From the UHGV virus genome UHGV-0144129: a stretch of 39,244 bases of DNA; one strand, given 5' to 3'. The position numbers and the translations under genes were made by a program. Origin of the DNA: a virus. The notes below the pieces were generated by a model. It searched no databases. It had not been told where the DNA came from and worked only from the letters and a program-made list of their open reading frames with translations. How positions within the stretch are numbered: the stretch's first letter is position 1; each line of letters opens with the position of its first letter. Of the stretch, positions 1-39,244 are shown one piece after another.

Positions 1-202
1 TTACGTTTATCATGTTAACTCATCATTATTACATCATCACTGTAAATAATTAAATTAACTTCCATAACATTAAAATATGTATCCACTGACGCTTTTTTAC
101 ATAACGAAGAATTGACCATTTTGTCCTGTTGTGCCTTAATGTAAGTACCGTCCACGGCGTGGGACATACTTCAAGGAACCTTTTGTGAGTCAGGCAACCA
201 GT

Positions 203-376
203 ATGCGAAAACGACACCGATTTAACAGTCGCATGACCCGTATCGTACTGCTCATCAGCTTTATCTTCTTCTTTGGCCGTTTTATCTACTCGTCCGTCGG
301 TGCCTGGCAGCACCATCAGAGCAAAAAAGAAGCTCAGCAATCCACACTCTCCGTCGAATCACCGGTACAACGTTAG
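203..376 (+). CDS. small single-TM membrane protein (host)
   Basis: ORF track 185-376 begins with GTG; first in-frame ATG at 203. One hydrophobic helix (IVLLISFIFFFGRFIY) and a polar tail. No family recognised. Confidence 0.3.
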   Translation: MRKRHRFNSRMTRIVLLISFIFFFGRFIYSSVGAWQHHQSKKEAQQSTLSVESPVQR

Positions 377-686
377 CGGTTACCTTCTCCACTCTCACAG
401 AACATAACGGCACCTCGCTGTCGGATGCTTTTGCTCTTTGAGATTATCAAAGCGGCAGATATTCTTTCATCTTAAATTTTACGTTTTTGTTCTGACTGAA
501 GTTCATCCTGTTCGGCTGCGAAATAAATACATCATTAATACATATGTTGTGATGATGTATTTTTATAAATTATTTCCCGCATGAATTTTAATAAATTTAA
601 TCTATTCCTTTATACGCAATACATTTACTTTCCTCTTTTGATGATCTTAAATGTCTCATTTTTCGTAATGTGTATAACAAGGAATA

Positions 687-1205
687 GTGATGAAATTTAA
701 AAAATGTCTTCTGCCTGTGGCAATGTTAGCGTCATTCACTCTGGCAGGATGCCAGTCAAATGCTGATGATCATGCCGCCGATGTTTATCAAACCGATCAA
801 CTGAATACCAAACAAGAAACTAAAACCGTTAATATTATTTCCATTCTTCCCGCAAAAGTTGCCGTAGACAACGCCCAAAATAAACGGAACGCACAAGCCT
901 TCGGCGCGCTTATTGGCGCTGTCGCTGGCGGTGTTATCGGCCACAACGTCGGGTCTGGCAGCAATTCCGGAACGACAGCAGGTGCAGTTGGCGGCGGAGC
1001 TGTTGGCGCAGCAGCGGGTTCTATGGTGAATGATAAAACCTTAGTGGAAGGTGTTTCTTTAACATATAAGGAAGGCACCAAAGTGTATACCTCCACCCAG
1101 GTGGGTAAAGAGTGCCAGTTTACGACAGGTTTAGCCGTTGTTATTACCACGACGTATAACGAAACGCGTATTCAGCCAAATACCAAATGTCCTGAAAAGA
1201 GCTAA
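687..1205 (+). CDS. outer-membrane lipoprotein, glycine-zipper type
   Basis: Signal peptide ending in lipobox LAGC. Long Gly/Ala zipper (GALIGAVAGGVIGHNVGSG...) typical of OsmB/YcfJ-like lipoproteins. The antisense ORFs over it come from the same Gly/Ala-rich repeat. Confidence 0.6.
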   Translation: MMKFKKCLLPVAMLASFTLAGCQSNADDHAADVYQTDQLNTKQETKTVNIISILPAKVAVDNAQNKRNAQAFGALIGAVAGGVIGHNVGSGSNSGTTAGAVGGGAVGAAAGSMVNDKTLVEGVSLTYKEGTKVYTSTQVGKECQFTTGLAVVITTTYNETRIQPNTKCPEKS

Positions 1206-1220
1206 TAATCAGGAGGAGTC

Positions 1221-1760
1221 ATGAAGAAAGTTTTTCTTTGCGCCATCTTAGCCTCCTTAAGCTATCCGGCTATCGCCTCATCATTGCAGGATCAACTCTC
1301 GGCTGTCGCAGAAGCGGAACAGCAAGGTAAAAATGAAGAGCAAAGGCAGCATGACGAATGGGTCGCGGAGCGCAACAGGGAAATCCAGCAAGAGAAGCAA
1401 CGTCGCGCAAACGCCCAGGCCGCGGCTAATAAAAGAGCGGCAACGGCAGCAGCGAATAAGAAAGCTCGTCAGGATAAACTGGACGCCGAAGCCACTGCGG
1501 ACAAAAAACGCGATCAAAGTTATGAAGATGAGCTACGTAGCTTAGAGATTCAGAAACAAAAACTGGCGCTGGCGAAAGAAGAAGCCCGCGTCAAGCGCGA
1601 AAACGAATTTATCGATCAGGAACTGAAGCACAAAGCTGCGCAAACCGATGTGGTGCAATCTGAAGCTGACGCAAACAGAAATATGACTGAAGGCGGTCGC
1701 GATCTGATGAAAAGCGTGGGTAAAGCAGAAGAGAACAAATCGGACAGCTGGTTTAATTAA
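1221..1760 (+). CDS. secreted coiled-coil protein (DUF1090-like)
   Basis: SD aggagg 8 nt upstream of ATG. Signal peptide (..AIASS), then a K/E/Q/A-rich heptad-like sequence. Family assignment is from memory of composition only. Confidence 0.45.
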   Translation: MKKVFLCAILASLSYPAIASSLQDQLSAVAEAEQQGKNEEQRQHDEWVAERNREIQQEKQRRANAQAAANKRAATAAANKKARQDKLDAEATADKKRDQSYEDELRSLEIQKQKLALAKEEARVKRENEFIDQELKHKAAQTDVVQSEADANRNMTEGGRDLMKSVGKAEENKSDSWFN

Positions 1761-1800
1761 TCGATGTAAGTAACTTCAAGCCTATAATTCTTGAAGATAA

Positions 1801-1835
1801 AAAACCCTCTGTAGTAACAGAGGGTTTTGTTCATT
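1801..1835 (+). terminator. rho-independent terminator after the host gene pair
   Basis: aaaaccctctgt-agtaac-agagggtttt hairpin followed by a T-run. Confidence 0.55.
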
Positions 1836-2087
1836 CATAGTGCAGGGATCAAAATCATTCCCACTCAGCTATCAATGAGAAAATAAAATATAAATAAATC
1901 AATGCATTGAAACAAACCACTTAGCAGATACCACGAAAAATACCATGTCTCAATAATAGAGCTGTCTACAGGCTGTTCAGACGAACAATATGGCCGCTCT
2001 ACTCCTAATAGAGTCCTTAGCTCGGTCACATCACTAATTTCAACATAGATGTGAACAAAATGAGGCATCAACGCACCTATTCAGTTA

Positions 2088-3602
2088 GTGTATTTGATAT
2101 CGTATGTGGCAACAAAAAATGGAGTTACAATCTTGAAAGTAAGCGAGTTATCTAGCCAAATTGGCCGACTTTACGGCTTAAACAACATCAACATAATTAT
2201 GGGCCGAAACGGTGCGGGAAAAAGTCGTTTCCTTCGTGATATCGAACAAACAATCAGCCAGAACAAGCAGCAATTTTATGTCCGGTATGTAAGTCCAGAG
2301 CGAGCAGGATCGTTCAAGCGTGATGGCACCGTCCTCACAAATATGAGCGACAACCCCGAATGGCTGAGGCACACTCGGGCAGTTAATCAGGCAAGCAACT
2401 TCAAAGCTGCATCGGCTATGCTATTTCGCGAGGCCGAGACGCTTTACTTACGTCGACTTGCCAATACTCCGGAAATTCGAACTGATCTAACGCGAAACTT
2501 TCAGACAGACCGATTAAGTAAAATTAATCAGCTTCTCACTAACATTTCGCTCGAGATGGGTAATGTCGATTATGAGTTTCGATCACTTGTAGATGGTCAG
2601 ATTATTGATCCGGCCCAAATCAGTAGCGGTGAATCGGAAGCGGTTGCATTAGCCGCGGAAATCATCTATTTCTTCGACACAATAGATCCGGAGAAATTCA
2701 ACGTACTCCTCCTCGATGAGCCTGATGTACATCTGCACCCCGACCTCCAAGCTAGACTGGGCAAGCTGATAATCAGTATGCTCGACGAATTTAGAACACA
2801 CGCGAACAGTATTGCCATATGCTTATCCACCCATAGTTCCCCGCTCGTCTGTTCTCTTGCCGCCTCCCCATATGTATCAATCGGCACGAAGAGCTTTGCA
2901 GTGAATGAAATCTCATTGATACCGGCCAGCGATGAACTTCGAAAGATTGCACCATTCTTCGGGCACCCCCTATCGCTTTCTCTTAGCGAAGACGCTGCAT
3001 TAATTTTGGAAGGAGAGGACGACGAACGAGTCTGGCAACAAGCGGCCAGAACATCACAGGGTCGAATAAAAATCTTTCCCGTACTAGCAGGTAGCGTAGA
3101 TCAACAGAGTCAACTTGAGGATTTTTGCGTAGACCTCCTTAGTACACTCTATGACAATCCAATCGCCTTTTCCCTTCGTGATGGCGATGGTGTAATCAAC
3201 GAGTCGCTTGAACATCGCCTACCTCTTAAACGCTATCGCTTACGATGCTACGCTATCGAAAATGTTCTTTTGACTGATTCATGCCTTGCAGTAATGAATG
3301 TTACATGGGTGGAATTTGTAGACGCAGCCAAAAAATGGGTTGAGGATAATCAAACACACTCCGACATAGCGTTGATTGCAAAACTAATGGAATCGAACGA
3401 CCGATTGCGTCACAAGAAGATCAAGAAAATCCGCCAACTCGTCTGTGCTATTGTTGAGTGTAAAAAACCTTGGGAGGTAGTAGTTGGACAAGCAATCGGG
3501 GCATTGACCAGAGAAGACCTTGAAAACTCGAATATGTTGATCGATTTTCTTGGAGGAGAGATGGTCAGCGACGTCATCTTCAGGGACGCAATAAACCCAT
3601 GA
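2088..3602 (+). CDS. OLD-family-like ABC ATPase with Toprim-like nuclease domain (GajA / AriAB-like), putative anti-phage defence protein
   Basis: Walker A GRNGAGKS, ABC signature SSGESEAVALAAEI, Walker B VLLLDEPDVHLHP, H-loop LSTHS. C-terminal half has a Toprim-type glutamate (LILEGEDDE) and a DxD (LRDGDGV) about 60 aa later. Start uncertain: GTG at 2088 or TTG at 2133 preceded by GGAG. Confidence 0.55.
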   Translation: MYLISYVATKNGVTILKVSELSSQIGRLYGLNNINIIMGRNGAGKSRFLRDIEQTISQNKQQFYVRYVSPERAGSFKRDGTVLTNMSDNPEWLRHTRAVNQASNFKAASAMLFREAETLYLRRLANTPEIRTDLTRNFQTDRLSKINQLLTNISLEMGNVDYEFRSLVDGQIIDPAQISSGESEAVALAAEIIYFFDTIDPEKFNVLLLDEPDVHLHPDLQARLGKLIISMLDEFRTHANSIAICLSTHSSPLVCSLAASPYVSIGTKSFAVNEISLIPASDELRKIAPFFGHPLSLSLSEDAALILEGEDDERVWQQAARTSQGRIKIFPVLAGSVDQQSQLEDFCVDLLSTLYDNPIAFSLRDGDGVINESLEHRLPLKRYRLRCYAIENVLLTDSCLAVMNVTWVEFVDAAKKWVEDNQTHSDIALIAKLMESNDRLRHKKIKKIRQLVCAIVECKKPWEVVVGQAIGALTREDLENSNMLIDFLGGEMVSDVIFRDAINP

Positions 3603-3617
3603 GAATGACCTGATACT

Positions 3618-4013
3618 ATGACCACGATTGATCCGCCCTCATGGTATCAGTATTTATTTTATAACCCGCCTCTCAATACACCAAGAGATTGCGGTAAAGT
3701 GGAGCAGCATGATTACCAGCTTTATCTGGCGATAAATGATATTGAGCATACGAAAACGAAAGCAATGTCATCTAAGACCAATAGTATCTGCGAGCAGTTC
3801 CATAAAACGATACTGAACGAGTTTTATCAGGTGACGTTCCGCAAAAAGTTATATGATGATCTTGAAGCATTACAATCGGTTCTTGATGAATGGCGGGTTC
3901 ACTATAATAATGAGCGAACCCATCAGGGAAAAATGTGCAGTGGCCGAACGCCGATGGAAACGTTACTTGATGGAAAGCACATCTGGGATGAGAAAAACTT
4001 AAGCCAGATGTAA
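3618..4013 (+). pseudogene. C-terminal remnant of a DDE (rve-type) IS transposase
   Basis: KTNSICEQFHKTILNEFY ... YNNERTHQGKMCSGRTPMETL resembles the C-terminal end of an integrase-core domain (IS481/IS3-like). No N-terminal HTH or DDE core upstream. No inverted repeats recognised. Confidence 0.4.
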
Positions 4014-4100
4014 TCTGACAGATACCTTTATAAATAGCCGGTAATTGTCAGATCAGGTCTGATCTAATACAACTTAACTGTGTTATGAGCAATACTGAGG

Positions 4101-4877
4101 ATGGATATGGAACCAGAGAAATTTGCTGAAACTGCAATAGGATTTACCAAAAGCCCTCTTGGTATCATTGCACTCTTTATTGTTCTCGTTTATGGATTTG
4201 CCTCTTTCGTCGTTGGCTTTGGTAATGGCTTATCAGAGCATATAGCTCCCCTTATTTATTTCATGGTTTTCTTTCCTGTCATTGTGTTTCTTGGCTTTCT
4301 CTGGCTTGTTGCGAAACATCATAATAAGCTTTACGGGCCGTCAGATTTCAAAGATGAAAATAATTTTTTAAGAGCGCAAATAGCTACAGCAGCATCATTG
4401 ACCGCCGCCACAGCAAAACAGCCTGAAAATAGTGCAGGGGTCACTGAAAGCCAACTGCGAAAAATCGTCAACGTTGTATCCAATGCAAAACGGCAGAGTA
4501 AGCATGAAAAATGGCGAAATCGTATTTTATGGGTGGATGATCGACCAGAAAATAATGTTTACGAAAGACAGGCATTTGAGGCACAGGGAATAGAGTTCGC
4601 TTTAGCTCTTTCAACTGACGAAGCCTTAGAATTGTTAAAAACAAATAAGTTTGCAGCTATTATTTCGGATATGGATCGCAAAGAAGGGGCGCAAGAAGGT
4701 TATGTCTTACTAGAAAGATTACGCGCAATGGGAGACAAAACTCCTTTTATGATCTATGCGTCCTCAGATCTACCAGAGCACAAGAGAATGGCGAGAGAAA
4801 GAGGTGCAATTGGCTCCACTAATCGAGCAGAAGAACTCTTTCAAATTGTCATGGGTGCGATTACCAATGGCTCATAA
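4101..4877 (+). CDS. two-TM membrane protein with C-terminal CheY-like receiver (REC-like) domain
   Basis: Two hydrophobic helices at the N-terminus. C-terminus reads beta1 ILWVDD, beta3 AAIISDMDRKEG (Asp at acceptor position), beta4 FMIYASS, then a Lys-containing segment. AT-rich codon usage. Confidence 0.45.
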   Translation: MDMEPEKFAETAIGFTKSPLGIIALFIVLVYGFASFVVGFGNGLSEHIAPLIYFMVFFPVIVFLGFLWLVAKHHNKLYGPSDFKDENNFLRAQIATAASLTAATAKQPENSAGVTESQLRKIVNVVSNAKRQSKHEKWRNRILWVDDRPENNVYERQAFEAQGIEFALALSTDEALELLKTNKFAAIISDMDRKEGAQEGYVLLERLRAMGDKTPFMIYASSDLPEHKRMARERGAIGSTNRAEELFQIVMGAITNGS

Positions 4878-5092
4878 CAAAGCCATTAAATTCGCCCCCT
4901 ACGGCTACGGTTGCCGGGCGCTCACAACGGCCAGTATCTCATTTGTCGATTTGATCGATCTCATTGTAAGCACTTCCGGCTAGACTGTTTTGGAATACCG
5001 CCATTTTGTTGGTAATGGCTTTTATCTTTAGGCCATAGCCGATGTTATAGAGTTACGGCCTTAAAAATAGAAGTCATACACTCAATGAAAAA

Positions 5093-5130
5093 CCAATAAA
5101 AAATGCCAGTCAGCAAACTGACTGGCATTA
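5093..5130 (-). terminator. rho-independent terminator closing the phage late/lysis operon
   Basis: Perfect hairpin aatgccagtcag-caaa-ctgactggcatt. On the minus strand it is followed by a T6 run. Confidence 0.55.
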
Positions 5131-5273
5131 AAGTTAGTTGGAAAGGCTTAATTTACTATTTATAGCCAGTCCTACTCCCACTCAATTATTTACGGCATGC
5201 ATAACCAATTGACTGGTAACAACTTTCTGTAACCTTATTTTCACCGTACCGTTTTATATACCGTCACCGGAAA

Positions 5274-5771
5274 TCAGTGCCACGATTTTTGCTTCTTCAG
5301 TGAATCGTATTGCTGCTCGCAGAATTCCCCTGCGATACGATACTTTTCAGCCTCAGCTGCTGTTGCGTTGTAAACTCGGTTGCTTTCTTCAAGCATGTCG
5401 GCGAGCACACCGATGACCTTGCTGGCTGGCGTGCCAGGGGGGAAAGATCCGGTATAGTGTTCGGCGAGCCGCCTGGTTTTGTCAAGCTCGGCGCGCATGC
5501 TGTCAGCAGCGGAATTAGCATACTCAGCATCAGCACGCGCCGCATCGATACGGGATTGTGCTTCACGTTCAATTTGTGTTTTCTCCTGCTCACGCTGTGA
5601 CCTTAACTTATCATCAGCCTGTTTCTGATCTTCCTTCGCCTGAGCATACCCGGCATCGTACTGGCGGCTGCCATGCACATTCCAGGCAACAACGCAGCTG
5701 GCCACCAGAGCAGCAAGCATCGACACGATAAGCAACTGTTTCCAGTATGCTTTCACGAATGCCTTGATCAT
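5274..5771 (-). CDS. Rz-like i-spanin
   Basis: N-terminal TM (LLIVSMLAALVASCVVAW) then a charged coiled coil. Last gene of the lysis cassette. ATGA overlap with the upstream gene. Confidence 0.6.
   Translation of the reverse strand: MIKAFVKAYWKQLLIVSMLAALVASCVVAWNVHGSRQYDAGYAQAKEDQKQADDKLRSQREQEKTQIEREAQSRIDAARADAEYANSAADSMRAELDKTRRLAEHYTGSFPPGTPASKVIGVLADMLEESNRVYNATAAEAEKYRIAGEFCEQQYDSLKKQKSWH
5297..5545 (-). CDS. Rz1-like o-spanin lipoprotein, embedded in the +1 frame of Rz
   Basis: Internal Met of ORF 5297-5593 gives MRRVLMLSMLIPLLTAC with lipobox LTAC, followed by a Pro-rich mature part. Lies entirely inside Rz. Confidence 0.5.
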   Translation of the reverse strand: MRRVLMLSMLIPLLTACAPSLTKPGGSPNTIPDLSPLARQPARSSVCSPTCLKKATEFTTQQQLRLKSIVSQGNSASSNTIH

Positions 5772-5992
5772 ATACTTACCTTCGGCTGAAATCGGCGAAC
5801 GTTAATTGGCTCACCATATGGCCATGACCAATTCAGCCAGGTAAATGTTTTCAGCTCGCACATCGCATCGAAAAATTCACCAGGATCGATGTCGGAATAG
5901 CTGCAAACTATTTCCAGACCACGTTCTGTTTCTTGCAAAGCAACTGTATCTGTTTCCCAGCGGGGAATGAGCAAAGAAAATAGTTTATTCAT
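5768..5992 (-). CDS. hypothetical protein, translationally coupled between endolysin and Rz
   Basis: Start ATG at 5992 overlaps the endolysin stop (ATGA); its own stop overlaps the Rz start. 74 aa, Trp-rich, no family recognised. Confidence 0.4.
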
Positions 5993-6615
5993 AAAAGCAC
6001 CTTCTTGGCCGAAAGATACCGTACACGGCGATCGTCGATGCCGTTCCGGCCACCATTGATAATCAGAGTTACACGTGCAATATCGCCGGTATACTTCATG
6101 CATCCTTTGCTGGCGAAGAACCACGCCGCGCTACGAGCCGCGTATTCGTCCTGCACCAACAGTTCAGGATTCTCCAGCAGGTCCACTTTCAGGCCGTTTC
6201 CGCAATCACGATAGTTATTCAAACCGGTAATCTGGATAAGTCCGCGGCCACGGTAATTCCAGCCATCACCAGAGGCATTGTTCCCCATGCGTTTGCTGTA
6301 CACCAGATTGGCAATCGCACGCTGGCGCTCAGGTGGCAATGGTGGCTCGCCTGCACGACGACCCAATGCGTTAGCCTGTCCCTGAGTAAGACGACCGGCA
6401 CGAACGAAGTTAGCCAGTCCGGTGACGCTGTAATTGAAATTCTCCTGCAACCTGGTGAAGCCACCAGACTCATGCCCGACCTGAGCAATAAACATTGCCT
6501 GATCTTCGGGTTTTCTGATACCAAACTCTTTCATCGCAGAAGTTATATGCGAGAACCAGCGTGCGGCCAGAGCCTCGCTAATACCAGCAGCTCGCTGGAA
6601 TTGTTTAATCTCCAT
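5989..6615 (-). CDS. endolysin, glycoside hydrolase family 19-like
   Basis: Internal Met ([11 protein letters not shown]...) preceded by [16 protein letters not shown] matches the GH19 catalytic-region signature (AQxxHETGG). Follows the holin-like genes. Confidence 0.7.
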
Positions 6616-6913
6616 GTTTAGACCTCGATGTTTTGAAAATCTGAACAACGTTACCGCGTGTTTTAATAACCGCGGCAAGCATGACAGCGTTGATAATGAC
6701 CTCAGATAAATCCACAGCCATTGGCGTACGTAACCAGATTGCATAGGCGACACGAACAGGAATACTGGCCGCAGCAACAATAAGGAAATAAGCAAGCCAC
6801 CCTCCCCATCTTCGATGTTGAGAGCCGTTACGCCGGAATGTGACAACGCGAATTGCTATGCCAGTACAAATAATTGCATTGGTGATAAGCAAAACAAGCT
6901 CATTAGTTACCAT
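6605..6913 (-). CDS. holin-like small membrane protein
   Basis: 102 aa with 2-3 predicted TM helices and a basic C-terminus. Overlaps the endolysin start by 11 nt. Confidence 0.45.
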
Positions 6914-7313
6914 CGCCTTTTCTCCCAGGAATTAACTGGCGTGGATTATCAGAACGGTGATAGAGCCATATACCAATTCGCACTGCGACAATTGCTGACA
7001 CGAATGCGCCAGCAGAGAAAACAATCCCTTTCTCGAAAGAGTCCTGCGTGATGGTAGGTATCATGCTGGCTATTCCGATAAGAATTGATGTTGTTGGTTT
7101 GTAAAAGAGAAGACCACAAAGAAAGCTGAGTATCGACAAGAGTACACGACGACGAACAGGATACTCTACAGCAGAGGTAACAAATATTACCGCACCAGCC
7201 AGAGCACCGAGAGCCACCTCTGGCGGAACGCCGTAGACGACAGAGGCCAGCGCACCCAAGCTTAACCCTTGATTCAGTGAATCCGCCGTAACCGTGCCAT
7301 TCATGGTAACCAC
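6903..7313 (-). CDS. holin/antiholin-like membrane protein
   Basis: 136 aa with several hydrophobic helices, immediately downstream of the tail fibre gene and upstream of the endolysin. Confidence 0.4.
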   Translation of the reverse strand: MVTMNGTVTADSLNQGLSLGALASVVYGVPPEVALGALAGAVIFVTSAVEYPVRRRVLLSILSFLCGLLFYKPTTSILIGIASMIPTITQDSFEKGIVFSAGAFVSAIVAVRIGIWLYHRSDNPRQLIPGRKGDGN

Positions 7314-7401
7314 CGTTTATTGTGCATAAAAACCCCCTTAGAAGATGAGGTCCATCATACACAATAAACCATTTACGGATAATAATTACCTAAACTTGGT
7401 C

Positions 7402-10053
7402 TTATTTTGATTCCAATAGTTCGAGTCGCTCTTCAATACGATCGCATCGGCGGCGCTGATATGCAGCCTCAAGCCAAGCGCACTGGTCAGGCCGTATGCC
7501 CCATGAACTACCCGCTTTTTTAACCAGCCTCTGTTCTCCGGTGTCATATTCGACGGTGACCAACTCACCAGACGCATCGGTAATCTCTTTAGTCGCGATT
7601 ACCGGCTCAAAAATATCGTCCCACTCGTCATAGCAAAGAAGGCCAAATCTGGTTCCATCAATTCCGTGCGCCAGGAATACATCTCTTACCTGCTGAGCCA
7701 TGACGCCAAAATGCCATCTGGCACCATCGCCCTTCATGGATATAGCGTCGAGCCATCGATACGCCACAACAGAAATATCGCCCCAGGCATCAAGAATGCT
7801 GTCTCTATCAGAAGAAAGCATTTCACTTAAATCTGATATTGCCTCGGGATTGGTTTTCAGCGTGGCATCTGATGAAACGGTTGGGGCATTTGCAAAGTAG
7901 GCGTCTTTAATACGAAACGATGCCTGACCAAAATTATAGGTATTGTCAGCAAACGGGCGAAGACCTGTATTATAAAACCGCCAGCGTATGGTTCCTCCCA
8001 ATGCTGTCGGGTCGCTGTTGCATGCAATATCCACCGTGGTGGCAGACCTAAACACAGAAGAACTACCGCCCAATACCAAGCTATTTGCGCTAGCTGTAGC
8101 CTGCTGGTCAAGGACCAATATTTTCTGAGAGTTTGTAGTTGCACCGGCATATGATGATGCAGTGATGCGGTTTAATTGGTTTGTATCAGGATCTGCGTTT
8201 TGCTGAATGGTTAAGTTAGATGCCCACTGTGCCGGTCGCTGGCGCACAAATACAAAGTCACCAGAAGGATTAGTTGCAACCAAATAACTAATGCCACTAT
8301 CAGATGAATAATAGTTGACTATAAAAGTCTGATTATTCGCATTCAGTATTTCAACATATGTGCTGGAAGGGATTGCCACGCCAGATATATCAGCAATGCT
8401 GACAGTCCCTGTGTAAAAATTAAATGCCTTCTGACTCATCTCCTGCATATAGCGAAGAATTTCAGTCATGTTAGTGAACAACGTACCATCTACAGGGTTA
8501 ACAATCCCCTTCGCACTACGGGGATATACCCCAATGCTCGCGTGATCGATATCAAATCCGCGGTAAAGCCTGGATGCAGGTGTAAAATCGATAGCATCTT
8601 TATCAGTGGAGAAATCTTCGAAAATAACCAAACCTGAATTGTAAGGTTCAGAGCCAGTTCTTTCCTGATGAATGTAAAGTGAATAAATGGATTTTCCATC
8701 CTGAGAAACACAAACGCCTTCATTTTCTATGCGAGTGACGTTCAATCCTGCGGCTTTCATTAAATCCATCATGGCCTGAGGATGAAGCATTGATTCAGTT
8801 CGCTTTGTACCGTCAGGGTTAAAAACTTTGCTGCCCTGATATTCGTTATATCCTGCGCTTCCTGCCCCATCAGCTATGAAGCCGCCATAGCCGCAGACAA
8901 AGTAGTTATCACCTACCGCAATACCCTGACGCTTGTTGAAATAAGGCGCATAAGGTGAGGTGCTTTTAGTTACATACCCAACATCATGTAACGGCAGCGT
9001 TATAGTTGACAGGCGATTGAAACCACTGTCGAACACTGCAAGTACAGTTCTTGTGATTTTCTGTCCTACTTCTGGCGCATTCTGCTCAACGAGCCATATA
9101 CCTCTTCTGTAGCTGAACTGGTTGAATAATCCAACATCATGGTTTTGTACAAGAGGCAGATTGCTTCCGTATAATGCCCCCTCCATATTAAATTCACGCA
9201 GTATTCCGTTTGTGTGACCAACAAACATTTTTTTTGGGCCATAGTCTGACGTAACCACGATTCCTTCAGCAGCGAAGCCTGGGCCGCCAGCCTGAACATA
9301 GAAATAACCTTGATAAATACCAGATATGTTAAATACTGCGACGACATTATTCGTCTGTTTAGGCTCAAATGGATAAGTGATGTATATCAAATCTTCGCTA
9401 ACGCAGAATCCTTGAGGATACATATAAGTTGCTGACGGGTTAGCAGCCATAATCGCATCATATTCAGGAAAAAGAAGCGGCATCGTAGCTACAATCTTTC
9501 TTTGGTGATTTGTAAAAATATCGTTTTTAGCGCTGTTAGGTGTAGGCGTTACACCTCCAGTAAAAAGATCATCAACATAACCTTTATTGACAGCATCGTT
9601 TCTGTCAGTGGCATTTGCTAGATTTGATATCTTATTATTTTTTGCATCATAATAGTTAGCCAGAATGCTTGGTTTTATAAGTGCTAACCTCATCCATGAA
9701 AAACACTTTTGAATAAGCATTGTCAGTTTATCGAACGCGTCTTCATGTACCTCAGCGAAGAACTTACCCTGATTACGCAAATCAGTATCCTGCGTAACCG
9801 GGAGCTCTCGTGATATAGAAATATGATAACCGTTAGCCAACGCCTTCGACAGAATTACATTACCGCCATTATATCCTCCAGCATTGGTTACTGTGTAGTC
9901 AGTATCCAGAACCAATTCTGTTACGTTCCCGTTCAGGTCAGACACCTGAACAACCAGGTCGGATTTTTTGAAAATACGGAAGGTATACGGAAATGATGTC
10001 GTAGCTCCGTTACCAGTGTATTCGTTGTGGTCAACTTCGGTTGAGACCGTCAT
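7402..10053 (-). CDS. tail fibre / tailspike with T7 gp17-like N-terminal anchor and C-terminal intramolecular chaperone (S74-type) domain
   Basis: N-terminus (YTGNGATTSFPYTFRIF...LDTDYTV) follows the T7 gp17 tail-attachment pattern. C-terminus (WHFGVMAQQVRDVF...GIDGTRFGLL) matches the auto-cleaving chaperone domain of endosialidases and L-shaped fibres. Position is after the internal virion genes, as in T7. Confidence 0.7.
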   Translation of the reverse strand: MTVSTEVDHNEYTGNGATTSFPYTFRIFKKSDLVVQVSDLNGNVTELVLDTDYTVTNAGGYNGGNVILSKALANGYHISISRELPVTQDTDLRNQGKFFAEVHEDAFDKLTMLIQKCFSWMRLALIKPSILANYYDAKNNKISNLANATDRNDAVNKGYVDDLFTGGVTPTPNSAKNDIFTNHQRKIVATMPLLFPEYDAIMAANPSATYMYPQGFCVSEDLIYITYPFEPKQTNNVVAVFNISGIYQGYFYVQAGGPGFAAEGIVVTSDYGPKKMFVGHTNGILREFNMEGALYGSNLPLVQNHDVGLFNQFSYRRGIWLVEQNAPEVGQKITRTVLAVFDSGFNRLSTITLPLHDVGYVTKSTSPYAPYFNKRQGIAVGDNYFVCGYGGFIADGAGSAGYNEYQGSKVFNPDGTKRTESMLHPQAMMDLMKAAGLNVTRIENEGVCVSQDGKSIYSLYIHQERTGSEPYNSGLVIFEDFSTDKDAIDFTPASRLYRGFDIDHASIGVYPRSAKGIVNPVDGTLFTNMTEILRYMQEMSQKAFNFYTGTVSIADISGVAIPSSTYVEILNANNQTFIVNYYSSDSGISYLVATNPSGDFVFVRQRPAQWASNLTIQQNADPDTNQLNRITASSYAGATTNSQKILVLDQQATASANSLVLGGSSSVFRSATTVDIACNSDPTALGGTIRWRFYNTGLRPFADNTYNFGQASFRIKDAYFANAPTVSSDATLKTNPEAISDLSEMLSSDRDSILDAWGDISVVAYRWLDAISMKGDGARWHFGVMAQQVRDVFLAHGIDGTRFGLLCYDEWDDIFEPVIATKEITDASGELVTVEYDTGEQRLVKKAGSSWGIRPDQCAWLEAAYQRRRCDRIEERLELLESK

Positions 10054-10156
10054 GTTAAATCTCCAGATAGTCGCAGCACCCGTTGCGCCGCATATCTGGT
10101 TATTCTATTACCTGAAAAACCACATATGGATAGATAATCCATAAATACGAAAAGAT

Positions 10157-10173
10157 ATTACCTTTCAGGTGAT
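10157..10173. promoter_or_regulatory. operator-like imperfect palindrome ATTACCT-TTC-AGGTGAT (family A)
   Basis: Member of a recurring TTACCT-N3-AGGTAA family. Lies about 50 bp upstream of the LexA box. Confidence 0.4.
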
Positions 10174-10209
10174 TTGCAAAACGTGCTGGATAGCAAACAA
10201 ATTATTTGC

Positions 10210-10229
10210 TACTGTATAAATATACAGTT
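10210..10229 (+). promoter_or_regulatory. LexA (SOS) box
   Basis: TACTGTATAAATATACAGTT is CTGT-N8-ACAG with an AT-rich spacer and TA flanks; 18 of 20 match the E. coli consensus TACTGTATATATATACAGTA. It sits about 20 bp upstream of the ATG at 10249. Confidence 0.65.
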
Positions 10230-10248
10230 ATTGCATGGAGAAGATAAG

Positions 10249-10506
10249 ATGCAGCAGTATCACTATCCACTGGAAGACGGATTTACCGAAAGGATTCACA
10301 CGCCGGGAGGCGTCAGGTCACTGGTGGAGGGATCGCACTTGATGAAATTACTCCGGGATCTCGATAAGGATGGATTTAATGTCGATGGCCCACTTGCCGA
10401 ACTGACTGCACTGATTAACTACGTCACCAGCTCACAGATGTCTATGCGGGATCTGCAAACACATCTCGACTATTGTGCCGAACAATTACGAAAACAAACC
10501 CGGTAA
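10249..10506 (+). CDS. SOS-controlled mini-antirepressor (stand-alone copy of the Ant C-terminal domain)
   Basis: GGAG 8 nt upstream of ATG. The 85 aa product aligns over its whole length with the C-terminal about 80 aa of both Ant proteins (PLxxGxxxxIHxPxGV...DGxxVxGxxAELTxxxxYxxxxxxxxRDxQTHxxY). Confidence 0.55.
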   Translation: MQQYHYPLEDGFTERIHTPGGVRSLVEGSHLMKLLRDLDKDGFNVDGPLAELTALINYVTSSQMSMRDLQTHLDYCAEQLRKQTR

Positions 10507-10528
10507 ATTTAAAGGCCGCAAGAGCGGC

Positions 10529-11257
10529 CTATCGTTTCGCTTTGTGCTCATCCCAGCACGTTTTGCACCATGCCATTAAGCCGTCCGCATTTTGATTATT
10601 AGGGTAAAAGCTGGTTCGTTTTCTGCGGACATTACAAATTGGGCACCACTTCATATGGCGTGTATTCTTTGGGCCATCGAGACACCTTGCACACCATTTA
10701 GTCAATCCATCTGGATTTTTTGACGATTTCCTGAATTTTTCATATGGAAGGTTTATTCTGCATCGCAAGCACTGCTTGCTACCACTTGAAACTCTGTTAG
10801 CTGATTCTTCTTTTGGCGGCGATACAGAAGGTATTCTTGCTGGCTCTGATATTGCCTGAGGTGCTTTTTTAGATGACTGAGACGATATGTCATCACCAGG
10901 GAATCTTCCATGATATGCCGGACGCGTTGACACTCCAGGTGGAATCTCAGCTGTAAACGGCTTTGGCTGAATCAGTTGCCTCTCTTTTGCTAACTCCTGC
11001 TGTTTATAATATGTCTGGATTACCGCACTATCATAAGCAGGAGGTGCGGAAATATTAGGCGCATTACCTCCAGTTTTTTGAAACTGAGTAGAGGTGTGTT
11101 CTATCACCTGTGTACGATTAATCGTTATCTCCCCATCTTCGGTCTTTATCGTTTTGTTATGATTAACGACCGTACGATCAGAGATCTTAGTCTTGTTCTG
11201 GTTGATAACGTAAATAATCACCGCAACCACACCAACAACTATCCAGAAAACTTCCAT
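10529..11257 (-). CDS. membrane-anchored protein with tandem zinc-ribbon motifs
   Basis: SD GAGG before ATG. N-terminal TM helix, Pro/Ser-rich linker, then two repeats of a P/ADGLxxWCxxC unit with extra CxxC pairs. Transcribed immediately before the tail fibre gene. Confidence 0.5.
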   Translation of the reverse strand: MEVFWIVVGVVAVIIYVINQNKTKISDRTVVNHNKTIKTEDGEITINRTQVIEHTSTQFQKTGGNAPNISAPPAYDSAVIQTYYKQQELAKERQLIQPKPFTAEIPPGVSTRPAYHGRFPGDDISSQSSKKAPQAISEPARIPSVSPPKEESANRVSSGSKQCLRCRINLPYEKFRKSSKNPDGLTKWCARCLDGPKNTRHMKWCPICNVRRKRTSFYPNNQNADGLMAWCKTCWDEHKAKR

Positions 11258-11276
11258 TGCTTTTCCTCACAATAAC

Positions 11277-11293
11277 ATTACCTTAAAGGTAAT
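11277..11293. promoter_or_regulatory. operator-like perfect palindrome ATTACCT-TAA-AGGTAAT (family A), with an adjacent half-site at 11301-11311
   Basis: Perfect 7-3-7 inverted repeat 20 bp upstream of the ATG of the minus-strand gene ending at 11257. A TTTCAGGTGAT half-site follows 8 bp later. Confidence 0.45.
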
Positions 11294-11656
11294 ATCTTGC
11301 TTTCAGGTGATCAAGCGTTAAACGTAATCAACCAAATACGGTTGATTTTAATATTTCTTCGCGTTTATCATTACCTTTGCGGTAAATTTACATTGCACTC
11401 CTCTTGTGCCATAGTAATCGGGCACTGGCAAAATCCAGTGCCGGGATTGGTCTCCCGGATTACTAAGTGGCGCATACCACGCCAGACGTGGTTTTTTTAT
11501 GCGTATAGCACAGTCATGCCAGAATTATGGTGGGCTGAATGGGGGTCCGAAAGGACGCCGGTACCACTTAGGCCGGTAAGACCAACTCCGTTCAGTTCAC
11601 CACCATCTGATTGGTCTCAGCGGTGGTGATGTAATTCGCTAAGTGGAGACGCCATC

Positions 11657-12313
11657 ATGAACGCTCAACTCATCCCCGTATTCAACGGCACTATATCTAA
11701 CGAAACAGCCCTACTTTGTAATGCCCGCGATCTGCACGCTTTTTTAGGTGTTAAAAAGGTGTTTGCAGCATGGATTACAAATCGCATATCAGAATACGAA
11801 TTCATTGAAAATCAAGACTATATTTTGCTTTCCAATTTGGGAAAGCAAACATCTGGTAGAGGCGGCCACAACCGCAAAGAGTACCACCTCACCCTTGATA
11901 CAGCCAAAGAGCTGGCGATGGTCGAGCGTAACGAAAAAGGTCGCCAGGTGCGACGCTACTTCATTGAATGCGAGAAACGTTTAAGACAACAAGAAACAAA
12001 AGTGGAGAAGGTCTTGTCAGGCTTCATGCCCGCCATTATGGAGGCGATCAAGCTGGAAGACAAAAAAGAATACAGCGCCCCACTGAAGCCCGGCTACCGT
12101 AGCCTGATTCATTCGCCGTCTGGTGTTCTCGGCCTGACGGAGAACTCACTGCTGATGAATTTGCTGAACCAGTTACAGGAAGACGGGCACGATGTATCGG
12201 GCGCGGCGGCGGAGCTGACCACCATGTTCTGCTACATCGTTGGTGTGAGCAAATGCCTGCGTGATATCCAGACGCACGCGGAGTACATCAACGACAAGGC
12301 AGGATTCTTCTGA
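11657..12313 (+). CDS. antirepressor-like protein (second Ant; Bro-N/ORF6N-like N-domain plus shared Ant C-domain)
   Basis: N-terminal region ([22 protein letters not shown]...) resembles phage antirepressor / Bro N-terminal domains. The C-terminal 80 aa are near-identical to the C-terminus of the Ant at 13323-14267. Confidence 0.55.
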
Positions 12314-12337
12314 CAGAACGGCGGCACAGGGATGTGC
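12083..12337. repeat. left arm of a ~255 bp inverted repeat (3' end of ant2 plus 25 bp of 3' UTR)
   Basis: Reverse complement matches 13300-13555 at roughly 95 percent, by eye alignment. Confidence 0.7.
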
Positions 12338-12385
12338 CTTTAAATAATTCTGTACAGATTGCAGACTGGGGGTGAATAGCGTACT

Positions 12386-12402
12386 ATTACCTCACGGGTG
12401 AT
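12386..12402. promoter_or_regulatory. operator-like imperfect palindrome ATTACCT-CAC-GGGTGAT (family A)
   Basis: Same left half-site as the other family A sites; about 140 bp upstream of the gene at 12543. Confidence 0.3.
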
Positions 12403-12542
12403 CCATAGCGATTAGGCACCGATACAGGAGGAGCCCACATGAGAAAATTTGACGAGTACGAAGGCGTTTAACATTCGGATAGTTCATTTACCCTAATGGT
12501 AAATCCCGCTTAAAGAAGCATCTATATATTATGAGGTGATGT

Positions 12543-13178
12543 ATGCCACAACAACTGCTGAATCCGGCAAAGGTAACTGAGGTTTTCGCTCATCTGAACG
12601 AAACTCCAGACAACCGCGCCCTGTATTCAGAGTTAGTGAACGGCAACGATGTCACATCTGATGTCAAAGGCGTTTCTCTGGCTCCTGGATACCGCGTTGT
12701 CCGTGTAGACGATCGTAAGAAAGGCGAGATTCCACAGGCGCACTTTGAACTGTCATTGATAAATGACCTCACCGAAGAGGTAGTGTATTACAATCGTGTC
12801 ATTATCCAGCCTGACAGCTATCTTAACTGCCGTCCTGTCACGCAGATATTGGTATGGAGAACCCAGAAGCCTAAGCATCGTGCTGTGCTTCATGATTTCG
12901 CCGGCATCATCTTCATGAACTACCTCTTGGAACGGTACGATATCATCGTGTCAGATCGCAACCAGACTCATGAAGGCATGTCGTTCTGGCAGGCTCGCAT
13001 GTATGACGCACTGGAACTTGGCCTCCACCTCTATGGTTACGACATGATGACATGCGAGCTGATAGAGATGAATAACGAGGAAGAGCTTGAGAAAGGTGAA
13101 ACCTGGTTGTGGGGTGATGCGGAAAACTTCCAAAACAGATTGGCCATAATTTCAAAGCATAAGCTGCCAATAAAATAG
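12543..13178 (+). CDS. hypothetical protein (cargo between the inverted repeats)
   Basis: 211 aa ORF with normal codon usage and its own terminator. No motif recognised. Confidence 0.5.
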   Translation: MPQQLLNPAKVTEVFAHLNETPDNRALYSELVNGNDVTSDVKGVSLAPGYRVVRVDDRKKGEIPQAHFELSLINDLTEEVVYYNRVIIQPDSYLNCRPVTQILVWRTQKPKHRAVLHDFAGIIFMNYLLERYDIIVSDRNQTHEGMSFWQARMYDALELGLHLYGYDMMTCELIEMNNEEELEKGETWLWGDAENFQNRLAIISKHKLPIK

Positions 13179-13185
13179 TTCTTTA

Positions 13186-13208
13186 AGCCCGCGGCGCGGG
13201 CTTTTTTG
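13186..13208 (+). terminator. rho-independent terminator of the 12543-13178 gene
   Basis: gcccgcg-gcg-cgggc hairpin followed by T6. Confidence 0.55.
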
Positions 13209-13244
13209 TGTCTGCGGATTCCCGCCCGGGTGGCGGTGGTATTC

Positions 13245-13272
13245 GTTAAAAACAAGGCCGCGAAAGCGGCCT
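13245..13272 (-). terminator. rho-independent terminator of ant
   Basis: ggccgcgaaagcggcc hairpin; on the minus strand it is followed by a ttgttttt run. Confidence 0.5.
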
Positions 13273-13284
13273 GTGACATGTCAC
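13273..13284. repeat. perfect 12-bp palindrome GTGACATGTCAC (family B, copy 1)
   Basis: Exact palindrome; identical copies at 31802-31813 and 34253-34264. Confidence 0.5.
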
Positions 13285-13299
13285 GATAGTTCCGTTTTG

Positions 13300-13555
13300 C
13301 ACATCCCTGTGCCGCCGTTCTGTCAGAAGAACCCTGCCTTGTCGTTGATGTACTCCGCGTGGGTCTGGATATCACGCAGGCACTTGCTCACACCGACGAT
13401 GTAGCAGAACATGGTGGTCAGCTCCGCCGCCGCGCCCGATACATCGTGCCCGTCGTCCTGTAACTGGTTAAGCAGATTCATCAGCAGTGAGTTCTCCGTC
13501 AGGCCGAGAACACCCGACGGCGAATGAATCAGACTGCGGTAGCCGGGCTTCAGCG
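13300..13555. repeat. right arm of the ~255 bp inverted repeat (3' end of ant plus 3' UTR)
   Basis: See the left arm at 12083-12337. Confidence 0.7.
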
Positions 13556-14267
13556 GATAACCATAACATTTTGTCTGTGTTTTAATTGCCTCACGAAGCG
13601 CATCTAACATCTTGACTGCCACTTCATCATTCTCTGATGCAGATCCAGCAGGGAGATGCTCCCCTTCAAGCGGAACCCGAGCAACAAGAGACAACGCTTC
13701 GGCGAATTGATCTTCATCAATTTCTTTGTACGAACAGCCAAAATGAGATTTCAGTGACGACCACATGGTGATCATCGCCTTAGCCTGTTTTTCTTTTGGC
13801 AGAGACTGACCGCGACTCATGACGAGTTGTTTAATGGCTTCCTGCTGTTCAGTGGTTATTTTACCCGGCAACGCCTTTTTAGCTTTGCGTGGGTTAACCA
13901 CATGGCCTTTAGTCCAGTACTCGTAGAGCACATCGTCACACTCTTCCTGATACTGGATTACCTTGTCGCGGATTTCAGGGCGGACTTTGTTAGGGCTGAT
14001 GGTTTGCAACCAGCCAGCAAGTTTGCGAAGTGCCAAACAAATAATCTCACGGCGCTGTTCATCCCCAGGAAGCTGCATTGTGATTTTCACAATGCAGGTT
14101 TTAAACCGCTGCTTCATTTTCGTAAACTGTGAAGCCCAATCCATACCCATGCCTTCAACGATAGGTTTCATTGGGGTGTACGGTTCTCCGTTGTGATTGA
14201 CAACATAAAGTTCTGCGCCGTGGAATGGCACGTTGATAGTAGATACCGCTGTTGCTATACTCGTCAT
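13323..14267 (-). CDS. ant: antirepressor Ant (AntA-type N-domain plus shared C-domain)
   Basis: N-terminus (INVPFHGAELYVVNHNGEPYTPMKPIVEGMGMDW) is AntA-like. Directly downstream of the arc-like gene, as in P22 immI. Confidence 0.7.
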   Translation of the reverse strand: MTSIATAVSTINVPFHGAELYVVNHNGEPYTPMKPIVEGMGMDWASQFTKMKQRFKTCIVKITMQLPGDEQRREIICLALRKLAGWLQTISPNKVRPEIRDKVIQYQEECDDVLYEYWTKGHVVNPRKAKKALPGKITTEQQEAIKQLVMSRGQSLPKEKQAKAMITMWSSLKSHFGCSYKEIDEDQFAEALSLVARVPLEGEHLPAGSASENDEVAVKMLDALREAIKTQTKCYGYPLKPGYRSLIHSPSGVLGLTENSLLMNLLNQLQDDGHDVSGAAAELTTMFCYIVGVSKCLRDIQTHAEYINDKAGFF

Positions 14268-14339
14268 GTCGTTAATTCCTATACGTAGTTTTACGATACT
14301 GAAGCCCTGACGGTCTGGCCACCGTTGGGCTTCGCTGTT

Positions 14340-14507
14340 TTATGCCACGCTATTCTTCTCACCAGTGAGTCCATACACTTTCCTCAGCTGATAGATAATC
14401 TCTGTATTGAACTTTCGGCATTCTTTTTCGCCATTTCTTTCAATAGCTAACTTCACATCGTCCGGAAAACGAACTCGTCGTTGACACATCTCTTTTGCTT
14501 TTTGCAT
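14340..14507 (-). CDS. Arc-like ribbon-helix-helix repressor
   Basis: Start is the internal ATG (MQKAKEM...) with SD AAGGAG 7 nt upstream. The RRVRFPDDVKLAIERNGEK...NTEIIYQLRK region has an RHH beta-strand plus two helices. Sits between the mnt-like gene and ant. Confidence 0.55.
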   Translation of the reverse strand: MQKAKEMCQRRVRFPDDVKLAIERNGEKECRKFNTEIIYQLRKVYGLTGEKNSVA

Positions 14508-14521
14508 TTCATATCTCCTTA

Positions 14522-14536
14522 GCCCCACCGTGGGGC
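14522..14536. promoter_or_regulatory. operator-like palindrome GCCCCAC-C-GTGGGGC at the ant promoter
   Basis: Perfect 7-1-7 palindrome just upstream of the arc SD. Its CCACNGTGG core recalls the P22 mnt operator (from memory). Confidence 0.4.
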
Positions 14537-14542
14537 AAAACA

Positions 14543-14571
14543 ATTGTCACACCGTGCGTCATTGATGTCAA
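14543..14571 (-). promoter_or_regulatory. candidate sigma70 promoter for arc-ant (P_ant-like)
   Basis: Minus strand: perfect -35 TTGACA (complement of 14566-14571), 17-bp spacer, -10 GACAAT (complement of 14543-14548). The palindrome above lies at the predicted start site. Confidence 0.4.
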
Positions 14572-14627
14572 GCACACGGTGAGGCATACTTCAATCATTG
14601 CAAGTAACTCAATATTTGGTGAAGAAC

Positions 14628-15059
14628 ATGAGCAGAGAAGATCCACAACTAAGGATCAGACTTCCCGTTGAAGTAAAAGAAAAAATAGAAATTTCTGCAA
14701 AAGCCAATAAGCGCTCAATGAACGCTGAAATAGTACAACGTCTTGACACCAGCTTTCTGAAAGATATTCATGAAGATGACGTAATTTCTGCTTATGAAGC
14801 AAAAATTATTGCAAACAATGCACGGCATGAAATATCAAATATTATTTTCAAAAGAACTTTTAATGAAATCAATAAGAAAATAACACTTGGACATACAAGT
14901 TTTTATATAAACCTTAATGACCTTGAACTGGAATCACTTGCAGATAATGATTACCAGATCATCTTTGAAAAAACATTTAATAAGCTCAATGAACTAGGTT
15001 ACATCATCTGTGAAAACTCATGGGATGCAGATGGTTTTGGAATTGAAATACCTGAATAG
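14628..15059 (+). CDS. mnt: Mnt-like ribbon-helix-helix repressor with a long AT-rich C-terminal extension
   Basis: MSREDPQLRIRLPVEVKEKIEISAKANKRSMNAEIVQRLDTSF closely parallels the N-terminus of P22 Mnt (sequence recalled from memory). Divergent from arc-ant. About 60 extra C-terminal residues compared with P22 Mnt. Confidence 0.6.
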   Translation: MSREDPQLRIRLPVEVKEKIEISAKANKRSMNAEIVQRLDTSFLKDIHEDDVISAYEAKIIANNARHEISNIIFKRTFNEINKKITLGHTSFYINLNDLELESLADNDYQIIFEKTFNKLNELGYIICENSWDADGFGIEIPE

Positions 15060-15149
15060 GAAGAACAAAAGGCGTGTACATATTACACGTCTTTAATACA
15101 ATTGAAAAACGCCACATTACTGATGTATGTTACAACAAGGAGCGATATT

Positions 15150-15713
15150 TTGAAAACCATATCTATATTAAAGGTTGCATTAGGCGTCGCTATTATTTTG
15201 ACTCTCTCAATATTGTTTTATTTTTACCACAAAAAAACTGCTATTGCTCTTGATGGTCACGCGGCAAACTCATTTTTCTCAGAGTACATAGTGCCGCTAT
15301 CAGGAAGCGGTATAACAAATAAATATACTGACTATGACATCAAATATGGAATTGATGATGGGGAGACTATTGCATTACATGTAATCATTAAAAACCTAAT
15401 GACAGTAAATAAAAATACAGACTTCAACGATAAAAATACAATACATCACAACAACAGCAAAACATTAATTTCTTATAGTAGCAACATCTATACGGATAAA
15501 TACCTAAAATACATCTCAGAAGATACAATAAAAGCAACCAGCGAAAAGTTAAAAAACATATATTGTGCATCCGGCAGTTTTCACAAATTATCGCCGCAAG
15601 AGCGTTTATTCTACGAAGCAAGAAAACAACGTAAGTCAATAATATTACATTATTATGCTGATTCAGGGGAGTCACTCATATTTAATATTGGGGTTTCCCC
15701 TGAATCATGCTAA
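15150..15713 (+). CDS. AT-rich membrane-anchored moron protein (candidate superinfection-exclusion or defence factor)
   Basis: Best start is TTG at 15150 with SD AAGGAG 7 nt upstream (the ORF track starts it at 15102). N-terminal TM helix (ISILKVALGVAIILTLSILFYF), then an N/K/Y/I-rich domain. Opposite strand to the flanking virion genes. Confidence 0.45.
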   Translation: MKTISILKVALGVAIILTLSILFYFYHKKTAIALDGHAANSFFSEYIVPLSGSGITNKYTDYDIKYGIDDGETIALHVIIKNLMTVNKNTDFNDKNTIHHNNSKTLISYSSNIYTDKYLKYISEDTIKATSEKLKNIYCASGSFHKLSPQERLFYEARKQRKSIILHYYADSGESLIFNIGVSPESC

Positions 15714-15724
15714 AGGCGTTTAAC

Positions 15725-18700
15725 TCACCGCATCACCGGATCCACCTGGTTTATTAGTGGCGCAATCCAGAACAGGTTATTGCCTGGTATCAGGGTTCGG
15801 ACATTATGCACAATACGATCACCGGCATCACCATTCAACACTCCTGCGGTCACATCAATGATGCTATCCGCAAGACCAAATGACGGTCCGAATAGAGATC
15901 CTACGAATCCACGACTGGCATACCTAGACTGTGTGCCAGTGCCAAATAAAGCCCCCAGCCCAACAGCACCACCAGTAGCCTTTTCAGCCATGTTGTTATA
16001 TTCCATCAATGGCCCAAGAATACCGGATCTATCTATACCCTCAAGCACCAGCTTCTCTGGTGACCAGTCAACATTTTTCCCTTTCGATGCTTCTTTTAGC
16101 GCATAGACCAGTGAGCCAAGAGCAATCTGAAATGCAGTGCCATAATAAAATTGCGCAGTTCCTTCCTGTAACCCACCAAGTAGCGCACGGTTGTATGAAG
16201 CCGTTGTGAATGATTTAAACTGAAATATCGTTCGCCCCATTGGAGTACTCGCCCATAAAGGTGTGTCACCAATACCGGGGGTGATGATAGTGTTATTAAC
16301 GTCTTTCAGAACCGCTGACTGGAATACTCCGGCAACGTACTGATCGTCCCATTTATCAAAGTTACCAATGTGCCATCCATCAATTACCTCACCATGTTTC
16401 TCGAACTCACTGCGAATACGCGCAGCCATATTGTCGTTGATACCGAGTTTTGCCATGCGACGTGCAGAAAACGCACCAGACAAAATACCGTCTGACGTGA
16501 GCATTCCGTTCATGGATTTGTTTATGTCATTAAATCGATCCATGAGTGTCAGCTTGCCGAAGGCATCAGTAATTCGCTCCATTCCTGCTTCGACTGCTGT
16601 TGTCCTGGAAGAACTGTCAACAAGATCACCAATTGCACGAGAACGTGAATGTAGTACAGCTTCCAATCCAATCCCCATCTTCAACATCTCTTCTTTGCTG
16701 GCCTTAAATGCCGGTGATTGGGATATCTGAGAAGCATAGCCTTTCATGGTGTTACGGAAACCATTAACCATAACCCCTCTGGCCAAATCTGGAATAGCTG
16801 ATACTGTCATTCCACCGAGTTTGGTCGTGAAGTTCACATCCCGCAGAAAAGCGCCAGCACGAACAAAAAACGAAGACGGATCATCAGGCATACCATATGT
16901 ACCAACAAGACGATCGCGTAATGCTGTTATGTCTCTGAGATCATTTGCTCTTGATTTTGAAAGTCTGGACTGTTCTTTCCGTAATTCCTTTTCGTACTTT
17001 CGCATTAATGAATCGAGTTTACCCTGAGGAACAACTTCACCATTGCTCTCATAACGTGCTTTCAGATTTGCCACACTTTCGTCATATTTCGCCTTTATTT
17101 TTTTAGGCACTTCCCGTAACAGACTGTCATATTCGTCCTCAATTAATTGCAGACGCTCAGTCATAGTTCGTTTGCCAAATGTTCTCGTCAGCTCAATTTC
17201 TGCTGCCGCTTCACGGATATGACGTTGCAGCACGTAATTCACATCACTTTCAAGATAATCCCTGATAAGACTATCAGGAACATTTAATGTTCTTTCTTTC
17301 GTACTACCTGCGGCTTTTACAGAAAATACGCTGACAAAATCCTGTGGAACCTTAGCACCAGTAATTTTATTAATTACGATATCCGCTGCAATTTCAGCAT
17401 CCTCAGGATCCAGTGTTTTATTTCCTCTCGACCACCAGTCAACCAAAATACGTCGAAATTTATCGCGTTCACTGATTATTTTTCCAACTTTATATATGCG
17501 TGGGAAATAGCTTGCCTGGCCTAATGCTTTCAGTTCTTCATCTGGCGGCAATAAACCAAGCTTTTGCATTTCAACTTTCACCCGATTTAATACAGTTCGC
17601 ATCGCCTGCGCCGTTTCCTGAACAACAGGATTAGCATGCACATCACCGCTTCGCATAGCATTCCCAACCTGCTGACGAAATGAATCAAAACTCATGTCAC
17701 CACCATCAGCTTTATACTTTGCGTATGCCTGTTTATTTCCGACAACAACAGCAGCTTCTTCACGCTGCCATCCACGTGTACGGGTTTCTACAGCTACCGG
17801 TGTTTCAATCCCCCTTTCATTTCCTTTAAGGGTGAAATTATTTTCGGCTAACTCCAGCGTTGTTTTTCGCACCGTCTTGGACGGAGACTCCATTAACCTT
17901 GTCAAAGGAGTAAGATAGCTCCCTGCTTTCCATGCAGCCTTTCCAACCCACCCACCGGAAACAGGGGTTAAATCATCCAGAGTCGCTGTATCAATTTTCA
18001 TAGCACCAACACTACCACCATCGGAAAGCGAAGCGGCAGCCCTGTCAGTCGCTGATGTAATGCTCATATTATCAAGAGCATCAGCAACCTCACGTGTGGC
18101 TGCAGCCCGGACGGATGGCGAAAGCGCAACACCAGCACTGGCAAACACGCCGCTCATCATCGCACCCGCTGCAACGTGAGCGGCACTTTCACCCCATGAG
18201 CGTGTTATTTGCTGATTATTCAGTACAACCTCGCTTAATGCTGTACCGGCAGCACCAATCGCAATCTGTGAGCCAATACGCGCCAGTGCCCCTCCTTGAG
18301 CACCGGGAATAAACATTGACGCAACAGTAACCGGATCCATTCCCGCAGCAATACTGGCAAGGGTTCCAACTACGCCAGCATCAGACAATAAACGTCTGTC
18401 TTCATTTTCATCATCTATCTGCTGCTTAATCCACGCCGTTTCCTCTGGCGATCGGGAATCTGCAAATTTCGCCCCCCAGTATTCATAACCGTGCAACTCA
18501 TTTTTATCAGCATATGGGTTATAACCCTCGACCGGTTCAAACTGTCTGGCTGGGCGGAAAAAACCAGACAGAATATTGTTCTGTCGCATTGCAGCCCCCC
18601 ATACGGAAGGCTCAGGTGGCAATGGCTCAGGATTAGCCCCTTCCGGAAGGGCAACATCAAACCCAGTTTGTTCCGGCAAAACATTACCTGACGGGATCAG

Positions 18701-18739
18701 TCCGTTATTAAGATCTTCAGCTTGTGCATAAACTGGCAT
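15725..18739 (-). CDS. internal virion / ejection protein (T7 gp15/gp16-like by position)
   Basis: 1004 aa ORF, the last of the large genes between tail tubular B and the tail fibre. Assigned by synteny and size. Confidence 0.5.
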   Translation of the reverse strand: MPVYAQAEDLNNGLIPSGNVLPEQTGFDVALPEGANPEPLPPEPSVWGAAMRQNNILSGFFRPARQFEPVEGYNPYADKNELHGYEYWGAKFADSRSPEETAWIKQQIDDENEDRRLLSDAGVVGTLASIAAGMDPVTVASMFIPGAQGGALARIGSQIAIGAAGTALSEVVLNNQQITRSWGESAAHVAAGAMMSGVFASAGVALSPSVRAAATREVADALDNMSITSATDRAAASLSDGGSVGAMKIDTATLDDLTPVSGGWVGKAAWKAGSYLTPLTRLMESPSKTVRKTTLELAENNFTLKGNERGIETPVAVETRTRGWQREEAAVVVGNKQAYAKYKADGGDMSFDSFRQQVGNAMRSGDVHANPVVQETAQAMRTVLNRVKVEMQKLGLLPPDEELKALGQASYFPRIYKVGKIISERDKFRRILVDWWSRGNKTLDPEDAEIAADIVINKITGAKVPQDFVSVFSVKAAGSTKERTLNVPDSLIRDYLESDVNYVLQRHIREAAAEIELTRTFGKRTMTERLQLIEDEYDSLLREVPKKIKAKYDESVANLKARYESNGEVVPQGKLDSLMRKYEKELRKEQSRLSKSRANDLRDITALRDRLVGTYGMPDDPSSFFVRAGAFLRDVNFTTKLGGMTVSAIPDLARGVMVNGFRNTMKGYASQISQSPAFKASKEEMLKMGIGLEAVLHSRSRAIGDLVDSSSRTTAVEAGMERITDAFGKLTLMDRFNDINKSMNGMLTSDGILSGAFSARRMAKLGINDNMAARIRSEFEKHGEVIDGWHIGNFDKWDDQYVAGVFQSAVLKDVNNTIITPGIGDTPLWASTPMGRTIFQFKSFTTASYNRALLGGLQEGTAQFYYGTAFQIALGSLVYALKEASKGKNVDWSPEKLVLEGIDRSGILGPLMEYNNMAEKATGGAVGLGALFGTGTQSRYASRGFVGSLFGPSFGLADSIIDVTAGVLNGDAGDRIVHNVRTLIPGNNLFWIAPLINQVDPVMR

Positions 18740-21456
18740 TATTTAGATCCCCACGAAAAGTAATCTTTAAATTTGTCCATACGTTCGTTATGCAGGCGCT
18801 GATACTGCTCATCCAGAGCGCGATGCTTGTCTTTGAAGTTTCGTATAGCCTGTCCACGCATAATTTCTTCCTGCTCGTACTGCTCCCGTTCCTGCTGCAT
18901 TTTCTTATAGGGTTCCCAATCTTCTAGTGATGGTTCCCAACGCATAGGACGCCCATGTTTGTTATAAAACGGCTGGACCCGATCGATGCCATTTTCATCC
19001 TTAGTTCTTACCATAATGGCGTAATCACCATTACGGGGTGTTAACACGTCAGGGGTTATGAATAATTCTCCATTAATACGACTCTCAGGGGTTTTTGTCT
19101 CAACTACAGGAGCATTACCTGACGTGATCCCAAGCAACGTCGGGCTGGTTGTTATAATCTCTTTGCGCTCACCGTACATCAGCCGTTCTTTTTCAGCTTT
19201 CCACTGCGCCGCCTGCCAGCCTGACGGCCCATATTGATAAAGCGCCTCCGGTGCATATTTCATAAACTGCGCTTCTCCGTTAACCTCGCTGATACTCCAG
19301 GTGCGGGCTATCTGCTGGTTGGTCATTTGCTTCGCTACGTCAGCGTTACCACCAGCAACGCGGTAGTTAATGTCATACAGCGTCTGATAGTCATTACGGA
19401 ATCTAGCTGCTTCCGGCGTCTGGTCATCCGCAGACGGATCCCAACGGAACCACTGCGCCATATTGCTGACAGCAGAATTCATCGCCTTGCTGCGATCATT
19501 TTTGTACTCTTTTGAACTCTGCGTTGATGCCAATTGAGCTTTAAGAGCATCGGTCTGGTTGTACGTAAGGTTCTGCGCCTGCTCGATAGCCGCATCAGCA
19601 GACATGCCAGAATCAGTTAGTTGCTTAACAGTCAGATAAAAACCCTGCATATCCTTCGGCATATTTCCAATAGATGCATTGTCTGTTTCATATAACCGAC
19701 TAAACAGTTCCGCCGCATTTTTAACCACTTCCTGATTGCTGGATCGGGATACTGCTGAAAGCTGCGTGATGACCTGCGAAGGCATTATGCCAGTCTGAGC
19801 CACAAGCCGAACAACCCCATCATGAGTGGAGGCATCATTAATACGAAAGTTCTGCGCCATTTCTGTGTAATCAGCAGCTTTCTGCATTGACTTGTTGCTT
19901 GGGTCTAATTTTTCACCTATTGTCAGCGCCTCATTGAATCTGCGTGAATCCCGTTGCGCCTGAATTGCTTCATTTGATCTCTGAAGCAATGCAGACAATT
20001 TTCCGTAAGCATCGAGTTTTAACGCATAGTGAGGATCGTTAACCTCAGGCTTCACTTTCTGCATTTCTTCTTGCTGCTGAGAAGGAGGCAAATACTGAAT
20101 TGCCTGGAATATTCTCGCGTTATCAATCGCTATATCCAGTTGATTGATTATTTTATCTGCGTTTTTTCCATACCCCCTGATGATGGTCTCCTGAGCCGGT
20201 ATATAATCTGGAACCTCACCGTTATATAGCTGGGCCATGGTGTTATTAATAGCTGGCTCAAGCTGTTCTAATATTAACTTCCTTTGCTTTTCTATCTGAC
20301 TATTAGCAAGGTTATCTATTTGATAAATAGTCAGCGGATCCATTCCAGTTTTATTTTTTCTATATCGGGAAAGCCACCCTTGTGTTTCTGATGGAAGATT
20401 TCGGATAAATTCTTCTTCTGATATTTCACCTTTACGTGGATCACCGACTTTAGCGATCAGTTTATCCACGTTACCCATCCCCCAGTTATATGCTGCTCCG
20501 GTCAATATTTCGGAACCGTACTTACCATACAGTTGATTTACATAGTCACTGGCGAGCATTTCATGCTGTTGTTCGTCCGTAGGGTTGTATTCAACGCCAC
20601 GCTTGGCCGCCAGTTCTTTTCCTGTGCCCGGCATTAACTGGTATTTCCCCTGGGCTCTCTCTCCAGAAGATGTTATCGGTCCCTCAAGAAGACTACCATC
20701 AGGATTAAAATGTCGATCACCTGATTCAACAAGGCGTATGGCACGCATGTCCATGCCTCCAGAATCATTTTTCTGAAACAGACCATTTAGCCATCCTTCT
20801 GGATTGGCAGCGGCATAATTCTTCGCCCGCATTTCTGTGGCACTGCGATCATCACTTTCTATTTCTTCCAGAATGCGTTCTTGTGACCATCCCCTGGCAG
20901 CTCCATATCTGGCAATGGCTACCATTCTGGAATTTCTGGCTAAAGTGGCAGTTTGCGGGTCATTCCAAGCATCCGCTTCATTTTGTATCCATAATTTTCT
21001 CGTTGCCTGATATTGCTCATCTTCATAGGCATTTGTCTGCCCTATCTCATGTCTGAGAACTCCAGTACTGAACTGAATTTTCTGTGTTCTGGCTTGTTGC
21101 AAAAACATATTTCTTGCAGCTTCATCAGTCAATGAAGCAGCTATTTCTTCCACATCCTGATCAAATCCAGATATGTACTCTTGCCCCTTACCAATCGCAT
21201 TTTTGCCTTGTTGTGCATAAAAACCGGTTTGAGGGTTATAAAGACGTTCATTGCTGCGCTGATTAAGCTGAAGGATGGCATCCTGAGACAATGCAACATT
21301 CGCTTTCTGCCTGGCTTCACCATATGCCACCGCATACTGATCTGCGACATTCGCCAGCACTTGGCCTGCTTGAGGAACATCGAAGGTCTGAAAACCACCA
21401 GTTTGCACACCACGACTTTGCACCTGACGTCCGGATGTAGTAGGAACAACAGGCAT
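18739..21456 (-). CDS. internal virion protein with lytic transglycosylase (SLT) domain
   Basis: SLT motifs LVESG ... GKYQLMPGTG ... AAYNWGMGNV (ES / GLMQ / AYNAG pattern). 905 aa. Position matches T7 core proteins. Confidence 0.65.
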   Translation of the reverse strand: MPVVPTTSGRQVQSRGVQTGGFQTFDVPQAGQVLANVADQYAVAYGEARQKANVALSQDAILQLNQRSNERLYNPQTGFYAQQGKNAIGKGQEYISGFDQDVEEIAASLTDEAARNMFLQQARTQKIQFSTGVLRHEIGQTNAYEDEQYQATRKLWIQNEADAWNDPQTATLARNSRMVAIARYGAARGWSQERILEEIESDDRSATEMRAKNYAAANPEGWLNGLFQKNDSGGMDMRAIRLVESGDRHFNPDGSLLEGPITSSGERAQGKYQLMPGTGKELAAKRGVEYNPTDEQQHEMLASDYVNQLYGKYGSEILTGAAYNWGMGNVDKLIAKVGDPRKGEISEEEFIRNLPSETQGWLSRYRKNKTGMDPLTIYQIDNLANSQIEKQRKLILEQLEPAINNTMAQLYNGEVPDYIPAQETIIRGYGKNADKIINQLDIAIDNARIFQAIQYLPPSQQQEEMQKVKPEVNDPHYALKLDAYGKLSALLQRSNEAIQAQRDSRRFNEALTIGEKLDPSNKSMQKAADYTEMAQNFRINDASTHDGVVRLVAQTGIMPSQVITQLSAVSRSSNQEVVKNAAELFSRLYETDNASIGNMPKDMQGFYLTVKQLTDSGMSADAAIEQAQNLTYNQTDALKAQLASTQSSKEYKNDRSKAMNSAVSNMAQWFRWDPSADDQTPEAARFRNDYQTLYDINYRVAGGNADVAKQMTNQQIARTWSISEVNGEAQFMKYAPEALYQYGPSGWQAAQWKAEKERLMYGERKEIITTSPTLLGITSGNAPVVETKTPESRINGELFITPDVLTPRNGDYAIMVRTKDENGIDRVQPFYNKHGRPMRWEPSLEDWEPYKKMQQEREQYEQEEIMRGQAIRNFKDKHRALDEQYQRLHNERMDKFKDYFSWGSK

Positions 21457-22034
21457 CAGTAACCTCCTATTTTGAATCGGGAGTCAGAATTCATAAAGCC
21501 TGAGTTAGATAACATTGGCGTTCCACCACCAGATGCACTTCCTTTAGAGAATGGGCTCCACGTTCCTCCGCTCATCTGGTATGCACCGTATGCTTTTAGT
21601 GGTGCCGTTAACAAAGTGCTGGTCATCGATGATTTAGCAGCCGACTGAGCAGCAGCCCCCTGTGCCTGAGCATTCATTCCCTGAACCTGATACCCATATG
21701 CCTCACGCTGAGCATTATTCACTGTCGTTAACGCATCAAGAGTGCCGAACTGAGCATTATCCGCAAAAACGTCAAGAGCTGTTCCGCTACTTAATTCCGC
21801 ACCGGTAGCCCCCATAGTAGCCGCCGCAGTGCCTGAGCGTTGACGCATTTCACGACGACGCTGATCCGCTTCAATATTCCCACGATTGATTGAATCCTGT
21901 GCCTGAGCTTCAGCAATTTCAGTATTCCGATCTGCTATGGCTGACTGGTATTTTGCCTGCTTGCTCTGGCTGTACATTGACGCTGCTGTGGATGCCACTG
22001 TGACGGCAACCAAAGCGATGGCTGGGTTACACAT
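21456..22034 (-). CDS. internal virion protein (gp14-like by position)
   Basis: 192 aa, Ala/Gln/Gly-rich with an N-terminal hydrophobic segment. Synteny only. Confidence 0.4.
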   Translation of the reverse strand: MCNPAIALVAVTVASTAASMYSQSKQAKYQSAIADRNTEIAEAQAQDSINRGNIEADQRRREMRQRSGTAAATMGATGAELSSGTALDVFADNAQFGTLDALTTVNNAQREAYGYQVQGMNAQAQGAAAQSAAKSSMTSTLLTAPLKAYGAYQMSGGTWSPFSKGSASGGGTPMLSNSGFMNSDSRFKIGGY

Positions 22035-22498
22035 TATTTTCTCTCCATGTGAAATCTGTGGAAATTAAGACCAAGAGCACCATAAGGCGCGGCTTCTTCA
22101 AGCCTGAATCCAAGCCAGTGCAGCCATGCTTTGGCAACATGGTTTCGCTCGTCGACGTAGTTTTCCAGGCGCGGATAAACTGCCAGCATCTGCTGCAATA
22201 CAGGGCGGCAGTGGCGAAGAAATGTCTTCTGATATTTTTCAATACGGCTGGTTCCTACCAGCCAGGGCGTACCATTGCCACCGATCATTGACGCCGGAGA
22301 TACGCCAAACATGGTTACCAGTTCTCCGTTCGCAAATCCTGACCAGGCCATAGTCGCAGTGCGAAGACCAACACGCAGCGCATCTTCGGTAGTCATCAGC
22401 GATACCGCATACAGTTCGTCAATATCAGCCTGACGAACATCCGGCAAAATCATCTGAAGATGCTCTTCGGTAGCGGGAACAATTCGAACATCGATCAT
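22034..22498 (-). CDS. virion assembly / internal protein (gp13-like by position)
   Basis: 154 aa ORF between the gp12-like and gp14-like genes. Synteny only. Confidence 0.35.
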   Translation of the reverse strand: MIDVRIVPATEEHLQMILPDVRQADIDELYAVSLMTTEDALRVGLRTATMAWSGFANGELVTMFGVSPASMIGGNGTPWLVGTSRIEKYQKTFLRHCRPVLQQMLAVYPRLENYVDERNHVAKAWLHWLGFRLEEAAPYGALGLNFHRFHMERK

Positions 22499-24969
22499 CA
22501 GAATCCCCCAACAGTAAGGCGAGGAATAACGGCAAGAACAGACAGCGGCAACGGGTCAAGCTGACGGATTCTTACACGTCCGTTTTTGCCCCAGTTACTG
22601 TCCAGTTTCACTTCTACTTTTCCGGTAGCGTCATCAACAGGATCATCGTAGAACTCGAATTCACGCTGTGGATATTCGTACCATTTACCGCCGGGCGTAG
22701 TCGCCCAGATGCCGCGGCTGGCATTCACAACCAGAGTAACGGATGGGATCACCTGTTTTTTGTCCAGCAGCGTTTCCTGTCCGTTAATGTTGATATCCAG
22801 TGTTTCGAATTCAGCAGTTATTGGCAGGCCGATGTGCACTACAGCCCCCGGTGATTCCAGCGTGACGGCACCTCCGGAAACTACTTTCTGTGGTTCCACG
22901 TTCGCATCAGAGAGGATGTTTACGGTCTGACCTTCAAGATGAGACAAGCCGCCAAATGCCCGGCGCGCCATCTGCCAGTTCGTGGTGGCCACATTCCTGA
23001 GGGATGGCGGGACGTTCCTGTTAGCACGAACCACTACAGCGGTGTTGCTGGTTACAGAAATAATGTCGCAACGTAATTCTTTTGACACTTCATCGCCAGT
23101 ATCAGGATCAGTTCCGGTATAAGGGAACTGTAGTTGCGCACCGACATCACTACTGGTGAAGTACGCACCACCAGAAATACTGATTGTATATTCCGCGCGG
23201 TAATCCCATTCGCCAGAACCACCAGTGATGGTCATCGTTCTGTCAGACGTATTTCTTCCATCATAGCTAAGGCCAGAATCAACAAAGAAAGCATCTTCAT
23301 CGCTGGTAAATAAACGGCTGGACAGTCGCTCGATGTATCTCACTGTTTGCCCGTTAACGGTTCGGTTAACGACGAAATACACTGCATCTTCATTTCCTTC
23401 GCTGATACTGCATGTGCTTTCATATTTTCCGGTACTGGATTGTGGTGCCCATGCAAAAACCTGCTGATCACGCAAATAGGTCATCACCAGTAATTTACCG
23501 TCATCACGAATGCAGAAGGCGCTGGAGTAAGGGACAATAGAGAAGCACCAGTCAACAATGCTGTGCTTCTGAAAAAGATGATTGGCAAGGATGGTCAGGT
23601 CGTTCCCCTGATAGCCGTCAACATCGAATGAGTAGGCCAGATCACGGACAACACTGCCTTTCTCCTGGACGAACAGAGCAATATTCGCCACGGCAATTGG
23701 TGGGACATTGCTAGAGCCATTTGATCCCTGAGAGCTGAATGCAAATGATGATGGGGTTAACACTTTGTTCTGGTCGCCGGTGATGACGTACTCACCTCCA
23801 GAAGTCAGTGCCACCAGCGAACCGACATCAATCAGGTGGCGGATCTCATTAACCTGACGCCCGGCATAGGTGTAGATAATTCTGTCGTCATCCTGCGTAG
23901 GATTGCTTTTGCCAAAATCCTTATAATCCCCGGTACGGCTGGCCCAGATAGTCTGAGGGAACGCAGTCGATGCGGCGAAGTAAAGACGTTGTTGATAATA
24001 AACAACAGTGCCAGGATAACCATTAACACTGTTCCAGGCATATTTAGCCCATTTATAGCTGGCATTATCCTCGCCAACTACCTGCGAAGGGATATAGGAA
24101 ATCACCTCGGCAGTTGCAGTAGTTCCATTTGCAGCAGTGATACGGGCAATGCCAAAACCACTGTGCAGATATTCCCACTCAATGCCAGTATCATCATCAC
24201 CGGATCCGCCCCAGCCATCCCATGATGTGCCTTCTGTATGCGAAGGGCGCAAAGTACCTGTTTTGCCTGCTGTAACGGCGCGATAGTAGTTACTGTCTGC
24301 ACGGCGAATATCGCCAATCGACGTACTCTTACTGGTTTCCCATACCGGCACTGAATCCACTGCAGGCTGTTCCAGATAGAACAATTTGCCTACCTGCTCC
24401 GCGCCAAAAATAGAGGCGCTTGCCGTTAACGTAATTGTCCCGGTGCTGGCGCTGGCATAAACCGTCACTGACTCGTCAATATTGATATCTTCAAATGGCC
24501 CGTTCTTCGTTACCACATCAACCAGTTGCCAGTTGTCATGAGCATATCGGCGCAACTCTTTCGGCGGGTATGCCGGGTGAACCAGCGTAAGCACGTCGGC
24601 GCTTTGCGTGAATTTAATTCGGAACAGATCGGCTTCAGTATATGGCGTGGCAATTTCATAAATAACATTGCTGCTGTTCAGCACCAACGCACCATCTTTG
24701 ATAACGCGCATGTACTGGTGTCCGAACTCCAGAGCATAGGTCTGAACCGTCGAGAACTGGAACGGAATCAGGCGGCATTTCCGATTTGGGTATTTGGCGG
24801 CACCGACAAAACGCGTACCAGGTCGATTCTCAACGCCGCCATACTGCCGCACGATAAAGTTATCGCACTTGCGCAATGCCACCTGGTACTTCGCCATGTC
24901 GATACGACCGTACAACGACGGTCCAATCTCACCACCGGCAAAGCTGGGCTGGATCCAACTGATAGCCAT
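22498..24969 (-). CDS. tail tubular protein B (T7 gp12-like nozzle)
   Basis: N-terminus MAISWIQPSFAGGEIGPSL parallels the T7 gp12 N-terminus (MALISQSIKNLKGGISQQP, from memory). 823 aa. Directly after the gp11-like gene. Confidence 0.65.
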   Translation of the reverse strand: MAISWIQPSFAGGEIGPSLYGRIDMAKYQVALRKCDNFIVRQYGGVENRPGTRFVGAAKYPNRKCRLIPFQFSTVQTYALEFGHQYMRVIKDGALVLNSSNVIYEIATPYTEADLFRIKFTQSADVLTLVHPAYPPKELRRYAHDNWQLVDVVTKNGPFEDINIDESVTVYASASTGTITLTASASIFGAEQVGKLFYLEQPAVDSVPVWETSKSTSIGDIRRADSNYYRAVTAGKTGTLRPSHTEGTSWDGWGGSGDDDTGIEWEYLHSGFGIARITAANGTTATAEVISYIPSQVVGEDNASYKWAKYAWNSVNGYPGTVVYYQQRLYFAASTAFPQTIWASRTGDYKDFGKSNPTQDDDRIIYTYAGRQVNEIRHLIDVGSLVALTSGGEYVITGDQNKVLTPSSFAFSSQGSNGSSNVPPIAVANIALFVQEKGSVVRDLAYSFDVDGYQGNDLTILANHLFQKHSIVDWCFSIVPYSSAFCIRDDGKLLVMTYLRDQQVFAWAPQSSTGKYESTCSISEGNEDAVYFVVNRTVNGQTVRYIERLSSRLFTSDEDAFFVDSGLSYDGRNTSDRTMTITGGSGEWDYRAEYTISISGGAYFTSSDVGAQLQFPYTGTDPDTGDEVSKELRCDIISVTSNTAVVVRANRNVPPSLRNVATTNWQMARRAFGGLSHLEGQTVNILSDANVEPQKVVSGGAVTLESPGAVVHIGLPITAEFETLDININGQETLLDKKQVIPSVTLVVNASRGIWATTPGGKWYEYPQREFEFYDDPVDDATGKVEVKLDSNWGKNGRVRIRQLDPLPLSVLAVIPRLTVGGF

Positions 24970-25577
24970 CAGGACAACCTCGCAATGGTAAACTCGTCAA
25001 CCGGTGGCTGTGGTTCCTGTGATTCATTCTGGCTATGCGAGCCAGCACTAAGAATCACGCGATTGTACATATTGAGGGCAAACGTACCGAGGTCTGCATT
25101 CCCAGTCAGCGCCATGTTAATAGCTGCCGCAAGACGCCAGGCCAACGCCTCCATAAAAATGGCATCAAACATGTTCACATCTGTAACGCGAGAGACATAC
25201 TTGAGCCATGCCTGAGGCTGGTCTGTGTAGATCAACTTTCCTGTTCCGTTGGTGTCTGCACCAACTTCGTACTGAACGCGCATTGATGCTGTTGGATTGC
25301 GTACACCAGGAAGCATAATTTCAGTAATGCGCAGACAATCTGACGGGTACTGGTACGCATATTCCCAGTCAGGCGGTGGATTGCTCGTATCTGCAAGCGC
25401 CACGCGTTTGGTAGCAAAGTTCCAGTCAAAATCAGAAAGCACAGCATCACGGCAGGCCTCAAAGTGCAGCGAACATTCCCCCGCTTCCTTGCTGGCTTCC
25501 GTCAGGCTGTTAATGCTGCGGCTGTTGCCAATATTGGACAGCGCACGATTACAGATCTCTACTACAGAGGCCATCAC
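24969..25577 (-). CDS. tail tubular protein A (T7 gp11-like adaptor)
   Basis: VEICNRALSNIGNSRSINSL parallels T7 gp11 (AVNDILASIGEPPVSTL, from memory). About 200 aa. Directly upstream of the gp12-like gene. Confidence 0.6.
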   Translation of the reverse strand: MMASVVEICNRALSNIGNSRSINSLTEASKEAGECSLHFEACRDAVLSDFDWNFATKRVALADTSNPPPDWEYAYQYPSDCLRITEIMLPGVRNPTASMRVQYEVGADTNGTGKLIYTDQPQAWLKYVSRVTDVNMFDAIFMEALAWRLAAAINMALTGNADLGTFALNMYNRVILSAGSHSQNESQEPQPPVDEFTIARLS

Positions 25578-25903
25578 TCACCTCCGTTACCGTACAGAGT
25601 TTCAGCCGCTGATTTTTCTACATCCCCGGAAACAGGAGCGATCGCCATATCAGTGATCTGCAGATCGGCGCTGCGATTAACGCCATCGTCAGTTTCTCTG
25701 GCAGACAGGCCTCGAATAACAGCCTTTGCAGTTATCATCACTTCCGTTCCGACGCCCTGAGGTTGCGCCTTCAGCTTATTCAATGTGTCGTTATTAAGAG
25801 TGATGCACAGCCCCCACGGGTATTCATCGCGAGTTCTGGTTTCTCCGCTCTCATCCTGGTAGCTGTCAGTGCCGGTTTTGAGGTTTACGAGTTCCATATA
25901 CAC
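25574..25903 (-). CDS. hypothetical virion-module protein
   Basis: 109 aa ORF coupled to the gp11-like gene (overlapping stop/start). Confidence 0.35.
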   Translation of the reverse strand: MYMELVNLKTGTDSYQDESGETRTRDEYPWGLCITLNNDTLNKLKAQPQGVGTEVMITAKAVIRGLSARETDDGVNRSADLQITDMAIAPVSGDVEKSAAETLYGNGGE

Positions 25904-25947
25904 TCCTGCAATAAAGGGGCCGAAGCCCCTTGTCTGATTCGCGAGGC

Positions 25948-34602: not shown

Positions 34603-34873
34603 TATTTACCTTTATCGCGAACACCTTTACCGGTTTATCACCGAAGTGCGGATGTGTGATTGTCTTGATTTCATATCCGTCATACGGAACATCAATTCTA
34701 CGGCTGGAATCGTCGCGCTTCGGATATCCCTTTGTGATAATCAGGCGGTCATACTCCCGGAACATAATTCGCTTATTCCAGTAGTCATTACACAAGCGAT
34801 ACTCTTCCGTTTTCTCTCCACGAATCATGGCATCGAAGTATTCACCTTTGACGGCAAGTTGCAGGTTAGCCAC
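34592..34873 (-). CDS. ASCH/PUA-like (DUF3850-like) small protein
   Basis: LAVKGEYFDAMIRGEKTEEYR pattern at the N-terminus resembles ASCH-domain phage proteins. Family assignment is tentative. Confidence 0.35.
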   Translation of the reverse strand: MANLQLAVKGEYFDAMIRGEKTEEYRLCNDYWNKRIMFREYDRLIITKGYPKRDDSSRRIDVPYDGYEIKTITHPHFGDKPVKVFAIKVNIDG

Positions 34874-35153
34874 GACCTTCCTCCTTTGGCTTGTGAATTT
34901 GTATCGTCATGCCGCTTTGAGTGGTGACTACAACGACAGAACCAGGCTGAAGGCTGTTAAGATTGAATGCTTCGTAAAACGAATCCAATGCCAGTGCTTT
35001 TTTATTCTTTCGGTTCCACCAACGCCATCCCTTGCTACAGGCTACATCGACAATCCACTGTCCACTCCTGTAAGCCATATAAAACCAGATGAGCAAAACC
35101 TGAAGGAATGCTATCCAGTCAATAATCGTATATTTCGCGAAGGAGTCCATCAC
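34866..35153 (-). CDS. small membrane protein
   Basis: Start at the internal ATG that overlaps the upstream stop (ATGA). TM helix YTIIDWIAFLQVLLIWFYMAY. Confidence 0.4.
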   Translation of the reverse strand: MMDSFAKYTIIDWIAFLQVLLIWFYMAYRSGQWIVDVACSKGWRWWNRKNKKALALDSFYEAFNLNSLQPGSVVVVTTQSGMTIQIHKPKEEGRG

Positions 35154-35836
35154 TTCACCTCCTGCGGCGGTTCTGGTAGCGGCATCCAGAACAAGGCGTT
35201 CCCTAACCACGATAAAGTGCCGTCGCTCAACTCCACGTATTCCCCTTGTACCTGTCCTGCCATATACTCGCCGTGCTTTGAATAAATTAAAATCCAATCA
35301 TCTTGAGGGGGCATTCGCTCACTACAGCTTATCCAACCATCCGGAATTACCGGAGAGTTGCCATTTACATCGAAGTTTGGCTCTGCGTCCTGAACCAGGA
35401 GGATGTAACCATTCTTGGCTGTATCAAGTTCTAACGCTTCGGTGACGGTGCCGAAATAGCGATTACCTAAATCAGCATCACAAGTGCTTATATCAATGGA
35501 AACTTCCATGCCTTCGATTAATTCTGGCAAGTTGTAAGTTTGGCTTACAGGTTGGCTACCCTGAAGCATGGCGGCGCGGTGACACCAGATAATCCAGCCA
35601 AGCGCCATATCCCATGCCATGTATTCTCTATCGCCATTTTTTGCCCTACGGCGATCTACAGATTCCCCGAAACGCTTCTCCATAAATAATTCATAGGCTG
35701 CTCGTTCATCCGATACTACTGCCAGCGATGCCAGAGCAATTTCATAAGCCCGACGCTCAATATTGTCTCGGACGTCCAGGCTGCCTATACGCTCTCTGAT
35801 TTCTTTAATCAGTTCTTTGTCGGTTAAAGTGGTCAT
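35150..35836 (-). CDS. DUF551-domain protein (Eaa-like)
   Basis: C-terminus DGWISCSERMPPQDDWILIY ... WMPLPEPP is the DUF551 signature found in lambdoid early-region proteins. Confidence 0.5.
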   Translation of the reverse strand: MTTLTDKELIKEIRERIGSLDVRDNIERRAYEIALASLAVVSDERAAYELFMEKRFGESVDRRRAKNGDREYMAWDMALGWIIWCHRAAMLQGSQPVSQTYNLPELIEGMEVSIDISTCDADLGNRYFGTVTEALELDTAKNGYILLVQDAEPNFDVNGNSPVIPDGWISCSERMPPQDDWILIYSKHGEYMAGQVQGEYVELSDGTLSWLGNALFWMPLPEPPQEVK

Positions 35837-36366
35837 GCTGCGTTTCCTTCTTTCTTATTAACAATTACACCGTCATATATTTCATTAAGGTGTCCTCTTA
35901 GCTCCATGCGCCTTAATGCAGATAACATGTAATCGCATTCAACCTGCTTATTCCCAGTAAATGGCTTATCGTCAGGATTACCCCAACAGCAATTACCCCT
36001 GGGCCATCCATGTACTTTCCGTACTCTTCCGTTAACAACGTGAAGTAATCCCCAGCCGGGAGGTAAATCCTCAACTGAAATAATTTCCGGCTCACTAATA
36101 AAGAATCGCCAGTCGCCCATGCCAAGTGAGGGATTTTTACGGAAACGCTTTTTTCTATCTGCCAACAAGTCAGCACGAGAACACTTCGCCTCTATCAGGC
36201 ATGATGCTGAATTTCTGAATCCCATAGCATCTGGCTGTTCTCCGGTACTGGTTACAGCAACAAAGCGGTCATGAAAGCAAACCTTGAACCCGTTGCGCTT
36301 AAGGAACTTGTACGCAATCTGACAGAGTTCGTGGTGTGTTAACGCCATATCACTTTCCTTTCCCAT
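35833..36366 (-). CDS. putative PD-(D/E)XK-fold nuclease
   Basis: QPDAMGF ... CLIEAKCS gives a PD ... ExK arrangement. 177 aa. Motif-only call. Confidence 0.35.
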   Translation of the reverse strand: MGKESDMALTHHELCQIAYKFLKRNGFKVCFHDRFVAVTSTGEQPDAMGFRNSASCLIEAKCSRADLLADRKKRFRKNPSLGMGDWRFFISEPEIISVEDLPPGWGLLHVVNGRVRKVHGWPRGNCCWGNPDDKPFTGNKQVECDYMLSALRRMELRGHLNEIYDGVIVNKKEGNAA

Positions 36367-36377
36367 GTTGTCATGTG

Positions 36378-36665
36378 TTAGTCCTCATCCACTTCAACCC
36401 CATATTTCAGCGTGATGCCGTGCCAATCATCAGCCCAACTGGTTAGCCCTGGCGCATCAATGCTAGGCATATAGACGCTTGCAGTGTGGTAGCCCTTATC
36501 GTTATCAATGCTGGCAACGTGCTCGCCGTTGTATGCGCTCAGCGTGTCCAGGACGCTATAAAACTTTCCTCCGGCTGCCCTGAAATCCTTTACAGCCTTT
36601 ACAAGGCGATTCCACGCTTTTTCCTGTTCTGGCGTCAGGTCGATTAATTCCTGCAAAGTTGCCAT
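36378..36665 (-). CDS. hypothetical protein
   Basis: 95 aa acidic ORF, coupled to its neighbours. Confidence 0.35.
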   Translation of the reverse strand: MATLQELIDLTPEQEKAWNRLVKAVKDFRAAGGKFYSVLDTLSAYNGEHVASIDNDKGYHTASVYMPSIDAPGLTSWADDWHGITLKYGVEVDED

Positions 36666-36666
36666 A

Positions 36667-37401
36667 TCACCCTCCTTTGATGCCTATATTTACAGCCAGG
36701 CAAGCCTCTTTGAGCACCCAGTCAATAGCGTCTTTCCATGCCCCTGTTTCGACGGGAGGATTCGTGTGCTTTACCTGGTCGTAGAAGCGTACTGCTTTAA
36801 CCAGTCCTTCCGGCACCACTGGCACTGGCTGTTTAGCTTCTAAATCAGCAATTCTGTCAACCACGGCATCGACGGCATCTGAAAAACTGAAACAGTTACT
36901 CCACTCCGGCCTGTTCCCAGTTGCTGCAAAGTACATATCAGCTAAAGCAGACTCAGCATGGTCACGCTCATTGATGAGTAGCTCTTCGCTTTTCTCCAGT
37001 TCAGCAATACGCTTACTCCCATCCGAGATAACACCTTCGTAATACTCACGCTGCTCGTTGAGTTTTGATTTTGTCTGCTCAAGCTCAACGCGCAGCTTCC
37101 CTACCGTTAGCGCAATTTCCTCGTTCTCCTGGTCACGGCGTTTGATGTATTGCTGGTTTCTTTCCCGTTCATCCAGCAGTGCCTGCACTACTTCTGGGTT
37201 GAAAGCTGCGATATAACGAGCGTTGTTCTCTGCGTTTTTCTGTCCATCAAAGCCGGTCCATTTGATAACGTCTTCACATCGTTTATCACCGGGCGTATGC
37301 ACCGCATACGTACCAGTACCCGTCGAAATAAATGCGACCCATTCGCCCTGTGTTGCCTGTTTTGCTATCTCACGCAGTGCCTGATAATTAATTTCGCTCA
37401 T
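36667..37401 (-). CDS. Ead/Ea22-like protein
   Basis: MSEINYQALREIAKQATQGEWVA N-terminus and a central coiled coil, typical of Ead/Ea22-like proteins of lambdoid early regions. Confidence 0.5.
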   Translation of the reverse strand: MSEINYQALREIAKQATQGEWVAFISTGTGTYAVHTPGDKRCEDVIKWTGFDGQKNAENNARYIAAFNPEVVQALLDERERNQQYIKRRDQENEEIALTVGKLRVELEQTKSKLNEQREYYEGVISDGSKRIAELEKSEELLINERDHAESALADMYFAATGNRPEWSNCFSFSDAVDAVVDRIADLEAKQPVPVVPEGLVKAVRFYDQVKHTNPPVETGAWKDAIDWVLKEACLAVNIGIKGG

Positions 37402-37416
37402 TCATCGCCCCACTCA

Positions 37417-37574
37417 TCACAATATGCTTCGACAGGTGTTTTTCCTGCTTCGTAGTCATCACGCCAGGCTTCAGCATCAGCAGCACTTCCACCACGTAAC
37501 TCTGCATAATCCATTAACAGTTCATGCCATTCTTCAAAACTGACGTTGTATTTAGTTGAACCAAAATCAGCCAT
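37417..37574 (-). CDS. small acidic protein (52 aa)
   Basis: Hand-translated; not in the ORF track because it is under 60 aa. Strong SD GGAGGAAG before the ATG; stop 16 nt from the next start. Confidence 0.3.
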
Positions 37575-37657
37575 TTTGTTCTTCCTCCTCGTCTTTTATT
37601 TCGTGATATGAGTAATTGCAGTAGTTAAAGAAAATTTCTTTTGCTTCGTCATGAATT

Positions 37658-37885
37658 TCATCTGGTGTTGTCGCCAACAACATCGCAGAATGCCTGAACT
37701 GCCTTACGAGCCAGTTCATTCTCCGCCGCCAGCGCATTAGCACGCGCCAGTTGCACTTCCAGTTGCGTTGCCAAATCGCTGATCAGCTTTGCCACACTGC
37801 GCATATCAACGGCACCACATTCTGCTTTCAGTTCCGAAGCCATCTCATGCCCGGCGGCAACTAACCCTTTGATATTACTTTCCAT
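37658..37885 (-). CDS. hypothetical protein
   Basis: 75 aa helical ORF in the nin-like region. Confidence 0.35.
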   Translation of the reverse strand: MESNIKGLVAAGHEMASELKAECGAVDMRSVAKLISDLATQLEVQLARANALAAENELARKAVQAFCDVVGDNTR

Positions 37886-37946
37886 CTTTACCCTCGCTTA
37901 TCCACATAACTTATTGATTACATTGATAACTAAAAAGATCGTCGAT

Positions 37947-38291
37947 TCAGAACTCTTCGATGTTCCAGCCACCACCTGCTTTCTTTGGTTTAACCGTTAC
38001 CCCGATGATTCGGAACGGATACTGATCTGCGGCGACTTTGGTTTTCACCCTGGCGTCGTCGGTCCAGAAACCTTTCACTTCGTGCAGTTCCATCTCGCCG
38101 GTGGCGAGCATCACAGCAAAATCGGGCGTATAGAACGTGTTGTCAGCTAACCGCAACTTGATACCCTCAAATCGATACCAGACGATTCCCCCTGCACGTT
38201 TACGCTGCTCAAGGTGCTGGCAATACGCAGATTCTGTTTTGTTCATCTGGCCTGTTTTGAGTCGACCAAGAGCCTGTATCTGTTTTCTCAT
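37947..38291 (-). CDS. putative Holliday-junction-resolvase-like nuclease (PD-(D/E)XK fold, DUF1064-like)
   Basis: YTPDFAV ... GEMELHEVKG gives a PD ... E.K arrangement as in Hjc-type resolvases. First gene after P, where lambdoid phages carry recombination/resolvase functions. Confidence 0.35.
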   Translation of the reverse strand: MRKQIQALGRLKTGQMNKTESAYCQHLEQRKRAGGIVWYRFEGIKLRLADNTFYTPDFAVMLATGEMELHEVKGFWTDDARVKTKVAADQYPFRIIGVTVKPKKAGGGWNIEEF

Positions 38292-38295
38292 GATT

Positions 38296-38310
38296 TACCT
38301 CTAAGGTAAT
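38296..38310. promoter_or_regulatory. operator-like perfect palindrome TTACCT-CTA-AGGTAA (family A)
   Basis: Lies 5 bp upstream of the ATG of the 37947-38291 gene and overlaps its SD. Confidence 0.4.
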
Positions 38311-38356
38311 TAAAAACCACATAAGACACGAAATCAATAGAGTTTAGAATATTTTG

Positions 38357-38371
38357 TTACCCAACAGGTAA
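38357..38371. promoter_or_regulatory. operator-like palindrome TTACCC-AAC-AGGTAA (family A, one mismatch)
   Basis: About 47 bp from the previous site, just downstream of a weak hairpin plus T7 terminator after P. Confidence 0.35.
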
Positions 38372-38408
38372 TTGTAGAGACGTAAAAAAATGCGCTATCG
38401 CGCTGGTA

Positions 38409-39194
38409 TTACTTGATAAATCCTGCCGCCTTTCCCCGCCTGTATTCCTCCATCAGCCACTGCGCCGGTGTTATTCCCCCAAGGGTGGCGGCGTTAGGCA
38501 TGCACCCGAAACTTCTCCCTGGTGGATGGTAAACGTCTCTCCCTGTGCCCGGAGGTGTACTCATGGGCTCTGGCTTTGCCTGTATGCTGATCACCGGATC
38601 GGGTATCTGCTGTCCGGAAGCCACCTTTTTCGCCCAATCATCGAGCAGCCTGCGCGCGTGTTTCTCAACCTCAATCTCGCTAAGCTGGCGCTGATACATT
38701 GCACGGCGGGTATCACATACGACCCAGTACATAACCGGATGTCGCCACGGGAATCTTTCGGGACCACCAGGATATAAACTTTTTTCCTTGCTGTACCGGT
38801 GAAACTCCGCCATCACATCATCAATGGTGACGCCAAGAACCATCTTGCTGTCTTTACACCACTTGATGAATTGCCCTGGCGACGGCCAGAACGGAGACTC
38901 ACTGGCGCGGGCGTGGCGCATACCAGCAGAAACCTGTTCACGGGTTCGGATCCCCCCTTCGGCAAACGCAGCAATCCACTGCTGTTTTGCAGCAACTTCC
39001 TGCTCTGGCGTCTTCAGGTTGGTTACCACTGCCGCCGGAAACAGTTGTTTCAGCTGTTTGAAAAGGGCATCAACAAGCCTCTCTGCTGACATGTTCACCA
39101 CGTTGTCATTGTTGGTGTACTGATGCTCATAACCTGACATGCGAGAAAGGGCTTCTCCGTCACGGTTTTGTATCGCGGTAAAAACGTTGTTCAC
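38409..39194 (-). CDS. P: replication protein P-like (DnaB helicase loader)
   Basis: EQVSAGMRHARASESPFWPSPGQFIKWCKD matches lambda P (EQVNAGMRVARRQNRPFLPSPGQFVAWCRE, from memory). Proposed start is GTG at 39194 with SD GGAGGA 6 nt upstream, overlapping the stop of the upstream gene; the track start is ATG 39209. Confidence 0.7.
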   Translation of the reverse strand: MNNVFTAIQNRDGEALSRMSGYEHQYTNNDNVVNMSAERLVDALFKQLKQLFPAAVVTNLKTPEQEVAAKQQWIAAFAEGGIRTREQVSAGMRHARASESPFWPSPGQFIKWCKDSKMVLGVTIDDVMAEFHRYSKEKSLYPGGPERFPWRHPVMYWVVCDTRRAMYQRQLSEIEVEKHARRLLDDWAKKVASGQQIPDPVISIQAKPEPMSTPPGTGRDVYHPPGRSFGCMPNAATLGGITPAQWLMEEYRRGKAAGFIK

Positions 39195-39244
39195 AAGAAA
39201 TCCTCCCATGCTTCAGGGCTGTTCCAGTGCGGAACGTTGTTATC
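39191..39244 (-). CDS. 3' end of the upstream replication gene (O-like initiator), truncated by the window edge
   Basis: Open frame running into the window edge and ending ...DNNVPHWNSPEAWEDFL with stop TGA overlapping the P start (GTGA). Confidence 0.35.
   Translation of the reverse strand, partial: DNNVPHWNSPEAWEDFL

Follow-up and report, generated by a model that had tools for sequence, protein, structure and literature searches.

A shared SPC32H-type antirepressor domain forms a long inverted repeat, and a probable recombination anchor, in a Uetakevirus-like prophage of Escherichia coli

Introduction

Why do two convergent antirepressor (ant) genes of a single prophage end in almost the same sequence, and does the inverted repeat that they form around a cargo gene act as a genetic switch? 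The question arises from the virus genome UHGV-0144129, a stretch of 39,244 nucleotides hereafter called the window and representing a Uetakevirus-like prophage of E. coli, from the epsilon15/phiV10/SPC32H group. A preliminary description, made from the sequence alone, proposed that one antirepressor domain occurs in three genes and that homologous recombination between two of its copies could invert the intervening segment, giving a possible phase-variable arrangement independent of any dedicated invertase. Here, we examine the domain, its controls, the repeat and its natural variants in related genomes.

Results

Three antirepressor genes share one effector domain

The genes carrying the shared domain are the following:

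10249-10506, plus strand: stand-alone antirepressor (the "third copy"), 85 aa, orthologue of SPC32H Ant, phrog_450
11657-12313, plus strand: left antirepressor, 218 aa, AntA N-module (residues 22-92) fused to an SPC32H-Ant-like C-domain
13323-14267, minus strand: right antirepressor, 314 aa, P22_AR_N N-module (residues 12-123) fused to the same type of C-domain as the left ant

The coordinates first given for the two fusion genes proved exact, and their N-terminal domains are indeed unrelated, as the Pfam assignments to AntA (E 4.2e-26) and P22_AR_N (E 9.6e-45) show. Pfam holds no model for the shared C-domain, the right ant has no Pfam match past residue 123, and PHROGs lists phrog_450 as of unknown function. 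The domain does match Ant of the Salmonella phage SPC32H, which binds the phage repressor Rep and dissociates its DNA-binding tetramer (PMC9638917). In this regard, the stand-alone protein aligns with chain 5D50_E over residues 2-84 (E 1.4e-46), and the fused C-domain covers residues 3-79 of that 86-residue chain (E 4.9e-15). The effector role suggested for the shared domain thus gains support from homology along the whole length of a protein whose complex with Rep has been solved (5D50). The third copy is present and diverged as claimed, sharing 45% protein and 58.6% DNA identity with the fused C-domain and a longest common word of 9 nt. We infer that the fusions also bind Rep, through a C-domain just 45% identical to the validated Ant. 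As the rep region lies beyond the right end of the window, the target of the antirepressors is deduced from relatives, among which TL-2011b encodes in gp10 a full-length Rep homologue (E 6.6e-42 against 5D50_A).

Comparison with related prophages bears out the idea that the N-domains are swappable. The same C-domain is found behind four different N-modules (AntA, Bro-N, ORF6N or P22_AR_N) or as a stand-alone protein. Conversely, some relatives match the right ant at residues 1-224 only and continue into a different, canonical P22-type C-terminus, while the single-ant relatives phiV10 and 20AR0300 have no P22-type module.

Each copy lies behind a different control

The elements found around the three genes are listed below:

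10158-10172: probable Rep operator palindrome, TTACC-N5-GGTGA, upstream of the stand-alone ant
10212-10227, plus strand: LexA (SOS) box CTGTATAAATATACAG, found by pattern search, 21 nt 5' of the stand-alone ant ATG
11278-11292: probable Rep operator palindrome, found by motif search
11371-11385: palindrome, probably a Rep operator, that overlaps promoter-like sites 5' of isrK
11422-11498, plus strand: isrK-like sRNA (Rfam RF01394, 67.7 bits, gathering threshold 50) with its own terminator at 11476-11492
11523-11607, plus strand: C4-type antisense RNA of the P1/P7 immI type (Rfam RF01695, 61.2 bits, gathering threshold 45)
12387-12401: operator-like palindrome in the left-inner end-piece of the cargo cassette
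12488-12502: second operator-like palindrome, upstream of the cargo open reading frame (ORF)
14269-14336, plus strand: sar antisense RNA (Rfam RF00262, 45.2 bits, gathering threshold 43), across the right ant start
14340-14507, minus strand: Arc-like ribbon-helix-helix repressor (phrog_228, Arc-like), with a Pant-like promoter at 14571-14543
14628-15059, plus strand: Mnt-like Arc-family DNA-binding protein (Pfam Arc, E 1.1e-14), divergent from arc-ant

The ant gene of SPC32H is LexA-controlled (Kim and Ryu, 2013, as cited in PMC7380047), and the stand-alone copy of the window has a LexA box in the matching place. The pattern search returned no LexA box at either fusion gene; RNA or Arc controls are found there instead. 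The C4-type RNA lies directly 5' of the left ant, about 50 nt before its ATG. The sar RNA is accompanied by a promoter-like site (14233-14261) and a terminator (14312-14331), and the isrK, C4 and sar elements were found again in relatives, with sar reaching 57 bits in SCU-387. In line with the assignment of the Arc-like gene, gp41 of TL-2011b is annotated as "Arc-like repressor". Since the C-domain is homologous to SPC32H Ant and the third copy is its LexA-controlled orthologue, the prophage appears to place one Rep-binding effector under three controls.

The palindrome with an N5 spacer, probably the Rep operator, was counted 9 times in the window, where 0.07 occurrences would be expected, and TL-2011b has the motif twice in its rep-cro intergenic region; the same search with an N6 spacer gave chance-level matches only. 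A 22-nt inverted repeat (10152-10173 and 11277-11298) was considered as a second invertible segment and rejected, given that it consists of two copies of this palindrome.

The convergent fusion genes form a 258-nt inverted repeat around a self-contained cassette

12080-12337, plus strand: left arm of the inverted repeat, comprising the entire effector domain and 24 nt of 3' UTR
12338-12399, plus strand: left-inner end-piece of the cassette, conserved and common to most cargo types
12543-13178, plus strand: cargo ORF, 211 aa, GNAT (acetyltransferase) fold
13185-13213, plus strand: predicted intrinsic terminator at the end of the left-ant and cargo transcription unit
13211-13298, minus strand: right-inner end-piece, conserved, holding the minus-strand terminator of the right ant (13272-13255)
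13299-13556, minus strand: right arm of the inverted repeat

Because the fusion genes are convergent, their shared domain and 24 nt of 3' UTR form an inverted repeat. The repeat had been read as about 255 bp at about 95% identity; base-by-base comparison gives arms of 258 nt each with 11 mismatches (95.7%), separated by a spacer of 961 nt, and a similarity of this length and degree is far beyond chance. Perfect blocks between the arms measure 59, 39, 33, 29 and 20 nt. Identity starts abruptly at the codons for P-L-K-P-G-Y, a domain boundary, and ends 24 nt 3' of each TGA, close to the 25 bp or so initially estimated, the flanks beyond being unrelated. Every related locus with two such ant genes has an equivalent repeat, of 253-258 nt at 93-98% identity.

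The segment between the arms carries, as had been claimed, an independent gene and two terminators. The terminators lie back-to-back, one on the plus strand at 13185-13203 and the other on the minus strand at 13272-13255, and the stop codon of the left ant is not followed by a strong terminator. Neither the cargo ORFs nor the neighbouring ORFs have a match in PADLOC or NCBIfam. Across 20 loci, nine cargo types are found between the arms, and at least nine different segments thus use this slot. The end-pieces are more constant: the right-inner piece adjoins the right arm in 18 loci, the window included, and ETEC4085 and SCU-387 alone have it as the reverse complement next to the left arm.

The anatomy of the arms bears on whether the repeat acts at the RNA level. 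Read-through transcripts could fold into a 258-bp self-complementary stem, or act as antisense to both ant mRNAs, and so couple the two genes through RNase III or antisense pairing. The identity does extend over 24 nt of 3' UTR, in which a hairpin is conserved (GGCACA-GGGA-TGTGCC in the left arm), the left ant has no strong terminator after its stop, and three antisense or small RNAs are already at work in this region. Nevertheless, the two strong terminators inside the cassette are placed so as to block read-through, and of the 11 codons that differ between the arms of the window 10 are synonymous and one is non-synonymous, which fits constraint at the protein level. We therefore regard an RNA-level role as very unlikely.

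The cassette has been inverted in nature

The genomes of the E. coli strains ETEC4085 and UTAK-6 are collinear and 99.6-99.8% identical in the flanks of the locus, while the 1,521-bp segment from arm through cargo to arm aligns in reverse only (98.5%; cargo 99.8%). The collinear and inverted alignments overlap through both arms of about 257 bp. In SCU-387 both conserved end-pieces are exchanged, the left-inner piece being flipped and adjoining the right arm, and the breakpoints fall inside the arms as in the ETEC4085/UTAK-6 pair; SCU-387 is a second, independent case of inversion. The proposal that recombination between the arms inverts the segment is therefore supported as an evolutionary event, and so is the predicted swap of 3' sequences, for inversion exchanges whatever lies 3' of each ant gene, the strong terminator included.

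Several candidates for further inversions were rejected. Apparent inverted arrangements in 35 + 11 genomes, with a left-type flank, an arm and a reverse-complemented cargo end, mostly belong to a class 3 architecture, in which the right-hand partner is a second isrK-C4-ant module and the cargo is in standard orientation relative to the tail-fibre side. About 10 lookalikes of SCU-387 also proved to be class 3, so that they do not constitute a clone of inverted loci. ETEC1749 was likewise dismissed as an independent third inversion, its right half being common to ETEC4085 and its cassette a composite.

One may ask whether the inverted isoforms are artefacts of assembly, given that short-read assemblers can mis-orient a 1-kb segment between 258-bp repeats and that the arms of ETEC4085 are unusually similar (98%), as partial collapse would produce. 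Against this, all records have RefSeq "complete genome" status, the inverted right junction recurs in ETEC1749 at 96% identity, SCU-387 is a different inverted locus, and 5 positions still differ between the ETEC4085 arms. An artefact is, in our opinion, extremely unlikely.

Orientation is strongly skewed

Among 33 complete E. coli genomes with this architecture, the standard junction is present in 25 and the inverted one in 3, the latter counted with right-junction queries that required the P22-type flank; these three trace to two events. All 14 IMG/VR loci are standard. The genome records are RefSeq "complete genome" assemblies, which display the majority orientation only, and flipping in a minority of cells is therefore not visible in these counts. 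A flipped form of the cargo of the window was absent among 5,426 genomes, and the flipped version of the SCU-387 junction occurs only in other lineages, about 95% identical.

These numbers weigh on the initial suggestion of phase variation. In a fuller form of this reading, flips at appreciable frequency within lysogen populations, made with no invertase, would toggle the cargo between the C4-controlled and Arc-controlled ant operons and exchange their terminators as a form of bet-hedging. Several features would suit such a system: both orientations occur naturally between near-identical flanks, RecA-type recombination can use perfect blocks of the length seen here (up to 59 nt), genes for RecT and exonuclease VIII are present in relatives, and the cargo is co-directional with an ant gene upstream of it in either orientation, with the strong terminator passing to the other gene. 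The heavy skew, the derivation of the three inverted genomes from two events, the absence of the flipped window cargo and the confinement of the flipped SCU-387 junction to other lineages all argue against it. In addition, tblastn with a Hin query gave no match in the window, none of the genes of the complete relative TL-2011b is annotated as an invertase or resolvase, and neither short crossover sites nor an enhancer were apparent. Site-specific inversion was accordingly rejected, there being no recombinase and the crossovers lying inside long homology. The phase-variable arrangement is not upheld, and we consider it unlikely.

The arms are mosaics of two haplotypes

Across loci, the arms are mosaics of a "left" (L) and a "right" (R) haplotype. 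The right arm of ETEC4085 is R-type at positions 3-4 and L-type afterwards, and its left arm is L-type throughout, a combination that departs from a simple reciprocal one-crossover pattern; accounting for the uniformly L-type left arm requires either a tract of conversion or an ancestor whose arms were already homogenised. Arm identities between loci are 95.6% (L-L), 95.9% (R-R) and 94.7-95.1% (L-R), so nearly equal that left and right copies do not separate into paralogue clades of their own, and the two arms of one locus are slightly more alike than arms of different loci (permutation p = 0.006). As judged from these alignments, the arms bear the footprints of gene conversion, or concerted evolution.

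Alternatively, the inverted loci could be products of cassette replacement instead of intramolecular inversion. As the two arms are one sequence in opposite orientations, two crossovers with a relative that co-infects or already resides in the cell could insert a foreign cassette either way round. This reading draws on the great variety of cargo enclosed by identical arms (20 loci hold nine types), on arm alleles that act as one pool across loci, on the cassette of ETEC1749, a composite of two convergent half-cassettes that needs inter-genome recombination, and on the SCU-387 cassette (cargo and TM ORF), of which many class 3 prophages carry a 99.5-99.6% identical version next to a Bro-N ant. 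On the other hand, ETEC4085 and UTAK-6 agree in both flanks (99.6-99.8%) and cargo (99.8%), which one flip within a molecule explains most simply. We hold replacement to be a serious if doubtful alternative. A double crossover with another phage in flipped register would yield the very product of an intramolecular inversion; the two routes draw on one substrate and are not mutually exclusive.

Discussion

A model for the origin and the effects of the repeat

The observed homologies, the anatomy of the locus, its natural inverted isoforms and its mosaic arms lead us to propose a model in which the repeat arose as a by-product when convergent genes came to share an effector domain, and serves as a recombination anchor, not as a phase switch; as an explanation of the whole locus, we consider this likely. 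The stand-alone 85-aa Ant behind its LexA box would provide the SOS input. The AntA::Ant fusion would respond to the isrK and C4 antisense RNAs, like the P1/P7 immI and Gifsy-1 isrK-anrP modules, and the P22_AR_N::Ant fusion would operate within a P22-type mnt / arc-ant / sar module. In the latter, the resident effector would have taken the place of the P22 C-terminus, a change that presumably directs the module at the Rep of this phage family. The cassette between the convergent fusions is self-contained: its 5' piece bears operator-like palindromes, a cargo gene follows, and two terminators stand back-to-back.

Once formed, the repeat would offer a substrate for general homologous recombination by RecA or by phage RecT/Exo. 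Such recombination may, by gene conversion, maintain a single pool of alleles for the left and right copies, allow N-modules and cargo cassettes to pass between phages and, occasionally, invert the cassette. An inversion would shift the cargo from behind the C4-controlled ant to behind the Arc-controlled ant and hand the strong terminator to the other ant gene. Which pathway acts, and what follows for expression, are the parts of the model that we infer. In this regard, the cassette seems to own its operator-bearing 5' region, and the effect of flipping on expression may thus be small.

A bolder version of the model would see in the arm-cassette-arm arrangement a functional switch and exchange platform, independent of any invertase and flipped by RecA or RecT at a measurable rate. 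If this were so, flips in lysogens or during lytic replication would move cargo of GNAT-fold or toxin type between C4-RNA-controlled and Arc/Mnt-controlled operons, Uetakevirus-like phages could acquire the cassettes of relatives in either orientation, and the locus, together with the LexA-controlled Ant, would amount to a three-input reconfigurable hub for induction and anti-immunity. We deem it improbable that the arrangement works in this manner.

Implications for prophage control and annotation

Linking the Pfam-less phrog_450 domain to a solved repressor-antirepressor complex allows us to propose a function for it. One repressor-inactivating effector placed under SOS/LexA, C4/isrK RNAs and Mnt/Arc/sar would constitute a compact, multi-signal control of prophage induction and anti-immunity. 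The capture of the resident effector domain would likewise explain how an immI module of P22 type functions in a phage whose repressor is non-lambdoid. Furthermore, the sharing of an effector by convergent genes would create an intragenomic recombination joint, whose footprints are seen in inverted segments, in converted arms, in the turnover of cassettes and in derived arrangements that hold two modules of C4 type. Hundreds of E. coli genomes, clinical lineages included, carry the region, and annotation pipelines that label such genes "BRO-N", "AntA/AntB" or "antirepressor N-terminal domain" overlook their common effector.

Comparison with known systems

A close counterpart is the Ant-Rep pair of the epsilon15-like phage SPC32H (PDB 5D50/5D4Z). 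The stand-alone ant of the window is its orthologue, with the LexA box in front, both fusions carry a C-domain homologous over the whole Ant fold, and relatives encode a homologous Rep. The window differs in that the Ant fold is also C-terminal in two larger proteins with non-SOS controls. To our knowledge, and within the literature that we searched, the Ant fold has not been described as the C-domain of larger fusions with N-modules.

With the immI region of P22, the window shares P22_AR_N, the upstream Arc-like gene, the divergent Mnt-like gene, sar and the gene order, whereas the C-terminus of its P22-type Ant is replaced by the SPC32H-type domain. It likewise resembles P1/P7 immI and the isrK-orf45-anrP module of Gifsy-1, whose control logic has been described (PMC4825925), in having isrK-like and C4-like RNAs directly 5' of an ant on the same strand. 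In the window, expression of the ant would need read-through of the isrK terminator, and the module differs in its SPC32H-type effector and in an N-module that varies (AntA, Bro-N, ORF6N).

As in Hin/hix, Gin/G of Mu, Cin/C of P1 and the shufflons, a phage segment of about 1 kb lies between inverted repeats and occurs in both orientations among isolates. Those switches use sites of about 26 bp, in contrast to the 258-bp coding repeats of the window, which is also set apart by having no invertase gene, by its strongly skewed orientation and by breakpoints located anywhere in the arms, with conversion tracts.

Domain shuffling among the Bro-N, KilA-N(ORF6N), AntA and P22_AR_N phage regulators was reportedly recognised by Iyer et al. 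in 2002, and the modular theory of phage evolution holds that "boundary sequences" serve as recombination joints in mosaic phages. Here too, unrelated N-modules meet a conserved C-module at a sharp junction, and the C-module may act as the homology anchor. What differs is that two convergent fusions coexist in one genome around a cargo slot, with documented inversion, and hence the homology anchor is at the same time an intragenomic inverted repeat.

Structure of the inverted repeat

The two convergent antirepressor genes of the window (left and right ant) share their 3' ends, which form the arms of an inverted repeat around a separate cargo gene:

11657-12313, plus strand: left ant, 218 aa (ORF list)
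12080-12337 and 13299-13556: left and right arm, the sole large inverted repeat given by the repeat finder
12543-13178, plus strand: cargo ORF between the ants, 211 aa (ORF list)
13185-13203, plus strand: terminator inside the segment
13272-13255, minus strand: terminator inside the segment, back to back with the former
13323-14267, minus strand: right ant, 314 aa (ORF list)

The repeat finder reports arms of 258 nt, 96% complementary and spaced by 961 nt, and base-by-base comparison counts 11 mismatches (95.7% identity), with perfect blocks of 59, 39, 33, 29 and 20 nt. Identity sets in at the codons for P-L-K-P-G-Y and ends 24 nt past each stop codon; the sequences immediately beyond are unrelated to each other. 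Upstream of the shared part, the left protein is Pfam AntA (residues 22-92, E 4e-26) and the right one P22_AR_N (residues 12-123, E 1e-44). A third, stand-alone copy of the shared C-domain (10249-10506) is diverged, with 45% protein and 58.6% DNA identity and a longest common word of 9 nt, and is predicted to be unable to recombine with the arms. The preliminary description, which had read arms of about 255 bp, some 95% alike and running past both stops, unrelated N-terminal domains, a diverged third copy, and an independent gene with two terminators between the arms, was right in every element to within a few bases.

Ten of the 11 codons that differ between the window arms are synonymous, which indicates purifying selection on the shared domain and a duplication that is not very recent. 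The 24 nt after the stops (12314-12337, 13299-13322) do not differ between the window's two arms and include the hairpin GGCACA-GGGA-TGTGCC; in the loci compared, two haplotypes of this tail occur, CAGAACGG... and C-GGGCGG..., each found on either arm.

Identity of the shared domain

The shared C-terminus has no Pfam match, and its PHROGs family, phrog_450 (~88-aa proteins), is labelled 'unknown function'. The stand-alone copy (85 aa) matches chain E ('Anti-repressor protein', 86 aa) of PDB 5D50, the Rep-Ant complex of Salmonella phage SPC32H (residues 2-84, E 1.4e-46), and the C-terminal 84 residues of left ant match residues 3-79 of the same chain (E 4.9e-15). Synthesis of the SPC32H antirepressor is under LexA control (PMC7380047), and the stand-alone ant has a perfect SOS-box core, CTGTATAAATATACAG, 21 nt 5' of its ATG. 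Taken together, these matches and the LexA box indicate that the C-domain is the whole antirepressor and the third copy its canonical, SOS-controlled form.

In related loci the C-domain occurs alone or behind AntA (10 genes), Bro-N (17), P22_AR_N (28) or ORF6N (1). The earlier proposal of swappable N-domains on a constant effector agrees with this variety, and its effector part is strongly backed by homology to the experimentally characterised SPC32H Ant. The P22-type Ants of other phages match over residues 1-224 only and end differently; the P22-type module appears to have swapped its own C-terminus for the resident effector.

Comparative anatomy of the locus

The region is matched in 1,263 of 5,426 complete E. 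coli genomes. Among the loci compared (13 annotated and 80 from IMG/VR), three classes were distinguished:

Class 1: isrK-C4-ant unit only (phiV10, strain 20AR0300)
Class 2: window-like, with isrK-C4-ant, cargo and P22-type ant-arc-mnt (33 complete genomes with a P22_AR_N::C-domain gene)
Class 3: second complete isrK-C4-ant unit as convergent partner (UTME-9, strain 315, CE0007a)

In class 3 the second unit adjoins what remains of the P22-type ant, a flipped 5' fragment, and a larger inversion or a duplication is a possible origin. In these loci (L088, L090 and L091, respectively) the second unit is inverted and arc and mnt are lost; the class is common, for instance in ST131-labelled and MS-series genomes.

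All two-unit loci have arms of 253-258 nt with 93-98% identity. Nine unrelated cargo types lie between the arms in 20 loci, among them a YafO-family toxin, DUF4760, DUF2335, three small ORFs and the 211-aa ORF of the window, framed by two conserved end-pieces: one of 62 nt at the left arm, holding an operator-like palindrome, and one of 88 nt at the right arm, holding the minus-strand terminator. Upstream of the window's cargo ORF, between the two operator-like palindromes, lies a ten-codon ORF (12439-12471, MRKFDEYEGV) that may encode a leader peptide; its ribosome-binding site, AGGAGG, is strong.

Elsewhere in the window, an 864-bp indel (10501-11364) carries a minus-strand ORF of 242 aa (10529-11257, phrog_6762) with an N-terminal TM helix and a C-terminal Zn-ribbon/HNH-like repeat region; the indel also occurs in AHB29, ETEC4085 and TL-2011b and is missing from UTAK-6, OkiPb01684 and 20AR0300. 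Beside the lysis genes, a transposase (rve-like) fragment (3618-4013) and a 258-aa protein (4101-4877) whose N-terminus holds transmembrane helices and whose C-terminal region is receiver-like make 3618-4877 look like another moron region. A tRNA-Arg (anticodon TCT, 31103-31179) lies between structural and terminase genes.

Inversion and exchange between the arms

Comparison of related prophages indicates that the arm-cargo-arm segment has inverted in nature, as the preliminary description had held possible. ETEC4085 (L002) and UTAK-6 (L003) share the same left ant protein, arc, mnt, structural genes and three cargo proteins, the cargo genes being reversed in order and opposite in strand. Their flanks are collinear (99.8% and 99.6%), whereas a 1,521-bp stretch of arms plus cargo aligns in reverse only (98.5%). 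Both arms are covered by collinear and inverted alignments alike, a signature of exchange inside the repeats. A second case, SCU-387 (L089), carries different cargo: each end-piece now adjoins the opposite arm, and the minus strand encodes its cargo ORF, which is homologous to that of the window at 30% identity. ETEC1749 has the inverted right junction of ETEC4085 with a forward YafO half-cassette at left; since both come from the same study and have the same flanking proteins, they were counted as one event. The composite cargo of ETEC1749 (L093, 2741-4331) joins this forward YafO half, on the left ant side, to a reverse three-ORF-cassette half on the right ant side and lacks both conserved end-pieces.

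A Hin query detected no Hin-type invertase in the window, and none is annotated in the complete relative TL-2011b, which encodes RecT and exonuclease VIII. Arm haplotypes are mosaic across loci. The right arm of ETEC4085 has 'right-type' bases at positions 3-4 only and 'left-type' ones thereafter, its left arm equals that of UTAK-6 over the full length, and arm-arm identity is 98.1%, versus 93.8% in UTAK-6. Either a crossover accompanied by a long conversion tract or inversion in an ancestor whose arms had already been homogenised would account for this. Further chimeric arms are the right ones of L016, L007 and L012 and the left ones of the window, L009 and L020.

Mean arm identity over 19 loci
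Left-left, between loci: 95.6%
Right-right, between loci: 95.9%
Left-right, between loci: 94.7%
Left-right, same locus: 95.1% (permutation p = 0.006)

Paralogous arms therefore differ no more than orthologous ones, which points to continual exchange between positions, within and between genomes. The arms are the same sequence read in opposite directions, so a double crossover with a related phage can equally bring in a cassette in either orientation, and its products are identical to those of intramolecular inversion.

Frequency of inversion

The standard junction, made up of the cargo end with the terminator, the arm and the P22-type flank, was found in 25 of 33 complete E. coli genomes and the inverted right junction in one of SCU-387 type and two of ETEC4085 type, these counts giving the majority form, as assemblies are blind to minority orientations. 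All 14 two-armed IMG/VR loci are in standard orientation. A synthetic flipped left junction of the window matched no genome over at least 80% of its length; the flipped SCU-387 junction matched 14, at ~95% identity only, which are other lineages. Counts of 35 and 11 'inverted' genomes were rejected, as class 3 loci mimic the junction. True switches show their orientations in a roughly even mix. The proposed phase-variable arrangement is not supported by these counts, and the picture suggested by majority orientation is one of rare, lineage-fixed events.

Regulation of the locus

The phage is a member of the epsilon15/phiV10 group, with TL-2011b, phiv142-3 and phiV10 (Uetakevirus) as best phage matches. 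The window ends just short of the immunity region; in TL-2011b, gp10 is a full-length homologue of the SPC32H repressor Rep (versus 5D50_A, E 6.6e-42). The 15-nt palindrome TTACC-N5-GGTRA occurs nine times in the window (0.07 expected), starting at 10158, 11278, 11371, 12387, 12488, 30766, 33974, 38295 and 38357, and in TL-2011b two copies lie between rep and cro and two more just past rep. Of the window's nine, five belong to the ant region: one precedes the stand-alone ant, two precede isrK and two the cargo ORF. The palindrome is probably the Rep operator, which would imply that Rep directly controls both the ant genes and the cargo cassette; the operator-like sites suggest that the cassette has its own, putative Rep-controlled promoter.

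In standard orientation, left ant is followed by the short arm hairpin, a weak T-tract, the operator-bearing piece, the cargo ORF and the plus-strand terminator, and the strong terminator of right ant lies 27 nt past the arm. Inversion would pass the strong terminator to left ant and let right ant read toward the cargo; cargo genes are co-directional with the preceding ant gene in all loci examined. The paired terminators are predicted to block read-through, which would otherwise yield a 258-bp RNA stem or RNA antisense to both ant messages.

Rfam, searched at gathering thresholds, and gene calls place further elements around the ants:

11422-11498: isrK, directly upstream of left ant (Rfam)
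11523-11607: C4 antisense RNA, directly upstream of left ant (Rfam)
14269-14336: sar RNA, antisense to the right ant start (Rfam)
14340-14507, minus strand: Arc-like gene, upstream of right ant
14628-15059, plus strand: Arc-family (Mnt-like) gene, divergent, upstream of right ant

Promoter-like sites occur where Pant and Psar are expected. One phage would thus place one Rep-binding effector under three controls, LexA, C4/isrK and Mnt/Arc/sar, to us the most interesting by-product of this analysis; our literature search found no description of such a combination. Each flanking unit has a known counterpart. With isrK and C4 directly upstream, the left unit resembles P1/P7 immI and the isrK-orf45-anrP module of Gifsy-1, in which read-through of the isrK terminator and IsrK in trans enable antirepressor translation (PMC4825925), and the right unit, with ant, the Arc-like gene, the divergent Mnt-like gene and sar, is the P22 immI module. 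Together, our findings are best described as a variant of things already known: an antirepressor locus of mosaic build in which the shared effector domain also acts as a recombination joint, its two copies forming inverted repeats on either side of a moron slot.

Follow-up and report, generated by a model that had tools for sequence, protein, structure and literature searches.

A protein with a predicted, highly divergent GNAT fold, encoded in a palindrome-bearing cargo slot between the antirepressor modules of a Uetakevirus-like Escherichia coli prophage

The open reading frame (ORF) at positions 12,543–13,178 of the analysed DNA (39,244 nucleotides of the UHGV virus genome UHGV-0144129, hereafter the window) is one of several interchangeable cargo genes found in a fixed slot that has a P1-type antirepressor module on one side and a P22-type module on the other; the element that hosts the slot is an epsilon15/phiV10-like (Uetakevirus) prophage of E. 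coli. The structural model of its product exhibits a highly divergent version of the GNAT (acyl-CoA N-acyltransferase) fold, and the two copies of a 15-bp palindrome found on its transcription unit (O1 and O2) are almost certainly operators of the phage repressor. The reading that we prefer, and to which we give a probability of roughly 40%, is that the gene encodes an accessory effector of the acyltransferase type, silenced by the repressor and made in the lytic phase, which acts on a host or defence component. According to this proposal, the prophage repressor bound at O1 and O2 would keep the gene silent in the lysogen, and where repression is absent or lifted, i.e. during infection of a naive cell or upon induction, the gene would be co-expressed with the adjacent antirepressors. 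The protein would then acylate a conserved host or defence component, or bind it via an acyl-CoA cleft, and lytic growth would be favoured, either by counter-defence or by takeover of the host.

The ORF (plus strand, ATG start, stop codon included in the coordinates) encodes 211 aa, as stated in a preliminary description made from the sequence alone, and has a good ribosome-binding site, with the Shine-Dalgarno sequence GAGGTG (12,534–12,539) 3 nt ahead of the ATG. Comparison with the copy from a 96%-identical relative (L028) revealed a synonymous difference (pS) of 0.415 against a non-synonymous difference of only 1.8% (dN/dS 0.03), and the copy from Dickeya differs with pN of 0.066 and pS of 0.759, a value at which the synonymous sites are saturated. 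These ratios identify the ORF as a real, strongly constrained gene and not a chance reading frame. The predicted product is an acidic (pI 5.3), hydrophilic protein of about 24.6 kDa, devoid of transmembrane segments, and exactly the same protein sequence is present on 716 contigs. The G+C content of the gene (47.6%) does not differ from that of the phage (47.2%). Purifying selection of this strength is atypical of inhibitor-type anti-defence proteins, a point against the preferred reading.

The gene is nested between the 3' ends of two convergent antirepressor (ant) genes, inside an inverted repeat, just as the preliminary description had it. The AntA-type ant (11,657–12,313, plus strand) was identified by its match to PF08346 (E-value 4e-26) and the P22_AR_N-type ant (13,323–14,267, minus strand) by its match to PF10547 (E-value 1e-44), and both share a common C-terminal domain (phrog_450/phrog_15539). 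The 3' ends that encode this domain, each together with a hairpin, form the left (12,080–12,337, plus strand) and right (13,299–13,556, minus strand) arms of the repeat, which are 258 nt long, 96% complementary and separated by 961 nt. The strong terminator that had been noted behind the gene proved to be a canonical intrinsic one (13,185–13,210, plus strand), composed of a hairpin (13,185–13,203) with an 8-bp stem, including 6 G-C pairs, and a 3-nt loop, followed by the U-tract UUUUUUGUGU (-13.4 kcal/mol). The P22_AR_N-type ant possesses its own terminator on the minus strand (13,255–13,272; -16.5 kcal/mol, z-score -3.6, computed on the 36-nt segment 13,250–13,285). The hairpin past the stop codon of the AntA-type ant (12,323–12,338, plus strand; -10.1 kcal/mol, then UUUAAAUAAUU) is a weak terminator, and some read-through from this ant into the cargo gene is therefore possible. 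One flank of the slot is a P22-type module with mnt-like, arc-like and ant genes and a sar RNA (14,269–14,336; Rfam, 45.2 bits), and the other is a P1-type module with a C4 RNA (61.2 bits), its a1b1 targets and the AntA-type ant; altogether the region holds three antirepressors. The flanks are thus exactly the immI modules of P22 and P1, with the difference that here the two modules face each other with the cargo slot between them, and that the AntA module and the cargo gene additionally bear immunity operators.

A search of 5,426 complete E. coli genomes with a 1-kb query spanning the cargo unit revealed at least one slot flank in 518 of them, among which only 11 matched over at least 80% of the query and thus hold the cargo ORF itself. 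Between the same flanks other genomes carry a DUF4760 protein, a YafO-like toxin accompanied by a small upstream ORF, or a 210-aa paralogue of the cargo protein (30% identity, E-value 2e-17), and a 53-aa membrane peptide is present in some alleles and absent from others. The term 'cargo', which the preliminary description had used, is therefore strongly supported, since the flanks are kept and the contents between them differ. In all alleles the homology of the left flank stops at 12,399, at the 3' edge of O1. Homology to the DUF4760 allele extends further, over the 5' leader (to 12,484), and resumes at 13,184 with the terminator. The right flank of the other alleles begins with a segment (13,211–13,249, plus strand) that aligns with the final 39 nt of the gene for the 53-aa 'transmembrane anchored protein', and judging from this alignment it is a remnant of that gene in the window. 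On the other hand, DNA homology between the cargo gene and the Dickeya copy (89% identity at the protein level) is limited to the ORF, and in L027 and L028 a single hybrid operator, whose left half is O1-like and right half O2-like, links the gene directly to the slot promoter. The positions of these breakpoints indicate that the regulatory flanks belong to the slot and not to the gene, and that the operators coincide with recombination junctions. The description of the gene as a self-contained unit was thus half right: the homology to Dickeya is indeed confined to the ORF, but the first operator is a property of the slot, and the DUF4760 allele has the leader and terminator as well. The organisation of accessory genes that emerges for this phage group comprises a fixed slot with a shared promoter/operator and terminator, swappable ORFs, and junctions at the operator.

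Nine separate copies of the palindrome TTACC-N5-GGT(A/G)A are present in the window (at 10,158, 11,278, 11,371, 12,387, 12,488, 30,766, 33,974, 38,295 and 38,357), compared with 0.07 expected from shuffled sequences. An operator-like site at 12,386–12,402 (ATTACCTCACGGGTGAT), originally regarded as the gene's own, corresponds to the O1 copy (12,387–12,401; TTACCTCACGGGTGA); it is real and repeated, but it is not private, as the left flank that contains it is present in all cargo alleles. A second copy, O2 (12,488–12,502; TTACCCTAATGGTAA), had been missed; it has a perfect pair of palindrome arms, is located 41 nt before the ATG and travels with the gene. Further copies immediately precede terS and the portal region, and each plus-strand gene of the ant region is also preceded by one. 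As the immunity region is absent from the window, the layout of the palindromes was read in two sister genomes. In phage TL-2011b, which is 95.8% identical around the slot, two of the 12 sites separate gp10, the HTH repressor gene, from the divergent cro-like gp11, and two others fall in the interval from the 3' end of gp10 to the early-left operon. In E. coli P4, where a prophage integrated at guaA matches positions 36,500–39,244 of the window with 100% identity, sites 13,141 and 13,189 of the prophage fall between the cro-like and repressor genes and sites 13,901 and 13,963 at the start of the leftward operon, whose promoter PL (TTGACA-N17-AATTAT) contains the beginning of the operator inside its -10 hexamer. 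Since this is the classical OR/OL arrangement in both genomes, the 194-aa HTH repressor almost certainly uses the palindrome as its operator, and Cro probably does so too; judging from the position of the sites around the repressor gene, the repressor would bind there and silence the units that carry them. In the literature searched no description of this operator was found, and the paper on phage ZX5 verified the repressor and one antirepressor and defined no operator. The domain search of the 194-aa repressor revealed only HTH domains and no S24 peptidase, which fits induction via antirepressors. No palindrome site is associated with the unit of the mnt-like gene and the 203-aa membrane protein (14,598–15,713 in the window) or with the O-antigen acetyltransferase gene of TL-2011b, and by analogy both should be on in the lysogen.

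How the cargo gene is transcribed can be proposed from the same comparison. A candidate promoter, TTGCAG-N17-TACTAT (12,359–12,387, plus strand), matches the consensus at 7 of 12 positions and runs directly into O1, the final T of its -10 hexamer being also the first base of the operator (TTGCAG-N17-TACTAT/TACC), as in PL of the sister prophage (TTGACA-N17-AATTAT/TACC). It falls below the threshold of the promoter scan, which did not call it, and the case for it is weakened by the 99%-identical relative L027, in which a 7-nt deletion in the corresponding spacer spoils the spacing to the -35 hexamer. A promoter immediately 5' of O2 was rejected for want of acceptable hexamers. The 85-nt 5' leader (12,400–12,484, plus strand), common to the DUF4760 allele and missing from the L027 and L028 alleles of the cargo gene, contains a mini-ORF of 10 codons (12,439–12,471, plus strand; MRKFDEYEGV) with a strong Shine-Dalgarno sequence AGGAGG (12,427–12,432). 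The 150-nt leader was also considered as a riboswitch or attenuator and rejected, as its folding z-score is +0.46 and the Rfam match to Trp_leader (E-value 0.95) is noise. Regardless of whether transcription enters from the gene's own promoter or by read-through from ant, both O1 and O2 lie between its origin and the ORF. With two immunity operators on its transcription unit the gene is most likely silent in the lysogen, and the placement of the operators over and after the candidate promoter argues against expression in the lysogen and thus against a role in superinfection exclusion. The preliminary description had suggested an anti-defence or an exclusion factor; the latter is disfavoured and is the less likely half of that guess, and an anti-defence role is plausible, the operators being compatible with a function in the infection or induction phase, such as counter-defence.

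Sequence searches place the cargo protein confidently in PHROG 1349 (E-value 2.9e-78, 263 bits, full-length, residues 1–209 aligned with profile positions 10–210), from whose members it does not differ; all homologues have the same size and stand-alone architecture. We identified 94 close homologues in Enterobacterales, all of about 210 aa and stand-alone (Escherichia, Salmonella, Dickeya, Serratia, Klebsiella, Yersinia, Erwinia, Xenorhabdus and Photorhabdus), and 917 representative clusters at E-values of 1e-3 or better, with no fused domain among the best 150. The family is large and mostly phage-borne. Its sequences are common in databases but unannotated, all names being 'hypothetical' or 'phage protein', and neither a description of PHROG 1349 nor the fold assignment, operator identification or slot anatomy reported here was found in the literature searched. 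In the alignment of 39 sequences 30 residues are invariant, many of them polar or aromatic (including Y50, Y82, Q101, W105, R106, H112, D138, T142, G145, W149, Y164 and Y166), and the best conserved blocks are W105-R106...H112, S-D138-x-x-Q141-T142-x-x-G145-x-x-F-W149 and the following Y164-x-Y166-D167. The protein has no match in Pfam or NCBIfam, and a Pfam search with 127 diverse members of the family returned no GNAT-clan match and only four single-member matches, which we take as stray. The protein matched none of the known defence or anti-defence families (PADLOC-DB defence-protein models: 0 families at E-values up to 0.1). Comparison with the sequences of PDB entries gave nothing in a phmmer search with the protein and 0 matches at E-values up to 10 with the family profile. 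No homology to a housekeeping or structural protein, which would have spoken against the original suggestion, was found.

The AlphaFold2 model, for which 39 homologues were used as input, is of high confidence (pLDDT 85.6, pTM 0.81). Foldseek searches of the PDB returned several chains with the acetyltransferase fold at a probability of 1.00 (KKT23, Elongator, ICL2; E-values 5e-5 to 1e-3), with TM-scores of only 0.33–0.44. A fold search of BFVD ranked unnamed phage proteins first, most likely other members of PHROG 1349, followed by proteins annotated as NAT_SF/GNAT. The mixed α/β core of the GNAT fold is present in the model, and for the predicted structure the assignment to a highly divergent version of this fold is solid. 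The closest known counterparts in the superfamily are protein and histone N-acetyltransferases (NatD/Naa40, HAT1, KKT23) and the acetyl-CoA-binding domain of ICL2 (Rv1916); the identity in those alignments is 3–16%, without membership in any sequence profile of the GNAT clan, and the cargo model differs from them by extra N-terminal helices and a C-terminal helix-strand. At the sequence level, hhalign comparison of the family profile with E. coli RimI yielded a probability of 0.06. A database search with RimI, intended for a GNAT profile, collected only orthologues at least 80% identical, too uniform a set. The cargo protein contains no exact copy of the canonical Q/R-x-x-G-x-G/A loop (motif A, β4-α3). 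Candidate loops with conserved residues, read from the sequence and not placed on the fold, are W105-R106-x5-H112 and D138-x2-Q141-T142-x2-G145-x-S147. By extension from the modelled fold, the protein may bind acyl-CoA and transfer an acyl group.

Several phage proteins offer a precedent for such an activity. AcrVA5 acetylates Cas12a. Rac of phiKMV is reported to inactivate the α subunit of RNA polymerase (PMC7552054), and Mom of Mu carries out a tRNA-dependent DNA modification (PMC13219725, PMC7261163), with an HTH-like insertion and the catalytic residues R111/S124 as characteristic features (PMC13219725). Like the cargo gene product, all three are small, phage-encoded GNAT-fold proteins specified by single genes, and they hit host or defence targets in lytic growth (AcrVA5 and Rac are compared here by description). 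Mom is, in addition, tightly off outside the lytic phase, as we propose for the cargo gene. A Mom-like, DNA-modifying GNAT was nevertheless rejected: hhalign gave a probability of 0.2 for the family profile against Mu Mom, i.e. no sequence similarity, Mom ranked 44th in the BFVD fold search (E-value 4e-3, TM-score 0.36), and the cargo protein differs from it in being acidic and in having no evident HTH insertion. A functional analogy can also be drawn to acr-aca anti-defence operons, whose strong early promoter is covered by the operator of a repressor, so that an accessory gene likewise has a palindromic operator over its promoter, allowing a burst on infection and then shut-off; the cassette described here differs in that it lacks a dedicated aca-like HTH gene, its operator is that of the main repressor of the phage, and no homology of its product to known Acr or anti-defence proteins was detected.

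The main rival to the lytic-phase effector, which we consider distinctly possible though clearly less probable, is a moron that protects the lysogen: the protein would be made in the lysogen, constitutively, by leakage or in response to a signal acting via the palindrome, and would benefit the host by defence against other phages, by detoxifying antibiotics or toxins that can be acylated, or by some other gain in fitness. Classical morons are active even when their prophage is repressed. The cargo gene resembles those of temperate phages (HK97 gp15, lambda bor): it is a single gene placed between conserved ones in slots of the same type, it has a terminator and probably a promoter of its own, and close relatives may have it or lack it. 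An extra gene with conserved flanks, carried by some relatives only and followed by its own terminator, is what defines a moron. It differs from the classical examples in bearing immunity operators and in having the same G+C content as the phage. The genomic contexts of the relatives are equally classical. They are found after the tailspike gene in Uetakevirus-like prophages (E. coli, Dickeya, L038), between the tail chaperone and tape measure genes in siphovirus and myovirus prophages (Yersinia, L036, L039, L046, L047) and after the Rz/Rz1 lysis genes in the lambdoid phage LLS, the one distant match of the cargo protein in a tblastn search of 50,697 phage records (the 30% paralogue gave four matches). 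Photorhabdus and Enterobacter carry them as isolated genes in non-prophage chromosomal contexts, a setting more in keeping with a gene that benefits the host than with one for counter-defence, and the strong purifying selection points the same way. Against a lysogen-protective function stand the two immunity operators on the unit, which are lacking from the units expected by analogy to be expressed in the lysogen, and the absence of a PADLOC match. Furthermore, the BFVD fold matches include a possible member of the family in Agrobacterium phage Atu_ph07, and a partial tblastn match was found in Burkholderia phage BCSR5 (227 kb). We take both to be lytic jumbo phages, and if so, these possible family members suggest a role in phage growth rather than in lysogenic conversion.

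The palindromes of the relatives also bear on regulation. A perfect TTACC-N5-GGTAA is located 72–87 nt before the ATG in the Dickeya Uetakevirus-like prophage, the Yersinia myovirus prophage and LLS. In LLS it is the sole perfect copy in 42.9 kb, is absent from the OR region and abuts a TACTAT hexamer (TTGGCT-N17-TACTAT/TACC); being the only perfect copy in the genome, it cannot be the operator of the resident repressor, which counts against the preferred reading. In the Photorhabdus/Xenorhabdus clade, whose proteins are 60% identical, the corresponding position (-83 to -105) is occupied by TGAAC-N5-GTTCA, with conserved arms and free spacers. Autoregulation by the cargo protein was rejected on these grounds: the 30% paralogue shares the TTACC type of palindrome and the 60%-identical clade does not, and the palindrome thus tracks the phage or host environment and not the protein. 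Its presence beside relatives elsewhere may reflect carry-over of an operator-plus-gene cassette, or repressor specificities common to different phages. No conserved partner gene was found in the contexts from E. coli, Dickeya, Yersinia, Photorhabdus, Enterobacter, LLS or IMG/VR, which argues against a two-gene toxin-antitoxin or defence system.

The protein could alternatively be a non-catalytic sensor or binder with a GNAT fold, similar to the C-terminal domain of ICL2, which would bind acyl-CoA or a protein partner (the repressor or Ant) and tune the switch between lysis and lysogeny. We regard this as rather improbable. It would agree with the lack of a canonical catalytic or CoA motif and with the embedding of the gene in a region of three antirepressors, but the occurrence of unrelated cargo in the same slot and the location of the gene far from ant genes in other phages suggest that it has no dedicated partner here, and the conserved polar residues R106, D138, Q141, T142, Y164 and D167 look like an active site.

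About as improbable is a growth-arresting GNAT-type enzyme, e.g. one that acetylates aminoacyl-tRNA or a translation factor, with the prophage repressor as its transcriptional 'antitoxin', which would fire on induction (host shut-off) or when the antirepressor of an invader inactivates the resident repressor (abortive infection): a YafO-like translation toxin is indeed another allele of the slot and control by the operators would hold a toxin silent, but no antitoxin gene is adjacent in the contexts inspected (none of the RHH/DUF1778 type that accompanies the type II GNAT toxins TacT, AtaT and KacT, and upstream only the mini-ORF, which L027 and L028 lack), the similarity to toxin GNATs is lower than that to protein and histone acetyltransferases, and the widespread, conserved stand-alone chromosomal copies without a phage repressor are hard to square with toxicity.

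To return to the preferred reading of a repressor-silenced effector, if it is true, a widespread family gains both a fold and a testable hypothesis, namely that of an acyltransferase-type effector made at the lytic switch. A bolder generalisation, which we think unlikely as a whole, would make PHROG 1349 a new, sequence-orphan branch of GNATs that serves phages as an immunity-gated effector, freed only in the absence or upon inactivation of the prophage repressor and acylating a conserved host or defence target, and would have the 15-bp operators double as portable recombination joints, by which cassettes with this family, YafO-like toxins or DUF4760 proteins are swapped within the slot and between unrelated phages. 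The anatomy of the locus itself suggests a simple rule for Uetakevirus-like prophages, by which an accessory gene without the operator would be a conversion gene expressed in the lysogen and one with the operator a lytic-phase accessory gene. The genes that share the slot form a short list of candidates for counter-defence or host shut-off.

The palindromic immunity operator TTACC-N5-GGTAA is dispersed through the entire phage, beyond OR and OL, both in the window and in the loci L015 and L016. In the window it occurs at 10158, 11278, 11371, 12387, 12488, 30766, 33974, 38295 and 38357, with a one-mismatch copy at 33956, beside that at 33974. Copies precede every plus-strand gene of the ant region and lie upstream of terS, close to the portal gene and between the helicase-loader and resolvase genes; in IMG/VR, 68 of the 122 listed matches to TACTAT combined with the operator are located before terS. 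Such scattering of operator copies over the phage is reminiscent of the 'stoperators' of mycobacteriophage L5, but the sites in the window are palindromic. Comparison of the window (12340-12550) with two other alleles of the 211-aa gene (L027 and L028, 3890-4008 in both) revealed that these alleles lack the leader and have just one operator, a hybrid, an arrangement that, judging from the sequences, arose when operator copies recombined. The edge of the operator is also where the left junction of every cargo allele (12399) falls. The operators may therefore be 'boundary sequences' at which cassettes are exchanged.

The ant region comprises three antirepressor-type genes that share one C-terminal domain and are placed under three different controls, as indicated by the LexA-box, C4-type and sar arrangements. 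The smallest of them (10249-10506, plus strand) encodes an 85-aa product that consists of nothing but the C-terminal domain common to both Ant proteins (phrog_450). A canonical LexA box (taCTGTATAAATATACAGtt, 10212-10227) lies immediately 5' of this gene, with an immunity operator (10158-10172) 40 nt further upstream, and the same LexA box is present in the Dickeya relative (L007, 5527-5542). The 85-aa gene is probably a small SOS-inducible antirepressor of the Tum/Gifsy type, which agrees with the composition of the sister-prophage repressor, made of HTH domains only, with no S24 peptidase. Between this gene and the AntA module, the minus strand encodes a 242-aa protein (10529-11257, phrog_6762) with a hydrophobic segment at the N-terminus and, at the C-terminus, repeated CxxC modules with weak similarity to endonuclease VII, HNH and Lar-like zinc fingers. 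On the plus strand 5' of the AntA-type ant gene (11409-11607), Rfam identified isrK (11422-11498, 67.7 bits), a C4 antisense RNA (11523-11607, 61.2 bits) and the a1b1 targets of C4 (11409-11461). This RNA control is of the same type as in the immI region of P1/P7, here located downstream of a promoter (TTGATT-N18-TATCAT, 11342-11371) directly adjoining an immunity operator. The P22_AR_N-type ant gene is associated with a P22 immI module, composed of a sar antisense RNA opposite the start of the gene (14269-14336, plus strand, Rfam 45.2 bits), a strong Pant-like promoter on the minus strand (TTGACA-N17-GACAAT with TG, 14543-14571) and a flanking inverted repeat, CACCGTG...CACGGTG (about 14550-14582), which is likely to be an Arc/Mnt-type operator.

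Adjoining the mnt-like gene, in the position occupied by sieA in P22, is a gene for a 203-aa membrane protein (15102-15713, plus strand, phrog_8033). No immunity operator was found at this gene, and its product is therefore a stronger candidate for an exclusion factor expressed in the lysogen than that of the 211-aa gene. Its PADLOC match to ThsB/TIR was not significant (E 0.015).

The leader shared by the window and the DUF4760 allele contains a mini-ORF of 10 codons (MRKFDEYEGV, 12439-12471, plus strand) with a strong AGGAGG SD. In the DUF4760 allele a hairpin resembling a terminator (GGGGCCATTAGGCCCC-GTTTT) comes after the mini-ORF, directly 5' of the gene, and may be an attenuator; in the window the leader showed no special structure (fold z +0.46). 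In the 211-aa protein itself Met1-Pro2 (12543-12548) is invariant (39 of 39 aligned family members), perhaps because the N-terminus is processed or its proline has a function; model confidence at the N-terminus is low.

Homologues from Photorhabdus and Xenorhabdus are preceded, 83-105 nt upstream, by a palindrome of the same 5-N5-5 form but another sequence, TGAAC-N5-GTTCA, whose arms are conserved and whose spacer varies (L039, L040, L042, L045, L046, L008 and L010). The Photorhabdus copy (L008) has in addition TTATCAATTTGATAA at -62, and the Enterobacter copy (L014) has TGGGTACCTGACCCA at about -35. The Photorhabdus copy resides within a 1,553-nt segment that is found with 99.5% identity in two unrelated chromosomal contexts and is bounded by repeats of ~127 nt, ERIC-like in size (L008 coordinates for the repeat-bounded segment: 4724-4850, 6149-6275, 6635-6761, 6007-6124 and 1338-1431), and these bounding repeats suggest that the segment has moved by a repeat-mediated route.

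Follow-up and report, generated by a model that had tools for sequence, protein, structure and literature searches.

A predicted P22 immI-type switch with a long Mnt-like repressor and three related putative operators in a phiV10-like Escherichia coli prophage

The window, i.e., the whole 39,244-nt stretch of the virus genome UHGV-0144129 analysed here, carries at 13323-15059 a module made of an ant gene (minus strand), a sar-like RNA (plus), an Arc-like gene (minus), a 120-bp control region and a Mnt-like gene (plus). Judged from its sequence, this module is a complete copy of the P22 "immunity I" (immI) type of switch, carried by a phiV10-like E. coli prophage. The segment 14340-15059 holds only the arc-like and mnt-like genes, ant and sar lying to its left (13323-14336). 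The GC content drops to 0.27-0.35 across 14700-15700, versus about 0.46-0.50 in the flanking DNA. In window coordinates, the features are:

13323-14267, minus strand: ant, antirepressor of 314 aa, second gene of the arc-ant operon (Pfam P22_AR_N, 9.6e-45)
14233-14261, plus strand: P_sar-like promoter TTGATA-17-TATACT, inside the start of ant on the opposite strand (promoter scan 10/12, TG extension)
14269-14336, plus strand: sar-like antisense RNA of about 68 nt (full-length match to the Rfam RF00262 sar model)
14340-14507, minus strand: arc-like gene, 55 aa, first gene of the ant operon, with AGGAG upstream
14522-14536, no strand: putative operator C, GCCCCACcGTGGGGC, at or just after the predicted P_ant start, conserved in homologous loci
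14543-14571, minus strand: P_ant-like promoter TTGACA-17-GACAAT, -35 at 14571-14566 (promoter scan 10/12, extended -10 TG)
14546-14560, no strand: putative operator B, GACGCACGGTGTGAC in the arc sense, in the P_ant spacer, where P22 has O_arc
14562-14590, plus strand: predicted P_mnt, TTGATG-17-CATACT, weak (8/12, read by eye; the scan threshold is 9/12)
14571-14585, no strand: putative operator A, GCCTCACCGTGTGCT in the arc sense, in the spacer of the predicted P_mnt
14628-15059, plus strand: mnt-like gene, 143 aa (Pfam Arc PF03869, 1.1e-14, residues 2-46)
14628-14879, plus strand: mnt-like residues 1-84, ribbon-helix-helix and long helix, corresponding to the whole of P22 Mnt
14880-15059, plus strand: mnt-like residues 85-143 and stop codon, AT-rich, extra beta-alpha-beta-beta unit
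15150-15713, plus strand: membrane-anchored protein of 187 aa at the position of P22 sieA (PHROG 8033, "unknown function")

Each part of P22 immI has a counterpart in the window, in identical order and orientation. An earlier note made from the sequence had recognized the divergent Mnt-like (plus) and Arc-like (minus) genes followed by ant as a P22 immI arrangement, and this assignment holds for Mnt, Ant, sar and an O_mnt-like operator alike. The alignments that it proposed were run: BLASTP matches the Mnt-like protein to P22 Mnt at 3e-14 (32% identity over 88 aa) and the Arc-like protein to P22 Arc at 4e-05 (33% over 40 aa), the latter with weak statistics. Ant matches P22 Ant at 3e-41 (40% identity over 217 aa) and belongs to PHROG 524/245, "anti-repressor Ant". 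For the four proteins tested, NCBIfam gave no useful family.

The sar-like RNA is complementary to the ribosome-binding site and start codon of ant and ends in a hairpin followed by a T-run, with a terminator-like site at 14312-14331. Its score of 45.2 bits exceeds the RF00262 gathering score of 43 by a narrow margin; P22 sar itself, used as a control, scores 97.8 bits and an Enterobacter locus (L006) 59.4 bits, and the threshold is reached in 1 of the 15 other long-Mnt loci scanned. The predicted fold has an energy of -24.7 kcal/mol (z = -2.9). The arc-ant junction of the window can be aligned with that of P22, and in this alignment the P_sar-like -10 (complement of AGTATA on the ant-sense strand) also matches P22.

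The Arc-like protein resembles Arc in size, position and spacing, with Q9, R13, P15, N34, E36 and I37 aligned with Arc residues. It matches PHROG 228, "Arc-like repressor" (3.4e-5), and hhalign relates it to the Mnt-like N-terminus with 84% probability (E 7e-6). Its family profile retrieves Arc from the PDB at an E-value of 0.02-0.06 only, and no match was obtained in Pfam. A single-sequence search of the PDB returned only artefacts (a TAL-effector repeat and designed proteins), and the AF2 monomer model (pLDDT 55.6) is too poor for use. Weak sequence evidence thus points to a ribbon-helix-helix protein.

For the Mnt-like protein, the best PDB match is P22 Mnt (1mnt, 3.5e-7), and PHROG 795, the P22 Mnt family, covers residues 1-84 (3.2e-19). 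The AF2 model predicts helices at 14-26, 31-44 and 55-87, and both the P22 Mnt PHROG profile and BLASTP align through residue 84-86. The extension announced by the earlier note, about 60 residues beyond P22 Mnt, is borne out: residues 1-84 alone match P22 Mnt, and the remaining 57-60 residues or so (~88-143) form a small alpha/beta unit in the model. No recognizable relatives of this unit were found; the C-terminus alone gave no BLASTP alignment with the P22 Mnt C-terminus, and no significant sequence or fold match to P22 Mnt, TraM or AmrZ. A terminator-like hairpin is predicted by the terminator scan at 15073-15089, directly 3' of the mnt-like stop codon.

This long Mnt has many relatives: it is one member of a large family found in Enterobacterales prophages (142-151 aa, PHROG 1388, "unknown function") with 262 database matches, and the commonest close relative is an intact 143/153-aa form (P0001, 67 members). 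Neither the long Mnt family nor the module of phage TL-2011b is described in any paper returned by a literature search. All 16 long-Mnt loci also have the 55-aa Arc-like gene and an antirepressor, the latter exchangeable, and they lie inside tail-gene clusters of unrelated prophages; the module is present at 97% identity or more (97-99.8%) in 36 of 5426 complete E. coli genomes. A complete immI thus travels as a cassette into late operons of unrelated phages, among them phiV10-like podoviruses, siphovirus-like prophages and a lambda-like Yersinia pestis prophage. The neighbouring 187-aa membrane protein is missing beside the cassette in Enterobacter and Yersinia loci, and is therefore a neighbour in the moron rather than a conserved part. 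Two proposals about this protein were rejected, namely that it is a SieA homologue (similarity E 0.14) and that it forms a toxin-antitoxin-like pair with the mnt-like gene, the two not being linked in other genomes.

The carrier is a temperate podovirus of the phiV10/epsilon15 kind. It shares 96-98% identity with phiV10-like Uetakevirus phages, of which TL-2011b is the closest: 84% of 15720-39244 matches TL-2011b at 98.2% identity, and 49-66% of it matches phiV10-like Uetakevirus phages at 97-98%. The window also encodes homologues of replication protein P and Ea22, which mark a temperate lambdoid-type early region. The main-repressor region lies beyond its right end, the P homologue being the final gene. 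The earlier note had placed the module in a T7-like late operon. This part of its interpretation does not stand, given the Uetakevirus affiliation; in Pfam, the sole link to T7 is a sub-threshold match to the T7 tail-fibre N-terminal domain (21.6 bits against a cut-off of 25.2). Nor is the insertion point unusual, as it had also suggested, since immI occupies the same site in P22, flanked by gene 16 (injection) and gene 9 (tailspike) in the order 16, sieA, mnt, arc, ant, 9. The corresponding order in the window is a 1004-aa internal virion protein (15725-18739), the moron, and the tail fibre (7402-10053). In P22-like phages this site is the described, hyper-variable "ant moron", an independently expressed block bounded by the tailspike gene and the last of the injection-protein genes, in which mnt, arc and ant are frequent and a membrane protein is present in some cases (PMC2629481); it is known from epsilon34, ST64T, HK620, CUS-3 and others (Villafane et al. 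2008, PMC2629481). At the same spot, phiV10 has a different small antirepressor moron. The immI-type module and the extended Mnt are thus what survives of the initial interpretation.

In the control region, a perfect TTGACA and a palindrome at the predicted ant start had been noticed beforehand, and both fall into place: the promoter is TTGACA-17-GACAAT and the palindrome begins 6 nt past its -10, compared with 7 nt for P22 O_mnt. This operator C is 15 bp long, with two 7-bp arms (GCCCCAC and GTGGGGC) around one central base (c). A second TTGACA, on the plus strand at 14481-14486 inside the arc-like gene, belongs to no predicted promoter. The predicted P_mnt stands back to back with P_ant, their -35 hexamers overlapping by 2 bp. 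In the family consensus its -10 is CATAAT, at a fixed position beside site A; the window -10 (CATACT) is degenerate, as is window operator A relative to its consensus GCCCCACNGTGGGGT.

Across 15 loci (14 homologous ones and the window), spanning Yersinia, Proteus, Morganella, Xenorhabdus and others, a block of roughly 60 bp containing the operators is nearly invariant while its flanks diverge; the P_ant-like promoter and operator B are invariant in this alignment. The operator B sequence is exact in 14 of 16 long-Mnt loci, differing at two positions in L015 and at one in L021. Three of the six CACSGTG sites of the 39-kb window fall within 56 bp of the control region, and this clustering, together with the near-invariance of the block, is more than chance would give. 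A search of the window for further Mnt-type operators returned C, A and one match with three mismatches at 21700, which is within chance expectation. No separate Arc operator (21 bp, with TAGA-type half-sites) was found in the P_ant spacer; operator B is there instead.

A correspondence between protein and DNA was revealed by comparing 26 loci and P22: Mnt residue 9 (R, K or N) tracks base -5 of the half-site (C, A or T). The strand triad Q-R-R goes with C at this position in 129 of 130 half-sites, Q-K-R with A in 24 of 24, and H-N-R, in P22, with T in both, a correlation resting on few independent lineages, perhaps 3-5. Since it extends to all three sites, it argues that A, B and C are all Mnt-type operators. 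No such covariation with the sites is seen for residue 11 of the Arc-like protein, which is K or R. Knight and Sauer reportedly found that P22 Mnt contacts DNA through Arg2, His6, Asn8 and Arg10. The equivalent residues of the Mnt-like protein are R, Q, R and R, so that two of the four are kept, with His6 and Asn8 replaced. What is new here, as read from sequence comparison, is the set of three conserved putative operators with a CACNGTG core and this covariation between Mnt residue 9 and base -5.

The preferred reading, to which we give a probability of about 0.78, is that this moron, located in the late region of a phiV10-like prophage, is a working antirepressor switch of the immI type. During lysogeny, the weak P_mnt would supply the long Mnt-like repressor, which would bind all three of the related operators of 15 bp: C at the start of P_ant, B in the spacer of that promoter and A in the spacer of P_mnt. 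Such binding would shut the strong divergent P_ant, so that neither the Arc-like protein nor Ant would be made, and would also limit the synthesis of the Mnt-like protein itself. The C-terminal part of Mnt (long helix and alpha/beta unit), we infer, most likely joins DNA-binding dimers into higher oligomers, with several operators filled together. Firing of P_ant, upon infection or loss of Mnt, would produce the Arc-like protein and Ant; the former would then turn P_ant down again, and pairing of the sar-like RNA with the ant ribosome-binding site would limit translation. Ant would finally inactivate the main repressor of the phage, encoded outside the window.

Who occupies which site may nevertheless be shared out as in P22, with long Mnt on the A/C-type sites only (half-sites GCC[CT]CAC) and site B (GACGCAC / GTCACAC) serving as the operator of the Arc-like protein. 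This division of labour is possible, if doubtful. Site B has the position of P22 O_arc, its half-sites carry a purine at -4, A and C a pyrimidine, in most loci with the 55-aa Arc-like gene, and no such difference is seen in those Serratia and Xenorhabdus loci whose small divergent gene is not the Arc-like one, A, B and C all being of one type there. However, site B obeys the same residue-9 rule as A and C, Acinetobacter loci have three sites of one type despite a ribbon-helix-helix partner, site C is itself of the B type in L024 and L026, and site B stays the same whether residue 11 of the Arc-like protein is K or R. We also put forward, only tentatively, that the long-Mnt / 55-aa Arc-like pair is a distinct, widely mobile immI subtype in which three features come jointly. 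One recognition code (R-C, K-A, N-T) would be used at three operators bracketing two back-to-back promoters, the Mnt-like and Arc-like repressors would compete for the same sites, and a previously undescribed C-terminal fold would assemble a multi-operator complex or make it responsive to a signal.

This last point touches on the function of the extra Mnt unit. P22 Mnt requires its C-terminal domain to form tetramers (PMC3325190), and in other Proteobacteria the same Mnt N-terminus is joined to C-termini of several unrelated kinds (95-201 aa) with the three-site layout kept, a variety that fits a generic role such as oligomerization. These comparative data favour oligomerization for the unit in the window. 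It is rather unlikely to be instead a sensing or partner-binding domain, from which a signal or a phage or host protein would release the repressor, making an inducible switch rather than a constitutive maintenance repressor. Such a function would nonetheless suit a compact alpha/beta domain that is confidently modelled by AF2, well conserved (G88, F92, L99, L101, T116, L123-G124-Y125 and F137 are invariant), restricted to a single architecture, and added to residues 1-84, which already cover all that P22 Mnt needs. Very improbable, finally, is the idea of a decaying remnant, a moron no longer serving lysogeny control. It can invoke the +1 frameshift at mnt-like codon 9 in TL-2011b, otherwise 96.7% identical over the module, the degenerate site A and P_mnt -10 of the window, truncated database entries (P0002 and P0078), and the precedent of several ant morons in P22-like phages whose arc and ant are degraded (Casjens and colleagues, PMC2629481). 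Yet the window keeps all three ORFs intact, as well as both P_ant and P_sar, the fold of sar, and operators B and C, and both the prevalence of the intact 143/153-aa Mnt among close relatives and the 36 E. coli genomes with the module speak against decay.

As a gene circuit, P22 immI has entered the textbooks, and its Arc and Mnt proteins serve as models of how beta-sheets recognize DNA. The form common in enterobacteria departs from P22 twice, in its longer Mnt and in its three related operators, and the residue-to-base covariation provides a directly testable recognition rule. If the tentative joint subtype were true, the circuit would follow a logic unlike that of textbook P22, and the family would provide an operator code for ribbon-helix-helix proteins that is ready-made and can be re-programmed. 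The practical gain is in annotation: long Mnt is now labelled "hypothetical" or "Arc family DNA-binding protein", P22-type Mnt appears as "partition protein ATPase" in RefSeq phage records, and the Arc-like gene is mostly a "hypothetical protein". The module is also a candidate for the point at which prophage induction and cross-talk among co-resident prophages are controlled in E. coli lysogens, STEC strains with TL-2011b-like prophages included.

One of the closest known systems is that of TL-2011b (NC_019445), whose gp40-gp42 region shares 96.7% DNA identity with window 13300-15750 and includes genes annotated "Arc-like repressor" and "anti-repressor Ant". Its mnt-like gene differs by a +1 G frameshift after codon 9, the window copy being intact, and is annotated as a 113-aa hypothetical protein starting from an internal Met; either the gene is dispensable there or the record is in error. 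With respect to the ant moron of P22-like phages, the window block is of the same kind, but it sits in a Uetakevirus, and the cassette is also found in tail-gene clusters of siphovirus-like and lambda-like prophages. Known ribbon-helix-helix regulators with C-terminal oligomerization domains are P22 Mnt, TraM of F-like plasmids and Pseudomonas AmrZ. P22 Mnt has 83 aa and ends after its tetramerization helix, whereas the window protein runs on to 143 aa.

The likeness to P22 immI lies in the homologous Mnt and Ant proteins and, by weak statistics, a probable Arc homologue, in mnt being divergent from arc-ant, in sar running antisense across the arc-ant junction, and in P_ant, which in P22 is TTGACA-17-TATATT, with the same layout and 17-bp spacer. 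Operator C is by position the counterpart of P22 O_mnt (GGTCCACGGTGGACC), and the core CCACGGTGG is common to both. Their outer bases differ, GGT in P22 and GCC in the window, in step with the contact strand, which reads H, N, R in P22 Mnt and Q, R, R here. P22 combines O_mnt with an unrelated O_arc (ATGATAGAAGCACTCTACTAT), whereas the window has three related sites A, B and C, its P_ant spacer holding a third CACNGTG-core site, GACGCACGGTGTGAC, unlike O_arc. The P_mnt and P_ant of P22 overlap fully, whereas the predicted starts in the window lie about 60 bp apart with overlapping -35 hexamers, and the carrier is P22-like there and phiV10-like here. The window module is thus an ordinary immI in kind, set apart by its extra Mnt domain and its three related operators.

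The 314-aa protein of the cassette is, on sequence comparison, a P22-type antirepressor (Pfam P22_AR_N 9.6e-45; 40% identity to P22 Ant, BLASTP 3e-41), and the genes and control elements around it are laid out as follows.

13323–14267, minus strand: ant, 314 aa, P22-type antirepressor (P22_AR_N, BLASTP)
14233–14261, plus: predicted sar promoter, strong, TTGATA-17-TATACT, directly upstream of sar and within the ant start
14269–14336, plus: sar-like RNA (Rfam, 45.2 bits; gathering score 43)
14340–14507, minus: Arc-like gene, 55 aa, AGGAG ribosome-binding site, 72 bp from ant
14522–14536: site C, palindrome GCCCCAC-c-GTGGGGC, starting 6 nt past the P_ant −10
14571–14543, minus (arc–ant strand): predicted promoter P_ant, TTGACA-17-GACAAT with TG extension (promoter scan)
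14546–14560: site B, GACGCACGGTGTGAC, in the P_ant spacer, at the position of P22 O_arc (the Arc operator)
14562–14590, plus: predicted promoter P_mnt of the mnt-like gene, TTGATG-17-CATACT, weak (our own reading)
14571–14585: site A, directly upstream of the P_ant −35
14628–15059, plus: mnt-like gene, 143 aa (Pfam Arc, 1mnt, BLASTP to P22 Mnt), 120 bp from the Arc-like gene
15150–15713, plus: membrane-anchored gene, 187 aa

As controls in the Rfam search, P22's own sar reached 97.8 bits and that of an Enterobacter locus homologous to this one 59.4 bits. The sar-like RNA, which did not appear in the earlier note's list, is supported by its predicted promoter, by a terminator-like 3′ hairpin followed by a T-run and by base-level alignment of the arc–ant junction with that of P22. 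All four components of the P22 immI switch therefore have counterparts here, Arc by combined sequence and context, and the mnt/arc/ant module recognized earlier is upheld.

The late operon had been called T7-like, a label which does not hold. Between 13300 and 15750 the window and Escherichia phage TL-2011b share 96.7% identity. In the structural and early regions it is 97–98% identical to phiV10-like phages (genus Uetakevirus), and lambda-type replication and Ea22 genes are present in the early region. The last internal-virion gene (15725–18739) is on one side of the module and the tail-fibre gene (7402–10053) on the other. P22 immI has the equivalent position (gene 16, sieA, orf59a, mnt, arc, sar, ant, gene 9) and on the same strands, mnt and the membrane-protein gene being opposed to the late operon and arc–ant running along with it. 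This block of P22-like phages was named the “ant moron” by Villafane, Casjens and colleagues, and is the most variable part of their late operon (PMC2629481). In phiV10, the same place is taken by another small block, which includes an antirepressor-like gene of Bro-N type. The insertion point, previously thought unusual, is thus typical.

Another antirepressor module, unlike the P22-type one in kind, is seen 1 kb away from it (11422–12313, plus). It consists of isrK (11422–11498, Rfam 67.7 bits), a C4 antisense RNA (11523–11607, Rfam 61.2 bits) and, directly downstream, an AntA-domain antirepressor gene (11657–12313; Pfam AntA 4.2e-26, PHROG 377), as in the phage P1/Gifsy-type arrangement. 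The prophage therefore has, within a single moron, two antirepressors under different control. The 187-aa protein (N-terminal membrane anchor, GC about 0.31, PHROG 8033 of unknown function) is encoded in the place of the P22 superinfection-exclusion gene sieA, with promoter-like sites of its own at 15075–15131; no similarity to SieA was found (E 0.14). Two further moron genes encode a 242-aa protein (10529–11257, minus; PHROG 6762), whose C-terminal matches are zinc-ribbon, endonuclease VII-like or Lar-like, and a 211-aa protein (12543–13178, plus; PHROG 1349). To the left of the lysis genes (2088–4877, plus), a 504-aa AAA_15/AAA_21 ATPase and a 258-aa response-regulator receiver domain protein may be paired as cargo or for defence at the end of the prophage.

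The proposed similarity to P22 Mnt is borne out by BLASTP (3e-14 for the Mnt-like protein); for the 55-aa protein and P22 Arc the evidence is weaker, with a BLASTP value of 4e-5 (single pair). The 55-aa protein matches Arc at Q9, R13, P15, N34, E36 and I37, its N-[ST]-E-I motif having the same spacing from P15 as in Arc, with the BLASTP gap falling just after the motif. It also matches PHROG 228 “Arc-like repressor” (3.4e-5), and its family profile matches the Mnt-like N-terminus (E 7e-6). A Pfam search of the 55-aa protein gave no match, its family profile reached Arc in the PDB at E 0.02–0.06 only, and its AlphaFold monomer model is poor. Because sequence and context evidence combine, it is treated here as an Arc-type ribbon-helix-helix protein, a working label rather than a proven one.

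The 143-aa protein matches Pfam Arc PF03869 over residues 2–46 (1.1e-14), and its nearest solved structure is the P22 Mnt repressor (1mnt, 3.5e-7). The P22 Mnt PHROG profile and BLASTP alignments both run to residue 84–86, so residues 1–84 probably correspond to the whole of P22 Mnt, DNA-binding domain and C-terminal helix included. The extension noticed earlier is real, with about 57 residues past 84; it is no local oddity, as this long-Mnt family has 262 database matches (58–69% identity) in Citrobacter, Enterobacter, Salmonella, Klebsiella, Yersinia (Y. pestis included), Proteus, Morganella, Xenorhabdus and others; its members are called nothing more specific than “Arc family DNA-binding protein”, and it constitutes PHROG 1388, to which no function is assigned. 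Among 30 aligned sequences, the first 13 residues (MSREDPQLRIRLP) are nearly constant, with 11 invariant columns and at least 90% conservation in the other two. The AlphaFold model, built from 30 homologues, has a mean pLDDT of 80.6 (about 90 for the C-terminal half) and predicts helices at residues 14–26, 31–44 and 106–123, a long helix at 55–87, and strands at 91–95 and 136–140. The gene is AT-rich throughout the family (GC 0.33–0.44), and most of all in the window, where its C-terminal part has a GC of 0.30.

A repeat of 13 residues, NIIFKRTFNEINK/QIIFEKTFNKLNE, is found within the Mnt-like protein at residues 71–83 and 109–121 (14838–14876 and 14952–14990; BLASTP 1e-4, family hhalign E 4.6e-4 with 33% probability for a short match). 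The P22 Mnt C-terminal helix (MVFD-TLKDLYKK) can be aligned with the first copy, which hints, suggestively at most, at an origin of the extension in a duplicated tetramerisation helix. The TL-2011b mnt-like gene (L001, NC_019445, 10328–10760) has an extra G after codon 9 (AAGG to AAGGG; window 14652–14655) which disrupts the DNA-binding strand, the RefSeq product being a 113-aa hypothetical protein from an internal Met. Either that induced phage has truly lost its maintenance repressor, or the extra G is a sequencing error in a homopolymer. The name “partition protein ATPase” given to mnt in several P22-like RefSeq records (e.g. NC_011802, NC_014900, NC_004348, NC_005841) and in PHROGs 795 and 2685 seems to be an annotation error that has spread between records.

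In the control region, the palindrome described earlier at the predicted ant transcription start is indeed there, as site C. P22 P_ant is TTGACA-17-TATATT, and the Mnt operator O_mnt (GGTCCACGGTGGACC) starts 7 nt past its −10; O_mnt and site C have the central CCACGGTGG in common and differ symmetrically in their outer bases. Sites A, B and C have a common CACNGTG core and centres 24 and 25 bp apart; of six CACSGTG sites in the whole 39-kb window, this 56-bp stretch contains three. P_mnt, with an 8/12 match below the promoter scan threshold, contains site A in its spacer and shares 2 bp of its −35 with the P_ant −35; in the family, the consensus −10 of this promoter is CATAAT and its position does not vary. 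At 14571–14590 in the window, this −10 reads CATACT and site A (AGCACACGGTGAGGC, plus strand) has three mismatches to the palindromic consensus. Because of these deviations, Mnt autoregulation or expression in the E. coli version may differ from that of its relatives.

Across 15 loci (14 homologous plus the window), some 60 bp, AAATTATGCCCCACNGTGGGGTTGACnnCAATGACGCACGGTGTGACA, hardly vary between unalignable flanks, with site C lying a variable 4–8 bp past them. The Mnt strand triad was compared with half-site base −5 at all three sites in 26 loci plus P22, a set with few independent lineages (maybe three to five): Q-R-R goes with C (129/130 half-sites), Q-K-R with A (24/24) and H-N-R of P22 with T (2/2). 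Since the triad tracks base −5 at each site, A, B and C are all predicted operators of an Mnt-type protein, this covariation being the strongest argument. The Arc-like triad is of the same kind (Q-R-R in the window, Q-K-R in most relatives), so the Arc-like protein may read the same sites, although its residue 11 does not covary with them. In most long-Mnt loci site B has purines at −4, against pyrimidines in A and C, which would fit a P22-like division of labour over the sites between long Mnt and the Arc-like protein, a less probable reading.

What the sequences show is homology for each part (less firmly for the Arc-like one), together with the layout, how well it is conserved, and the covariation. 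By analogy with P22 (PMC11016777, PMC2629481), Mnt would repress arc–ant in the lysogen, P_ant, once fired, would be damped by Arc, sar RNA would block ant translation and Ant would inactivate the main repressor. Long Mnt would occupy C, B and A together, its C-terminal part supplying the oligomerisation needed for joint filling. This role is proposed because P22 Mnt tetramer formation depends on the C-terminal domain (PMC3325190), and because unrelated C-termini (95–201 aa) accompany the same N-terminus in distant relatives (Acinetobacter, Giesbergeria, Pseudorhodoferax, Serratia, Xenorhabdus), which retain the divergent small gene, the antirepressor and three CACNGTG sites. Alternatively, and less probably, the extra unit may have a sensing role.

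The cassette is found elsewhere too. In an Enterobacter siphovirus-like prophage, long Mnt, about 125 bp, the 55-aa gene and an antirepressor lie between the tail-tube and tape-measure genes, and Y. pestis has the same trio among lambda-like tail genes. The 55-aa partner is present in 16 of 16 long-Mnt loci; the antirepressor that follows is of differing types (among them P22_AR_N, Bro-N and KilA-N-like), and the 187-aa membrane protein, absent beside the cassette in the Enterobacter and Yersinia loci compared, does not belong to it. Every part is of a known kind, the closest phage record already carrying the names “Arc-like repressor” and “anti-repressor Ant”. In the literature searched, no description was found of the family of long Mnt proteins, of a layout with three operators and back-to-back promoters, of the spread of the cassette into unrelated late operons or of the residue-to-base covariation. 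Compared with P22, where the two promoters overlap fully and O_mnt is accompanied by an unrelated O_arc, the window has its predicted promoters back to back and three related sites.

Follow-up and report, generated by a model that had tools for sequence, protein, structure and literature searches.

An exported prophage protein encoded beside a T7 gp16-like ejection gene, in the position of P22 sieA, as a candidate superinfection-exclusion factor

Here we describe a gene for an exported protein of 187 residues, located at positions 15150..15713 on the plus strand of an epsilon15/phiV10-like (Uetakevirus-type) prophage, and show that its product belongs to an uncharacterised, genus-spanning family of periplasmic prophage proteins. 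The window, by which we mean the whole stretch of DNA analysed (39,244 nucleotides), is 96-99% identical to Escherichia phage TL-2011b over much of its length, and in a near-identical E. coli genome the prophage adjoins yfgI. No gene other than that for a T7 gp16-like ejection protein accompanies the family at all 41 loci. Drawing on synteny, cellular compartment and cassette behaviour, on which the functional reading rests, we tentatively suggest that the protein may be an exclusion factor, expressed from the prophage and active in the periplasm, which keeps phages with a T7 gp16-type ejection apparatus from delivering their DNA, a possibility we take seriously without regarding it as assured.

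Prophage exclusion proteins shape phage infection of clinical and food-borne E. coli, Klebsiella, Serratia, Providencia and Proteus. To our knowledge, very few such proteins have a known mechanism, and SieA is the sole exclusion protein that we know to have been described for short-tailed temperate phages. If the proposed function is correct, the family would constitute a new structural class inside the known category of superinfection exclusion, and would offer a soluble and tractable handle on the assembly of the T7 gp16-type conduit, in contrast to the multi-pass SieA, which is harder to handle. It would also account for some of the limits on host range among epsilon15-like, TL-2011b-like and T7-like phages, a point of relevance to phage therapy and typing, and would single out the 3' end of the ejection operon as a region in which to seek more exclusion genes.

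The reading frame at 15150..15713 is a real gene. The open frame in which it lies extends for 217 codons, a length reached by none of 2000 shuffles of the local sequence, the longest shuffled frame being 190; this result, together with conservation across genera, argues against a junk ORF in AT-rich DNA. A Shine-Dalgarno sequence, AAGGAG (15138..15143, plus strand), precedes the TTG start by 6 nt, and the frame closes with TAA. Both the strong ribosome-binding site and the TTG start had been proposed in the first-pass annotation, and both are upheld, the same start being given in the TL-2011b record (gp39) and by PGAP (WP_046123177). The ACAAGGAGC motif around the Shine-Dalgarno sequence is kept in the Klebsiella-type homologues, where it precedes an ATG that is the frame's first start codon and aligns with the TTG. 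The DNA is indeed very AT-rich (32.8% GC, against 47.2% for the window), and with the upstream mnt-like gene (32.4%) it forms the lowest-GC part of the window. The body of the protein was likewise correctly described as rich in N, K, Y and I, which make up 35.8% of its residues.

The labels TL-2011b gp39, WP_046123177 and phrog_8033 denote one and the same uncharacterised protein and carry no function. The match to phrog_8033 is full-length (E=6e-127; function unknown), and the protein is 98% identical to gp39 (YP_007001990), annotated as a hypothetical protein. Its exact sequence is present on 867 public contigs and occurs in hundreds of public E. coli assemblies, Shiga-toxin-producing lineages included. 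A tblastn search of 50,697 phage records returned only the two GenBank entries for TL-2011b, and scans of genome contigs gave no match. Word-indexed homology searching reached only relatives above 93% identity, and exhaustive HMMER searching was required for the distant ones: over 1.84 billion representatives it recovered 17 proteins, including several that match over the full length at 28-48% identity, and IMG/VR scans with contig look-ups supplied 40 further loci of the family. Relatives at 28-52% identity come from prophages of Escherichia (coli, albertii and marmotae), Klebsiella (several species), Serratia, Superficieibacter, Providencia and Proteus. Named members are nearly all entered as "hypothetical protein", apart from one Serratia entry, "ubiquitin family protein", which is uninformative, and a literature search on TL-2011b returned no functional work on gp39 and no mention of the protein. 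Searches of Pfam, NCBIfam and PADLOC gave no significant match for the 187-residue protein, and Pfam no accepted match among 11 family members. Thus the original statement that the gene lacks recognisable homology stands for characterised families, and falls in that an uncharacterised family of homologues exists.

Alignment of the family revealed invariant residues at Y46, P49, Y62, Y66, G67, I74, L134, Y138, C139 and K162, and nearly invariant ones at F42, F43, Y168, Y169, F178, P184 and C187. Cys139 (codon at 15564..15566, plus strand) falls at the end of a predicted long helix, and Cys187 (15708..15710), within a C-terminal SPESC motif, is its presumed disulfide partner; the two are the sole cysteines of the protein, and the pair fits a periplasmic disulfide. 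Residues 84-113 (15399..15488) form a lineage-specific N/K-rich insertion, modelled with low confidence, which is missing in Serratia/Providencia-type relatives and carries a 7-residue deletion in one allele.

The N-terminus (residues 1-33; 15150..15248, plus strand) has the features of a Sec signal or signal-anchor: an n-region containing K2 and K8, a hydrophobic core of 18 residues, and then HKKTAIA, with a possible cleavage site at AIA|L (HKKTAIA|LDG). A Kyte-Doolittle scan at a 19-residue threshold found one hydrophobic segment, at residues ~4-27. Klebsiella-type members start with MKKLIPLLLIFPFIAFA|S(P/T)DL, which is a cleavable Sec signal peptide of textbook form, and the Serratia/Superficieibacter-type members have similar cleavable signals; in the others, the 187-residue protein included, the hydrophobic core is longer than in the Klebsiella type and may be either a signal-anchor or a slowly cleaved signal. 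A signal peptide or signal-anchor was present in every family member read, with compartment cues that comprise the positive n-region and acidic residues past the hydrophobic core, and no canonical lipobox (L-x-[GAS]-C) was seen in these sequences. Because relatives carry cleavable Sec signal peptides and the two cysteines are conserved, the body of the protein is predicted to be periplasmic. The single N-terminal transmembrane anchor reported at first is therefore better called an export signal for the body, of the Sec signal or signal-anchor kind, the count of one hydrophobic segment being correct.

The genetic setting closely recalls phage P22. Upstream of the gene lies a 143-residue Mnt homologue (14628..15059, plus strand), which consists of an Arc/RHH N-terminal domain (PF03869, E=1e-14) and a C-terminal extension of ~55 residues. 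BLASTP against P22 Mnt gave E=2e-13 with 31% identity over 82 residues, covering the whole of Mnt, and by these matches the upstream gene is a genuine P22 Mnt homologue, which confirms the placement beside mnt given in the first-pass annotation. It is divergent from the arc-ant genes, which encode a small Arc-like repressor (14340..14507, minus strand) and the antirepressor Ant, with a P22_AR_N domain (13323..14267, minus strand). On the other side, separated from the stop codon of the 187-residue gene by an 11-nt gap between convergent stop codons, is the gene for a 1004-residue T7 gp16-like internal virion (ejection) protein (15725..18739, minus strand), which matches the phrog_342 profile beyond its N-terminal ~200 positions. 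This gene is preceded by those for a T7 gp14-family core protein and a 905-residue internal virion protein annotated with an SLT lytic-transglycosylase domain (18739..21456, minus strand). The claim that the gene opposes the structural genes is borne out, and the gene converges on that for the 1004-residue protein. The lysis cassette lies far away, at ~5.3-7.4 kb in the window; a spanin role was considered and rejected, the prophage having its own Rz-like gene elsewhere.

In annotated P22 the order is 16, sieA (minus strand), orf59a and mnt, the last three reading towards 16, and then arc, ant and 9, with a terminator for mnt and a separate promoter for sieA; in the window it is the gp16-like gene (minus), the 187-residue gene (plus), a hairpin, the mnt homologue (plus), and arc and ant (minus). 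The window layout reproduces the P22 16–sieA–mnt layout exactly, so that the suggested equivalence with the slot of a P22 sie gene holds and the positional case is stronger than first thought. The accompanying remark that the sie genes lie beside immI is right for sieA; sieB was not annotated in the P22 immI region examined, and is located elsewhere in the P22 genome. Like sieA, the gene lies 3' of the last ejection-protein gene, convergent with it and downstream of mnt, on the opposite strand between the last ejection-protein gene and the tailspike gene, and both products are small envelope proteins of temperate podophages of the Enterobacterales. SieA itself blocks injection via the ejection proteins gp16 and gp20, and its types A-C share several predicted transmembrane helices and a conserved cytoplasmic motif, FxRYPxEAxxFNK (PMC10883804). 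Membership of the SieA family was tested by similarity, by multi-pass topology and by motif, and rejected on all of them: BLASTP against P22 SieA gave E=0.14, through hydrophobic residues alone; SieA is a multi-pass inner-membrane protein, whereas the 187-residue protein has a single N-terminal signal or anchor and a globular body predicted to be periplasmic; and a regular-expression search for FxRYPxEAxxFNK gave no match. The ejection partners differ as well, being P22 gp16 and gp20 for SieA and a T7 gp16-type protein here. More broadly, we found no sequence similarity to known exclusion proteins, SieA included, and no homology to the annotated exclusion families in Pfam, PHROGs and PADLOC.

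Between the mnt homologue and the 187-residue gene is an 11-bp hairpin with a flanking A-tract and T-tract (15068..15094; -13.1 kcal/mol, z=-5.0), which resembles a bidirectional terminator. In Klebsiella-type loci a hairpin occupies the equivalent position upstream of the Shine-Dalgarno sequence, and there it has a U6 tail on the minus strand; late transcripts would therefore cross the gene in antisense and stop just beyond it. This arrangement points to a gene that would be expressed in the lysogen and shut off while the phage grows lytically. A promoter-like site, TGTACA-16-TACAAT (15075..15102, plus strand), overlaps the 3' side of the hairpin, as a consensus match only, and in a promoter scan such sites were no commoner than in shuffled sequence.

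Examination of the family loci underlined the association with the ejection gene. At 40 of 41 loci the family gene faces a gene whose product is homologous to the 1004-residue gp16-like protein (42-99% identity), the two converging with 0-34 nt between the family gene and the 3' end of the gp16-like gene or with a 29-nt overlap, and at the remaining locus (L036), which is cut by the end of the contig, a gp16-like homologue also adjoins the family gene. The linkage spans three phage backbones, including T7-like gene orders in which terS and terL come next: in the Klebsiella-type loci and in L008 the minus-strand order is the gp16-like gene, the family gene in antisense, terS and terL. Arc/Mnt genes do not share this constancy, since they stand beside the family gene only in the E. 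coli group and in L041, and the Providencia/Proteus loci have neither mnt nor arc. In L041 the end of the Arc/Mnt-like gene overlaps the start of the family gene, and the latter would therefore be co-transcribed with a kind of gene that is expressed by the P22 lysogen.

The slot itself exchanges cassettes, and the 187-residue gene is an accessory (moron-type) cassette gene within it. The family gene is absent from phiV10 and epsilon15, which have different ejection proteins, and Klebsiella phage ST512-KPC3phi13.3 and phage EC.W1-9, with gp16-like homologues at 36-40% identity, carry other genes in the slot. Among 44 complete E. coli genomes with a ~99% identical gp16-like 3' part, the cassette of Mnt homologue and 187-residue gene is present in 36; others, for example MS8345, have in its place an unrelated 175-residue protein (phrog_21690) with an N-terminal membrane segment, and at this junction similarity ends within a few bases of the stop codon. 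The slot neighbours in other loci are also uncharacterised secreted or membrane proteins. The strict synteny could mean vertical inheritance in a stable slot and not functional coupling.

Structure prediction, suggested at first pass as a check, yielded a fold that resembles AspS and PA3611, with moderate scores and non-significant E-values. The alignment-based AlphaFold model had a mean pLDDT of 71, with core blocks at 85-93 and the insertion at residues 84-113 unconfident; the single-sequence model (pLDDT 52) was unusable beyond the N-terminal helix. The top three Foldseek hits were the type II secretion pilotins AspS and EpsS and Pseudomonas PA3611 (PDB 4FTF, 6I2V and 3NPD), at non-significant E-values, and BFVD (viral structures) gave no match. 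AspS has the order alpha1, beta1-3, alpha2, alpha3, beta4-5, alpha4, and a conserved disulfide joins its alpha2 and C-terminal helices; PA3611, which has been proposed as a secretin binder, shares this disulfide, with an extra helix after beta3 and a signal peptide, and lacks the lipobox (PMC3542185). In the predicted model the element order appears to follow that of AspS and PA3611, and C139, which closes the long helix, and the C-terminal C187 would take positions equivalent to the disulfide cysteines. As in PA3611, the model has an extra element after the third strand and the lipobox is absent, and the Sec signal and predicted periplasmic location that go with this fold are found in the 187-residue family. 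The differences are also considerable. True pilotins are outer-membrane lipoproteins with a lipobox, the 187-residue protein has no sequence or profile similarity to AspS, EpsS or PA3611, neither 4FTF nor 3NPD was recovered when PDB sequences were searched with a profile, and the gene adjoins prophage ejection genes and not a secretion operon and encodes a 30-residue insertion. A remote structural resemblance to the AspS/PA3611 pilotins is therefore moderately supported by grey-zone scores, and we do not claim family membership. A profile match to iota-carbonic anhydrase in the PDB (E=2e-6) was rejected, being the sum of three ~12-bit repeat matches on a beta-strand pattern and finding no support in the fold searches.

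We favour the exclusion reading because the association with one type of ejection module, the sieA placement, the periplasmic location, and the low GC content with cassette exchange all fit it. In the proposed mechanism, the gene would be transcribed in the lysogen, probably from its own weak promoter, and, lying antisense to the late operon, would be silenced by late transcription during lytic growth. Sec would export the small protein and place a body of ~150 residues in the periplasm, probably anchored in the inner membrane in the E. coli lineage, where the signal-anchor would be cleaved slowly or not at all, and released in soluble form in the Klebsiella lineage; a Cys139-Cys187 disulfide would probably stabilise the body. 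After adsorption of a related phage, the protein would bind the incoming ejection apparatus at a part that is exposed in the periplasm, on the T7 gp16-like 1004-residue protein and/or its 905-residue SLT partner, prevent assembly or function of the trans-envelope DNA conduit, and so keep the DNA out of the cytoplasm, acting as a non-homologous functional analogue of P22 SieA. Lysogen expression, the disulfide, the binding target and the exclusion phenotype are the elements of this scheme that we infer. Secretion precludes the packaging of a phage protein into the virion, and the protein, absent from the naive cell at infection, could therefore be of no service to the phage's own entry.

The pilotin-like model suggests binding of an exposed helical or C-terminal peptide, and permits a more specific, and more doubtful, version of this scheme. 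A protein with the pilotin fold would latch on to a segment of T7 gp16-type ejection proteins that faces the periplasm, probably at their C-terminus, and would cut short conduit assembly. Its gene would move together with the ejection module that the protein recognises, occupy a hotspot of cassette exchange at the operon's 3' end and, embedded in antisense within the late transcript, be expressed in the lysogen alone; the protein might then define a new, structurally distinct class of exclusion. Precedents for the general mode of action exist. P1 Sim undergoes signal-peptide processing. Like the protein proposed here, T4 Sp (PMC11436027) and P1 Sim are phage-encoded periplasmic proteins that block DNA entry after adsorption, although both are myovirus proteins with different penetration machinery.

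The predicted fold could equally indicate a host target, and a host-directed role in lysogenic conversion, if rather unlikely, is the alternative to be taken most seriously. A pilotin-like protein would here bind a component of the host envelope, such as a secretin S-domain (T2SS GspD or a pilus secretin) or another outer-membrane machine, changing the secretion, surface structures or fitness of the lysogen, with any phage exclusion being indirect, via receptor or assembly. The sole structural relatives found, the AspS/EpsS secretin pilotins and PA3611, point this way, and the periplasmic location, the low GC content and placement, which suit an accessory gene, and the secreted or membrane nature of slot neighbours elsewhere agree with it. 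Such a role would, however, leave unexplained the constant gp16-like linkage on three backbones and in six host genera with differing secretion systems, and the protein lacks both the lipobox of true pilotins and any sequence-level link to the AspS family. Distinctly less probable is that exclusion is achieved by a different route, in which the protein acts as a periplasmic inhibitor, or "immunity protein", of the SLT domain in the incoming 905-residue protein and stops peptidoglycan penetration, not conduit assembly. The ejection module is annotated with such a domain, T4 Sp is a periplasmic exclusion protein that modulates phage lysozyme (PMC11436027), and a small disulfide-stabilised periplasmic protein would suit the style of a peptidoglycan-hydrolase inhibitor; yet the gene adjoins the gp16-like gene and not the SLT gene, fold searches gave no match to known lysozyme or transglycosylase inhibitors, and the Pfam Imm42 match of a single family member (E=0.004) is noise.

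A function in the lytic cycle, for example as a periplasmic antiholin or lysis-timing sensor or in another aspect of phage development, appears improbable. T4 RI consists of a signal-anchor plus a small periplasmic domain, an architecture that the 187-residue protein resembles, and the gene is conserved across related phages; against this, the late operon occupies the other strand and its transcription would run antisense to the gene, the lysis cassette is distant, and related phages with the same ejection protein lack or replace the gene. The first-pass annotation had offered abortive infection beside superinfection exclusion, and this half of its proposal, an abortive-infection or toxic membrane effector, we consider very improbable. 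The N-terminal membrane segment and a location of the kind that often houses defence genes, the P22 immI neighbourhood and prophage accessory slots, would suit it, as would a weak PADLOC match to ThsB/TIR. That match (E=0.013, 13.9 bits), however, is non-significant, falls mostly over the low-complexity insertion and was rejected as noise ill-suited to a periplasmic protein. Neither a cytoplasmic NADase nor a pore-forming anchor can be reconciled with a body that is predicted to be periplasmic and, in the Klebsiella relatives, soluble after cleavage; the protein has only one hydrophobic segment, and a partner sensor gene is absent. The cleavable signal peptides of relatives, the conserved cysteine pair and the lack of a significant PADLOC match thus disfavour an abortive-infection gene.

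Comparison of sequence variants indicated that the family is maintained. In the Klebsiella group pN/pS was 0.22 for the family gene and 0.14 for the neighbouring gene, which is purifying selection, and the family protein is therefore functional. In the E. coli group the ratio was 0.89 for the 187-residue gene and 0.13 for its neighbour, on only 10 nonsynonymous and 4 synonymous variable sites; a value of ~0.9 could mean relaxed constraint. The value also looked like diversifying selection, a reading on which we do not rely, 14 variable sites being too few and the Klebsiella set purifying. Across lineages, the family protein retains 29-52% identity where the gp16-like protein retains 67-78%, and by this measure of sequence identity the family diverges faster than its neighbours.

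The site at the 3' end of the gp16-like ejection protein gene, occupied in the window by the gene for the 187-aa exported protein (15150-15713, plus strand), was found to hold different genes in different prophages. The prophage of E. coli MS8345 (NZ_CP025401.1) is near-identical to that of the window, yet its equivalent slot (L051, 3448-3975) encodes an unrelated protein of 175 aa, assigned to phrog_21690 and carrying a membrane segment at its N-terminus; comparison of this protein with the target family revealed no similarity. The occurrence of unrelated proteins in the same slot of near-identical prophages indicates that the position 3' of the gp16-like gene acts as a hotspot of cassette exchange. 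A further set of small accessory genes is crowded into this slot in another locus (L047, 4546-5850), where two small neighbouring ORFs of 87 and 65 aa, presumably HicB/HicA-like, lie ahead of the family gene and are followed by the gene for a 240-aa protein that combines a membrane segment at its N-terminus with a Pro-Ala repeat.

The Providencia/Proteus-type loci contain a second gene, oriented divergently from the family gene (minus strand; L005 7352-7879 and L042 5330-5872). Its GC content is low, at 27-35%, and its product of 175-180 aa has a signal peptide and contains cysteine. No Pfam match was obtained for the proteins of either locus, nor a PHROG match for that of L005. Within the family itself, five database entries (P0003, P0007, P0009, P0010 and P0019) are frameshifted at A-runs in lysine codons. 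The window gene has a poly-A run at 15550-15556, within AAGTTAAAAAACAT, and equivalent runs are present in its relatives; the gene was intact in all 19 of the E. coli-group loci translated. Either sequencing errors in the homopolymers or on/off variation by strand slippage could account for these frameshifts.

In the minus-strand terminator hairpin of the Klebsiella-type loci (~5847-5885 in L031, and the aligned positions in L029-L040), the U6 tail leads straight into the start codon (ATG) of the gene for a small-terminase-like protein, so that termination and initiation of terS translation overlap. This arrangement suggests that the packaging genes in these loci may be controlled by read-through or attenuation.

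Upstream of the family gene, the full 143-aa Mnt homologue is encoded in the window (14628-15059, plus strand) and in 17 other loci. Its counterpart in phage TL-2011b (L027, 5569-5910) bears the annotation hypothetical protein, and its frame extends no further upstream than residue 31, giving 113 aa; a frameshift or a sequencing error may account for this.

Between the tailspike region and immI lies a second antirepressor-type gene with an AntA domain (11657-12313, plus strand), the C-terminal 121 residues of whose product are 73% identical to the Ant C-terminus. It is followed by a 211-aa ORF of phrog_1349 (12543-13178, plus strand), which has no assigned function and no Pfam match. Upstream of the prophage lysis genes, three plus-strand ORFs (2088-4877) encode a 504-aa ATPase of the AAA_15/AAA_21 (AbiEii/OLD-like) type, a fragment of an integrase core (rve_3) and a 258-aa protein that contains a response-regulator receiver domain. 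The otherwise near-identical locus of strain OkiPb01683 lacks all three, and these genes may represent an insertion of a defence or mobile kind at the edge of the prophage. The prophage carries a tRNA-Arg gene (anticodon TCT; 31103-31179, plus strand), which lies between its portal region and its terminase region.
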